The translations under genes were made by a program, and so were the position numbers. From Candidatus Saccharimonadota bacterium (GTDB lineage Bacteria; Patescibacteriota; Gracilibacteria; UBA4473): a DNA stretch of 32,000 bases. Every line of letters begins with the position of its first letter. Positions within the stretch are counted from its first letter, which is position 1. The stretch spans positions 210,001 through 242,000 of the forward strand of contig JAUIFI010000001.1 of the NCBI GenBank assembly GCA_030429505.1. Direction: 5' to 3'. The notes beneath the pieces were generated by a model that saw only the letters and a program-made list of their open reading frames with translations, did not search any database and was not told the DNA's origin. Positions 1-32,000 of the stretch are shown one piece after another.

Positions 1-1
1 A

Positions 2-457
2 CAAGAGTTTGGGAAGGATGTTATACCTCAGGCAAATGAAGCAGTAGAGCAGAAGACAGAGGCTGTGGTTCAGGCTGTTGAAGCCGTTGAAAAAAGTATT
101 GCTGAGGATATTCCTGCTACATCGGGACAAACTCAAAAGATTGCAACAAAGCAAGGATTTTTGACTCAATTTTCACAAAATATTACCAACCTTTTATCCT
201 CTAATAAAGCTCATACACAGAAAATTCCAGATAGAGCAACACAAGAAAAAAGAATCAAACACACCCTAGAGAAGGAACAAAGCAAGCTTATCAAGCAAAT
301 GAAGAAACTAGAAAACAGCAGAAATTATTCAGCAAATAAACTAGAGACTCTTATTGCTCACATCAGACAACTCCAAAAAACGATAAAAGAACTTTTCTAT
401 CTAGCTATAGAACAACTAGAAGGCTTGTATCGAAAAGTCGTTCTCAAACAAGGATGA
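2..457 (+). CDS. Hypothetical protein, 3' fragment whose frame is open to the window start; Lys/Gln/Glu-rich, probably coiled coil
   Basis: The frame of the listed ORF 65..457 stays open back to position 2 (QEFGKDVIPQANEAVEQKTEAV...), so the GTG at 65 is probably not the true start. The C-terminal part is heptad-like and charged (KEQSKLIKQMKKLENS...LQKTIKEL). It ends with TGA at 455-457. Confidence 0.5.
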   Translation, partial: QEFGKDVIPQANEAVEQKTEAVVQAVEAVEKSIAEDIPATSGQTQKIATKQGFLTQFSQNITNLLSSNKAHTQKIPDRATQEKRIKHTLEKEQSKLIKQMKKLENSRNYSANKLETLIAHIRQLQKTIKELFYLAIEQLEGLYRKVVLKQG

Positions 458-489
458 ATTCAAAGAGAACAAGAAGATAAAAAATAAAT

Positions 490-518
490 TTGACAAGAAA
501 TTATTTTTTATTTAAAAG
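490..518 (+). promoter_or_regulatory. Candidate sigma70-like promoter (TTGACA-17 bp-TAAAAG) upstream of secreted paralog A
   Basis: Perfect -35 TTGACA at 490-495. After a 17-bp AT-rich spacer there is a weak -10, TAAAAG, at 513-518. The TTG used as the ORF-track start at 490 is part of this -35 hexamer. Confidence 0.3.
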
Positions 519-600
519 AGTAATTGAAAAAACAAAGAAAAACATAAAAGCCGATTCTCTCAAAGAATCATGGCTTTTCTATCTACATTATTATTTTTCA

Positions 601-1560
601 ATGCAAAAAATACTCGCCTGCATCTTCGGACTCATTTTTATCGGGTCATCCACCTACGTCTTCACTTCAGAAGCTCACAATAGATCATATGCCCAGTGGC
701 ACAATGATCACAGAAAGTATCATCAGCGCCCAATTCGAGGTTTCTCTAATCGTGTTGCAGCTTTTAAATATAGACAGCCTAGCCTTCATCGATTGAAATA
801 TCATAATTTAGATTACTCACATCCCTCCAGAAGACATGATGCATTTTCACATGATTCATACCGAACACGAACTATCAACTATCGAGTACTCAAAGAATTG
901 AACAGACTTCGTAATCCCCAATTCTATCCACGAAATGAAAATAGATTCCATACCGGACGAATTGTTGTTCGAAATGGTGATTATCGAGAAGCTTCTATTT
1001 TCCCATTCAGAACACTTGAAGTATATGATCGTGCAAATATTGGAATACGAAATCGAACACAAAATAGAATTGTCGGACATACTCCACCAATAAGAAAAGA
1101 GTATAAATATGACGTGCGAAGACACCTTTACACCGTACCATACGGATTCTATAAGACAAATGATGGTACGTACCGGAGTAAAAGTTCATCCTTGGCATTT
1201 CGAATTGTTCAAACTCCAACTCGCTACAGTTGTGTACAAACAAGCTTTGAAGCCTGCGCTATTGACCTCTCTAAAGAATTTCAAGACAGCCAGAATCTAG
1301 TGTACACCTCTCGAGTTGACAGAAAGATTCGATCAAATCAAACAGTACAAGGTTCGTTCCTCAGAGTTCCAACTGTTACCGAAAGTTTTCACGCGACTGG
1401 TTTTGGAAAAAATAATGCTTATTTCATCCTCAATGCTTTTAATCCAGAAAATGGATCTGTGATTCGTATTGAAGCTGTAGCTAATCACAAAGAAACACGC
1501 CAAGCAGCTCAAATTATGTATAAAGTATTTGAAAGTTTTCGCTTTCAGCTCGCTTCCTAA
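601..1560 (+). CDS. Secreted protein, paralog A: signal peptide, Arg/His/Tyr-rich low-complexity region, and a C-terminal globular domain with a conserved Cys pair
   Basis: The ATG at 601 gives MQKILACIFGLIFIGSSTYVFTSEA, a typical signal peptide; the 37-codon extension from TTG 490 is not signal-like. About 150 residues are rich in R/H/Y/N. The C-terminal domain carries C-x7-C (CVQTSFEACAIDLS, nt 1231-1272) and ends ...VFESFRF, both shared with the next gene. Confidence 0.75.
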   Translation: MQKILACIFGLIFIGSSTYVFTSEAHNRSYAQWHNDHRKYHQRPIRGFSNRVAAFKYRQPSLHRLKYHNLDYSHPSRRHDAFSHDSYRTRTINYRVLKELNRLRNPQFYPRNENRFHTGRIVVRNGDYREASIFPFRTLEVYDRANIGIRNRTQNRIVGHTPPIRKEYKYDVRRHLYTVPYGFYKTNDGTYRSKSSSLAFRIVQTPTRYSCVQTSFEACAIDLSKEFQDSQNLVYTSRVDRKIRSNQTVQGSFLRVPTVTESFHATGFGKNNAYFILNAFNPENGSVIRIEAVANHKETRQAAQIMYKVFESFRFQLAS

Positions 1561-1574
1561 GTTTGTAAAATTTC

Positions 1575-2444
1575 ATGAAAAAAATATTCATACTCGCCTT
1601 CAGTTTCTTTTTTATAACCACCAGCGTTATTTCTCTCGGGAGTGCTTCTAGAGATGCCTACCACAGCTATATGATGCAACAAGCGCGAGAAAACTTGTCT
1701 CAAACGCAAGAAAATTACAACTTCTTTACCGAACGCAGAAGACCAATGAAAGAAAAAACATCAGAAAGACAAAGAAGAGCTTTTCAAGTAAGAAGAAACA
1801 GTCGTCAACTTATGCCAACCAGTAAAAATCAAATAAGAAAAATTTCTTTAAGAAGTACACAAGAGCGAAGGAGTATGAGTCTTCGAAAAAATAGATGGCA
1901 ACAGCCACTTCAGGTCAGACCAGGTCTCATCATTAAACGCATGGAAAGCGCCGTACAAACTTTTCAAACCTACGAAAACGAAACCTTTTCTATTCAAATT
2001 CCCCAAGGATGGTTTTCCTCTCCAGATACCCCACATTTCTTTGAATCACAAAATTCAGACTTCACCGTCTCAATAAAAAGAACAAATGACACCTGTCCAA
2101 CAACTGGATTTGATGCGTGCGCCATCAGTCTTTCATTGACAGAGAACCGACTTGATAATAGACAACGGGAAATTGCAGTCACGAGCAAAATATCGCGACA
2201 ATCAGGCTTTGCAGACACGATTCTAGGAAACATAGATATTCAAACGAGAATCTTTATGGAAGGCTTTTCCGGCAATATTCTAGGACAAGAAAAATACATT
2301 GCTCGTTACTTTGTCTCTGACTTGAAAAACAGAGTTTATATTATCGAAACACAAATACCACTTAGACAAGCACCCCAATTCCTTGAAGTCACAAAACAAA
2401 TCTTTGATTCTTTTAGAATCTTTGACCAAGACACAGAACTCTAA
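1575..2444 (+). CDS. Secreted protein, paralog B: signal peptide, Arg/Lys/Gln-rich region, and a C-terminal Cys-pair domain
   Basis: MKKIFILAFSFFFITTSVISLGSA is a signal peptide. A strongly basic tract follows (ERRRPMKEKTSERQRRAFQVRRNSRQL...). The C-terminal domain has FSIQIPQGW, CPTTGFDACAISLS (nt 2094-2135) and ...IFDSFRIF, which align with paralog A. Confidence 0.75.
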   Translation: MKKIFILAFSFFFITTSVISLGSASRDAYHSYMMQQARENLSQTQENYNFFTERRRPMKEKTSERQRRAFQVRRNSRQLMPTSKNQIRKISLRSTQERRSMSLRKNRWQQPLQVRPGLIIKRMESAVQTFQTYENETFSIQIPQGWFSSPDTPHFFESQNSDFTVSIKRTNDTCPTTGFDACAISLSLTENRLDNRQREIAVTSKISRQSGFADTILGNIDIQTRIFMEGFSGNILGQEKYIARYFVSDLKNRVYIIETQIPLRQAPQFLEVTKQIFDSFRIFDQDTEL

Positions 2445-2464
2445 ACTTGTAAAAAGACTAAACG

Positions 2465-2497
2465 AAAAAAGCTCCTCGTCCATCTGGAGCTTTTTTT
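2465..2497 (+). terminator. Rho-independent terminator after paralog B; A-tract/T-tract symmetry allows bidirectional use
   Basis: aaaaaAGCTCC-tcgtccatct-GGAGCTtttttt: a 6-bp GC-containing stem followed by a T7 run at 2491-2497, about 20 nt after the stop at 2444. Confidence 0.6.
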
Positions 2498-2602
2498 AAA
2501 AAACGGTCACAGAAAATAAACAAATACAGTTATTTATATCAGAAAGCTTTCTACTACACATTTAGAAAAATTTCTTTATAATACTCACGTACATTTTACT
2601 CT

Positions 2603-4465
2603 ATGAAAAATTACACCAAAATAGTTATCGGCACATTCCTTGTGACTCTTCTATGGGGGAGTTTTGATCAAGTATCAGCTCAATCAAATCTTGGCGGTTG
2701 GTCATACTGGAAAAACTGGATTCGTTCACATTATTCTCCTTCTTACAGACGCACAGACAATCCTGTGGTCAGAGAAAGGTACTTGCAGAGTCGAAGACAA
2801 TGGCCGTACTCTCGGGTTGAACGACCAGAACAAAGTACATATTTCTCAGAAAATACTAGACGAATTCGTTTTAGCCCTACCAGAAACACAGAACCTCAAA
2901 ATTTAGCTTCACAATACGAAAAACTTCAAAATACATTTTACTCATCTAATCGTGACTTGGTTGTATCAGCTATCCCTACTACTCGGAATCAACCTGTCAC
3001 GATTATCGATAATACCGTAATCCCTGTATTTGAAATAGGAGTAAATAATAGAGCCCAAACGTCTCAGTCTCAATTCAGAGAAGCTATATTACTTCGAACC
3101 ATGACCTTTCAAATGGTAACTAATTCTGGTATCGCTCAAAATCCTGAAAATTTTGATCTTGTCATCAATGGAGACCAAACATTTTCATTTGAGAGCAATG
3201 GAAGCGTCACTATTGATTTTCTCAATGCAAGAATCGCTCAAGGAGAAGACCTTTCCTTCTCGGTAGGTCTCAAAGTTAACGATCCAGAGAGTACTCCAAA
3301 CCAACGAGGGGCGTTAAAACTACGAATAGTACGAGCCTCTGGCGTCACAGAAATCAGAGAAACTGACGTCAATCCATTTTTATCTGGATCTACTATTTCT
3401 CCTTTCATAACTTTTGAACCTACGATTCAAACCACCGGGACGCCAGTTTTATCGAGCCAGACTACGAGGCGGATTTTGGGAGAAAACTTATCAGCTGGTG
3501 AAAAAGCATACGTTCTAGGAGTAGATCTATCAGCTCATTTTGATGATATGGTCGTCGAAGAAGTAACCGTTCGAGATATCTTAGGAAATAATATCGATGC
3601 CAGTACCAGAGGAATAACTGCCCTTGATGGACAAACTGGAACCGTTCTTGGGAGCGCTTTCTTTTCAGGCGGACAAGCCCATATAAAATTTTTCCGAAAT
3701 CTGGAAATTCCACGAGAGACCGATCGAAGCATTATCTTTCAGATCCAAGTTGCTAGTCGGGTTCCTGACGGAAATAATCAGTTTAAACTCGATATTCAAC
3801 CCGCTGACTTAATCGTAACTAGTTTAAGCAATGGACGAGAAGTCCCAGACGCCAATAAAAACTTTTCCATAGATGCAGAAACATTTCAGATTGTCCAATC
3901 TGGAGGATCAATTGGAATATTTCCCTCTTCACAACCAAATGGATTCGCTGTAATCCCATCGACCCATACACAAGTATATAGGCTCAGTATTGCCAACCCC
4001 AGCCAACAAAATATTTCACTTGGACGAATTTCACTTGATGTTGCCTTGGAAGGATTAGATTTTCCTAGTGGCAGATCAGCAGATGACTTCGATCTCAGGG
4101 AGATCCAAGGAAGCCGAGAAATAAGCGGAACCCAGTTTATTCCAACGTTAGGTGCGGGAAATACTGTGAGATTCGATGCCAGTAATGAAATTCCTATTCC
4201 ACGAAATTCAAATGTGGAATTTGTTCTCAAACTTCGTATGGAAGATGTGCCTGGAAGTAACCCAGGATCAGATGCCGTATCAGTTCGTGTTTTGGGAGAT
4301 AATACTTTTGGGAAAGATACCCTCACAGGATTGAGGTTATCAGGAAAAAATTTCATCTGGTCTGACCGTTCTGCCCAGCCTCATACTACTACATCTTCTG
4401 ATTGGTTGTCCGGTTATCTCGTGCAAGGATTACCGAGTAATACCGTCGTAATTCGTAGGCAGTAA
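2603..4465 (+). CDS. Large secreted protein (620 aa): signal peptide, Arg/Tyr/Trp-rich linker, then about three beta-rich (Ig/sandwich-like) modules
   Basis: MKNYTKIVIGTFLVTLLWGSFDQVSAQS is a signal peptide. Residues ~30-100 are R/Y/S/P-rich (SYRRTDNPVVRERYLQSRRQWPYSRVERPE...). The rest shows alternating-polarity beta patterns that recur three times, e.g. NFDLVINGDQTFSFESNGSVTIDF, IIFQIQVASRVP and VEFVLKLRMEDVP. I recognised no enzyme motif. Confidence 0.8.
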   Translation: MKNYTKIVIGTFLVTLLWGSFDQVSAQSNLGGWSYWKNWIRSHYSPSYRRTDNPVVRERYLQSRRQWPYSRVERPEQSTYFSENTRRIRFSPTRNTEPQNLASQYEKLQNTFYSSNRDLVVSAIPTTRNQPVTIIDNTVIPVFEIGVNNRAQTSQSQFREAILLRTMTFQMVTNSGIAQNPENFDLVINGDQTFSFESNGSVTIDFLNARIAQGEDLSFSVGLKVNDPESTPNQRGALKLRIVRASGVTEIRETDVNPFLSGSTISPFITFEPTIQTTGTPVLSSQTTRRILGENLSAGEKAYVLGVDLSAHFDDMVVEEVTVRDILGNNIDASTRGITALDGQTGTVLGSAFFSGGQAHIKFFRNLEIPRETDRSIIFQIQVASRVPDGNNQFKLDIQPADLIVTSLSNGREVPDANKNFSIDAETFQIVQSGGSIGIFPSSQPNGFAVIPSTHTQVYRLSIANPSQQNISLGRISLDVALEGLDFPSGRSADDFDLREIQGSREISGTQFIPTLGAGNTVRFDASNEIPIPRNSNVEFVLKLRMEDVPGSNPGSDAVSVRVLGDNTFGKDTLTGLRLSGKNFIWSDRSAQPHTTTSSDWLSGYLVQGLPSNTVVIRRQ

Positions 4466-4479
4466 ATACTTTTTACGCT

Positions 4480-4542
4480 CCCTCTTTGAGGGGATAAATT
4501 ACCAGAAGAATACACACATCCTAACCTACCCCCAAAAGGGGG
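4480..4542 (+). other. Two short GC-only hairpins (CCCTC-ttt-GAGGG and CCCCC-aaaa-GGGGG) downstream of the 620-aa gene
   Basis: The stems are at 4480-4492 and 4529-4542. They are conspicuous GC islands in AT-rich DNA. Neither is followed by a T-run, so they are not canonical terminators. Confidence 0.4.
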
Positions 4543-4565
4543 ATGAAAGCTCTTTCTGGGAAATA

Positions 4566-4596
4566 TTGATAAAAAAATACTTCCTTATGTTATAAT
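4566..4596 (+). promoter_or_regulatory. Promoter with an extended -10 (TGT-TATAAT) upstream of the small membrane protein gene
   Basis: TTGATA at 4566-4571, TGT at 4588-4590 and a perfect TATAAT at 4591-4596. The spacer is 19 bp, which is long, but an extended -10 lessens the need for a -35. This implies a ~100-nt leader before ATG 4707. Confidence 0.55.
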
Positions 4597-4706
4597 GAAG
4601 CGGCAGGGTGCGTGGGAAGTTTATCTCATTCTCAATGTTCTTTGAGCTGACCATCCAGTTCCAGATAGCCTTCATTATTGAAAGAACTAGAATAGGAGAA
4701 AAGACT

Positions 4707-4952
4707 ATGCTTAGGTCAAAGCTTATATCAATACTTGATTCAATGTTTGGGTCAATAAGAGTAAATCAATGGATTTGCCTTATTGCGGGATTATCTTTCG
4801 TTAATATGTCTTTTTTAGACTTCCGTACTTCTTGGGGAGGTATACTTGGAATAGTATTCATGGGAATAGGATACATACTTGCGATTTCTGCTACTTTCTT
4901 GATCTGGGAACTGTTCAAAAGGAAAACTGGATGTTCCCATGGAAACGGTTAA
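4707..4952 (+). CDS. Small membrane protein (81 aa, 2 predicted TM helices)
   Basis: The ATG at 4707 is preceded by AGGAGA at ~4694-4699. Hydrophobic segments are WICLIAGLSFV and GGILGIVFMGIGYILAISATFLIW. A strong terminator follows. The upstream GTG at 4608 lies only ~12 nt after the -10 element and is unlikely to be the start. Confidence 0.6.
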   Translation: MLRSKLISILDSMFGSIRVNQWICLIAGLSFVNMSFLDFRTSWGGILGIVFMGIGYILAISATFLIWELFKRKTGCSHGNG

Positions 4953-4964
4953 GAACAAAACAGC

Positions 4965-5001
4965 AAACAGCAGCGAGAGGTAAAACTCGTTGCTGTTTTT
5001 A
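4965..5001 (+). terminator. Rho-independent terminator, possibly shared with the convergent minus-strand gene
   Basis: AAACAGCAGCGAG-aggtaaaa-CTCGTTGCTGTTT forms a 13-bp stem with one G.U pair, followed by a T-run to 5001. The reverse strand also leaves a T-rich tail. Confidence 0.8.
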
Positions 5002-5120
5002 TTATAAAAACAAGGCTTCTTCCTCAGAGATCCTTCGTTCCTCAGTCTCGCTGTACAGCGGGGTCGGGATATCAAAAACGGAAGAGGAGGGATAGATATC
5101 TGTTCCTGTGCTTTTTTATC

Positions 5121-6239
5121 TTATCGCCGTTCTAAAAACTCACAGAAACCTAAAATTTCCTGTTTTTGAACTTTTTTCTTGAGTGACTGGACTGTATCTC
5201 CTTTCTCCACCAAAACTTTCCTTTGTAGAACCGCTTCTCCAGCATCAATCTGAGCGGTTATCCTATGAATCGTACAACCAGTATACCGCTCTTCATATTC
5301 CAAAACTTTTTGATGAACTTCTGTGTCAGCTAGCCCTGCAAATTTCGGCAGTAAAGATGGATAGACATTTAAAGTCGTTGTTCCAAATTGTTCACAATAC
5401 AAAGGCGAAAGAATCCGCATCCATCCCAAAAGAAGGACGAAATCAGGATTATGCTCCCGTAAAATATTAATCAACGCTCGATCATACTCTTCCTGACTTT
5501 CTCCATCTCTCGGTTCAACTACTTCAATATTAGTAATACCGGCTTTTTTAGCTTTTTCCAATGCCTCACAATCAGGCTTATCTGTTACAAAGACCGTAAA
5601 TTCAACATTTGGAATTCGACCACGTTTCTGTGCATCCAGTAATCCCTGAAATGTCGTTCCAGCTTGAGAAGCAAAGACGGCAATACGTTTTTTTGAAGGG
5701 GCTGAAGGGAGGAGTGACTGAAGCGTCGTCACAAGTTTTTTCGCTTCAAGAGAACTATCTCCTTTGAGATCAGGAGTAAGCTCTATCTCGGCAATCGCCT
5801 GATAAATGCCCTTTCGTTGTTGCCACATCTGATCAATTTCTTGTGCGAGAGATAGAGAAGGATTAATCCTCATTCGCTTTTTTTCTTTTTCACTTCCAAG
5901 AAGAAATGAACGAACATCTTTAAAATCAGGGTTGAGCCAAGCAAAAGTACCTGTTTTTTTCAAATTTTGTAGATTTTTGGAATTTTCAATAGTACCGTCA
6001 CCAGTAGATAAGATTCCGGAAAAATTACGACAAAGATCATGCGCGACTCTTTGTTCTATTTCTCGAAACACCTGCCAGCCGTGTTTCTCAACAAAATCAA
6101 GTAAAGGTTCTTCAATCAGAAACTCAATTTCTTCATCGATATCAGCAAAAGGAAGATTATTAAGGTGTGCAAGTGCTCTCCCAAAATGAGATTTCCCTGA
6201 TCCTCTAAATCCTATCAAAACGATATTTGATTTCTTCAC
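5121..6239 (-). CDS. Fusion protein: N-terminal shikimate-kinase-like P-loop kinase domain plus C-terminal PurN-like (GAR) formyltransferase domain with an atypical active site
   Basis: N-terminus: IVLIGFRGSGKSHFGRALA (Walker A), FADIDEEIE and STGDG, matching the AroK layout. C-terminus: RIAVFASQAGTTFQGLLDA, DFVLLLGWMRILSP, LNVYPSLLPKFAG and GCTIHRITAQIDAGEAVLQ, which align with E. coli PurN (VVVLAGFMRILSP, LNIHPSLLPKYPG, VHFVTDELDGGPVILQ). The PurN His108 position is Tyr here. Confidence 0.8.
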   Translation of the reverse strand: MKKSNIVLIGFRGSGKSHFGRALAHLNNLPFADIDEEIEFLIEEPLLDFVEKHGWQVFREIEQRVAHDLCRNFSGILSTGDGTIENSKNLQNLKKTGTFAWLNPDFKDVRSFLLGSEKEKKRMRINPSLSLAQEIDQMWQQRKGIYQAIAEIELTPDLKGDSSLEAKKLVTTLQSLLPSAPSKKRIAVFASQAGTTFQGLLDAQKRGRIPNVEFTVFVTDKPDCEALEKAKKAGITNIEVVEPRDGESQEEYDRALINILREHNPDFVLLLGWMRILSPLYCEQFGTTTLNVYPSLLPKFAGLADTEVHQKVLEYEERYTGCTIHRITAQIDAGEAVLQRKVLVEKGDTVQSLKKKVQKQEILGFCEFLERR

Positions 6240-6323
6240 CCTTCGCTTGTATCATAATCCACGTCTAAAATCAAGTATTCTCTTCAGCTTTTCAAAAAAT
6301 AATAAAGATATAAAAATAAAGAC

Positions 6324-7535
6324 ATGAAAGGAAAAATTTTCAGCATCATCACACTTCTATGCATCTCTATTCCGACAACCTTTGCCTTTGAATTCGAAGA
6401 CAAAGACGACATTCCTCAGTGGGCACAACACGCGGTAGAACATGTTCGAGATGAGAATATAATGAAAGGTTTTGGTGATAGAACCTTCCGCCCTAAAAAA
6501 GCTCTTAATCGAGCTGAAGCAGTTACTCTACTCCTGAGAGCCAAAAATCTTGAATATGATGAAATACCGGTTCAAGACGCATTCGTAGATGTTCCAAAAG
6601 ATGCTTGGTTTGCCAAGCCAATATCCAAAGCTATTGAACAAGGATGGATAGAAGGTTTTTCAGATGAAACATTTCGACCAGGTCAATTAGTCAATAAGGC
6701 AGAATTTGCTACACTCATTAAAAGAGCATATAGCCTAGAGAGAGAAGAAAATCCTGGGTTTTTAGATGTTCCTTCTAAAGTATGGTTTGCTAAGCCTGTA
6801 TTTTCACTTGCAGCAAATGATTTAATTCGAAACTTATCGAGAAACTTTTTTCCAAGTGAGGCTATGACTCGAGATGAAACCGCTTGGATTATTTCAGAAA
6901 TACTTCGTAAACCAAGACTTACTGGTACTTCCAAAATCAATGAATTTGAAGGACGAAATCAGAGAAGCTCTCGAGAGATAGCTATCAAACCAAAAAATTT
7001 TAATCCTAATAAACAAGGATATGATATTGAGCGTAAAGTTCTTCTTTTCACATCCGTACGTGAAGATCAGTCATTATCAATTACGCGAACAGATGATTGG
7101 ACCAATGTGGGAAAAATAAGAATACAAAACAAACTAGAAGATAAAGCTCAAATTCATGCAATTGATTTAAAACTTCGTTTTGAAAACACAAGTATTGGTC
7201 CAGTTTCAAACTTTATTGTTCGATTAAAAGGAAATCAGGGCTTTCTTCATGAGATTCCAGTTACCACTACCGGTAGTATTTTCTTAAGTGGTATAGACGT
7301 GACTGTAGAGCCGCAGGGTGAAATATTTTGGGACGTAGATCTCAAGCCTATAAGCGAGCAAATTTTCTTTGGTGATAGCGGAGAAGGGAGCGTATCTCTT
7401 TTTCAAGCAAATGCGTCTATGGTGGGTAGTGCCAAAGCAAATACGGAAAGAGTATATAGTGGATTTCGAATTGCTCCAGTATCATTTGAAGATGGTCTCA
7501 GAAAGCTTACTCCCTTTATTTTTTCCCCTCAATAA
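6324..7535 (+). CDS. S-layer homology (SLH) domain protein 1: signal peptide, three SLH repeats and a beta-rich C-terminal domain
   Basis: MKGKIFSIITLLCISIPTTFA is a signal peptide. The three SLH-like repeats are FEDKDDIPQWAQHAVEHVRDENIMKGFGDRTFRPKKALNRAEAVTLL, FVDVPKDAWFAKPISKAIEQGWIEGFSDETFRPGQLVNKAEFATLI and FLDVPSKVWFAKPVFSLAAN...MTRDETAWII. Confidence 0.85.
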   Translation: MKGKIFSIITLLCISIPTTFAFEFEDKDDIPQWAQHAVEHVRDENIMKGFGDRTFRPKKALNRAEAVTLLLRAKNLEYDEIPVQDAFVDVPKDAWFAKPISKAIEQGWIEGFSDETFRPGQLVNKAEFATLIKRAYSLEREENPGFLDVPSKVWFAKPVFSLAANDLIRNLSRNFFPSEAMTRDETAWIISEILRKPRLTGTSKINEFEGRNQRSSREIAIKPKNFNPNKQGYDIERKVLLFTSVREDQSLSITRTDDWTNVGKIRIQNKLEDKAQIHAIDLKLRFENTSIGPVSNFIVRLKGNQGFLHEIPVTTTGSIFLSGIDVTVEPQGEIFWDVDLKPISEQIFFGDSGEGSVSLFQANASMVGSAKANTERVYSGFRIAPVSFEDGLRKLTPFIFSPQ

Positions 7536-7554
7536 AACCATACAACCGAACAGG

Positions 7555-7582
7555 TTGACAGCCTGCATTCTATAAGTAAAGT
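7555..7582 (+). promoter_or_regulatory. Candidate promoter (TTGACA-16 bp-TAAAGT) directly upstream of rpsU; would give a near-leaderless mRNA
   Basis: Perfect TTGACA at 7555-7560 and TAAAGT at 7577-7582. The ATG at 7591 is only 8 nt downstream of the -10, and no SD is present. Confidence 0.3.
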
Positions 7583-7590
7583 ATCCAAGC

Positions 7591-7797
7591 ATGATAAAAG
7601 TAGTAAAGCGTGACGGAGAATCAACCGAAAAACTCTTGAAGAGGTTTTCGGGACATGTAAAATCAACTCGGTTGATGCAGAAGATGCGAGGACTTCGTTA
7701 CGTTAGTCAAAAACCTCGAAAAAGAGTGGTAAGAGCCGCAGCTGTCATGAGAGAAAAACATAGAGCACATGCTAAAAAAAGACGTTTTTTAGCTTAA
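7591..7797 (+). CDS. rpsU: 30S ribosomal protein S21
   Basis: 68 aa and highly basic. MIKVVKRDGESTEKLLKRFSGHVKSTRLMQKMRGLRYVSQKPRKRVVR matches the S21 pattern (V.V...E.....L.RFK......G.....R...Y.KP...RK). Confidence 0.85.
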   Translation: MIKVVKRDGESTEKLLKRFSGHVKSTRLMQKMRGLRYVSQKPRKRVVRAAAVMREKHRAHAKKRRFLA

Positions 7798-7812
7798 TTT
7801 CAGAAGGAAAGG

Positions 7813-8628
7813 ATGACGATCAAAAGAGCTATCACGTGGGGAAAACGTGTATTAAGTGAGCTTCACTTTCCTTTGCTAGAAGTGGAAGTATTACTCTCAC
7901 ATATTCTCAATACTGATCGTGCCTTTTTAAAGGCAAATAATGAACGAAAACTAAGCATGAAAGAGTGTTGGAAATTCAGAAGAGGAATTAAAAAACGAAG
8001 AAAAAATATTCCTCTTGCCTATATTATCCACACCAAATTATGGGGGGGAATTAGTATTTATGTAAATAAAAATGTTCTTATACCTAGGGATGAAACAGAA
8101 ATATTGTGCACAAAAATTACTCAAAAAAAAAGAGGTTTTTTGCCTCGAGTTATACTGGATATTGGGACGGGAAGTGGCTGTATAGCTTTATACTTAAAAA
8201 AACATTGGATGAAGGCACGTGTAATTGCCCTTGATAAAAGTAAAAAGGCTCTTCATGTCGCCCAAAAAAATGCTCAAAAACATCAATTATCTATTGAATT
8301 TTTGTATTCAAACCTTCTCAGCAATATCTCACAAAATTCATCATTTGATATTATAGTGGCTAATCTGCCCTATGTTCCAGAATTACAGAGCGTGAGTCCA
8401 GAAGTGCAAAAAGAACCTCCAAATGCTATTTTTTCTGGAGTAGATGGACTTGAGCATATCAGGTGTCTTGCTCATGAACTCAAAAAGAAAAATATACATT
8501 ACCAAGAACTCTGGCTTGAATTCTTACCTTCCCAAAAAAAATCAATAACGCATATATTCAAAAACCAAAAAATACAGTTTTTGGGAGATATCTCAGAGAG
8601 TATATTTTTCGCTTGTATTACTACTTAA
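7813..8628 (+). CDS. prmC: Release-factor glutamine N5-methyltransferase (PrmC/HemK family)
   Basis: VLIPRDETE (the PRPETE-like motif), the SAM-binding ILDIGTGSGCIAL, and motif IV IVANLPYV (a variant of NPPY). Size and domain order fit PrmC. Confidence 0.85.
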   Translation: MTIKRAITWGKRVLSELHFPLLEVEVLLSHILNTDRAFLKANNERKLSMKECWKFRRGIKKRRKNIPLAYIIHTKLWGGISIYVNKNVLIPRDETEILCTKITQKKRGFLPRVILDIGTGSGCIALYLKKHWMKARVIALDKSKKALHVAQKNAQKHQLSIEFLYSNLLSNISQNSSFDIIVANLPYVPELQSVSPEVQKEPPNAIFSGVDGLEHIRCLAHELKKKNIHYQELWLEFLPSQKKSITHIFKNQKIQFLGDISESIFFACITT

Positions 8629-9821
8629 TGGCTCGAATTTCTTTTTGTATATTCTTCGACAAAAATAGCAATAGAAGCGGCAATTGGAATAGACAATATC
8701 ATTGCGATAATAGCAAAAGCAAGTCCTCCGGCCGCATTTCCCAGTATCCCACCAATAGCCAAAGCCAAAATTACTACCACTGAAGATAAGCCAGTGACTT
8801 TTTCCATAACAATCGGAACCAATAAATTTCCTTCAAGAAACTGTACAAGAGCAATCCAAGCAATAATAGCTACCACCAAAGGCCAAGATATATTCAGAGC
8901 AATTAAGGCTGCAAAAAGTCCCGTAATAATCACTCCGATATAAGGGAAAAGCTCCATAAATCCAGCTAAAAGTGCAATAGTCAGAGCGTGTTCCATCCCA
9001 AACATATATTCAAAGATTTTCATACCTACATACATCATAAGTCCTATTGAAACCATCAAAATAGCCTGTCCTCGAAACCATTTGGATATTTTTTCCTGAA
9101 TGTTTTTCATTTTAGATTGTATATATTCACGATCCTTCGCTGGGAAAAGAGTAAGAAAAAAAGTTCCAATCATTTCTCGTTCCAAGAGAATAAAAAAGAG
9201 AAGTACCAAAGCAAAGCCAAAATTAAAGATGCCTTGAAAAACATTACTTAAAATAGAAAGAGTAGATCCAAGAAATTTCTGAATATGCTGAAATATTTCA
9301 GAAAAATTACCAGATAAAGAACCTGAAAGCTCATTACCACCCATGCGAACCAGTTCTTGTAAAAACATATTATCTTTCAGACTTATCCCAAAAACGGTTA
9401 AATCTTTAAGTAACGGCTGAACCTGCTCCACAATCACCGGCAAAATAGCGACAAACAAAACTGTTAAAGCACCTAAAAAACCAATATATAAAATCAAAAT
9501 AGCAATAGGTCGAGGAATAGATCGCTTTTCGAGAGAATTTACAATCGGTGTCAGTCCAATAGCTAAGAAAAAACAGATTGCAGTAATGGTCAGAATATTC
9601 TGAAGTTGCACAAAAAGCGATCGTGCCACCATAAAAAGAGCCACAATTAACAAAATCTTAACAACAGTAGAAGAAGCTATCACTACTTCTATTTTTTCTG
9701 TTTTTTGTGTTTTTACAGAAGAATTCTTTTTCTTTGGTTTGTCAGTCTCTTTTTTTTGATCTCGAATATCATGAATTCTCTGAAGCTTTTCATAGAAAAT
9801 ATCAAGTATCTTTTTCATCAA
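8625..9821 (-). CDS. AI-2E family (PerM/UPF0118) transporter
   Basis: Polytopic membrane protein with about 8 TM segments. The family-typical FMELFPYIGVIITG and LVPIVMEKVTGLSSVVVILALAIGG motifs are present. Its stop overlaps the prmC stop in the shared sequence TTAA (8625-8628). Confidence 0.8.
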   Translation of the reverse strand: MMKKILDIFYEKLQRIHDIRDQKKETDKPKKKNSSVKTQKTEKIEVVIASSTVVKILLIVALFMVARSLFVQLQNILTITAICFFLAIGLTPIVNSLEKRSIPRPIAILILYIGFLGALTVLFVAILPVIVEQVQPLLKDLTVFGISLKDNMFLQELVRMGGNELSGSLSGNFSEIFQHIQKFLGSTLSILSNVFQGIFNFGFALVLLFFILLEREMIGTFFLTLFPAKDREYIQSKMKNIQEKISKWFRGQAILMVSIGLMMYVGMKIFEYMFGMEHALTIALLAGFMELFPYIGVIITGLFAALIALNISWPLVVAIIAWIALVQFLEGNLLVPIVMEKVTGLSSVVVILALAIGGILGNAAGGLAFAIIAMILSIPIAASIAIFVEEYTKRNSSH

Positions 9822-9867
9822 TCTTATTTTATCTCATCCCGACTATATACCAAAAAAAATATGGTGG

Positions 9868-10077
9868 CTATTTATTTTGAGAACGAGAAATTTGTTTTGC
9901 TTTGTGTATAGTATGCTTTTTTAACCGAGGACAAAATTTTCGAATCTCAAATTCCTTTGGGTTTGTATTTTGTGTGTTGAGTAGTATTTTATAGTTTTCC
10001 ATACGCTTACCAAGTTTTTCAAATACCTCAGTACAATAAAGAGAAAAGAAAGCACGTTTTTTGGTCGCTCGAGCCAT
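9868..10077 (-). CDS. rpmG: 50S ribosomal protein L33
   Basis: 69 aa. ...LYCTEVFEKLGKRMENYKILLNTQNTNPKEFEIRKFCPRLKKHTIHKAK matches the L33 core (Y.T.KN..N.P.KLE.KK.CP...KHT.HKE.K). Confidence 0.8.
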   Translation of the reverse strand: MARATKKRAFFSLYCTEVFEKLGKRMENYKILLNTQNTNPKEFEIRKFCPRLKKHTIHKAKQISRSQNK

Positions 10078-10149
10078 AACTATTACAAGTAAAAAATCAG
10101 GAAAATTTTATACACAAAAGACATTTTGTCAAAAAAATGTCCGTACAAA

Positions 10150-10452
10150 TTACAAATTCTCAATCTCCATTTCGATTTCAGCTTCTTCTGGAATATCTGA
10201 CTTGAGTCCACAAATGCAAGTTAGAACTTCATTGTCTTCCGTCGTAATATGCTTGGGACCAATTAATTCTTCTTCTAAGTATTCTTTCCCTTTATGAACC
10301 CTTCCTACACATGTCCGACAGGCTCCCACACCGCATGAGAAGGGGATGGGGATTCCTTGATCTTGAGCTTGGGTGCCGAGAGATTCATCTTGATGAGCGT
10401 CAAAGGTGTTGATACTTTGTCCTTGGTTATCTTTGATCGTAATTTTCACCAT
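10150..10452 (-). CDS. 2Fe-2S ferredoxin (plant/vertebrate-type fold)
   Basis: The cluster motif C-x4-C-x2-C appears in FSCGVGACRTCVGRV, with a distal Cys in VLTCICG. 100 aa with an acidic C-terminus. Confidence 0.8.
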   Translation of the reverse strand: MVKITIKDNQGQSINTFDAHQDESLGTQAQDQGIPIPFSCGVGACRTCVGRVHKGKEYLEEELIGPKHITTEDNEVLTCICGLKSDIPEEAEIEMEIENL

Positions 10453-10526
10453 AAAATAAATTGAAGATACAGAGATTGTACGATTTTCTGAATCGTAATC
10501 AAATCTGAATACGATCTCCTTGGAAA

Positions 10527-11537
10527 TTAATAATTTCTACTCCACTTTCGATAACACTCTACACCAAAGTTTAGCCAGTATTTCATAGTCAAAGGATGAT
10601 CCTGAACATGCAAAAATCTTCTTTCTTCACCACCAAAGCCTCTCTTGAACTGAGATAATCCATACCAAGGGTGTTTTTTTGCATTTTTTTCTGACACTCC
10701 CCAAAAATTAAACTCTCGACATCCTCTTTTTTTCGCTTCTAAGATTGCTGCCCAAAGCGTAGCATACGAAAAAGGACACGACGATTTTTCAGAAGCCCCC
10801 TGATGATAGTATCCAGCATGACTATCAAAAAGAATCACAGAACTCGCTCCCGCGTTTCCATCTTTATAAGCTGAAAAAATCTGGACATCATTACCAAATA
10901 CCTTTAACTCAGTAGCCGTAACATCTTTCGAAAAAGGGATAAAGCTTTGTCGTTTGACAGTCTTTTCATGAAGTCCCCAAAACGTATCCAAATCTTTCAC
11001 ACTATTCCCTTTCTTTACTTCAATGTGACATCGCTTAACTCTTTGAACTTCGTAGCGCGTAGATTTACGCATATTCTTAAGAAGCGTGGCTTCGCTCTTC
11101 GTAATATCAAGCACCAAACTTAGTTCAGGATTTACGAGATGAATAGGCGCCGGACGAAATTTTTGCGATGAAAAAAGCCCTATCGTATATGGGGAAAAAG
11201 GGGGAGATACTCTAACAAAATCACATTTCTCCTGTTCACCAAGCTTTTTATAATACGCCAAGAAGGCTGGAGTTGCTTCATCAATATAACTCTCATAAAT
11301 GAGAGGTCCATGAGGTGTATGAAGATACGAACCTCTTTTGGCATTGATTTTTTGAAACTGAGCTACTCCAATAAGTTTTTTCTCCTGAAAAATACCGATT
11401 CGAAAATTTTTTTCACCAATACTTTCTCGAAAACCCCCATACTTGGAAATTTGCAAAAACGTCTTCCATGGTCCTGAAAAAGACGCATAAAATTGATCTA
11501 GTTTTTGAGCTGAAATAGTTTGTAGGGAGAAAATCAT
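10527..11537 (-). CDS. FemAB-family peptidoglycan interpeptide-bridge aminoacyltransferase (FemX-like)
   Basis: FLQISKYGGFRES (FLQS..WG.F-like), a tandem GNAT-like layout, YYHQGASE (Y.YGAS-like), and REFNFWGV plus GLSQFKRGFGG (the F..GFG motif). Its start overlaps the upstream stop as ATGA at 11534-11537. Confidence 0.8.
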   Translation of the reverse strand: MIFSLQTISAQKLDQFYASFSGPWKTFLQISKYGGFRESIGEKNFRIGIFQEKKLIGVAQFQKINAKRGSYLHTPHGPLIYESYIDEATPAFLAYYKKLGEQEKCDFVRVSPPFSPYTIGLFSSQKFRPAPIHLVNPELSLVLDITKSEATLLKNMRKSTRYEVQRVKRCHIEVKKGNSVKDLDTFWGLHEKTVKRQSFIPFSKDVTATELKVFGNDVQIFSAYKDGNAGASSVILFDSHAGYYHQGASEKSSCPFSYATLWAAILEAKKRGCREFNFWGVSEKNAKKHPWYGLSQFKRGFGGEERRFLHVQDHPLTMKYWLNFGVECYRKWSRNY

Positions 11538-12715
11538 TGGTGGAGGAGCATCCAGAGATGAGAGAAGTATTCAATATCTTTTATGCGAGTTCGAATATTA
11601 GTAGGGAATGTTATATAATTTTGAGCATAAACTTCAGCCTTTGGGCACATTCCTTTTTTATATCCAAAGTTTTGTAAGATTACACCCTCTGGAGAAAGAG
11701 GGACTCCGTTCCATTCATATAAATCAAACCCAAAAGGCTTCATGCGTTCTCGGATGTGTTGAGCGTTTGAAGTCTTAAAAAGAACACGAAAATTATTACG
11801 AAGGGGGGCAATAGTACCTTCATGAAAAATGAGTGTCAATACCTCCTTCCACTTCAGAGCCAGAGCTTCACGATGACGCATACGAACTCGTCTTCTTTTG
11901 AATTGATACAGAAGTACTCGTTGCATGGGAAAAGGCATACAGCCAATAGGAAAATCTTCGATCCCTTTTTTTTCAGATAAAGAAACGGCTCGTGGAAGAA
12001 TCTTGGATTTTTTCATTACGTATGCAAACACCTTTCCAATACTTCCTATATTCCATAACGGCAAAGAGAAAGATAAAAGAAAAGGTTGAAATAAGTGCTT
12101 AACCGTCCAAGTCCAAGAGGGAGAGGGGAGTCGAATCTGCTTAAATGACTCATGATATGGCGAGGAATTTTTCCAAAGAAGAGCTCCACCCGATACGCAC
12201 GACACATCTTTTTCTCGACCAAAACTTAATATTTTCGCATCACAAAAGTCTGAGTTCGTATCAAACAAATGCGCTCCATCTTCAATCACAAAGATATTTT
12301 TTTCCTGCGCAAGTTTAAAAATTTTTTCAATTGGAGCTTTTTGACCAAAAATATGAGGAACCACCACCATCGAAATCAGGTTTGATTTTTTCTGAAAATC
12401 ATCCACCGAGATCAAACCGTTTTCATCCGTATCAATCCATTCAATAGTATACCCTCGACTCAAAAAAGGCACCGCCACCACTGCACACAAAAAAGCCGGC
12501 AACCCGATTTTTTTCTTTTTATCAGGTTTAACAATTTCAATGATTTGTCCCAAAGCTGTTCGAGCACCATTTGTTAAAACATAATGTGAAGTTTCAAAAT
12601 ATTCAGTAAAATCCAATGATTTTTTAGAAAAAATTCGGGCTATCTGAACCAAGCAATACAAGCTATCTCGAAAAGAAAAATTCGGCGTCAATTGGTTCGA
12701 AACAAGTTTCTTCAT
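11534..12715 (-). CDS. DegT/DnrJ/EryC1/StrS-like PLP-dependent aminotransferase (divergent)
   Basis: IGLPAFLCAVVAVPFLSRGYTIEWIDTD, VVVPHIFGQKAPIEKIFKLAQEKNIFVIEDGAHLF, and ILSFGREKDVSCVSGGALL, which matches the SF...K......GG segment carrying the PLP-lysine. ATGA overlaps on both sides. Confidence 0.6.
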   Translation of the reverse strand: MKKLVSNQLTPNFSFRDSLYCLVQIARIFSKKSLDFTEYFETSHYVLTNGARTALGQIIEIVKPDKKKKIGLPAFLCAVVAVPFLSRGYTIEWIDTDENGLISVDDFQKKSNLISMVVVPHIFGQKAPIEKIFKLAQEKNIFVIEDGAHLFDTNSDFCDAKILSFGREKDVSCVSGGALLWKNSSPYHESFKQIRLPSPSWTWTVKHLFQPFLLSFSLPLWNIGSIGKVFAYVMKKSKILPRAVSLSEKKGIEDFPIGCMPFPMQRVLLYQFKRRRVRMRHREALALKWKEVLTLIFHEGTIAPLRNNFRVLFKTSNAQHIRERMKPFGFDLYEWNGVPLSPEGVILQNFGYKKGMCPKAEVYAQNYITFPTNIRTRIKDIEYFSHLWMLLHQ

Positions 12716-14220
12716 AGCACTACAGACTTAAAGTTATCCGTCACTCGAGATTCAAACAAAACGACATCATTTTTCTTTGTTTGCGATATGAGCTTCTTGA
12801 AAACAGTTAAGTCTTGTCCGTGAAATCTAGCTCCGCACAAACGCTTTCCCATATCAGAAAAATCTTCTCCAATCCAAAAAATATGAGCCTTCATGTCCTT
12901 CAATTGCGCAAAAATTTTTTCATGAGCTTGTCGACGATGTTCCCCGAGCTCGATCAAAGGAATCCCAACATAAATTCTTTGTCCAGAAAATTTTTCAAAT
13001 TGCGAAATCGCGGCCAACACTCCATCAGGGTTTGAAGAGTACGGATCATTGAGAATAGTAAGACCGGAAGGGGCTTTTTTGATGTGCAAAGCACGTTCCA
13101 ATGGAGGTAAAGAGGGGAGTGTAAGGGCAATTTCTGATGGAGTCATTCCCAATTCCCGAGCGATTTCCATAGCGAGCAAAGCATTCATCACAAAAAATTC
13201 ACCAATCCACGGCAAAAGCATATTCTTACCATAAACGTTGAAAGTCGTAGAATCAAAGTCACTCTTAAGGTTTTTAACAACTTTACGAGACAAAGGGATT
13301 TTTGTCGCCGAAACTTCTTTTTCTGCACAAATTTCTGCTAGCAAAGGACTCTCAGCATTAAAAAAAACACGATCACTCGTATGCTCTGCCAGTTCAAATT
13401 TTCCTTCCTGAATATTTCGTTGAGAGCCAAAAAGGGGTAAATGTTGACTTCCCACCCCGGTCAAGATACTGAGATGTGGTTGTACAAAACGGCACATAGT
13501 ACTGATCTCACCTTTTTTATAAGCTCCCATTTCCATCACCAGTATTTTTTGGGGAGTTCCCTTTTGAGAAGGAGGAGAAAAGAATGATTTATTAAGCGTA
13601 ATAAGCCGTGCTACAGACAGCTCTGTGTTTTGATTAGCCCAATTATAAAGCACATTCTCTTTGCCAAACTTCGATATGAGAAGATGTACTAAGATTTCTT
13701 TCGTTGAAGATTTACCAAAACTCCCCGTAATTCCAATCCGAGTCACATGAGGAGCCTGATCAATAATAGCTTTCGCTTTCGAAAAAATACGCTTTCTCAC
13801 AAAATATACTGGAATTTTGGAAAGAAAAACCGCAAAAGTCATCGTCAACCAAATTGTCCTTTCCCATATGAAAAAAGTAAGAGCAAGAGGATAAAAATCT
13901 GGAAAAAGCTTATTCATCCAAAAGTACACCCCCTGGAGCGTTGGAATAAAGAGAAAAAGAATTCCAAAGCTTAGAATCAAAAAGAAAAAACTAATCAAAA
14001 GAATTCTGCCTGATAATTCTGGACGAGGTAAAATGCCTTCGAAAAACCATACATTGAACACTTTTTTTGTTCCTTCTTTTGTAGAGAGATGGTCTTTAAG
14101 TCTATCCCACCGATAATCTCTTTTTTGCCACTGCAGAAGCCAGAAAAGAGTTGTCCGAATACCAAGCAATACAAACACAATACTCGCAATAATTTCTACA
14201 GACAAAAAATTCATACCCAT
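12712..14220 (-). CDS. murF: MurF-like Mur ligase (UDP-MurNAc-peptide D-Ala-D-Ala-adding type) with a ~150-aa polytopic membrane N-terminus
   Basis: The P-loop IGITGSFGKSSTKE, NQNTELSVARLITL (compare MurF N.NN.IG.P.T.L), VMEMGAYKKGEIS, ILTGVGSQHLPLFGS and NDPYSSNPDG fit the Mur ligase central and C-terminal domains. Residues 1-150 hold 3-4 hydrophobic helices (IIASIVFVLLGIRTTLFWLL, ILLISFFFLILSFGILFLFI, PLALTFFIWERTIWLTMTFAVFL). Confidence 0.75.
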   Translation of the reverse strand: MGMNFLSVEIIASIVFVLLGIRTTLFWLLQWQKRDYRWDRLKDHLSTKEGTKKVFNVWFFEGILPRPELSGRILLISFFFLILSFGILFLFIPTLQGVYFWMNKLFPDFYPLALTFFIWERTIWLTMTFAVFLSKIPVYFVRKRIFSKAKAIIDQAPHVTRIGITGSFGKSSTKEILVHLLISKFGKENVLYNWANQNTELSVARLITLNKSFFSPPSQKGTPQKILVMEMGAYKKGEISTMCRFVQPHLSILTGVGSQHLPLFGSQRNIQEGKFELAEHTSDRVFFNAESPLLAEICAEKEVSATKIPLSRKVVKNLKSDFDSTTFNVYGKNMLLPWIGEFFVMNALLAMEIARELGMTPSEIALTLPSLPPLERALHIKKAPSGLTILNDPYSSNPDGVLAAISQFEKFSGQRIYVGIPLIELGEHRRQAHEKIFAQLKDMKAHIFWIGEDFSDMGKRLCGARFHGQDLTVFKKLISQTKKNDVVLFESRVTDNFKSVVL

Positions 14221-14258
14221 ACTGTATTATCCAGAATATAAAAAGTAAACCTTCCCTT

Positions 14259-14286
14259 TGTCATCCTGAACTTGATTCAGGATCTC
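14259..14286 (+). repeat. Hairpin repeat family, copy a (TGTCATCCTGAA-cttga-TTCAGGATCTC)
   Basis: An 8-bp stem ATCCTGAA/TTCAGGAT with a 5-nt loop. It shares the TGTCAT leader and CTC trailer with copies b and c. It lies in the hydrolase-murF intergenic region. Confidence 0.75.
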
Positions 14287-14296
14287 ATTGACTAAT

Positions 14297-14334
14297 CAAA
14301 TAAATAAAAATTCTGAAATGAATTCAGAATGACA
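14297..14334 (-). terminator. Hairpin repeat family, copy b, acting as the rho-independent terminator of the alpha/beta hydrolase gene
   Basis: The minus strand reads TGTCATTCTGAA-ttcat-TTCAGAAT followed by TTTTATTTATTTG. It starts 7 nt after the hydrolase stop (14341) and is inverted relative to copy a. Confidence 0.65.
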
Positions 14335-14340
14335 AAAAAA

Positions 14341-15111
14341 CTACGACTCTAAAAATTCCCCTACCAGTCCCACAATCTTATTCGTATGAGAATAATGAAT
14401 CCCATGGCGACCATCAGCAAAGACCTCTAGTCGAGAGTGGGGGAGTTTTTCGGAAAAAATATAACCTGATTTCAAAGGTGTATACGTATCATTCGCTCCC
14501 CAGATCAATAAGATCGGAGTTTGAATCTTCACCAATTCTTCTCGAAAATCCGCCTCCTCTACCACTTTTCGGCGAGTTGTCTCCATATGTTCAAATTTCC
14601 CCCAGTCATGAACCTTAAAGATTTTATGCAAAATCCATTTTTGAGCTTTGAAAGGTATTATTTTTTTTATTCTTTCACACTTTTTACTTAACGTACGAGA
14701 TAATTTTTGCCTCGGAGTCGGCGGCCACTTAATCCCGGCTGCTCCTGTCAAAATCACCTTCTTTGCCAATTCTGGACGCTTGAGGAGCATCCGTACCAAA
14801 ACTCGACAGCCAAAACTATGCCCGTAAAAATAGGCTTGTTTGATCTGTAAAGCTTCCAAAAAACCTTCAAGCCACTTTTCATATTGATGAGTTGTCCAGC
14901 CATCTTCGTCAGGATTTTCAGATTCTCCAAATCCTGGCAGATCAGGAACAATAATCTTCATCTGAAGTTTTTCTTGCATCAACGGGATTATTTTCTCAAA
15001 ACTCTTGGCATTACCTCCCCAGCCATGCAAAAAAATCATCACCTCATTACCTTCTCCATAGGTGACAAAATGAGTTTTAAGACCATTGATTTCAATAAAT
15101 TCAGACTGCAT
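14341..15111 (-). CDS. Alpha/beta-fold hydrolase
   Basis: FLHGWGGNAKSF (HG oxyanion region), the nucleophile elbow GHSFGCRV (G-x-S-x-G), and a late DGRHGIH segment supplying the catalytic His. 256 aa. Confidence 0.8.
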   Translation of the reverse strand: MQSEFIEINGLKTHFVTYGEGNEVMIFLHGWGGNAKSFEKIIPLMQEKLQMKIIVPDLPGFGESENPDEDGWTTHQYEKWLEGFLEALQIKQAYFYGHSFGCRVLVRMLLKRPELAKKVILTGAAGIKWPPTPRQKLSRTLSKKCERIKKIIPFKAQKWILHKIFKVHDWGKFEHMETTRRKVVEEADFREELVKIQTPILLIWGANDTYTPLKSGYIFSEKLPHSRLEVFADGRHGIHYSHTNKIVGLVGEFLES

Positions 15112-15233
15112 AACAGCCTCATACTACCAAATGAGACAAACTTGTCACCTCATCAGAAATTTTCTACGAACGGAAGAATATTTTGACTCTTTTGTATTTA
15201 GTTTTATATTAAAAATCGCTATTTAAAAAAACG

Positions 15234-15262
15234 GCAAAAAGATCCAGGTGGAGCGATTTTTT
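15234..15262. repeat. Left arm of an imperfect inverted repeat bracketing the two-gene membrane-protein cassette
   Basis: GCAAAAAGATCCAGGTGGAGCGATTTTTT. Its reverse complement matches 16049-16079 (AAAAATCGCT / CCACCTG / CTTTTTG blocks, one 4-nt indel and about 2 mismatches). AGCGATTTTT (15252-15261) also pairs locally with AAAAATCGCT at 15211-15220. Confidence 0.6.
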
Positions 15263-15291
15263 ATATTTATCAACTTAAAAAAAGGTGAAAA

Positions 15292-15582
15292 ATGAATACG
15301 CGATGGAAAATTACTTTCTCACTACTTGCGGGAGGGGTGATTCTAATGATTGCCCCAATGGTATATCACGAATTTTCCAATACGGATACAATAGTACCGA
15401 AGATTTTCTCAGCCTGGCGGTATTCATTCACTATGGGAATGGGTATGGCATTTACTGGTATTTCAATAATGCCAGATACAAACAGTAAAGGTTACCAGAA
15501 ATGGATAGTTCAGGCATTTCCCATAACCATGGCGTTGGGCTCGTGGCTTTTGTTTACACTTGCTTTCCTTAAGCCGGTATAA
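15292..15582 (+). CDS. Small membrane protein (96 aa, ~3 TM helices)
   Basis: The ATG at 15292 is preceded by AAGGTGA. Hydrophobic segments are ITFSLLAGGVILMIAPMV, FTMGMGMAFTGISIM and AFPITMALGSWLLFTLAFL. The overlapping ORF 15285..15488 in another frame looks spurious. Confidence 0.6.
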   Translation: MNTRWKITFSLLAGGVILMIAPMVYHEFSNTDTIVPKIFSAWRYSFTMGMGMAFTGISIMPDTNSKGYQKWIVQAFPITMALGSWLLFTLAFLKPV

Positions 15583-15658
15583 GAAAAAAGCATAATGAAG
15601 TCTCTCAAAAACTTTGTATCATAGTATGATTTTTATCCTATTTTTTAGGAGGAACGTA

Positions 15659-16018
15659 ATGAAATGTATAAATGAACAAGGGTTCAAAAAAATATTTTTT
15701 GGAGGTTTTGTTCTCGCTGCTATTAGTGTGTATATTTATGTTTTCTCCGGTTTCGGTGAAACGTTGGATAGACATTGGGCGTACGGAGTTGTGAGTATCA
15801 GTTGGGTCTTATTATTTTCCAGCGGAATTGGCTGGAATATTCAACAGACTTTTCTGACTCAGAAAAATGTATTAATTCGAAGAACTTATGTCGGTGTAGT
15901 AGGATTCGTGACACTCGTAGGAAATATTGTCCTCATCTTTCTCTCCTTTGCCTCGTTCATGATAGCTTCTATAGGGGACGCAACCTATCTGGAAGCTTTC
16001 GAGAAACTACTTGCGTAA
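15659..16018 (+). CDS. Small membrane protein (119 aa, ~4 TM helices)
   Basis: The ATG at 15659 sits 7 nt after a strong AGGAGG (15646-15651), one of the few clear SD sites in the window. Hydrophobic segments include IFFGGFVLAAISVYIYVFSG, GVVSISWVLLFSSGIGW and VGVVGFVTLVGNIVLIFLSFASFMIASI. Confidence 0.65.
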   Translation: MKCINEQGFKKIFFGGFVLAAISVYIYVFSGFGETLDRHWAYGVVSISWVLLFSSGIGWNIQQTFLTQKNVLIRRTYVGVVGFVTLVGNIVLIFLSFASFMIASIGDATYLEAFEKLLA

Positions 16019-16048
16019 TAGATAGTAAAAAAAGGAAGGAGAGATTTT

Positions 16049-16079
16049 AAAAATCGCTTCTTCCACCTGAGTCTTTTTG
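16049..16079. repeat. Right arm of the inverted repeat bracketing the membrane-protein cassette
   Basis: AAAAATCGCTTCTTCCACCTGAGTCTTTTTG is the inverted counterpart of 15234-15262. Confidence 0.6.
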
Positions 16080-16094
16080 TGATTTCAAGAAGTA

Positions 16095-16130
16095 AGAGTT
16101 CGGTCTTTTAATCCCGAAGTCTCTTTTTTG
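16095..16130 (+). terminator. Probable rho-independent terminator for the plus-strand cassette; its left arm is also half of a 15-bp perfect inverted repeat
   Basis: AGAG-TTCGG-tcttttaatc-CCGAA-gt-CTCT followed by TTTTTT (16124-16129). Separately, AGAGTTCGGTCTTTT (16095-16109) is perfectly complementary to AAAAGACCGAACTCT (16157-16171), just downstream of the convergent glyQS. Confidence 0.5.
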
Positions 16131-16193
16131 AGGTATCTATATCTTTATTTTCGAAGAAAAGACCGAACTCTGATATGAAAAACAAACCTCATA

Positions 16194-17636
16194 TCATCTC
16201 TGATTTAGTTTCTTATTGAGCGTTGTATGAGATTCTGAAATAAATTCAGAATGACATACTCGGAAATACTTCATTCTTAACGTATCTTCTAACTCATCGA
16301 TTTTCACCCGCTCCTGCTTCATACTATCCCGATCCCGAACCGTGACACTGCCATCTTCCAATGTCTCATAATCAATCGTCACACACACGGGTGTCCCGAT
16401 CTCGTCCTGGCGACGATATCGTTTTCCAATCGATCCTGAGATATCCAGCTCACAATTTCCAAAAATTTTCACTAATTTCCAAACTTCATGGGCTTTTTCA
16501 GTCATCCCATCTTTTTTCATCAGAGGCATCACAGCTACTTTTACTGGAGCCAGACGAGGCATAAATTTCATTACCACGCGCTCTGTTTCATCTTCCAGTT
16601 TTTCTTCTTGGTACGCCTCAACGAGTAAAGCCAAAAGTGTTCGATCTACTCCAAATGTCGGTTCGATCACATGCGGCACGAGCTTTTGTCCACTTTCTTC
16701 GTCATGAATGTGAAGCGCTTGTCCAGAATGTTTCTGGTGTTGTGTCAGATCAAAATCAGTTCGATACGCCAAACCATACAGCTCTTTCCGCCCAAAAGGA
16801 AAATCATACTCTATATCTATAGTTTTCTCTGAATAATGAGATCGTTTTTCTTGCGGGTGTTCATATATATGAACATTTTTTTTGTTCAATCCAATCATTT
16901 CACACCAATCATCCATCCTTTGATGCCAGAGATCAAAGTATTTTTCCCATTCTTCTTTTTTAACAAAGTACTCAATCTCCATCTGTTCAAATTCCAACCG
17001 ACGAAAAATAAAATTTCCGGGAGTAATCTCATTTCGAAAGGCCTTTCCGATTTGAGCAATACCAAAAGGTAGCTTGCATCGTTGTGTATCAACAATATTT
17101 TTAAATTCCAAAAACATAGCCTGTGCTGTTTCCGGTCTGAGATAGGCCTTTGATCCTTCACTCGTTTTCGCCATCTCGGTCGAAAACATTTGATTAAATT
17201 GTTTTACTTCACTCAAATTCGTTTTTCCCGATGTAGGGGATGTAACCCCCTTATCCCGAATCAGCTTTGTCATTTCTTCTAAACTCATCCCTTCTGCATC
17301 AATACCGAGTTGGTCCTCTATCAAGTGATCTGCCCTGAAACGATGTCCCGTATCTCGATCTTCTACCATCGGATCATTAAACTGCTCGAGATGTCCACTC
17401 GCTTCCCAAGTCTTTGGATGTAGGATTATGTCACCATCAATGCCAAACACATCTGGCATATCTCGAACAAATGTTTTCCACCAAAGATCCGTAATATTCC
17501 GTTTTAATTCCACTCCATAGGGACCGTATGTATATGAATTCGCAAAACCACCATAGATGAGCGAGCCAGGATACGCAAAACCGCGACGCTTACACAGCGC
17601 CACGATTTTGTCCATTTTGTCACTAGAGTTGGTCAT
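16194..17636 (-). CDS. glyQS: Glycine--tRNA ligase (dimeric class II GlyQS type), with a repeat-derived C-terminal tail
   Basis: MDKIVALCKRRGFAYPGSLIYGGFANSYTYGPYGVELKRNI..WW, the class II motifs (FRNEITPGNFIFRRLEFEQMEIEYF; GVDRTLLALL) and an anticodon-binding domain. The start may be M1 (17636, 14-nt overlap with the upstream gene) or M8 (17615). The last ~20 codons run through hairpin repeat copy c. Confidence 0.93.
   Translation of the reverse strand: MTNSSDKMDKIVALCKRRGFAYPGSLIYGGFANSYTYGPYGVELKRNITDLWWKTFVRDMPDVFGIDGDIILHPKTWEASGHLEQFNDPMVEDRDTGHRFRADHLIEDQLGIDAEGMSLEEMTKLIRDKGVTSPTSGKTNLSEVKQFNQMFSTEMAKTSEGSKAYLRPETAQAMFLEFKNIVDTQRCKLPFGIAQIGKAFRNEITPGNFIFRRLEFEQMEIEYFVKKEEWEKYFDLWHQRMDDWCEMIGLNKKNVHIYEHPQEKRSHYSEKTIDIEYDFPFGRKELYGLAYRTDFDLTQHQKHSGQALHIHDEESGQKLVPHVIEPTFGVDRTLLALLVEAYQEEKLEDETERVVMKFMPRLAPVKVAVMPLMKKDGMTEKAHEVWKLVKIFGNCELDISGSIGKRYRRQDEIGTPVCVTIDYETLEDGSVTVRDRDSMKQERVKIDELEDTLRMKYFRVCHSEFISESHTTLNKKLNQR
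16229..16256 (-). repeat. Hairpin repeat family, copy c (minus strand TGTCATTCTGAA-tttat-TTCAGAATCTC), inside the 3' end of the glyQS reading frame
   Basis: It differs from copy b only in the loop. Translated in the glyQS frame it gives ..CHSEFISES... Confidence 0.75.
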
Positions 17637-18723
17637 TTACTGCTTTTTCAAACACATCCGGACCAATCGCTCCAGGCATCATTTGGCTACCAATGAAGAC
17701 TGATGGAGTTCCAGTAACTCCATACTCACTACCTTCAGCCAAATCCGCCTCAATTTCTTTTTTAATATCAGGGTTTTTGAGACACGCCGCAAAAGAGTCG
17801 CGATCAAGACCAGCATCTCCTCGTACTCTATCTATAAACCCAGCTGTATCCTGACCACTCCAAGTTTCTTGTTCATCAAAAAGAGCTTGTTTGAAAGTGC
17901 TAAATGAATCAATCCCCCCAAGCTTAAAAGCACAATTAGCAGCGATATGCATTCCCATAGCTTGCTGATGAAAGCTGAGAGGAAAATCTTTCAAGACATA
18001 AGTAATCTTGTTTTCCTTAATCAGTCGTTCGATAAGATCCTTGTTTTGATCGTAGAGTCTCTTACAAAAAGGACATTGAAAATCAGTAAACTCTACCACC
18101 TTCACTTTTCCAGATCCTCGGACCGGCTCTCCCTCAAAATCAAATTCAGGATCATTGATGAACTTCCCAACTGGCAGATTAGCCCGTCTTGACTCGACTA
18201 AATACTGACCGTCTTTTTCTGTTAAGATAGGAAGAAGTTCATCCATTAAAGGCTTCCCATCACGAGTAAGATCTTTCACACCTTCCCCCAAGATATATGC
18301 AGGGACAAAGGTAAGATCGAATTTTTCAACAAGTCCTTGTCCCTCTTTAGAAGTAATATCAACTGCGTTGATTACAAGAGCTGGTGATAAGTTTTGACGA
18401 AAAATCGACAGAGCCCGTCCTGTATCACACGCTTGTCCACAACTCTCGTCACCTACAATAGTGAGATGTAACGGACTCCCTTCTACTTGAATCCAAGTCT
18501 TTCCTTTATGAATAACAAATTCTTGAGCCTTATCCATTTTATCAGTAAGTGCTCCCTGCATCTGAGATAGAATCAGAAAAGTAAGAGCTAAAGCCCCAAG
18601 AATCAGATGCCACATATCAAAACGTCCACAAAGAACTCCATTGTCAGTACTAGTTGAAGCCTGGGAACGAGAAGAAGATTTTTTGGTGACCATTGAAAAT
18701 ACAGTTAATAAAGACACAGGCAT
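17623..18723 (-). CDS. Membrane-anchored DsbA-family thiol:disulfide oxidoreductase with an extra N-terminal thioredoxin-like domain
   Basis: TM anchor WHLILGALALTFLILSQ. The DsbA-like domain reads KVKVVEFTDFQCPFCKRLYDQ (CPFC active site) ... GVTGTPSVFIG (the cis-Pro loop region). A preceding ~130-aa domain carries CGQAC. The start could instead be the M at residue 11. Confidence 0.75.
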   Translation of the reverse strand: MPVSLLTVFSMVTKKSSSRSQASTSTDNGVLCGRFDMWHLILGALALTFLILSQMQGALTDKMDKAQEFVIHKGKTWIQVEGSPLHLTIVGDESCGQACDTGRALSIFRQNLSPALVINAVDITSKEGQGLVEKFDLTFVPAYILGEGVKDLTRDGKPLMDELLPILTEKDGQYLVESRRANLPVGKFINDPEFDFEGEPVRGSGKVKVVEFTDFQCPFCKRLYDQNKDLIERLIKENKITYVLKDFPLSFHQQAMGMHIAANCAFKLGGIDSFSTFKQALFDEQETWSGQDTAGFIDRVRGDAGLDRDSFAACLKNPDIKKEIEADLAEGSEYGVTGTPSVFIGSQMMPGAIGPDVFEKAVNDQL

Positions 18724-18770
18724 TCTATGATTTCTTCATTAAAAAGCAAAGGATAATTCTTAGAAAACGT

Positions 18771-18799
18771 TTGAAAAAACTTGAAAGCTATGCTACAAT
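18771..18799 (+). promoter_or_regulatory. Promoter with an extended -10 (TTGAAA-17 bp incl. TGC-TACAAT) for the 18844 gene
   Basis: TTGAAA at 18771-18776, TGC at 18791-18793 and TACAAT at 18794-18799, with a 17-bp spacer. It lies about 45 nt upstream of ATG 18844. Confidence 0.55.
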
Positions 18800-18843
18800 A
18801 GAAGGATTGCATTCATCTAAAAAACAAAAATAAATCATCTCCA

Positions 18844-19407
18844 ATGAAAGACTCACAAATCATCGAAAAACTCAACCAATCGCTCTTGTCTGCTAAATCA
18901 GCACTAGATGCTGTTACGAAATGGACCCAGCTTTTAGCAGAAAAAAATGATATAGAACTCGATACTATTAAAAAGAAAGCGCAAAATCTTACCGGATTTG
19001 ACATAGAGGGAGATAGTGATGAGAAAATTGTCGAAGGAATTTTTGACGGACAAAACATGATTGGTCCAGATAAAACTCAATACCCAGTTCCTGCTAATTA
19101 TGCTTCCAAATCAAAACTGGTCGAAGGAGATACTCTCAAACTTACCATCCAACCTAATGGTTCTTTTGTTTTTAAACAAATCGAACTTATTCCACGTAAA
19201 ATGACTACAGGAAAACTGATCTTGGAAGGCAATCAATATAAAGTTTTATGCACGGATAAAACATATTCAGTGCTTTATGCATCCGTCACTTTCTTTAAAG
19301 GAAGTGTTGGGGATAACGTCACCATTATTATTCCAGAAGACGAAAAAGCATCATGGGGAGCTATTGAAAACATTATCCCAAGCCTCACCCCTACCGAAGC
19401 CAAATAA
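18844..19407 (+). CDS. Hypothetical cytoplasmic protein (187 aa)
   Basis: An intact ORF with its own promoter. It has an N-terminal helical region and a beta-rich C-terminal part (YPVPANYASKSKLVEGDTLKLTIQPNGSFVFKQIE...). There is no signal peptide and I recognised no catalytic motif. Confidence 0.6.
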   Translation: MKDSQIIEKLNQSLLSAKSALDAVTKWTQLLAEKNDIELDTIKKKAQNLTGFDIEGDSDEKIVEGIFDGQNMIGPDKTQYPVPANYASKSKLVEGDTLKLTIQPNGSFVFKQIELIPRKMTTGKLILEGNQYKVLCTDKTYSVLYASVTFFKGSVGDNVTIIIPEDEKASWGAIENIIPSLTPTEAK

Positions 19408-19451
19408 ATTTGAGTTTTACTTTTTCCTTGCTTACAATCAAGAAAAAAAAC

Positions 19452-20633
19452 ATGCGTTTTTGGTTGTTAGCGATATTTACCTTCTTCATTCCCGTAGGCT
19501 TTGCCGGAGACTTTACGGACAACGAACATATCCCTGATTGGGCTCAATATCCTATTTCGGTCTTAGAGCAAGAAGAAGTGATATCAGGAAATGATGATGG
19601 ATCTTTTGCGCCTGAGAGAGCTATGAACCGGGCTGAATTTTGTAAAGTTATTGTCAATGCGACAGGCGTTGATAAATACCTTCCCCTTACTTCTCACTTT
19701 CCAGATATAGAAAGAGATGATTGGTTTTTTGATTTTGTAGAGACCGCTAAATATTATGGTTGGATCGATGGCTATCCGGACGGTACCTTCAGACCAGGAA
19801 ATAAAATCAACCGTGCTGAAGCCGCTAAGATCCTAGCAAATGCTTTTGATTTGCCTATTCCCGACAGAAAAGCCGGGCAGGAATGGAGTGTGCCGTATTT
19901 CGAAGCACTTTCTCAATCAGACCTACTCGCATACGGAAGTAGCTTGGATGATAAAGATGCCGGGAAAAACCCTCATCGTGCCGAAATTTCCGAGCAGATT
20001 TTCCGACTTATGAAACACACAGGTAGACTGTCTCCCTTTGCTCTCGCCAACTACAAGGATAATTATACTCCACCATCTGCGGCTATAACCGGAGATAACG
20101 CTCAACAAGATTCTTTATCCAATAATGCTACTAGCAATGACATTACCCTTTTTGAATATACTGAAAAAGATACGGGAACTGTAAAAATAGAAGCTGCTGC
20201 TGGAGACTTACATATAACAAAAAATCCAAGTCTTCCCTCAAACCTTCAAGTCTCCCGAGGACGAAAAGGTGTTAAAGCCCATTCAGTCACTTTATCGACG
20301 AAAAATGGTTCTGTCAAAATTGGCGCACTCAAATTTCGTCGAACCGGTACGGGGATATCCGATGATTTTATTAGAGCATGGTTAGAGATAGATGGAGATG
20401 CTATTTCTCCCAAAATCATTCTTTCAGGAGATATCATAAACATTCCATTCCATAACCTTATAAGTTTTGGATCAAGTCCTAAAACTATTGACCTAAAAGT
20501 AGATGCAGGATTTACCACTACAGGAAGTCGAAAGTCTCGCTTTGTTCTCTTTCTTCCAGAATGGATCGACGCCAATACCAAAAATAAAATCGGCTTTTTC
20601 CCACTCGGTGGAACCGATATTTCTATTAAATAG
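19452..20633 (+). CDS. S-layer homology (SLH) domain protein 2, paralog of 6324..7535
   Basis: The ATG at 19452 gives MRFWLLAIFTFFIPVGFA, a signal peptide; the listed TTG start at 19410 adds a non-signal extension. SLH repeats are FTDNEHIPDWAQYPISVLEQEEVISGNDDGSFAPERAMNRAEFCKVI and FPDIERDDWFFDFVETAKYYGWIDGYPDGTFRPGNKINRAEAAKIL. The C-terminal domain is beta-rich. Confidence 0.85.
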   Translation: MRFWLLAIFTFFIPVGFAGDFTDNEHIPDWAQYPISVLEQEEVISGNDDGSFAPERAMNRAEFCKVIVNATGVDKYLPLTSHFPDIERDDWFFDFVETAKYYGWIDGYPDGTFRPGNKINRAEAAKILANAFDLPIPDRKAGQEWSVPYFEALSQSDLLAYGSSLDDKDAGKNPHRAEISEQIFRLMKHTGRLSPFALANYKDNYTPPSAAITGDNAQQDSLSNNATSNDITLFEYTEKDTGTVKIEAAAGDLHITKNPSLPSNLQVSRGRKGVKAHSVTLSTKNGSVKIGALKFRRTGTGISDDFIRAWLEIDGDAISPKIILSGDIINIPFHNLISFGSSPKTIDLKVDAGFTTTGSRKSRFVLFLPEWIDANTKNKIGFFPLGGTDISIK

Positions 20634-20646
20634 TATTTGAGAGTCA

Positions 20647-20681
20647 AAGAAGAAGGTTCTATTTGTTTCTTCTTAGTTTTT
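20647..20681 (+). terminator. Weak AT-rich hairpin terminator after SLH protein 2
   Basis: AAGAAGAA (20647-20654) pairs with TTCTTCTT (20667-20674) around a 12-nt loop, followed by AGTTTTT. Confidence 0.35.
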
Positions 20682-20713
20682 GCCTATACTTTCCCTGCTT
20701 TTAGAGAAGAATT

Positions 20714-21694
20714 ATGCGTGTTTTGACCGGTATGCAATCCAGCGGCAATCCTCACATCGGGAATTATTTTGGTATGATCAAACCCGCTTTAGAGTTTCAG
20801 GACAATCCTAAAAACGAATGTTTTTATTTTATTGCCGATTTGCATTCCTTTACTTCCAAACTCGACCCCGAAGCCTTTCATCAAAATCAAAAGAGAACAA
20901 TTCTTGATTGGCTCGCTCTTGGACTTGATCCAGAAAAGTCCGCCTTTTACCAACAGTCGGATATTCGAGCGCATACAGAATTATTTTGGATTTTAATGTG
21001 TGGAACGCCGATGGGACTCCTCGAACGAGCGCATTCCTACAAAGATAAAATTGCGAACAACATAGAACCAAACGGAGGGCTTTTTAGCTATCCAGTCCTT
21101 ATGGCCTGCGATATTTTACTCTACGATGCCGAAGTAATTCCCGTCGGAAAAGATCAAAAACAACACGTAGAAATGACTCGCGATATTGCTCAAAAATTCA
21201 ATCACCACTTTGGAGAAACTTTTACATTGCCAGAAGCACGTATTCTCAAATCTGTCGAAACTGTTCCAGGTCTAGATGGACGAAAAATGTCTAAAAGCTA
21301 TGGTAACACTATTGATATCTTTGAAGAAGAAGTCGCTCTAAAGAAAAAAATCATGTCTATTCCAACAGATTCAGTGCCACTTGGACAACCACTCAATCCT
21401 GATACCTGCCAGGTTTTTGCTTTCCACACCTTATTTGCTAACCCAAACCTAGAAACCTTACGTAACCAATATAAAAATGGCGATATCGGTTTCGGTGATG
21501 CAAAAAAACAACTCTTTACCCTCATTTGGGATTATTTCCAGGAAGCAAGAGAGCGACGAACAAAGCTTCAGAAAGAAACAACTTATATTGAAAAAATTCT
21601 TACAGAAGGGGCCCAAAAAGCAAACTCCATCGCAGAAAAAAAGCTGGGTCTTGTACGATCAAAATTAGGCTTGTCAGCAAAGCATCTCGTGTAA
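20714..21694 (+). CDS. trpS: Tryptophan--tRNA ligase
   Basis: VLTGMQSSGNPHIGNYFG (HIGH motif), GKDQKQHVEMTRDIAQKFN and GRKMSKSYGN (KMSKS). 326 aa, a typical TrpRS size. Confidence 0.95.
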   Translation: MRVLTGMQSSGNPHIGNYFGMIKPALEFQDNPKNECFYFIADLHSFTSKLDPEAFHQNQKRTILDWLALGLDPEKSAFYQQSDIRAHTELFWILMCGTPMGLLERAHSYKDKIANNIEPNGGLFSYPVLMACDILLYDAEVIPVGKDQKQHVEMTRDIAQKFNHHFGETFTLPEARILKSVETVPGLDGRKMSKSYGNTIDIFEEEVALKKKIMSIPTDSVPLGQPLNPDTCQVFAFHTLFANPNLETLRNQYKNGDIGFGDAKKQLFTLIWDYFQEARERRTKLQKETTYIEKILTEGAQKANSIAEKKLGLVRSKLGLSAKHLV

Positions 21695-21709
21695 CTTTTT
21701 GAGAAAGCC

Positions 21710-23398
21710 ATGAAATCCCTCATTATTGAATACCTCAAAAAAAATTGGAACGCAGATCAAGCTGAAAAAATTCAATTTTCTCCTGTTCCCAAGGAACAAG
21801 AAGGAGATTTAGCGCTAAGTTTTTTCGAACTTGCTAAGGAAATCAAAAAAGCGCCCATCCAAATCGCTCAAGAAGTGGAAGGAGTATTACAAAAAAACAA
21901 TACTATTATTGAAAAAACAAATATTTCAGGACCTTATCTCAATCTTTTCTTTCAAAATGATGTTTTTTTTGAACAAGTTCTAGAATCTTCTGTGGATTTT
22001 GTTACTCAAAAAAATAAAACCATTGTTATCGAGTTTTCTGGTCCTAATACAAACAAGCCACTTCATTTAGGTCACATGAGAAATCATGCTTTAGGGATTG
22101 CTATGTCTAATCTTTACGAAGCTTTAGGGGCAAACGTGAAACGAGTCAACATTATTAATGATCGAGGCGTTCACATCTGTAAATCCATGCTCGCTTATCA
22201 AAAATTTGGTAACGGTGATACACCGGAAAAGCAGCAACTCAAGACAGATCATTTTGTCGGACAATATTATGTCCGCTATGAACAAGAGTTTAAAAAAGAT
22301 CCCAACCTCAAAGATGAAATTCAAACCATGCTTGTTGCTTGGGAAGAAGGGGACAAAGATGTACGAGCGATCTGGAAAAAGATGAATGACTGGACACTTT
22401 CCGGACATCAAAAAACCTATGAGCGGCAGGGGATTGCTTTTGAAAAATCTTACTACGAATCCGACTGGTACCGAAAGGGGAGTGAGATCGCACAACAAGG
22501 TTTGAAAAAAGACATTTTTCAAAAACGATCAGACGGAGCTATCACGATAGATCTTATAGATGAAGGCTTAGATGAAAAAGTTGTTCTACGAGCTGATGGT
22601 ACTTCAATTTACCTCACTCAAGATCTAGCCGTCGCTTCTCAGCGAGAAAAAGACTTTCATCCGGATCAGATGATCTATGTAGTAGCCGACGAACAAAATT
22701 ATCACTTTAAGGTTCTTTTTGCCTGCCTCGATAGGTTACAACTCCTCGCACGAGAAAAGCTTTACCATCTTGGCTACGGCTTGGTACATCTTCCAGAAGG
22801 TCGTATGAAATCCCGAGAAGGGACGGTCGTCGACGCGGACAACTTGATGGATGAATTATCTGCACTTGCTCTCGTTGAAATTCAAAGCCGCAATCCAGAC
22901 TTAGAAGAATCTGTCCAAAAGCAAATCGCCGAGCAAATCATGAATGCGGCCTGGAAATTTTACCTACTCTCCACCAGTCCTCGAAAAAGCATTACCTTTG
23001 ATCCGAAAAAATCCATTGCCTTCGAAGGTGCTACTGGACCGTATCTACAATACGCAGGAGTTCGAATTCGGTCGATACTTGCAAAATCCAACATCAATCT
23101 TGGAAAAACAAAACCGAACTCATCAGTACTAGGAGACGCTGAAAAACCACTAGGAGCTAAAATACTTGCTTTTGAAGACACACTCCAGCAAGCACTAGAA
23201 AGTAAAAACCCAACTTATCTCGTGACTTATCTCCTTGAACTCGCTCAACTTTGGTCTAGCTACTATAGCGCAAACTCCATTCTAAAAGCTGATACCGAAG
23301 AACTAAAAATAGCTCGGCTTTATTTTGCACAAAAAATGTATTCAATTTTAGAAAAAGGACTGGGAATTTTAGGCATTGAAATTCCGGAAAAGATGTAG
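21710..23398 (+). CDS. argS: Arginine--tRNA ligase
   Basis: EFSGPNTNKPLHLGHMRN (HIGH-type motif), DGTSIYLTQDLA, an MKSREG region, and a C-terminal DALR-like anticodon-binding domain. 562 aa. Confidence 0.93.
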   Translation: MKSLIIEYLKKNWNADQAEKIQFSPVPKEQEGDLALSFFELAKEIKKAPIQIAQEVEGVLQKNNTIIEKTNISGPYLNLFFQNDVFFEQVLESSVDFVTQKNKTIVIEFSGPNTNKPLHLGHMRNHALGIAMSNLYEALGANVKRVNIINDRGVHICKSMLAYQKFGNGDTPEKQQLKTDHFVGQYYVRYEQEFKKDPNLKDEIQTMLVAWEEGDKDVRAIWKKMNDWTLSGHQKTYERQGIAFEKSYYESDWYRKGSEIAQQGLKKDIFQKRSDGAITIDLIDEGLDEKVVLRADGTSIYLTQDLAVASQREKDFHPDQMIYVVADEQNYHFKVLFACLDRLQLLAREKLYHLGYGLVHLPEGRMKSREGTVVDADNLMDELSALALVEIQSRNPDLEESVQKQIAEQIMNAAWKFYLLSTSPRKSITFDPKKSIAFEGATGPYLQYAGVRIRSILAKSNINLGKTKPNSSVLGDAEKPLGAKILAFEDTLQQALESKNPTYLVTYLLELAQLWSSYYSANSILKADTEELKIARLYFAQKMYSILEKGLGILGIEIPEKM

Positions 23399-23399
23399 T

Positions 23400-25700
23400 C
23401 TAAAGCAAAAACTTCGCCGGTTTCATGCCTTCAATTTGTTGGACAACCTTTAAATCTCCTGTGCGAATCTTTCCAACATATAAATCTTTGATATCTTTGC
23501 CTTGTTCTATAAATCGTTCTATCTCTTGATTCCCACGAAAATATAAAGAATCCTTGGTAAAAACTTGTTTCTGGCTAGTGTCAGTCAATCCACGTTTTAC
23601 TTTGACACAAATTTTCCAGGCTCGATTATCTGAAAAATCATATGTGTCTTTCATGAAGTGAAAAAGCTCACAAAATCCCATCTTTTTTCCTAAATACAAT
23701 GCCACAATAAAATATGCGGGTTTTAGAAATTTATATCCCAAATCAAGTTTAAGCTGATTTTGATTCCAAATAGCCAACCCCTCTTCGGTTTTAAGATACC
23801 CTGCAGTACCCCGTTCAAATATACGAAAAGGTTGTGATTTTCCATTTTCGAAACGAAATATATGTGTTCCTATCTCATGAACCAAAACTGCCTGCAATCG
23901 ATTAGCACGAAATCGAGCACCTTTTTTCAAAAGAATGACATGACGTTTCGTTATCTGAATATCAGAAATTGCATTGCTGAGAAATTTGATTTTCCAATGT
24001 GAGAGTTTGTAGCGTTTTAAAAACTGTTCAATCGCTTTAATCGCAGCGTTCGTATCCAATAAATCACCTTCTTCTGGACGATTATATTCTCTATTTTGTT
24101 TCAAGAATTTCAGAGCTGATCGATATGTATGTTCACTCACATCACCAAAAAGCTGGGCAGAAACAGATCCAAACGCTTTACTCCCAATTGATTGAAGCAA
24201 ATCAAGCTTTATTCCCAGTTCTTCGATTTTTTTCGCAAAAAGAGGGTACATAACATGGTTCACTTCAGGAATTTTTTTAAGCTCCCTTCGTATATGAGTA
24301 AAAGGGGTATCACACATCCGATATAAAAATTGAGGAGAAAATTCAGGATTTTCTAAAAATAGAGCTTTCTGTTCCAAAATATTCTGGGGATTGATAAAAG
24401 ATAAGAGATGAACTTTTTCATCCAATTCACAAACTTTTTCATCAACACTATGCATCATTTTCTCATCAAGTTGTGAAGTCACCACTTCCGGAGCCAAAAA
24501 TTCTACTTTTTTCGCAGGATCAATGTAAAAATCAGTTAAAAATTTGCCAGATAAAATCAAATCACAATCTTTTAAAACTCCTTTTTTAACCGGTATTTTA
24601 AGACGTTTCCCCTGAAGCGTTATATCGAGCATTGCTCCCTGGTAAAATTGAGTGCGAACCAAGTTCGTATCACACATCAAATCAACTTTTGCTTTCAGAA
24701 TATGAGGTTTCTCAGTATGTAATATTACCGACTCCATCATGCCAAGAACTGGTTTAAGTGGCAACGATTCATCGGTAGAAGGTTTGCGTGAAAAAAGCTT
24801 TTTGGCTATATCGACTCCTTCCTCGGAAGTCATAACTTTAAGATCATGAATTTTTTCGAGTCTTTTTTTGAGAGGAGCTTTATTTGCTATCTGGATTTTG
24901 GTACCAGATAAAGCATTAATTTCCAATACTTTTACTCCAGGTTTTGTCACTACAAGATCTATTCCTAGGTACCCAATACCAGAAAAATTCTGCACCTGAG
25001 AAGCTGTAAGTAAAATTTCATCCCAAAAAGGAATTTGAAACCCTTTAATGCGGTGTCCGTTTGGCATTTTTTGAATTCTACTAAAATTTTGAGCTCCGAA
25101 TGTAGTTTGACCGCTACCAATATCAATACCCACACCTATAGCCCCTAACTCCATATTAGCCTTTCCTTCTGAATCATAGGTTGGAATACGTATCATGGCC
25201 ATAACTGGGACCAAATTAAACACAATAACTCGAATATCCGGAAGTCCCACACTACTCAGATGCCGAAAGTCTGGATGTGGTTCTAATCGTTCTTCAAAAA
25301 GAATCGTATCATGAATTCCTGCGGGAGAGTACTTTCCATCCAAAATTTCAATACTATGTCGGTAAAGTCCCTGCACATCAAATTTTTTTCCAGACGGGCT
25401 AACCCAAGAATGTTTTTGTTTTTTTTCGAGTACCAATATACCTTCTCCTCCAGATCCCTGATTAGGTTTAACTGCAAAACAAGGGGGAAGTGTACTAAAA
25501 AAATCAGATGTAAGTTGTCTATGATTAACAACGTGATGATAGAGTTTTGCGACACTTATTCCTCGAGATTCAAGAAAATGCTTAGAGAAAATCTTATCCC
25601 GAGAAAATTTCCTCTGAGATAGGGAGTTATAGCGCATCACATATTGGAGATTGCGAGCGTTGAGTCCCAGTATGTCTTTCGCTTTAGAAAAAGAAAACAT
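23400..25700 (-). CDS. Tri-domain fusion: RimK-related ATP-grasp amino-acid ligase (alpha-L-glutamate-ligase-like) + degenerate retropepsin-like (RimK-associated 'Zn_protease') module + MATCAP/DUF1704 QEGLA-family metallocarboxypeptidase-like domain
   Basis: Residues 1-290: ILGLNARNLQYVMRYN, FAVKPNQGSGGEGILV, GLPDIRVIVFNLVPVMAMIRIPT..SEGKANMELGAIGVGIDIGSG, GYLGIDLVV and VLEINALSGTKIQIAN match my recollection of the TIGR02291/ATPgrasp_ST family. Residues ~318-396: ILKAKVDLMCDTNL...LILSGKFLTDFYIDP resembles the PF05618 pattern (AKIDTGA...LLGR..L....LVDP). Residues ~430-766: HEIGTH (HExxxH, nt 23862-23879) followed by GYLKTEEGLA (QEGLA-like, nt 23772-23789), as in DUF1704/MATCAP. Confidence 0.8.
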   Translation of the reverse strand: MFSFSKAKDILGLNARNLQYVMRYNSLSQRKFSRDKIFSKHFLESRGISVAKLYHHVVNHRQLTSDFFSTLPPCFAVKPNQGSGGEGILVLEKKQKHSWVSPSGKKFDVQGLYRHSIEILDGKYSPAGIHDTILFEERLEPHPDFRHLSSVGLPDIRVIVFNLVPVMAMIRIPTYDSEGKANMELGAIGVGIDIGSGQTTFGAQNFSRIQKMPNGHRIKGFQIPFWDEILLTASQVQNFSGIGYLGIDLVVTKPGVKVLEINALSGTKIQIANKAPLKKRLEKIHDLKVMTSEEGVDIAKKLFSRKPSTDESLPLKPVLGMMESVILHTEKPHILKAKVDLMCDTNLVRTQFYQGAMLDITLQGKRLKIPVKKGVLKDCDLILSGKFLTDFYIDPAKKVEFLAPEVVTSQLDEKMMHSVDEKVCELDEKVHLLSFINPQNILEQKALFLENPEFSPQFLYRMCDTPFTHIRRELKKIPEVNHVMYPLFAKKIEELGIKLDLLQSIGSKAFGSVSAQLFGDVSEHTYRSALKFLKQNREYNRPEEGDLLDTNAAIKAIEQFLKRYKLSHWKIKFLSNAISDIQITKRHVILLKKGARFRANRLQAVLVHEIGTHIFRFENGKSQPFRIFERGTAGYLKTEEGLAIWNQNQLKLDLGYKFLKPAYFIVALYLGKKMGFCELFHFMKDTYDFSDNRAWKICVKVKRGLTDTSQKQVFTKDSLYFRGNQEIERFIEQGKDIKDLYVGKIRTGDLKVVQQIEGMKPAKFLL

Positions 25701-25756
25701 AACGACACGATAGGAAGTAGGAAAATAAAAAAGACATTAATTGGGGATAGAGTTCA

Positions 25757-27244
25757 TTATTCTTGAGCATCTTCTTGAAAAAGGGTTCGAAATTTAACGT
25801 ACTCACTAAGTCGTAACCCCGTAAATTTTCCGAGCCAAATAATTCCTAATATAGGAAGTACTATAATTTCAGGAGCTGACAAAATAGCGCTTTCTAGCCA
25901 TCCCCACGTTACTAAAAAATAACTCACAAAACTCACCAGCATAGTTTCTCCTGTTGAAATAAAAGCATACTTCATACCTCCGCTGGATTGCGCAGATAAG
26001 AATTTTTCTGATAGAGAAGCCATCACCAACATTGGAAAGATCGTCAGTGCCAAATTTGTAGAGACATCTACGTAAACCGCCACCGCTAGTACCAAGAAAA
26101 ACGAAAGTGCTAAAGCACTCAAAAGCAAACTTACCCGAGGAATATAAAGTAACTCTACTTTTTCAAACAAAAGCCGAATCAAATAACTCACCAGCATTAC
26201 TACTAAAAAGACAATCAGACCAAAATAAAACCCGAGCATCAAAAAACTCACCGTCAACATCAAAGGCGCATAAACCCCAAGTGTAAAGATACCTATAAAC
26301 TGACGAAAAAAAGCAATGGTAAAGGCAATAAAAGGTACCGCCAAAAGCAGATAAATAATATTTTGGGAAATACCACTTACCGCAAAATAGGTCATCAATC
26401 TTGAGAGAGGAAGCCATTCCGAAGTAGCAGTGCGTTCGTCAATAATACGATATTCAATAGCTCTTCGCCTTAATTTTTCAACCCCTTCGTCTCGAAAAAG
26501 AGGACTAAGGGCTTCAGAACGGGTCAAAAGTATGAAATGAGGCTTTAAAAGAGAAAAAATAGGTTGAATAAGCTTTGCTGCTTTTAATAAAGAAGTATCC
26601 AAAATCTGTACCCACATCTTTTCCTTTAAATTAAATTTATTTTCCTCAGATAGCTTTTGCCAAAATTGACTAAAGGCTTGAAGCTGAGTTACAGACTCCG
26701 TATAAAAAATAATCATATCAGCATCTTTAAAAGCTTGGATATTTTCTTGTACTTTACGAATCAATTCTTCTTCAGCTGAAAATCCAGTTTTGGTCTCCTC
26801 AGACACGATAGCTTTGAGCAAGATACCATAATGAGCTGCTTGGCTCACCAAAGAGTCCTTCATTTCATTGGAGTCTAGAACTAAAACCCCCTGTTTTTCA
26901 AAAACAACAATGTCTTGAAAAATTTCAGATTGATTTTCTCCTTGCTTAATTTCCAAGAGCACTTTATAGGTACCGGGTTTTTCATACATATGACCGATTT
27001 CTTGTCCCCACTTAGGATGTGTTCCATCCCCCATATCCCATTTGTAAACTGCCTGAGGGTATTCATCGAACAAAGTACTATCGGTTCCTGAAAAAAAAGC
27101 TTTTGATCCCAACTCTACAAATACTTCAGTAGTGATCACCGGAATTATTTTTTCTTCAGACGGCTCAAATACTTCTGAAACTTCTTCAGTTTGAGCATGT
27201 ACTGTACTAATGAGAAGAAATATGGAAAAGAAGTATTTTTTCAT
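25757..27244 (-). CDS. Membrane protein: signal peptide + PKD domain + uncharacterised ectodomain + C-terminal 7TM module of the type normally fused to an inactive transglutaminase (7TM_transglut-like)
   Basis: MKKYFFSIFLLISTVHAQ (start at M7; the TTG at 27262 or ATG at 27253 are alternatives). PKD signature YKWDMGDGTHPKWGQEIGHMYEKPGTYKVLLEI. The C-terminal ~220 aa hold about 7 hydrophobic helices and end in LGKFTGLRLSEYVKFR, which resembles the G.yTGLRL.E..RF terminus of that 7TM family. It lies 56 bp upstream of, and on the same strand as, the ATP-grasp fusion. Confidence 0.75.
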   Translation of the reverse strand: MKKYFFSIFLLISTVHAQTEEVSEVFEPSEEKIIPVITTEVFVELGSKAFFSGTDSTLFDEYPQAVYKWDMGDGTHPKWGQEIGHMYEKPGTYKVLLEIKQGENQSEIFQDIVVFEKQGVLVLDSNEMKDSLVSQAAHYGILLKAIVSEETKTGFSAEEELIRKVQENIQAFKDADMIIFYTESVTQLQAFSQFWQKLSEENKFNLKEKMWVQILDTSLLKAAKLIQPIFSLLKPHFILLTRSEALSPLFRDEGVEKLRRRAIEYRIIDERTATSEWLPLSRLMTYFAVSGISQNIIYLLLAVPFIAFTIAFFRQFIGIFTLGVYAPLMLTVSFLMLGFYFGLIVFLVVMLVSYLIRLLFEKVELLYIPRVSLLLSALALSFFLVLAVAVYVDVSTNLALTIFPMLVMASLSEKFLSAQSSGGMKYAFISTGETMLVSFVSYFLVTWGWLESAILSAPEIIVLPILGIIWLGKFTGLRLSEYVKFRTLFQEDAQE

Positions 27245-27340
27245 ACTCGACATTATGCTCAAAAACCCTCAAGAATCAAGCATTAAAAAAGAAAAAGATA
27301 CTTCCATTGAAAATGCTCCCCAACCACATACAATGCAAAC

Positions 27341-27772
27341 ATGAATGTTGAAATTTTTCGCATTGACTCCACTATTCCACTTCCAAAATATGAGACCAAA
27401 GGGTCCTTTGCCTTTGATTTTCTAGCACGAGAACAAACCATTATTGCTCCAAAGTCTCTGGCATTGATCCCCGGAAACGTTATTATCAAATGTCCCGCTG
27501 ATTTAGCTCTACTGATTTTGCCTCGTTCTTCTATGCCTCGTAAAAAATCACTCGTCTTTCCGCACTCTATCGGACTTATAGATGCTGATTATCATGGAGA
27601 AAAAGATGAAATTATGATTCAAGTATTTAATATCTCAGATGAAAGAGTCACAATCGAAAAAGGCGAACGCATCGCTCAAGGACTTTTTGTCAAAACTCAA
27701 TCAGTAAGCTTCACAGAAACTCACTCACCTGCTGAAATTTCTCGAGGAGGATTTGGCAGTACAGGAAATTAA
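27341..27772 (+). CDS. dut: dUTP diphosphatase (trimeric dUTPase)
   Basis: GSFAFDF, PRSSM, GLIDADYHGE (motif 3), ERIAQ, and the C-terminal RGGFGSTG (motif 5). Confidence 0.9.
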   Translation: MNVEIFRIDSTIPLPKYETKGSFAFDFLAREQTIIAPKSLALIPGNVIIKCPADLALLILPRSSMPRKKSLVFPHSIGLIDADYHGEKDEIMIQVFNISDERVTIEKGERIAQGLFVKTQSVSFTETHSPAEISRGGFGSTGN

Positions 27773-27773
27773 A

Positions 27774-28670
27774 ATGGATCTCAAAAAAATCTTTATCGAC
27801 TTTCTAAACCGGGAAAAACTTCTCGATAAAAAACTACTCCTTTCTATTTCAGGAGGTGTTGATTCACGTGTTTTATTTCACGTAGCTTTAGATTGCGTCA
27901 TTCCCACCAACATAGCAGTTTTTCACCTAAACCATAGAACGAGCACTTCTTCAGACAAAGCTATGAAATTCGTTCAAACACTATGCCAAGAATCAGAAAT
28001 TACTTTCTATGGTTTCGAAATAAAAAAAACACCCACATCTGATCGAGAAAATTTTTGGCGACAAGAGCGAAAGCGTTTAGCTAAAAAAGCACAGGAAGAA
28101 TATAGTGCTGATAGGATTTTAACGGCCCATCATGCTACAGACCTCGTAGAGACGATGCTTTTTCGTCTAGTAAAAGGAGCAGGAGTATCCGGTCTTTCTC
28201 CTTTTGATATATCGACAAAACCTTTCTGGGAAGTTCCCAAATCAGTTATTGAAAACTACGCCAAAGAAAAAAAGTTGGAGTTTGTCTTTGACCAAACCAA
28301 TGAAGACACGATCTTTGAGCGAAATCTTCTCCGACACAAGGTCATTCCACACCTCCGAAAAATCACACCAAATTTAGAAAAGGTTTTTGCTTCGGAATCA
28401 AAAATTTTTTCCGAAACAAACGATTTCCTTCAAGCTGAAGCTAAAAAGATTCAAAAAAATAGAAAATTATCCCTCGAAACCTTTACAAATCTCGCTCCTA
28501 TAATTCAAAAAGAATTTCTCCGTTCACTCTCTCCCAATGCCACTAGCTTCAATGATATAGCTGATTGTCTAAGGTGGTTACTCGGAAGCCCAAAAGGCAA
28601 TTCACAAAAAAAGTTGGGAGATGTAATTTTACAAATACAAAATAACCACATTACTTGGAAAAAGAAGTAG
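27774..28670 (+). CDS. tilS: tRNA(Ile)-lysidine synthase
   Basis: PP-loop LLLSISGGVDSRVLFH, LNHRTS, and AHHATDLVETMLFRLVKGAG. The ATG at 27774 follows the dut stop by 1 nt, so it is preferred over the in-dut TTG at 27753. Confidence 0.85.
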   Translation: MDLKKIFIDFLNREKLLDKKLLLSISGGVDSRVLFHVALDCVIPTNIAVFHLNHRTSTSSDKAMKFVQTLCQESEITFYGFEIKKTPTSDRENFWRQERKRLAKKAQEEYSADRILTAHHATDLVETMLFRLVKGAGVSGLSPFDISTKPFWEVPKSVIENYAKEKKLEFVFDQTNEDTIFERNLLRHKVIPHLRKITPNLEKVFASESKIFSETNDFLQAEAKKIQKNRKLSLETFTNLAPIIQKEFLRSLSPNATSFNDIADCLRWLLGSPKGNSQKKLGDVILQIQNNHITWKKK

Positions 28671-28697
28671 TAAAGGAGTTGAAAAAATAAGTATTTC

Positions 28698-28726
28698 TTG
28701 CTAATTATTGTTTTTTGTGTTATAAT
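28698..28726 (+). promoter_or_regulatory. Promoter with an extended -10 (TTGCTA-17 bp incl. TGT-TATAAT) for the orphan gene at 28755
   Basis: TTGCTA at 28698-28703, TGT at 28718-20 and TATAAT at 28721-28726. The spacer is exactly 17 bp. Confidence 0.65.
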
Positions 28727-28754
28727 AAAAGGATAAGATATAATATATTATCTC

Positions 28755-29690
28755 ATGAAAAATCTATTCTCATCACATTCAATGTTCGAGCAAAACACAA
28801 AATTTGTGTTTCAGAACTCAGGTCCGAAAAAACTAGTACCATTAAGACCAGATAGCCATTACAGAGAAGATGGCTTATTAAAAGATGAACATTACTACCT
28901 TAAAGGAGAAAAGGAAGTGAACAGAACGGAAGATCAGCGAAGAATAGATGAAGCACAAAGATTAGAAAAAGTAAATCCTCAACCTGCATACAGCGAAGTA
29001 AAGCAAGAGTTCGATCGTGTTGCGAATTTAGTTCAAACACTCGAAGCAAACGATCCAGGAGTAAAAAGAAGATTGATTGAGTTGCCAGCTCAAAGTAAAC
29101 TCAGAAATACACGAGTTTACTGCGAAGTTTATAACGGATCAACTTCTGTTTCATTCCATGTAAAAGAACTTACCACCGATGATCAAGGACATCCTCTGGA
29201 AAAAGATATTGCACTCTATCGACTCTATAAATCAACACATGATGATACATATGGACTTAATTCTGAAGTAGAAACAGTAATATTTGGTAGACAAAGAAAG
29301 ATGACAAGTCCAGATTGGGGAGTATTTGCAGTAAAGCGGGAAGCTAAATTTTCACAAGGGGAAAGATTAGGAATTGAAAGTGATCTCCTAGGAATGGATG
29401 TGTACTTGGATGATGCAGAAAATGCCGTACGAGAGATGCACGGGAATCTTAAAAAAGCCCCTGAAGAGTCAGCACGAAATACAATCGCATTTGACTTACG
29501 AAAACGAACACAATCTCTTCCATTTACCAATGAGGTAAAAAATGAGGTAGAAAAAGCTATTAATAGCATTCAAGGATATGAGAATGAGTTAGCAAATCCT
29601 CGTTTGAGTGATGATGAAAAAAGATTCTTACAAAAACTTATGAAACGCCAGATAGAATACGTTGATGGGCAAATAGAAAAAGCAAGGTAA
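28755..29690 (+). CDS. Hypothetical protein (311 aa), no signal peptide, charged/helical termini; orphan transcription unit
   Basis: An intact ORF bracketed by a strong promoter and a strong terminator. I recognised no family motif. Confidence 0.6.
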   Translation: MKNLFSSHSMFEQNTKFVFQNSGPKKLVPLRPDSHYREDGLLKDEHYYLKGEKEVNRTEDQRRIDEAQRLEKVNPQPAYSEVKQEFDRVANLVQTLEANDPGVKRRLIELPAQSKLRNTRVYCEVYNGSTSVSFHVKELTTDDQGHPLEKDIALYRLYKSTHDDTYGLNSEVETVIFGRQRKMTSPDWGVFAVKREAKFSQGERLGIESDLLGMDVYLDDAENAVREMHGNLKKAPEESARNTIAFDLRKRTQSLPFTNEVKNEVEKAINSIQGYENELANPRLSDDEKRFLQKLMKRQIEYVDGQIEKAR

Positions 29691-29738
29691 ACAAAAACGT
29701 AAAACCAAAATCCCTTTCTCTATGCAAAAATAAAGAAT

Positions 29739-29769
29739 AAAAAAGTTCGCTTGATGCGAACTTTTTTTC
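29739..29769. terminator. Bidirectional rho-independent terminator
   Basis: AAAAAGTTCGC-ttgat-GCGAACTTTTTTT: a perfect stem with an A-tract on one side and a T-tract on the other. It lies between the convergent 28755..29690 (+) and the small ORF 29787..29915 (-). Confidence 0.85.
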
Positions 29770-29786
29770 TGACAACTATCTCATGC

Positions 29787-29915
29787 TTACCAAATACTTG
29801 AAGCGATGATGATGGCTATCACGATAAAACCCACTACAATTCCACCATGTCGACGAGCAAAGCGATTGAACTTCACATCGATAGTTCGTCTGCCAATATA
29901 GATTTCTTCTTTCAC
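29787..29915 (-). CDS. Candidate small protein (42 aa) with a C-terminal TM helix; below the ORF-track length cut-off
   Basis: GTG start with GAAGGA ~9 nt upstream. Translation: (M)KEEIYIGRRTIDVKFNRFARRHGGIVVGFIVIAIIIASSIW. The stop TAA (29787-29789) is 18 nt before the bidirectional terminator. The overlapping listed 62-aa ORF (29776..29964) is Cys/Arg/Trp-rich and looks non-coding. Confidence 0.4.
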   Translation of the reverse strand: MKEEIYIGRRTIDVKFNRFARRHGGIVVGFIVIAIIIASSIW

Positions 29916-30055
29916 AGATAATATTCCTTCTGATTCTGAGAAATATTGCTAGAGATCTGTACATGGGAGATTACCGCGCAAAAACATCAAAAAATTTGCC
30001 GTCCATCCAACCAAATACAAACGTCTTTATAAGAAAAGAAACAAAAAAAGCAAGA

Positions 30056-30832
30056 CTAAACTTTTTCCTTCACAAGCTCGCCAATTAAAATCAATCTATT
30101 TTTGTTTGTCCCTACCGGTGTACATGTCATAAGTGTAATGATGGAAAGGTTTTCCGGCTGATCTAAAACCTCCGTAGCCGTTGGAGGAACGACTTCTTTT
30201 GCTTTAATGCGATATACATATTTTCGTCCTTCCCAAAAAACATGAATAATCTCACCTTCATGAACCTCATGAAGCAAGGCAAACATATCTTTATACCGTC
30301 CCGGATCCCAAGGATAGTACGAAGAATGTCCAGTCACAAAGAAATTCCCATTTGTTCCTGGTGCATGAGACACTGGATGGACAACGGCTCCATTACGCAA
30401 ACCTTCCTGAATATTAGATTCTAGTTGTTGCCAGTTTTTGTGATGAGGGACATTAACGAGCGGTACATTTTTTTGAATCCGAGGAATATATATACGATTA
30501 TCAGAAGGATATATATCCATCTTAGCAAAAGTTTGCTTCGCCTGATTTTTGGGCTTTAAATCTTTATTACGAAAAAGTTGTCGATCAGTCTTAATTTTTT
30601 CCAGTGTCAAAGGTTCGGCGGATTCGGAAGTCCCAAAATTATCTGCCAGCGAAACTACAGAAGCTTTGAGATTATTAAATTTAAAAGCAGTGATCTCAGC
30701 ATAAGCTGAGTAGTTAAGTCCCACATGCGCTGCTCCCCAGAAAAAACCAACACTCCCTGCAAAAAGTAGTGCATCCTTCCACAAAGCTCGTTTTTTCTTC
30801 TGCTTCAAACCAAACTGATTTTGTTCATTCAT
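30056..30832 (-). CDS. Sortase-family transpeptidase with an N-terminal membrane anchor
   Basis: TM anchor ALLFAGSVGFFWGAAHV. Catalytic His region NFFVTGHSSY, TLxTC-type motif IITLMTCTPVG, and the downstream Arg in NKNRLILIG. Confidence 0.85.
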   Translation of the reverse strand: MNEQNQFGLKQKKKRALWKDALLFAGSVGFFWGAAHVGLNYSAYAEITAFKFNNLKASVVSLADNFGTSESAEPLTLEKIKTDRQLFRNKDLKPKNQAKQTFAKMDIYPSDNRIYIPRIQKNVPLVNVPHHKNWQQLESNIQEGLRNGAVVHPVSHAPGTNGNFFVTGHSSYYPWDPGRYKDMFALLHEVHEGEIIHVFWEGRKYVYRIKAKEVVPPTATEVLDQPENLSIITLMTCTPVGTNKNRLILIGELVKEKV

Positions 30833-30889
30833 AGGAAAAAATAAATCCCCGCATTATAGCAGAAAAAAGAGCGTTATTCAAGTAATTAA

Positions 30890-30930
30890 AAAGAAAAAAG
30901 CGGATAGGATATTGCTATCCTGTCCGCGCA
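30890..30930 (-). terminator. Rho-independent terminator of the interrupted small gene
   Basis: The minus strand reads GCGGACAGGATA-gcaa-TATCCTATCCGC (12-bp stem, 1 mismatch) followed by TTTTTTCTTTTT. It begins ~18 nt after the TGA at 30948-30950. Confidence 0.8.
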
Positions 30931-30947
30931 AAACAGTTTGATTAACA

Positions 30948-31280
30948 TCAGAAAAAATGGACATTGATTTGTCCCGGAACACAGGTCTGAACGCTACTTG
31001 CCGTTTCTTCTTGTCCGCATCTATACCAAGTAGCAGTGACGTTACTCTTGTCTGTTGTATCCATTTCGATCCAAGCATTGTTCCCACCAACAGCACGAAT
31101 TCTTTCCGGAAGCTTTAATTTTCCATCATCGCCCTATCGTGCCCAAAAAGATCCTCCAGAATAAACAACACGGATTCTCTTGTTAGAGAGAGGTTCTACA
31201 TAATCACTACTGCCAAAAAATGCGTAATAACCGAGTAAAGCGATAAATACTAATACAAAAAGACCCTTTGCTTTTTCCAT
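30948..31280 (-). pseudogene. Small secreted/membrane-anchored protein gene interrupted by a single in-frame TAG (48 codons + TAG + 61 codons + TGA)
   Basis: From the ATG at 31280: MEKAKGLFVLVFIALLGYYAFFGSSDYVEPLSNKRIRVVYSGGSFWAR-TAG(31134-31136)-GDDGKLKLPERIRAVGGNNAWIEMDTTDKSNVTATWYRCGQEETASSVQTCVPGQINVHFF-TGA. I verified the frame codon by codon. The terminator sits after the second stop, not the first. The listed ORF 30878..31096 is in a different frame. Confidence 0.55.
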
Positions 31281-31491
31281 GGTAATTTACCGTATACGTG
31301 AAACAAAAAATTTTTTGGAATCCATTCAAATCTCCTTTAAAAGAAAGCTCGAAAAGACTCCAAAAAAACTACTTCTAAATAAAAATGAAAAAGAACAGTA
31401 TCAAACTGATATGATTATTTATTAGTATGAAAAATTATTTTTGTCAATTCTTCCGGATACTTCACAAAACACAAAAGACTCATTAAATAAA

Positions 31492-31511
31492 TCTTCTTAA
31501 TTACAAGAAGA
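31492..31511 (-). terminator. Weak AT-rich hairpin downstream of the binding-protein gene
   Basis: TCTTCTT-aattac-AAGAAGA is flanked by A/T tracts. On the minus strand it is followed by TTTATTT. Confidence 0.3.
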
Positions 31512-31577
31512 AAACCTAAAAAGTTATATACAAAAAAATCGGTAAAAAACTTATAGTTTTTCAGAGTAAAACATTGC

Positions 31578-32000
31578 TTATTCACTCACTCCAAACCATT
31601 TTTCTTGAATTTGTTGATATGTACCATCTTCTTTTAGCTTCAATAAAGCAGTATTTGTCATTTTTCTCAAAGAACTTCCCGAAGGAAAAGCAATTCCATA
31701 CTGTTCTTTTTGAAAAATCTTTCCGACAGTCTTCACTTTTCCTAATCCATCAGTGGCCGCATAGTATTGTAAAACCGGAGCATCATAAACGATAGCTTCA
31801 ATTTTACCCTCCTCCAATGCTTGATAAGCCTCAGAAATGGTTTTAAACCCTACAGGGGAAATATTTTTAGACTGCAAAAATCTGTCCGAAGTGGTATTTT
31901 CAACCGTTCCTACAGATTTTCCAATAAGATCAGAAAAGCCATTAATAGAACTTTGAAGACTTTCTACGGTGAGCGTGCTTGTAATAGAGCTTGTAAAATA
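31578..32000 (-). CDS. ABC-transporter periplasmic amino-acid-binding protein (family 3 SBP), 5'-truncated by the window end
   Basis: The frame stays open beyond the listed TTG start to position 32000 (...FSDLIGKSVGTVENTTSDRFLQSKNISPVGFKTISEAYQALEEGKIEAIVYDAPVLQYYA...KEQYGIAFP...LKEDGTYQQIQEKWFG). This is the typical polar amino-acid SBP pattern (DL.GK.VGV..GTT; G..DA.V.D.PVL.YY; YGIA). Confidence 0.8.
   Translation of the reverse strand, partial: YFTSSITSTLTVESLQSSINGFSDLIGKSVGTVENTTSDRFLQSKNISPVGFKTISEAYQALEEGKIEAIVYDAPVLQYYAATDGLGKVKTVGKIFQKEQYGIAFPSGSSLRKMTNTALLKLKEDGTYQQIQEKWFGVSE

Follow-up and report, generated by a model that had tools for sequence, protein, structure and literature searches.

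The window, that is the whole stretch of 32,000 nucleotides analysed here (contig JAUIFI010000001.1, positions 210,001 to 242,000), carries on its minus strand an open reading frame that starts with a GTG codon at nt 6239, terminates with a TAA codon at nt 5121–5123 and specifies a product of 372 amino acids (Table 1). The frame is free of TGA codons, and therefore the same protein is obtained with translation table 25, the code of the Gracilibacteria, and with table 11. A second assembly (Logan contigs) reproduces nt 4900–6500 with zero differences at ~42x depth, the two Logan runs probably representing one data set, perhaps that of the source sample, and hence not an independent sample. This match rules out an assembly slip in the region, including the TAT codon for the unusual tyrosine residue described below. 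A scan for promoters and terminators around the gene found no minus-strand promoter upstream of nt 6239, the counts being at the level of shuffled sequence. Among public runs, none of RNA was listed as containing the region, which has no bearing on its expression.

Table 1. Features of the fusion gene and its product; positions are those of the window
Feature	Residues	Position (nt)	Strand	Basis or remark
Whole open reading frame		5121..6239	(-)	Orphaned copy of the AroK-PurN fusion of the family; 70% full-length identity to orthologues of the same GTDB family
SKI domain plus C-terminal helix	1-175	5715..6239	(-)	Pfam SKI, alignments to solved AroK, Foldseek
Walker A P-loop GFRGSGKS, intact	10-17	6189..6212	(-)	Lys16 invariant in 38/38 orthologues
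G-D-G at the shikimate-binding GGG loop, Asp81 changed	80-82	5994..6002	(-)	Alignment to TGGG of solved kinases
Lid R-M-R, family consensus R-P-R (P123M)	122-124	5868..5876	(-)	Alignment of 38 orthologues
PurN-like formyltransferase domain	184-372	5124..5690	(-)	Formyl_trans_N, TIGR00639, Foldseek
Asn291-Val292-Tyr293 (AAT GTC TAT)	291-293	5361..5369	(-)	Tyr in place of catalytic His108
Asp332 (GAT)	332	5244..5246	(-)	Kept equivalent of catalytic Asp144 of E. coli PurN

An earlier note, made from the letters of this DNA and a list of its reading frames, had described the product as a shikimate kinase (AroK)-like half joined to a PurN-like half, and profile searches bear out this two-domain assignment. 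Pfam places an SKI domain (PF01202) at residues 12–159 (E 4e-27; 95.6 bits, cut-off 22.1) and a Formyl_trans_N domain (PF00551) at residues 184–365 (130.5 bits, E 8e-38). An AlphaFold2 model of the 372-aa protein reached a pLDDT of 92 and a pTM of 0.89, and Foldseek comparisons matched its N-terminal half to shikimate kinases (TM by target about 0.8) and its C-terminal half to GAR transformylases (TM by target about 0.74–0.88).

The N-terminal partner is indeed an SKI domain that aligns to solved AroK chains, and the kinase motifs GFRGSGKS, DIDEE and TGDG read out previously are all present. With AroK/AroL the domain has in common the P-loop kinase fold, the Walker A motif, the D-x-D motif (D33/D35) and the equivalents of both arginines that contact the shikimate carboxylate (R59 and R142). 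Unlike in these enzymes, the GGG loop reads GDG and the lid R-P-R reads R-M-R, and the genome is devoid of aroA, aroB, aroC and aroE. Among orthologues that need the kinase, alanine or serine is tolerated at the second or third position of the GGG loop, aspartate never. The same proline-to-methionine change in the lid is found in G185 and G269, with independent recurrence in two genomes of genus g16. The G81D and P123M exchanges are expected to impair phosphorylation of shikimate. The protein scores far below all NCBIfam equivalog cut-offs for AroK/AroL; scores below these cut-offs are also obtained for orthologues that represent the sole kinase of genomes with the aro pathway. In some lineages of the family the Ser/Thr residue of Walker A is gone (GKA, GKE), the GKA variant occurring in genus g3, which can dispense with the kinase. 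Homoserine kinase was considered as an alternative identity on account of a match to the hom_kin_desulfo model (59.9 bits, cut-off 197) and rejected, as thrC is present in only 12/43 family genomes and does not follow the conserved kinase motifs; a likely thrC gene located 12 nt downstream of the fusion in genome G112 was judged incidental.

For the C-terminal half, the top NCBIfam model is PurN (TIGR00639) with 144.8 bits, ahead of PurU (64 bits), Fmt (49.6 bits) and ArnA (43 bits). The score falls below the curated cut-off of 150.1; when six canonical orthologues were scored with the same model, five passed at 151.6–161.4 bits and one reached 143.6 bits. Similarity to E. coli PurN and its relatives extends to the fold, to 27–35% identity over ~180 residues with solved chains, and to the retained equivalents of Asn106 (Asn291, unchanged) and Asp144, the SLLP turn and the folate loop (GWMRIL). 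The retention of the catalytic aspartate agrees with the earlier description. Differences from PurN are the lower score, the position of the domain C-terminal to a kinase domain, the lack of purD, purM and purH in the genome, which leaves the enzyme with neither substrate nor use for its product, and, above all, the exchange of the catalytic histidine. In phmmer alignments to solved PurN chains the segment LNVYPSLLP falls without gaps on LNIHPSLLP of E. coli, so that Tyr293 (TAT, nt 5361–5363) occupies the position of His108, and a displaced histidine able to replace it was not found in these alignments. The His-to-Tyr replacement in the N-x-H motif proposed at the outset is hence real. The equivalent histidine contacts the formyl oxygen and plays an important part in catalysis throughout the family of enzymes using 10-formyl-THF (PMC4388273; PMC3261824), being required for transferase as well as hydrolase reactions in this enzyme family (PMC4388273). 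H293Y would therefore be expected to cripple formyl transfer. As an internal control, a second formyltransferase encoded in the genome, Fmt-like by appearance, retains the motif NIHFSLLP together with the aspartate.

The earlier note knew of no comparable kinase-formyltransferase fusion. The joining of both domains is not peculiar to this gene: it has orthologues throughout a family, with full-length fusions in 38 genomes of the GTDB family to which the window belongs. A protein database contains >100 full-length homologues with 45–70% identity, all of which carry both Pfam domains, and those bearing organism names belong to Candidatus Gracilibacteria. Among 301 genomes from the class, full-length fusions are confined to the window's own GTDB family, in which 40/40 sampled genomes gave a match, full-length in nearly all cases; in the other families, PurN is a stand-alone protein of ~200 aa. 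Full-length fusions were extracted from 38 family genomes including this one and aligned, several further genomes yielding fragments. Colinear domains and 60–70% identity over 372 aa link the protein to its counterparts in 30+ genomes, 97/101 invariant residues are common to them, and synteny is kept: across the family the gene is flanked upstream by a divergent gene for an SLH protein and downstream by one or more convergent genes for secreted proteins. The gene is monocistronic and this conserved neighbourhood is uninformative on function; an operon or a partner gene was not found at the locus, and the context gives no functional hint. Judged by sequence comparison, the gene is orthologous to a bifunctional AroK/PurN fusion of one Gracilibacteria family, a fusion that probably arose in this family and then became fixed throughout it. 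What sets it apart from the fusions of pathway-bearing relatives are three sites at which the latter have NVHPSLLP, GGG (or GAG, GGS) and R-P-R, all of which are changed here.

Related proteins carry the pipeline names 'phosphoribosylglycinamide formyltransferase' or 'shikimate kinase/...PurN', and the fusion is thus already annotated, whereas a paper describing an AroK-PurN fusion was not found in the literature searched on shikimate kinase. Modules of either kind joined to another domain are also seen in AroK-AroB, in the AROM polypeptide, in PurN-PurH1 of Halobacteria and in PurU, in which an ACT domain precedes a formyltransferase (PMC3261824). However, these proteins unite steps or regulators of one pathway, whereas AroK-PurN unites two unrelated pathways.

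Which pathways are served by the fusion was assessed by profile searches. The genome of the window consists of a single contig of 1,023,206 bp (1.02 Mb) and is 94.7% complete; searches of this contig returned zero matches for purD, purM, purH, aroB, aroC, aroE and formate-THF ligase. The aroA model produced one weak match (84.9 bits versus a cut-off of 287), which we take to be a MurA-type paralogue. FolD, SHMT and the Fmt-like protein are encoded, and formyl-THF is therefore still made and used. As purD, purM and purH as well as aroA, aroB, aroC and aroE are absent, the fusion protein is an orphan in this genome. Of the 42 other family genomes, 41 have purD, with 36 of the matches scoring above the model cut-off, and 33 have aroC. 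The expectation that shikimate and de novo purine pathways are missing in such reduced genomes is consequently right for this genome and wrong for most of its relatives. Most aro-positive family genomes have no SKI domain other than that of the fusion, which in pathway-bearing relatives shows the normal NVHPSLLP motif and usually supplies the sole SKI domain and the sole PurN. Thus, a description as simply a fused PurN fits the relatives, but not the protein of this genome. The two closest relatives carry purD between genes that have directly adjoining orthologues in the present genome, where purD and a small neighbouring ORF have been replaced by an ORF of ~200 aa, presumably a DedA-like membrane protein as read from its translation; nothing above noise indicated a purD remnant in this syntenic gap. 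We conclude that the lineage deleted both pathways and makes neither shikimate nor GAR. Two further genomes, G103 and G240, are also without both pathways, and their fusion ORFs are intact as well.

The motifs of the two halves follow the need for the respective activity. The PurN triad N291/H293/D332 is intact in 31/31 genomes with purD that lack a second PurN, whereas the 7/7 others show a degenerate triad, namely the three genomes of genus g16, G164, this genome, G103 and G240. The g16 genomes and G164 carry an intact stand-alone PurN with the motif NVHPSLLP, and the remaining three are the degenerate-triad genomes without purD; in G240 tyrosine likewise stands at the histidine position. 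The R-P motif of the kinase lid, which was picked post hoc after the data had been seen, is kept in 23/23 genomes that have aroC but lack another SKI gene and lost in the 15/15 others; several of the second SKI genes adjoin aroC. On the best tree these distributions correspond to at least three (PurN) and at least seven (lid) state changes, all concordant with need, albeit with one strongly supported contrast per trait, which is too few for formal independent-contrast significance and makes this descriptive evidence. The motifs of the two domains were lost independently, each following its own pathway. This pattern provides strong descriptive evidence that the fused domains serve as working AroK and PurN in most genomes of the family.

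To what extent the orphaned copy is still constrained can be gauged from 101 sites that are identical in 22 orthologues needing both activities (50 in the kinase domain, 51 in the PurN domain). The protein of the window departs at four of these (G43E, F101W, P123M and H293Y), and G81D adds a change at a nearly invariant site. Canonical singleton lineages depart at one to seven invariant sites, mostly by conservative changes. The number of changes is thus normal, but their kind is not: H293Y is the sole change among the 51 PurN-domain invariants and hits a catalytic residue, and all three changes in the kinase domain fall within the 11/50 invariant sites that are also altered in kinase-dispensable lineages (P about 0.008, post hoc). 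The terminal branch has a length of 0.34 as compared to 0.25–0.29 in sister lineages, 1.23 in G103 and >1.4 in G240. Identity to the nearest genome, G192, is 70%, whereas the 27 orthologues sampled have a median of 56.6%, which makes the protein better conserved than most of them, and the slight excess divergence toward outgroups is the same as in neighbouring genes. The comparison thus shows no fusion-specific rate acceleration and no general decay of the gene. In genus g16, which has a further gene for either activity and a dead PurN site in the fusion, dN/dS amounts to 0.04–0.10 in both domains, similar to canonical pairs; dS is near saturation there, which makes omega rough, dN nonetheless being far below dS. 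On the branch leading to the present genome dN/dS is unusable, since 70% protein identity goes along with saturation of synonymous sites. The databases searched contain no relative closer than 70% identity, so that the pathway loss is undatable on the long terminal branch.

How can these observations be reconciled? We consider it most probable (roughly 0.6) that canonical catalysis is dispensable in this genome and that the protein is kept for a pathway-independent role that was already present in the family. In most relatives, each half would do its textbook job, usually as the sole AroK for chorismate and the sole PurN for de novo purine synthesis. Once both pathways were deleted, constraint would have lapsed at residues serving only these two reactions, which may account for the exchange of the PurN general-acid histidine to tyrosine, of the middle glycine of the shikimate loop to aspartate and of the lid proline to methionine. 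Canonical catalysis is accordingly very likely weak or lost in this protein. The remainder of the protein would be held by purifying selection, matching the g16 fusions that persist at a dN/dS of about 0.05. A pathway-independent role would draw on Lys16, Asp35 and Arg142 of the conserved kinase core together with surfaces specific to the family rather than on GAR formylation; nucleotide or ligand binding, a regulatory function and partner binding are candidates.

Whether one and the same third function keeps both enzymes joined and the gene intact in at least four lineages with useless or duplicated activities (this genome, G103, G240 and g16) is, in our estimation, an evenly balanced question, purifying selection in redundant or orphan lineages having been measured in g16 only. 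Such a function would rest on the invariant kinase core together with the motifs G-W-Q, H-D-x-x-R-N, E-N-S-K-N, G-R-I-P and L-Q-R-K, and it would be the sole job of the protein in the present genome. No set of catalytic or binding residues is common to both domains across all degenerate lineages, and a single shared third function would therefore have to be partly non-catalytic. A second, kinase-independent activity of E. coli AroK, involved in mecillinam sensitivity, was reportedly described by Vinella and co-workers in 1996. This role of E. coli AroK sets a precedent for a shikimate kinase acting outside its pathway, and we regard it as a lead only.

Alternatively, the gene might be a freshly orphaned relic without function, in which H293Y, G81D and P123M are the first random changes ahead of pseudogenisation and deletion. 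Both pathways are absent from the genome, the changes fall at catalytic or substrate positions, and the His-to-Tyr exchange requires a single transition that has also occurred in G240; moreover, with no close relative at hand to date the loss, a very recent one would look the same. Nevertheless, we deem this scenario unlikely, though worth keeping in sight. The reading frame is intact, 97/101 invariant sites are kept with no excess of changes over canonical lineages, and a rate acceleration specific to the fusion is not seen. The changes are limited to sites tied to the canonical reactions instead of being spread over structural invariants. No fewer than seven genes of the two pathways have already disappeared, and at the purD locus another ORF has taken over with no remnant left, which speaks against a recent loss. 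Finally, the fusion has been retained in three further lineages long since it ceased to be needed, with purifying selection wherever this is measurable.

It is also conceivable that the protein was repurposed in this lineage for phosphorylation plus formyl or acyl transfer on a new substrate, with Tyr293 being an adaptive exchange that changes the chemistry. Conservation despite orphaning would fit this proposal, as would the retention of Asn291, Asp332, GWMRIL, the P-loop, Asp35, Arg59 and Arg142, which means that ATP and folate could still bind, and the availability of 10-formyl-THF (FolD, SHMT, Fmt-like protein). However, the protein differs from working orthologues at five positions, three of which recur where the need for the kinase was lost, and this is the pattern expected from relaxation. 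The histidine is required for transferase and hydrolase chemistry alike (PMC4388273), and a partner gene or operon is missing from the locus. Coupled phosphorylation and formyl or acyl transfer on one substrate, as envisaged in the earlier note, is argued against in particular by the independent decay of the motifs in the two domains. We therefore hold lineage-specific repurposing to be improbable. Of the broader idea of a repurposed enzyme, the part that stands is that the orphan still looks selected for something, whereas a novelty peculiar to this gene is not borne out. Least credible of all is an ordinary working AroK/PurN that receives shikimate or GAR from another cell, either host or prey: Gracilibacteria are considered dependent on other cells, and the protein retains its fold and most of its binding residues, but the products would be dead ends, with no aroA/aroC for shikimate-3-phosphate and no purM/purH for FGAR, the catalytic histidine is missing, and the TIGR00639 score lies just under the cut-off that 5/6 canonical orthologues scored pass.

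Taken together, retention of the protein for a pathway-independent role is the reading we favour, and it bears on annotation as well as on the biology of the family. The name 'phosphoribosylglycinamide formyltransferase', which would lead metabolic reconstructions to assign the genome steps that are unusable there, is corrected by the present analysis. The family amounts to a clean natural experiment: each half retains its catalytic motifs exactly where it alone supplies the reaction, and the motifs erode upon loss of the pathway or in the presence of a stand-alone paralogue. By comparison across genomes, this concordance between motif and need supports the view that these bacteria use the fused domains as their working AroK and PurN. 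Very small genomes normally shed useless genes fast. That the fusion persists in lineages without need for either activity, with an intact gene in all cases and a low dN/dS in the one lineage tested, hints at a hidden role for this AroK/PurN scaffold.

The stretch around the fusion gene (window nt 4900-6500) was recovered from two public runs, X1 and X2, each of which yields a 23,154-bp Logan contig at depths of 42.6 and 42.3, respectively. These runs belong to different studies, annotated as 'metagenome' (2021) and 'biofloc metagenome' (2023), and they probably represent a single data set that was deposited twice.

Inspection of the fused kinases of relatives revealed several departures in the P-loop. 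The fusions of genus g3 (G027, G063 and G210; loci L028, L031 and L034) carry GKA, in which Ala replaces the usual Mg-binding Ser/Thr, while the motif reads G-S-K-K-K in G103 and G-K-E in G240. In every genome carrying one of these three variants the fused kinase is dispensable, that is, aroC is absent or a second shikimate kinase is present. In the lid, the change from R-P-R to R-M-R seen in the window recurs in the fusion genes of G185 and G269 (loci L057 and L058). This Pro-to-Met replacement is rare, requires at least two nucleotide changes, and arose independently in the genome studied here and in the two genomes of genus g16. In the G240 fusion, Met likewise precedes the conserved Arg of the lid. 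The recurrent Met could reflect chance or a common alternative state of the lid.

In six family genomes with a stand-alone second shikimate kinase, this gene adjoins aroC (see table). Some of the aroC matches at these sites are split into two pieces within a single open frame, which may point to an inserted or divergent segment. G164 has a second, intact PurN, which occupies the C terminus of a stop-to-stop frame of 404 aa and may possess an N-terminal extension or an additional fused domain. In G112, a same-strand ORF begins 12 nt downstream of the fusion gene and was identified as a probable thrC through a TIGR00260 match at the corresponding genome position; thrC was found in just 12 of the 43 family genomes.

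Coordinates of features in the window, its genome and relatives
Feature	Genome	Position
Second shikimate kinase beside aroC	G027	C1:329062-331510
Same	G171	C36
Same	G185	C41
Same	G269	C121
Same	G198	C66
Same	G234	C35
Second PurN	G164	C35:70200-73800 (L065)
Probable thrC after fusion gene	G112	L041:8129-9556
Lid R-M-R	Own	window 5868-5876
purD and 124-aa ORF	G192	L068:8567-10326
Same	G289	L070:8920-10245
Gene at purD site	Own	C1:418529-419167 (outside window)

Whereas purD and a 124-aa ORF occupy the syntenic site in two relatives, the own genome carries there a gene of ~200 aa, which we read as encoding a putative DedA-like membrane protein. No purD remnant is left at this site. The purD locus of this genome underwent replacement rather than pseudogenisation.

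Follow-up and report, generated by a model that had tools for sequence, protein, structure and literature searches.

In Pseudomonas aeruginosa, losing the secreted RloA proteases poisons the cell, an effect that deletion of rloB or rloC relieves; these genetics indicate that the peptidase counteracts a product of RloB and RloC acting together (mBio 2025; bioRxiv 10.1101/2025.03.18.643919). RimK, an ATP-grasp ligase, adds Glu to the -EE end of ribosomal protein RpsF, and an antagonistic peptidase trims this end (PMC11957791; PMC4741518). RimB also binds and stimulates RimK, and natural RimB-RimK hybrids have been described (PMC11957791). Eukaryotic MATCAP/TMCP enzymes strip C-terminal Tyr, Glu and poly-Glu off acidic -EE(Y) tails (PMC10499314).

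We analysed a 32,000-nt stretch of DNA (the window) from a Candidatus Saccharimonadota bacterium. On its minus strand, from 27262 to 23400, lies what we presume to be a two-gene operon of about 3.8 kb, with the following features.

25757..27262, minus strand: upstream operon partner, with a signal peptide, a PKD domain, an uncharacterised ectodomain and a 7TM_transglut (RloB-like) domain (PF14402, PKD, Legionella match, P0121)
25760..25831, minus strand: Glu-ending C-terminal tail of the 7TM partner, GKFTGLRLSEYVKFRTLFQEDAQE, predicted to lie in the cytoplasm; proposed acceptor or substrate (homolog tails, co-variation)
25701..25756, minus strand: 56-nt spacer separating the 7TM gene from the fusion gene; the two share a strand and are presumably co-transcribed (ORF map)
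23400..25700, minus strand: three-domain fusion gene with an ATG start, encoding 766 aa and closed by TAG at 23400-23402 (ORF call, Pfam/NCBIfam, homologs, AF2)
24786..25685, minus strand: predicted ATP-grasp amino-acid ligase domain of the RloC/TIGR02291 type, aa 6-305 (Pfam, NCBIfam, Legionella match, Foldseek)
24519..24755, minus strand: shortened retropepsin-like beta domain, aa 316-394, with D340 (nt 24681-24683) at the catalytic-Asp position (AF2, Foldseek, hhalign, unfused relatives)
23433..24443, minus strand: predicted MATCAP/DUF1704 (QEGLA) metallocarboxypeptidase domain of the gluzincin type, aa 420-756 (PF08014, TIGR02421, phmmer, Foldseek)
23862..23879, minus strand: HEIGTH metal-binding and catalytic motif, aa 608-613, with H608, E609 and H613 (human MATCAP alignment, conservation)
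23772..23789, minus strand: TEEGLA motif, aa 638-643, in which E639/E640 presumably provides the third metal ligand (human MATCAP alignment, conservation)

The 766-aa protein combines an ATP-grasp domain, a degenerate retropepsin-like domain and a MATCAP-like domain in one chain. A preliminary description, made from the sequence without database searches, had proposed a single ORF fusing ATP-grasp and DUF1704 domains in a reduced genome, and had suggested profile and structure comparisons as checks. The profile searches matched PF14397 and PF08014 far above their cutoffs, and these models, together with TIGR02291 and TIGR02421, bear out the domain borders; Foldseek recovered RimK (5zct) and MATCAP (7z5g). 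The supposed two-domain protein has three domains, the retropepsin-like one sitting between the halves, and the fusion is no oddity of one genome, since it belongs to a large family of CPR bacteria, automatically named in databases, which also agrees with the reduced-genome origin. The same description had warned that the ORF might be two genes joined through misassembly, a missed stop or a frameshift. We consider the likelihood of this vanishingly small and the idea refuted for practical purposes: no chimera was found, and nothing that we examined supports one. Among the matches listed, all 120 best homologs, from CPR/Patescibacteria, carry both of the originally recognized domains, at 42-61% identity and about 765-790 aa, and more than 100 independent assemblies, complete chromosomes among them, have the same uninterrupted ORF. 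A deposited 1.02-Mb contig encodes an identical protein. The linker and middle domain are also kept among the aligned relatives, and the AF2 model is confident over all three domains; for the whole protein the pTM is 0.51 and the relative placement of the domains is unreliable. TGA closes 4 of the 24 long ORFs in the window and ATGA overlaps are seen, which indicates the standard code and led us to reject a code-25 artefact in the window; because the window uses the standard code, the call of the ORF at 23400-25700 is independent of code-25 recoding. No tRNA gene was found within the window.

The ligase domain matches Pfam ATPgrasp_ST (PF14397) over aa 16-285 and nearly the full model (E=3.8e-56, 190.8 bits against a gathering cutoff of 31.4). 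NCBIfam TIGR02291 is matched over aa 6-305 with 230.2 bits, which is below the equivalog cutoff of 314.2 bits yet highly significant, and we classify the domain by this comparison as a diverged relative of TIGR02291 and not as an equivalog. A Legionella RloC-type ligase matches it over its full length (36% identity, E=3e-56), while the RimK family model TIGR00768 gives 33 bits against a cutoff of 143, too few for membership. In structure searches the domain resembles RimK (5zct, E=2e-8), and ArgX/LysX and CphA1 were matched as well; all of these nearest ligase structures (RimK, LysX/ArgX, CphA1) belong to enzymes that lengthen a peptide or protein at its C-terminal carboxylate. Judging from family membership, addition of Glu would be at least as likely as addition of Tyr.

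Residues K78 (nt 25467-25469), E136/E137, D248, E260 and N262 (E260 to N262, nt 24915-24923) are invariant in 34 relatives, and from general knowledge of ATP-grasp enzymes we take them to bind the nucleotide and Mg. After the Mg-binding Asn, the window ligase reads N-A-L-S-G where the family has N-A-R-x-G (NAR[PAS]G), so that Leu264 takes the place of an Arg that 112 of 116 matched relatives have, as does the proteobacterial RloC-type ligase. The ligase of this ortholog may therefore be altered or weakened, and if it were impaired outright, the main role of the protein would be that of a carboxypeptidase or tail-binding factor and there would be no writer-eraser cycle in this genome. We think this quite improbable, as the canonical ATP- and Mg-binding residues are all present, the family-HMM score (6e-150) is on a par with those of relatives, and a few other members share the Leu. 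RimK is likewise not known to have Arg at the matching position, which counts against impairment.

Assignment of the C-terminal domain rests on several concordant matches. Pfam MATCAP (PF08014) covers aa 453-756 (E=9.4e-41, 140.4 bits against a cutoff of 27), and NCBIfam TIGR02421 (QEGLA) covers aa 420-756 with 166.6 bits, under the equivalog cutoff of 338.65 bits yet highly significant. In a phmmer comparison with human MATCAP (PDB 7z5g, E=7.9e-12), HEIGTH and TEEGLA are matched residue for residue, and Foldseek places the domain closest to 7z5g (E=1.4e-13), with 7z5g and 7z6s both at about 1e-13 and TM scores of 0.62-0.65 (target-normalised). Among 34 relatives H608 and E609 are invariant and H613 is present in at least 90%; E639, E640, G641 and A643 are invariant among the relatives aligned. 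The motif positions first given (HEIGTH at nt 23862-23879, TEEGLA at nt 23772-23789) were exact, and the catalytic residues then judged intact are so in the alignment to human MATCAP and in their invariance among relatives. Loss of the motif in a Peribacteria-like subgroup was suspected and then rejected on inspection, HExxxH being present in every fused and split MATCAP domain examined. These similarities indicate membership in the MATCAP domain family only and not a tubulin-detyrosinase function; tubulin would not be expected in this organism.

Sequence searches alone were insufficient for the middle domain, which was identified via structure prediction and Foldseek, and then via unfused relatives. 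Neither Pfam searches of 26 members nor a profile search of the PDB yielded an HMM match to aa 296-425, even at E<=10. The AF2 model of this domain has a pLDDT of 95 and a pTM of 0.84, and against the PDB all of the top 50 Foldseek matches are retropepsins, with the best TM score of 0.78 to RloA/RloA2 (9g58/9g59) and Lpg0085 (2pma); by its predicted structure, the domain has a retropepsin fold. A profile comparison by hhalign with the RloA family gave E=8.6e-4 at a probability of 24%, covering the N-terminal half alone and pairing D340 with the Asp of DTGA; as a single sequence the domain reaches a probability of 3%. Shared motifs are G-x-x-E, AK-h-D and LxGK..F.IDP.KK. The PF05618 HMM is not matched by the window protein, whereas unfused relatives score 33-45 bits at the same position (cutoff 27), where 47 of 50 of them carry the complete PF05618 domain, DTGA included. 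In the window protein the D-T/S-G signature is lost and reads D340-L-M; among the 34 relatives, the Asp is kept in 28, with Thr or Ser at +1 in two and Gly at +2 in one. Because D-L-M replaces DTG, the domain is probably catalytically dead, a degenerate derivative of the RimB/RloA type and not a working member.

The partner protein matches PF14402 (E=9.9e-26) and PKD (E=4e-10), and over the 7TM region it shares 26% identity with a Legionella RloB-type protein (E=1e-22). The PF14400 transglutaminase-like ectodomain was not found in it by Pfam. PF14397, PF14400 and PF14402 were reportedly all defined by Iyer et al. in 2009. The true start is likely the ATG at 27244, and the deposited protein has 495 aa. 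A crude hydropathy count gives five clear and two weaker segments. With the N-terminus outside, given the signal peptide and ectodomain, seven helices would place the tail of about 24 residues, which holds four K/R, in the cytoplasm; this placement is inferred from the hydropathy count and from the Pfam and Rlo-paper descriptions. A promoter and terminator scan was uninformative, with 13 promoter-like sites against 11.1 expected. In a separate sample of 7TM homologs, 118 of 119 end in Glu (65 in EE and 46 in QE, with one to five terminal Glu), compared with 5.7% of background ORFs. The tail of Legionella RloB, from a system with a secreted retropepsin, is non-acidic (..AKARS).

We found 590 confirmed relatives in GTDB species representatives; among the best 80 loci, about 35 have the fusion. 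A 7TM ORF is present at about 79 of the 84 loci fetched, nearly always directly upstream of the ATP-grasp ORF and on the same strand. Because this 7TM_transglut (RloB-like) gene almost always precedes the fusion gene, we regard the operon as a rearranged rloABC-type module. Flanking genes vary among loci and no neighbour besides the 7TM gene is conserved; one fused locus (L004) lacks a 7TM gene in its vicinity. Other CPR lineages encode MATCAP on its own, either immediately downstream of the 7TM/ATP-grasp pair (L033, L036, L077, L084) or upstream of it (L046, L065). Two loci, L034 and L035, look broken, and code 25 accounts for both.

Across 78 loci, loss of DTG, a fused or directly downstream MATCAP and a Glu-ending 7TM protein co-vary. 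A Glu tail occurs at 32 of 32 DTG-less loci and at 3 of 46 with DTG intact (L044, L068, L080), a difference with a Fisher p of 8e-19, uncorrected for kinship. When only MATCAP-containing loci are counted, tails with and without Glu number 32 and 0 where DTG is lost, against 0 and 5 where it is intact. Two code-25 genomes, at 30-32% identity, also follow the pattern. In a crude tree without support values most Glu-tail loci fall in one large clade, and this tree suggests that the combined state arose independently at least two times.

These comparative data support an earlier suggestion that the ligase shares its substrate with the peptidase, and of the candidates then named the C-terminus of the neighbouring 7TM protein has become the best lead, through its nearly universal Glu end and the co-variation. 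It is this co-variation that points to the 7TM tail as the putative substrate. We hypothesize, with about an even chance of being right, that the fusion and the 7TM gene form a CPR version of the rloABC/rimBK module in which the ligase extends the -E tail of the 7TM protein and MATCAP trims it back. The ATP-grasp domain would activate the terminal alpha-carboxylate of the tail as an acyl-phosphate and add one or more amino acids, most likely Glu by family (compare RimK on RpsF-EE), although a different residue, added as by TTL, could also be used. The MATCAP domain would then cleave the added residues singly, back to the genome-encoded Glu, and the probably dead retropepsin domain may be retained to bind the tail and/or to stimulate the ligase, much as RimB does with RimK. 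Overall, the tail of this surface-exposed membrane protein would carry a reversible, ATP-dependent mark by which the activity of the protein is tuned. Counted against this tail model are the lack of an evident halt for the exopeptidase at the encoded Glu, if Glu is what is added, as well as L004 with no 7TM gene, the three DTG-intact loci with Glu tails, Leu264 and the unreliable AF2 domain arrangement.

Potentially the ATP-grasp domain could instead make free peptides resembling poly-alpha-glutamate, for export or display by the 7TM protein, with MATCAP limiting their length or recycling them in the cytoplasm and the Glu tail serving only as primer, docking site or pseudo-substrate. RimK does yield free poly-Glu besides modifying RpsF, with RimB stimulating (PMC11957791), and the toxicity of RloA loss in P. 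aeruginosa, relieved by deletion of rloB or rloC, together with the positive substrate channel of RloA, fits an exported acidic product. Coupling of 7TM protein and ligase also occurs in many CPR loci without MATCAP and without a Glu tail, so that the relationship needs no Glu terminus. However, with a cytoplasmic exopeptidase in the same chain as the synthetase, any free product would enter a futile cycle. The peptidase domains here, unlike RloA, also lack a signal peptide, and the strict 7TM Glu wherever an exopeptidase supplants the endopeptidase (32/0 against 0/5) would be left unexplained; we view free peptide synthesis as a real prospect but decidedly the weaker bet. It is unlikely, in our judgement, that the substrate is ribosomal protein S6, another Glu-terminated protein, a cofactor or an envelope precursor, with the 7TM protein as anchor or regulator. 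Characterised relatives work on RpsF, LysW, cofactors or cyanophycin, Pfam labels the ligase family 'sugar-transfer associated', and L004 is fused with no adjacent 7TM gene; against this stand the near-universal 7TM adjacency with no other conserved neighbour, and the terminal Glu in 118 of 119 7TM homologs with its strict co-variation.

If the 7TM tail is the substrate, a widespread CPR family gains a testable hypothesis in which the substrate peptide (...FQEDAQE), the writer domain and the eraser domain are each named. The loci would also document a natural displacement of one peptidase by another, an endo-acting retropepsin decaying to a non-catalytic relic on the arrival of an exo-acting MATCAP while the C-terminus of the partner shifts alongside, and co-variation of this kind can expose enzyme-substrate pairs from sequence alone. 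A module of about 3.8 kb with a surface PKD-7TM protein is kept in minimal CPR genomes, which suggests that it serves the physiology of the envelope or of contact with a host. A MATCAP domain already paired with ATP-grasp C-terminal ligases in bacteria bears on the origin of the tubulin code. We tentatively extend the proposal, at somewhat less than an even chance, to a CPR 'tail code' in which one enzyme reversibly extends and trims a cytoplasmic Glu tail, switching 7TM activity, as an antecedent of the tubulin tyrosination/glutamylation cycle; if true, it would give a first molecular handle on the function of RloB/RloC-type systems.

Compared with RloABC of Pseudomonas and of a Legionella plasmid (L087), the window operon has a ligase of the same PF14397/TIGR02291 family (36% identity to the Legionella ligase), a 7TM_transglut partner directly upstream of it and a retropepsin-fold component of the RloA/PF05618 type. 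Its retropepsin is unsecreted, fused behind the ligase, shortened and without DTG; a MATCAP domain is added; the 7TM ectodomain consists of PKD and an unknown part, where RloB has an inactive transglutaminase; and its tail ends in Glu, where that of Legionella RloB reads ..AKARS. With ligase and 7TM protein present, and the secreted active retropepsin and PF14400 ectodomain absent, the operon is by its gene content related to Rlo and not a canonical member. The statement in the preliminary description that Proteobacteria encode ATP-grasp, retropepsin-like and QEGLA proteins as neighbours was partly right: the first two are neighbours in rloABC, whose third member is the inactive-transglutaminase/7TM protein, and the QEGLA proteins examined sit elsewhere. 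These 'flavohemoglobin expression-modulating QEGLA motif proteins' (TIGR02421) have the MATCAP/DUF1704 domain and, in Pararhizobium, an ATP-grasp ligase nearby. Neither of the two examined has a 7TM partner; the Vibrio one bears an N-terminal FGase (N-formylglutamate amidohydrolase, PF05013) domain, and that of Pararhizobium adjoins separate FGase and glutathione-synthetase-type ligase genes. A sister architecture is that of CPR fusions of ATP-grasp with an active retropepsin, which have the same ligase clade, an upstream 7TM gene and the retropepsin at the same position, and differ in a full PF05618 domain with AK[IV]DTGA, usually no MATCAP, and non-Glu tails in 43 of 46. We found no description of these fusions in the literature searched, and no paper on a bacterial ATP-grasp/MATCAP fusion in the open-access papers searched for DUF1704/QEGLA/MATCAP with bacteria or ATP-grasp.

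A ligase fused to an opposing peptidase is already known in RimBK, so that the linkage is a variation on that theme. RimBK shares natural ligase-peptidase fusions and a ligase fold similar to that in the window; the window ATP-grasp is of another subfamily, lies at the N-terminus in a reversed domain order, and is joined to a predicted eraser that is an exo-acting metallopeptidase and not an endo-acting aspartic protease, with a membrane protein and not ribosomal S6 as candidate substrate. The tubulin cycle (TTL/TTLL with MATCAP/TMCP1-2, KIAA0895L/KIAA0895) has a homologous MATCAP domain with the same HEIGTH/TEEGLA motifs and an opposing ATP-grasp ligase, and the candidate substrate in the window is an acidic, disordered -EE tail like that of detyrosinated alpha-tubulin. 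In the window, the ligase is RloC/RimK-like and not of the TTL family, one polypeptide holds both predicted activities and tubulin is not involved. The operon may be a bacterial equivalent of the cycle that modifies tubulin tails.

The preliminary description read the 766-aa ORF at 23400..25700 (-) as a fusion of an ATP-grasp ligase and a MATCAP/DUF1704 peptidase, and Pfam and NCBIfam HMM matches uphold this call. The positions it reported for HEIGTH (23862-23879) and TEEGLA (23772-23789) are exact. Direct alignment of the peptidase half with human MATCAP (7z5g; E=7.9e-12) places HEIGTH over HEIGTH and TEEGLA over TEEGLA.

Domain matches of the fusion protein, and its upstream partner gene
aa 16-285 (-): ATPgrasp_ST (PF14397), Pfam, E=3.8e-56
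aa 6-305 (-): TIGR02291 'alpha-L-glutamate ligase-like', NCBIfam, highly significant, under equivalog cutoff
aa 453-756 (-): MATCAP (PF08014), Pfam, E=9.4e-41
aa 420-756 (-): TIGR02421 'QEGLA', NCBIfam, highly significant, under equivalog cutoff
25757-27262 (-): 7TM gene, directly upstream of the fusion gene, 56-nt gap

Ligase residues K78, E136/E137, D248, E260 and N262 are invariant in a 34-sequence alignment, as are peptidase residues H608, E609, E639, E640, K702, R703 and Y720; H613 is nearly so. In one fusion homolog (P0099, family alignment A1), HEVETL replaces HExxxH, with Leu in place of the second His in the H613 column, which is either an impaired metal-site variant or a sequencing error. 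The AF2 model of the fusion protein is confident inside domains (mean pLDDT 88) and not confident in their relative arrangement (pTM 0.51). Its best PDB match is human MATCAP (E ~1e-13), followed by RimK, ArgX/LysX and cyanophycin synthetase; each of these ligases adds to a C-terminal carboxylate.

The fusion is a real, conserved feature. An assembly or annotation artefact is rejected by the best 120 database homologs (42-61% identity, ~765-790 aa), of which 120/120 have both domains. These are named only 'DUF1704 domain-containing protein', 'tyrosine/phenylalanine carboxypeptidase domain-containing protein' or 'alpha-L-glutamate ligase-like protein/TIGR02421 family'. At least 590 relatives were confirmed in a scan of GTDB species representatives, and the loci of the best 80 of these belong to CPR/Patescibacteria-type MAGs. 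Several relatives' loci ('binchicken' MAGs; L009, L012, L016, L031, L039, L048 and others) are labelled 'uncultured Gammaproteobacteria' or 'Bdellovibrionales', yet have CPR-type architectures and group with CPR sequences in the tree; their organism names at NCBI can probably not be trusted. The standard genetic code applies in the window. Two loci (L034 and L035) that look frameshifted under table 11 show intact ORFs for both the fusion and the 7TM protein when code 25 (TGA=Gly) is applied.

Residues ~316-394, between the two domains, gave no match in Pfam or PDB HMM searches. They are predicted with confidence to form a beta domain of six strands (pLDDT 95, pTM 0.84) whose top 50/50 Foldseek PDB matches are retropepsins, with top TM-scores of 0.78 for RloA, RloA2 and Legionella Lpg0085/DUF785. 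The initial two-domain picture, correct for the ligase and MATCAP, had thus missed a third, retropepsin-like domain. This domain shares the motifs G-x-x-E, AK-h-D and LxG[KR]..F..IDPxKK with a Legionella RloA-type protein, and profile-profile alignment sets D340 on the DTGA catalytic Asp (E=8.6e-4, though with a probability of 24%). The catalytic DTG signature is degenerate, with Asp in 28/34 sequences, followed by Thr/Ser in 2/34 and Gly in 1/34. Unfused CPR ligases carry a full-length domain here that passes the PF05618 cutoff, with AK[IV]DTGA at the middle-domain position in 47/50. The retropepsin fold, the degenerate DTG and the DTGA of unfused relatives together indicate that the window protein consists of a ligase, a retropepsin relic that is probably dead, and MATCAP.

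The upstream partner comprises a signal peptide, a PKD domain, an ectodomain and 7TM_transglut (PF14402), and the NCBIfam 'RloB' model matches it weakly. RloB has an inactive transglutaminase domain at the position filled here by aa 115-290 (26393-26920), the PKD-to-7TM ectodomain segment, whose sole family match is weak (NCBIfam LdcB, E=6e-4, aa 109-180). Among 84 loci whose ORFs were searched with HMMs built from each of the fusion protein's three parts and from 7TM neighbours, ~79 had a 7TM ORF, nearly always on the same strand and immediately upstream of the ATP-grasp ORF. Around 35 of the 84 loci have the single fused ORF. In other CPR lineages, the ATP-grasp protein has 430-500 aa and MATCAP is not fused; a separate MATCAP-like gene lies immediately downstream (L033, L036, L077, L084), immediately upstream of the 7TM/ATP-grasp pair (L046, L065), or, in the remaining unfused CPR loci, a few kb off or is absent. 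Finding parts fused in some loci and split in others is commonly taken as evidence that the ligase, 7TM and MATCAP proteins work together.

The neighbourhoods vary in other ways. Many loci labelled Moran-, Shapiro-, Levy- or Saccharibacteria (L037-L082) have a 7TM partner of just 220-330 aa, a 7TM domain without PKD/ectodomain, and three (L050, L071, L072) have a separate upstream ORF that matches the ectodomain part alone of the 7TM HMM. In L034 the order of the two genes is reversed, with the 7TM gene ~0.9 kb downstream of the fusion gene; the tail is still -EE. At L001:3318-4313 and L002:276-1250 (the locus of homolog P0105), a further, free-standing ATP-grasp gene (331 aa, YheCD/GSH-S/RimK-type) lies immediately upstream of the 7TM gene, and L042, L048, L064 and L084 have additional ATP-grasp-like ORFs after the ligase. 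Such loci may encode systems of two ligases, e.g. initiator plus elongator. Extra stand-alone, more divergent MATCAP-like ORFs (L029:9078-10541 (-), L036:8310-9428 (-)) sit beside loci that already have MATCAP. In the window (20714-28670), TilS and dUTPase are divergent from the 7TM and fusion genes, which are convergent with ArgRS. This gene order is common to L003/L017 (OZ245819.1), a complete 1.295-Mb 'Candidatus Altimarinota' chromosome. TrpRS precedes ArgRS in the window.

The last ~24 residues of the 7TM protein, which end in ...RTLFQEDAQE, are predicted to be cytoplasmic; this assumes seven helices and an external ectodomain and is based on the signal peptide, hydropathy, tail charge and family description. 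In fused loci this tail nearly always ends in -E/-EE, and the residues before it vary. In an independent set at 40-60% identity, 118/119 7TM homologs end in Glu (65 -EE, 46 -QE; 1-5 terminal Glu per run), and the one that does not is a fragmentary sequence from a 1.3-kb contig; background ORFs end in E in 5.7% and in EE in 0.5% of cases. We tabulated MATCAP linkage, retropepsin motif and tail for 78 distinct loci with a visible tail.

Co-variation of MATCAP linkage, DTG motif and 7TM tail
MATCAP fused; DTG lost; tail Glu: 29 loci
MATCAP adjacent (downstream); DTG lost; tail Glu: 3 loci
MATCAP fused; DTG kept (L029, L030); tail not Glu: 2 loci
MATCAP adjacent; DTG kept; tail not Glu: 3 loci
MATCAP nearby; DTG kept; tail not Glu: 4 loci
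MATCAP none; DTG kept; tail not Glu: 34 loci
MATCAP none; DTG kept; tail Glu: 3 loci

Glu tails occur in 32/32 DTG-less loci versus 3/46 DTG-intact loci (Fisher p=8e-19, kinship of loci ignored). Among loci with fused or adjacent MATCAP, the ratio of Glu to non-Glu tails is 32/0 without DTG and 0/5 with it (rows 29+3 versus 2+3). All MATCAP domains of the examined loci keep their catalytic motifs. In a crude, unbootstrapped NJ tree of ligase domains, the split DTG-less/Glu-tail group (L036, L077, L084) falls apart from the large fused clade, and L029 and L030 fall at yet another place. These positions suggest that the combined DTG-less/MATCAP/Glu-tail state arose at least twice and that MATCAP was fused twice.

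We consider the domain composition, intact active sites, operon coupling, retropepsin relic and co-variation established. Glu-tail conservation and co-variation also support the 7TM C-terminus as a candidate substrate, an idea hinted at in the preliminary description. We hypothesize that the ligase domain lengthens the 7TM tail at the carboxylate of its terminal Glu, with Glu the likeliest added residue by family and another residue possible, and that the MATCAP domain trims the extended tail back. The trimming step is consistent with eukaryotic MATCAP/TMCP enzymes, which take Tyr, Glu and poly-Glu off -EE(Y) tails (PMC10499314). The retropepsin relic might bind the tail and/or stimulate the ligase, as RimB does RimK. 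One difficulty for this scheme, which derives from sequence comparison, is that if Glu is added the exopeptidase must halt at the encoded Glu. The main rival, a polymer-export model carried over from the Rlo system, accounts for ligase-7TM coupling in loci without MATCAP, but not for a strict Glu terminus arising exactly where an exopeptidase replaces an endopeptidase. A caveat on the predicted ligase role of the window ortholog is L264 (24909-24911), where N-A-L-S-G stands against N-A-R-x-G in 112/116 matched relatives and in the proteobacterial RloC-type ligase; only ~4/120 family members have Leu here.

The products of the P. aeruginosa rloABC operon are RloA, a secreted retropepsin; RloB, an inactive-transglutaminase/7TM protein; and RloC, an ATP-grasp protein of the cytoplasm. 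Deletion of rloB or rloC suppresses the defects of a triple protease mutant (10.1101/2025.03.18.643919), which implies that the protease counteracts the product of RloB and RloC. Legionella adelaidensis plasmid 5 (L087:3981-9202) has all three genes of an rloABC-type operon, for a PF05618 retropepsin, an inactive transglutaminase-7TM protein and a TIGR02291-type ligase; next to the operon, on the opposite strand, come two genes for C1-family cysteine peptidases. With the RloC-type protein of this operon the window ligase domain shares 36% identity (E=3e-56), and the window 7TM region matches the RloB-type protein (E=1e-22). The tail of this RloB-type protein, unlike the Glu-ending 7TM tail in the window, is not acidic. 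A protein 36% identical to the window ATP-grasp domain is also encoded on a Halobacterium sp. DL1 plasmid (CP007061.1:106116-107024, relative H27), placing a RloC-type ligase in a haloarchaeal replicon.

Both proteobacterial 'QEGLA motif proteins' examined (L085:6116-8107; L086:5430-9201) have 630-660 aa and a C-terminal MATCAP, in a gene context different from that of the CPR fusion. In Vibrio, the N-terminal part of the protein is an FGase (PF05013) domain. The Pararhizobium gene is flanked on one side by a separate FGase gene and on the other by an ATP-grasp gene of the glutathione-synthetase type, and this arrangement is a different ligase-peptidase module built around MATCAP.

Neither a fusion of ATP-grasp with MATCAP in bacteria, nor the retropepsin relic, nor the co-variation involving the Glu tail was described in the limited literature searched. 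RimK polyglutamylates the -EE terminus of RpsF, and RimB trims that tail and also binds and stimulates RimK; RimB-RimK hybrids occur naturally (PMC11957791), so joining a ligase to the peptidase that opposes it is in principle not new. The CPR system would resemble RimK/RimB and TTL/MATCAP in its proposed working, and it is not a canonical member of RimK/RimB, TTL/MATCAP or RloABC.

Follow-up and report, generated by a model that had tools for sequence, protein, structure and literature searches.

An RloB-type 7TM protein with a PKD and alpha/beta ectodomain, its ATP-grasp/MATCAP partner in a CPR bacterium, and an acidic C-terminal tail as candidate substrate

The window, by which we mean the whole 32,000-nucleotide stretch of DNA that was analysed, carries on its minus strand a membrane-protein gene followed by a gene for an ATP-grasp fusion protein. 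The features of this pair are as follows.

25757..27262 (-): PKD / alpha-beta / 7TM membrane-protein gene; stop codon at 25757-25759
27194..27244 (-): signal peptide MKKYFFSIFLLISTVHA, from the sequence and the N-terminal helix in the AF2 model
26900..27130 (-): PKD (Ig-like beta-sandwich) domain, residues ~45-121, from Pfam, Foldseek and PDB sequence matches
26387..26899 (-): extracytoplasmic alpha/beta domain ("MID"), residues ~122-292, from AF2 and conservation; no Pfam family
25829..26386 (-): seven-helix membrane module (PF14402, 7TM_transglut), residues ~293-478, from Pfam, NCBIfam, AF2 and hhalign
25760..25828 (-): cytoplasmic C-terminal region, residues 479-501, made up of the conserved helix KFTGLRLSEYVKFR and, after it, the acidic tail
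25760-25786 (-): acidic tail TLFQEDAQE-COOH, predicted cytoplasmic
25701..25756 (-): intergenic spacer of 56 bp separating the 7TM gene from the ATP-grasp fusion gene
23400..25700 (-): ATP-grasp fusion gene, 766-aa product, downstream of the 7TM gene on the same strand
24786..25655 (-): RloC-like ATP-grasp domain, residues 16-305; PF14397 (ATPgrasp_ST), E = 3.8e-56
24366..24770 (-): degenerate retropepsin-like (RimB/RloA, PF05618-type) domain, residues ~311-445, from iterative HMM search and hhalign
23433..24344 (-): MATCAP/DUF1704-type metallocarboxypeptidase domain, residues 453-756; PF08014, E = 9.4e-41; TIGR02421

Read from a TTG at 27262, the 7TM-protein ORF encodes 501 aa, while the database copy (P0001), 100% identical, has 495 aa. 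Because P0001 has this length and M7 is nearly invariant in the homologue alignment, the ATG at 27244, giving 495 aa, is probably the true start. Cleavage of the signal peptide is predicted between VHA and QT, and an equivalent hydrophobic N-terminus is found in all homologues in the alignment. The AF2 model (pLDDT 84.7) comprises the signal-peptide helix, a beta-sandwich (48-121), an alpha/beta domain (123-275) and a helical bundle (285-496). Together, Pfam and this model bear out the initial annotation, which had read the ORF 25757..27262 as a PKD domain, a domain of ~170 aa and a 7TM module; the strings that it quoted (YKWDMGDGT, GTYKVLLEI and LGKFTGLRLSEYVKFR) are present in the protein. 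The whole gene product is an RloB-family (PF14402) 7TM protein with a signal peptide and a PKD + alpha/beta ectodomain, an architecture common to at least 120 clusters at 90% identity and found in 81 of the best 150 representatives at 50% identity. Defence-system models (PADLOC) matched neither this protein nor the ATP-grasp fusion.

Pfam searches, which the initial annotation had proposed for its PKD domain, identify that domain at residues 45-113 (PKD_4, PF18911, E = 4e-10; PKD, PF00801, E = 2e-8), and in Foldseek it matches the PKD domains of the collagenases ColG and ColH (E = 7e-7, rmsd 1.6-1.8 Å). The MID is built of alternating beta-alpha units, carries conserved motifs including FAQFWQKLS and ILLTRPEA as well as an invariant G146 and K215, and when modelled alone reaches an AF2 pLDDT of 86.8; it is kept together with the PKD domain in the same 81 of the best 150 representatives. 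A Pfam scan of residues ~115-295 gave no match, and the Foldseek structural matches to this domain are confined to generic Rossmann/flavodoxin-like ones (TM ≤ 0.5, ~10% identity). Within residues 1-298 there is no Pfam match to the inactive-transglutaminase ectodomain (PF14400/PF01841). We considered the MID as a diverged transglutaminase and rejected this assignment, since hhalign comparison of the CPR ectodomain with the transglutaminase ectodomain gives a probability of 0.1%; the CPR and non-CPR 7TM modules, on the other hand, align with a probability of 99.9% (E = 1e-33). This contrast upholds the earlier view that the ectodomain has been swapped in place of the usual inactive transglutaminase. 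Across the family we observe PKD + alpha/beta, transglutaminase, short low-complexity and bare forms, and the existence of bare and other-ectodomain forms means that the ectodomain is modular, as had also been suggested.

The membrane module matches PF14402 over residues 299-494 (model positions 52-247/248) with E = 9.9e-26 and 91.2 bits against a cut-off of 25, which together with the hhalign result identifies it as a genuine PF14402/RloB-type module, as the initial annotation had supposed. The topology prediction that it had called for, made from the seven hydrophobic segments and the positive-inside rule, is N-out/C-in, with seven helices, the ectodomain outside and the C-terminus inside; averaged over 46 homologues, K+R residues number ~8.5 on the predicted cytoplasmic side (loops and tail) and ~0.8 outside. 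The invariant polar residues R320-Q321, R363, S418-E419-K420-F421 and Q425 are predicted to lie on the cytoplasmic face, and P464-E465 on the outer face. PDB sequence and Foldseek comparisons revealed no solved transporter that resembles the 7TM fold.

In the partner protein, the ATP-grasp domain scores 230 bits with TIGR02291, below the cut-off of 314, and its Mg-binding motif LEINA is intact. The segment that follows looks like a linker; iterative HMM search connects this segment with the DTG-bearing domains found in sister-clade proteins, which match PF05618, and hhalign aligns it with those domains at 98.2% (E = 5e-14), while the window copy itself has no direct Pfam match. The catalytic KIDTGA has become KVDLMC in the window fusion, and the DTG motif is lost in 47/47 relatives with a fused MATCAP domain. 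Judged from its sequence, the apparent linker is a degenerate retropepsin domain that is catalytically dead. This retropepsin component had been missed in the initial annotation. The MATCAP domain, by comparison, has its motifs HEIGTH (HExxxH) and TEEGLA intact in the window, and they are kept in 41/43 fused homologues; the role of the HExxxH and EEG motifs is described in PMC10499314, and enzymes of the MATCAP/TMCP type strip C-terminal Tyr/Glu off acidic tails and shorten polyglutamate chains (PMC10499314). Neither a signal peptide nor a TM segment was found in the fusion, which therefore acts on the cytoplasmic side, where the initial annotation had placed the ligase/peptidase. A literature search returned nothing relevant on 7TM_transglut, DUF1704 or bacterial MATCAP combined with ATP-grasp.

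The same-strand gap of 56 bp (25701..25756) is as originally reported, and the adjacency is conserved, as had been anticipated: in 50/56 evaluable close relatives the 7TM gene is followed immediately, on the same strand, by the ATP-grasp gene. The same pairing recurs in most sister-clade CPR loci and in 13/15 non-CPR loci, and the more distant loci that show it include CPR, cyanobacterial and proteobacterial ones. The contigs that carry P0152, P0141 and P0263 were too short to give an informative gene context. Canonical Zn_protease / Transglut_i_TM-7TM / ATP-grasp triads, with PF14400 present, occur at the non-CPR loci L063 and L065. Promoter and terminator scans around the gene pair gave no signal better than shuffles. 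A larger conserved operon was considered and rejected, as the conserved flanks (tilS, dut and argS) are unrelated housekeeping genes on the opposite strand; no second conserved gene that could encode a substrate was found in the neighbourhood. With ATP-grasp, a retropepsin domain and the 7TM module encoded by two genes, all three parts of the rloABC triad are present, plus MATCAP, and the gene pair amounts to a CPR version of the rloABC / 7TM-ATP-grasp-retropepsin triad that has been condensed and rewired.

The statement in the initial annotation that no member of such a system has been characterised experimentally no longer holds: a genetic characterisation of P. aeruginosa RloABC appeared in mBio in 2025 (PMC12239564), and an NCBIfam RloB model exists. 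That work ties RloA, RloB and RloC genetically to one process, assigns RloB a role in hypo-osmotic stress tolerance, known for P. aeruginosa only, and places it epistatic to the Rlo proteases, with 96% of the RloB matches in Proteobacteria (PMC12239564). The window resembles P. aeruginosa rloABC in having a homologous 7TM module (RloB is PF14400 + PF14402, NF052267; the window protein aligns at positions 309-507 of that model), in the position of the 7TM gene directly upstream of an RloC-like ATPgrasp_ST gene, and in a retropepsin-type component. It differs in that the 7TM protein has a PKD and a novel alpha/beta domain instead of a transglutaminase-like ectodomain and reaches, through its 7TM part only, 47 bits against the NF052267 equivalog cut-off of 900; in that the retropepsin is a dead domain fused to a cytoplasmic ligase and not a separate secreted enzyme; in the addition of a MATCAP carboxypeptidase and of an extended acidic C-terminal tail on the 7TM protein; and in its host, a CPR bacterium.

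This acidic C-terminus, which along with its co-variation with peptidase type had escaped the initial annotation, is strongly conserved among close homologues. A terminal E is present in 118/119 complete sequences, 65 of which end in EE, and in group A all 49 of the 49 distinct tails end in E, with differing lengths and differing residues before it. The sister CPR clade has the same 7TM family, gene order and ATP-grasp domain, and often the same PKD + alpha/beta ectodomain; in contrast, its retropepsin keeps KIDTGA (active DTG), it has no fused MATCAP (some of its loci have a separate MATCAP gene downstream), and its 7TM C-terminus is short and basic (...KK, ...KS). The mean net tail charge is accordingly -2.0 in group A vs +2.8 in the sister clade. 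Among the CPR loci, an E-ending tail goes with a dead retropepsin and fused MATCAP in 47/48, and in 58/58 with a basic tail lacking the terminal E, the retropepsin is an active DTG one and MATCAP is not fused.

The main E-tail/MATCAP group is a single clade, and there are therefore few independent contrasts, about two. A second, distinct clade shows the tail/peptidase pattern again, with retropepsin active sites damaged in other ways: at L158 and L160 the motif reads NTG/HTG, MATCAP is encoded by a gene of its own and the tails are ...IEEE / ...DQEE. In the sibling L164 the RimB gene is active, MATCAP is absent and the tail is ...IIES; L166 has DTG, no MATCAP and the tail ...VFRS. An acidic tail with MATCAP as the only peptidase arose at least twice. 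At L078-L082, L095 and L165, MATCAP co-occurs with a D-T-G/S retropepsin and the tails are non-acidic, so the presence of MATCAP alone is no predictor of the tail. In six close relatives the E-tail is retained without an adjacent ATP-grasp gene.

We propose that the ligase/peptidase fusion docks onto the cytoplasmic face of the 7TM protein, whose own C-terminal -EE tail would be the acceptor; in the window, the C-terminal peptide KFRTLFQEDAQE is the candidate substrate of the ligase and of MATCAP. The ATP-grasp domain would attach amino acids, most likely glutamate, at the terminal carboxylate of the tail, the MATCAP domain would cut the added residues back off, and the modification state of the tail would set the activity (transport or signalling) of the membrane module. 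The surface PKD + alpha/beta ectodomain would then be an accessory binding/sensing module, exchangeable or dispensable. Because the ligase and MATCAP motifs are intact, the tail ends in E, and the tail co-varies with the peptidase, reversible modification of the tail by the ligase and carboxypeptidase is a real possibility, to which we assign somewhat less than an even chance. The loci that combine MATCAP with D-T-G/S and non-acidic tails, the small number of independent contrasts and the six E-tailed relatives lacking an adjacent ATP-grasp gene count against it. The Pseudomonas protease is periplasmic, a location no less compatible with an exported product than with a cytoplasmic tail substrate (PMC12239564).

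Two known systems resemble such a tail cycle. RimK/RimB/S6 (RpsF) likewise pairs an ATP-grasp alpha-L-glutamate-ligase-like enzyme with a retropepsin-like peptidase in the cytoplasm, and S6 ends ...EE, as does the candidate acceptor tail in the window family; the window ATP-grasp, however, belongs to the ATPgrasp_ST/TIGR02291 branch (17 bits with the RimK Pfam family, below its cut-off of 21), the candidate acceptor is a membrane protein whose gene adjoins that of the enzyme, and the retropepsin domain, inactive from its motif, would be functionally replaced by MATCAP. Tubulin tails acted on by TTL-TTLL and MATCAP end ...EE[Y]. The window shares with this cycle (TTL/TTLL + MATCAP/TMCP) a genuine PF08014 peptidase carrying HExxxH and EEG, an ATP-grasp ligase partner and a candidate target that would be an acidic tail ending in EE; it differs in that a single bacterial polypeptide carries both ligase and peptidase, in that the ligase is not of the TTL family (relatives give only weak PF03133 matches), and in that the candidate target would be a 7TM protein. 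The most far-reaching version of our proposal, in which the fused ligase/MATCAP reversibly extends and trims the encoded -EE tail and so switches a CPR surface membrane machine on and off, as a bacterial counterpart of the tubulin tail code, is doubtful, and we put it forward tentatively.

RimK is able to make poly-alpha-glutamate, and the ATP-grasp domain may polymerise or ligate a small peptide, this one for example, with the peptidase setting its length, the 7TM module translocating it, the ectodomain holding, presenting or processing it at the surface, and the acidic tail mimicking or guiding the product. The invariant polar residues inside the helices and at their ends (R320/Q321, R363, SEKF, Q425 and PE) point to a transporter or enzyme more than to a passive scaffold, and 7TM forms that lack an ectodomain altogether still pair with the ligase. 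P. aeruginosa secretes its proteases, and the protease-null phenotype is suppressed there when RloB or RloC is lost, both of which fit a toxic exported product (PMC12239564). Both CPR peptidase domains, however, are cytoplasmic and ligase-fused, and degradation would therefore precede export; synthesis and export also leave unexplained the switch of the 7TM C-terminus from basic to -EE when MATCAP replaces retropepsin, and the 7TM fold is like that of no solved transporter. We regard this explanation as unlikely. The 7TM protein could instead act as a regulator, its ectodomain sensing an envelope or host-surface cue and the membrane module allosterically switching the docked ligase/peptidase on another cytoplasmic protein (ribosomal protein S6, for example), with the acidic tail as a docking or pseudo-substrate (autoinhibitory) element. 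Conservation of the cytoplasmic face and C-terminal helix, ectodomains that are exchangeable as is typical of sensors, the RimK/RimB precedent cited in PMC12239564 and the fit that an acidic tail would have as a pseudo-substrate in the MATCAP substrate groove (PMC10499314) speak for regulation of this kind; many relatives, on the other hand, have no ectodomain at all, the neighbourhood has no second conserved substrate gene, and a signalling output domain is absent. We judge it rather improbable.

The acidic C-terminus might also be incidental, with no role in the system, and result from coupled translation (a purine-rich ribosome-binding site for the downstream gene), from composition or from shared ancestry, in line with the many 7TM/ATP-grasp gaps of 0-15 bp and with the monophyly of the main E-tail group. 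The terminal Glu codon, however, is GAA in 82/98 (84%), which is not Shine-Dalgarno-like, and the E-tail persists at gaps of 56-464 bp and at the six loci without the partner, on which grounds we rejected the -EE tail as a ribosome-binding-site artefact. The gaps of the sister clade are equally tight and its tails are basic, 49 distinct tails share the terminal E despite varying preceding residues and length, and the tail/peptidase pattern recurs in the second clade; an incidental origin is very improbable.

New here are the retropepsin remnant in the fusion, the near-universal -E/-EE tail, the contrast with sister CPR clades in peptidase and tail, and the bare and other-ectodomain forms. The CPR variants constitute a natural experiment, with an ectodomain that is swappable or dispensable, a protease that is cytoplasmic and ligase-fused, and a terminus that becomes -EE when MATCAP replaces retropepsin, and they link a bacterial system to the enzyme family of eukaryotic tubulin detyrosination and deglutamylation. 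The PKD + alpha/beta protein, with its novel alpha/beta domain, is an abundant and conserved component of the CPR cell surface (at least 120 clusters at 90% identity) and is possibly involved in envelope or host-contact physiology. If our reading of the tail as substrate is true, C-terminal ligation of the RimK/TTL type would have its first membrane-protein substrate in the 7TM protein; the whole RloABC family would become accessible to biochemistry, and a prokaryotic origin would be suggested for the MATCAP-ligase antagonism.

The open reading frame at 25757-27262 (minus strand) exists as described in the initial annotation, and all of the sequence strings quoted there occur in its 501-aa product, counted from a TTG start. 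Because the identical database protein P0001 (495 aa) begins at M7 of this frame, and M7 is near-invariant among homologues, the true start is likely the ATG at 27244, not the TTG at 27262. Pfam HMM searches place the C-terminal region in PF14402 (7TM_transglut, residues 299-494, E = 9.9e-26) and detect PKD/PKD_4 at residues 45-113, as had been proposed for both; residues ~115-295 have no Pfam match. The AF2 model (alignment of 46 homologues, pLDDT 84.7) contains the following elements:

N-terminus: signal-peptide helix
Residues 48-121: beta-sandwich
Residues 123-275: alpha/beta domain of alternating beta-alpha units
Residues 285-496: helical bundle

The beta-sandwich superposes on collagenase PKD domains with an rmsd of 1.6-1.8 Å. 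The alpha/beta domain is modeled well in isolation (pLDDT 86.8); since its structural matches are only generic Rossmann/flavodoxin-like folds (TM ≤ 0.5, identity ~10%), the predicted domain is unclassified.

The seven hydrophobic segments of the 7TM module and the positive-inside rule (K+R averages ~8.5 across the loops and tail predicted to be cytoplasmic vs. ~0.8 outside) predict an N-out/C-in topology, in line with the external ectodomain envisaged earlier. The invariant polar motifs R320-Q321, R363, S418-E-K-F421, and Q425 all lie on the predicted cytoplasmic side, as does the invariant T481-G-L-R484..E487..F491. The conserved 7TM surface and the acidic carboxy-terminus are thus predicted to face the cytoplasm, the compartment of the partner enzyme. 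Consistent with a monoderm (Gram-positive-like) envelope, the gene at 30056-30832 (minus strand) encodes a sortase-domain protein that has a hydrophobic anchor at its N-terminus; given such an envelope, the surface or wall of the cell is where the PKD and alpha/beta ectodomain would be displayed.

By its 7TM module the window protein belongs to the RloB family, and its ectodomain has been replaced. In profile-profile comparisons, CPR and non-CPR 7TM modules match at 99.9% (E = 1e-33), whereas the CPR and transglutaminase ectodomains match at 0.1%, which upholds the proposed swap. Compared with RloB, the transglutaminase-7TM member of the Rlo triad (with RloA, a retropepsin, and RloC, an ATP-grasp protein), the window protein is alike in the 7TM module but lacks the transglutaminase ectodomain and scores 47 bits against the NCBIfam RloB equivalog model (NF052267, cut-off 900), with the alignment covering the 7TM part only. 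Searching exhaustively with the 7TM module as query gave 1420 representatives at 50% identity; in the best 150, for which architectures were tallied, PKD and the alpha/beta domain occur together in 81, the alpha/beta domain without PKD in 15 (several being fragments), a bare or short N-terminus in ~44, and Transglut_core/Transglut_i_TM or additional domains in the remainder. Judged from these architectures, the family is modular in its ectodomain, much as had been supposed. Close relatives in the genome-contig scan belong to Gracilibacteria, Peribacteria, Peregrinibacteria, Kerfeldbacteria, and other Patescibacteria.

The partner gene (23400-25700, minus strand) follows on the same strand after 56 bp. 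Its product, which has neither signal peptide nor membrane segment, combines an ATPgrasp_ST domain (Pfam E = 3.8e-56; TIGR02291-like at 230 bits, under the model cut-off) whose Mg-site motif is intact with a MATCAP/DUF1704 domain (E = 9.4e-41; TIGR02421 'QEGLA' also matches) that retains HEIGTH (HExxxH) and TEEGLA. HExxxH and EEG-type motifs bind metal in the MATCAP/TMCP carboxypeptidases, which strip C-terminal Tyr/Glu from the acidic tails of tubulin and trim polyglutamate chains (PMC10499314). Between these domains lies a 135-aa 'linker':

24366-24770, minus strand: degenerate retropepsin domain (RimB/RloA, PF05618-type)

An iterative search seeded with this linker retrieves the C-terminal domains of ATP-grasp proteins from a sister clade of CPR relatives with basic 7TM tails; these domains carry AKIDTGA ... 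IIGRRDL..FLVDP and match PF05618 Zn_protease (RimB/RloA family), and hhalign relates them to window-type linkers at 98.2% (E = 5e-14). The catalytic motif reads AKVDLMC in the window (KIDTGA to KVDLMC) and is absent in 47/47 relatives with a fused MATCAP; in the sister-clade proteins the motif is still the active one and no MATCAP is fused. By these motifs, the RloC-like ligase has, within the same polypeptide, a retropepsin domain that is dead and a MATCAP domain that is intact.

The 7TM module is tightly and widely coupled to an RloC-like ligase. Among 75 loci from the genome-contig scan, 56 close relatives could be evaluated; in 50 of them an ATP-grasp gene lies 3' of the 7TM gene on its own strand, mostly after 0-60 bp, so the adjacency suggested initially is conserved. 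No ATP-grasp gene was found downstream in the other six (L007, L010, L011, L012, and L018, from one subclade, and L034) within 8 kb (L011, L018, L034) or about 1-2.7 kb (L007, L010, L012); all six retain the PKD/alpha-beta/7TM protein with its -E/-EE tail, and the partner gene may lie elsewhere or may have disappeared. At L096, L139, L140, L144, L145, and L148, the nearest same-strand candidate lies ~1.4 kb downstream, with E-values of only 1e-6 to 1e-16. Proteobacterial and cyanobacterial loci hold Zn_protease (retropepsin), Transglut_i_TM-7TM, and ATP-grasp genes together, the same arrangement as rloABC, and the window pair shows the triad neighborhood as well, with the retropepsin in the form of the degenerate domain of the fusion. 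Since tilS, dut, and argS, the conserved flanks of the CPR loci, all run on the opposite strand, the two-gene pair of 7TM protein and ATP-grasp fusion is the functional unit. The order tilS-dut-7TM-ATPgrasp-argS, across opposite strands, recurs in about one third of close relatives; in the window, the dUTPase and TilS genes (27341-28670, plus strand) share 20 bp (27753-27772) and run away from the 7TM gene. A 311-aa ORF rich in charged residues and without a Pfam match (28755-29690, plus strand) separates tilS from the sortase gene.

The window protein ends in ...KFRTLFQEDAQE. Complete close homologues end in E in 118/119 cases and in EE in 65/119. The window's clade has 49 distinct tails, with a mean net charge of -2.0. 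Every one closes with E, which follows another E in 39 and a Q in 8; tail length varies (10-14 residues), as do the residues leading up to this end. A ribosome-binding-site artefact was rejected as the origin of the terminal Glu: its codon is GAA in 82/98, and the tail is retained where the two genes are 56-464 bp apart and also where no adjacent partner is present. Starting from representatives bearing non-acidic tails, a metagenome scan added 80 CPR loci with short, basic tails (mean charge +2.8). Basic-tail loci pair an ATP-grasp with an active DTG retropepsin, without fused MATCAP, in 58/58 evaluable neighbors; E-tail loci have a dead retropepsin and fused MATCAP in 47/48. The E-tail group forms a single clade in a neighbor-joining tree, and the main association of tail and peptidase is therefore one contrast. 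The pattern appears again, with different retropepsin lesions, in a second, separate clade with a short low-complexity ectodomain, whose members share 44-52% identity among themselves and are closer to the basic-tail group.

Retropepsin, peptidase gene, and 7TM tail at individual loci
L158: NTG (dead); separate MATCAP; ...IEEE
L160: HTG (dead); separate MATCAP; ...DQEE
L164: NTG (dead); separate RimB gene (active), no MATCAP; ...IIES
L166: DTG (active); no MATCAP; ...VFRS

MATCAP does not always imply an E-tail: L078-L082, L095, and L165 have MATCAP with a D-T-G/S retropepsin and non-acidic tails. At L078-L082, L095, L117, and L118, the ATP-grasp protein has an active DTG, the 7TM tail is basic, and a separate MATCAP lies 1-2 genes downstream; these loci may be intermediates between retropepsin-only and MATCAP-only states. 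L165 also holds two more ATP-grasp genes (ATP-grasp_4/LAL_C2 and RimK-like; 4420-6181) beyond its 7TM, ATP-grasp, and MATCAP genes, pointing to a more extensive peptide-ligase cluster in this organism. Immediately 5' of the 7TM gene, and on its strand, the short-ectodomain subclade encodes a small membrane protein of four helices (PF04020, Phage_holin_4_2), which is absent from the window and may be an additional component in that subclade:

L158, 4619-4981, same strand as the 7TM gene: PF04020 gene
L159, 2157-2519, same strand as the 7TM gene: PF04020 gene
L164, 3614-3970, same strand as the 7TM gene: PF04020 gene

Our literature search found no publication on the PKD plus alpha/beta ectodomain variant, on the ligase/dead-retropepsin/MATCAP fusion, or on the co-varying -EE tail. 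To our knowledge, no member of the RloABC-type family has a known biochemical activity. The earlier statement that none had been characterized is outdated, since genetics published in 2025 tie Pseudomonas aeruginosa RloABC to osmotic tolerance, resistance to antibiotics, biofilm formation, and the morphology of the cells (PMC12239564). In that organism RloA proteases are secreted, and losing RloB or RloC suppresses the phenotype of strains that lack the proteases (PMC12239564); these genetics are in keeping with a model in which the ligase makes a peptide that the 7TM module exports, a reading we consider somewhat doubtful. It is unlikely that the 7TM protein is a sensor controlling how the enzyme acts on a different substrate, its tail serving as a docking or pseudo-substrate element, and very improbable that the tail is incidental. 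We tentatively favor a cycle in which the tail would be both acceptor for the ligase and substrate for the carboxypeptidase, by analogy with RimK/RimB on S6 (...EE) and with TTL-TTLL/MATCAP on tubulin (...EE[Y]).
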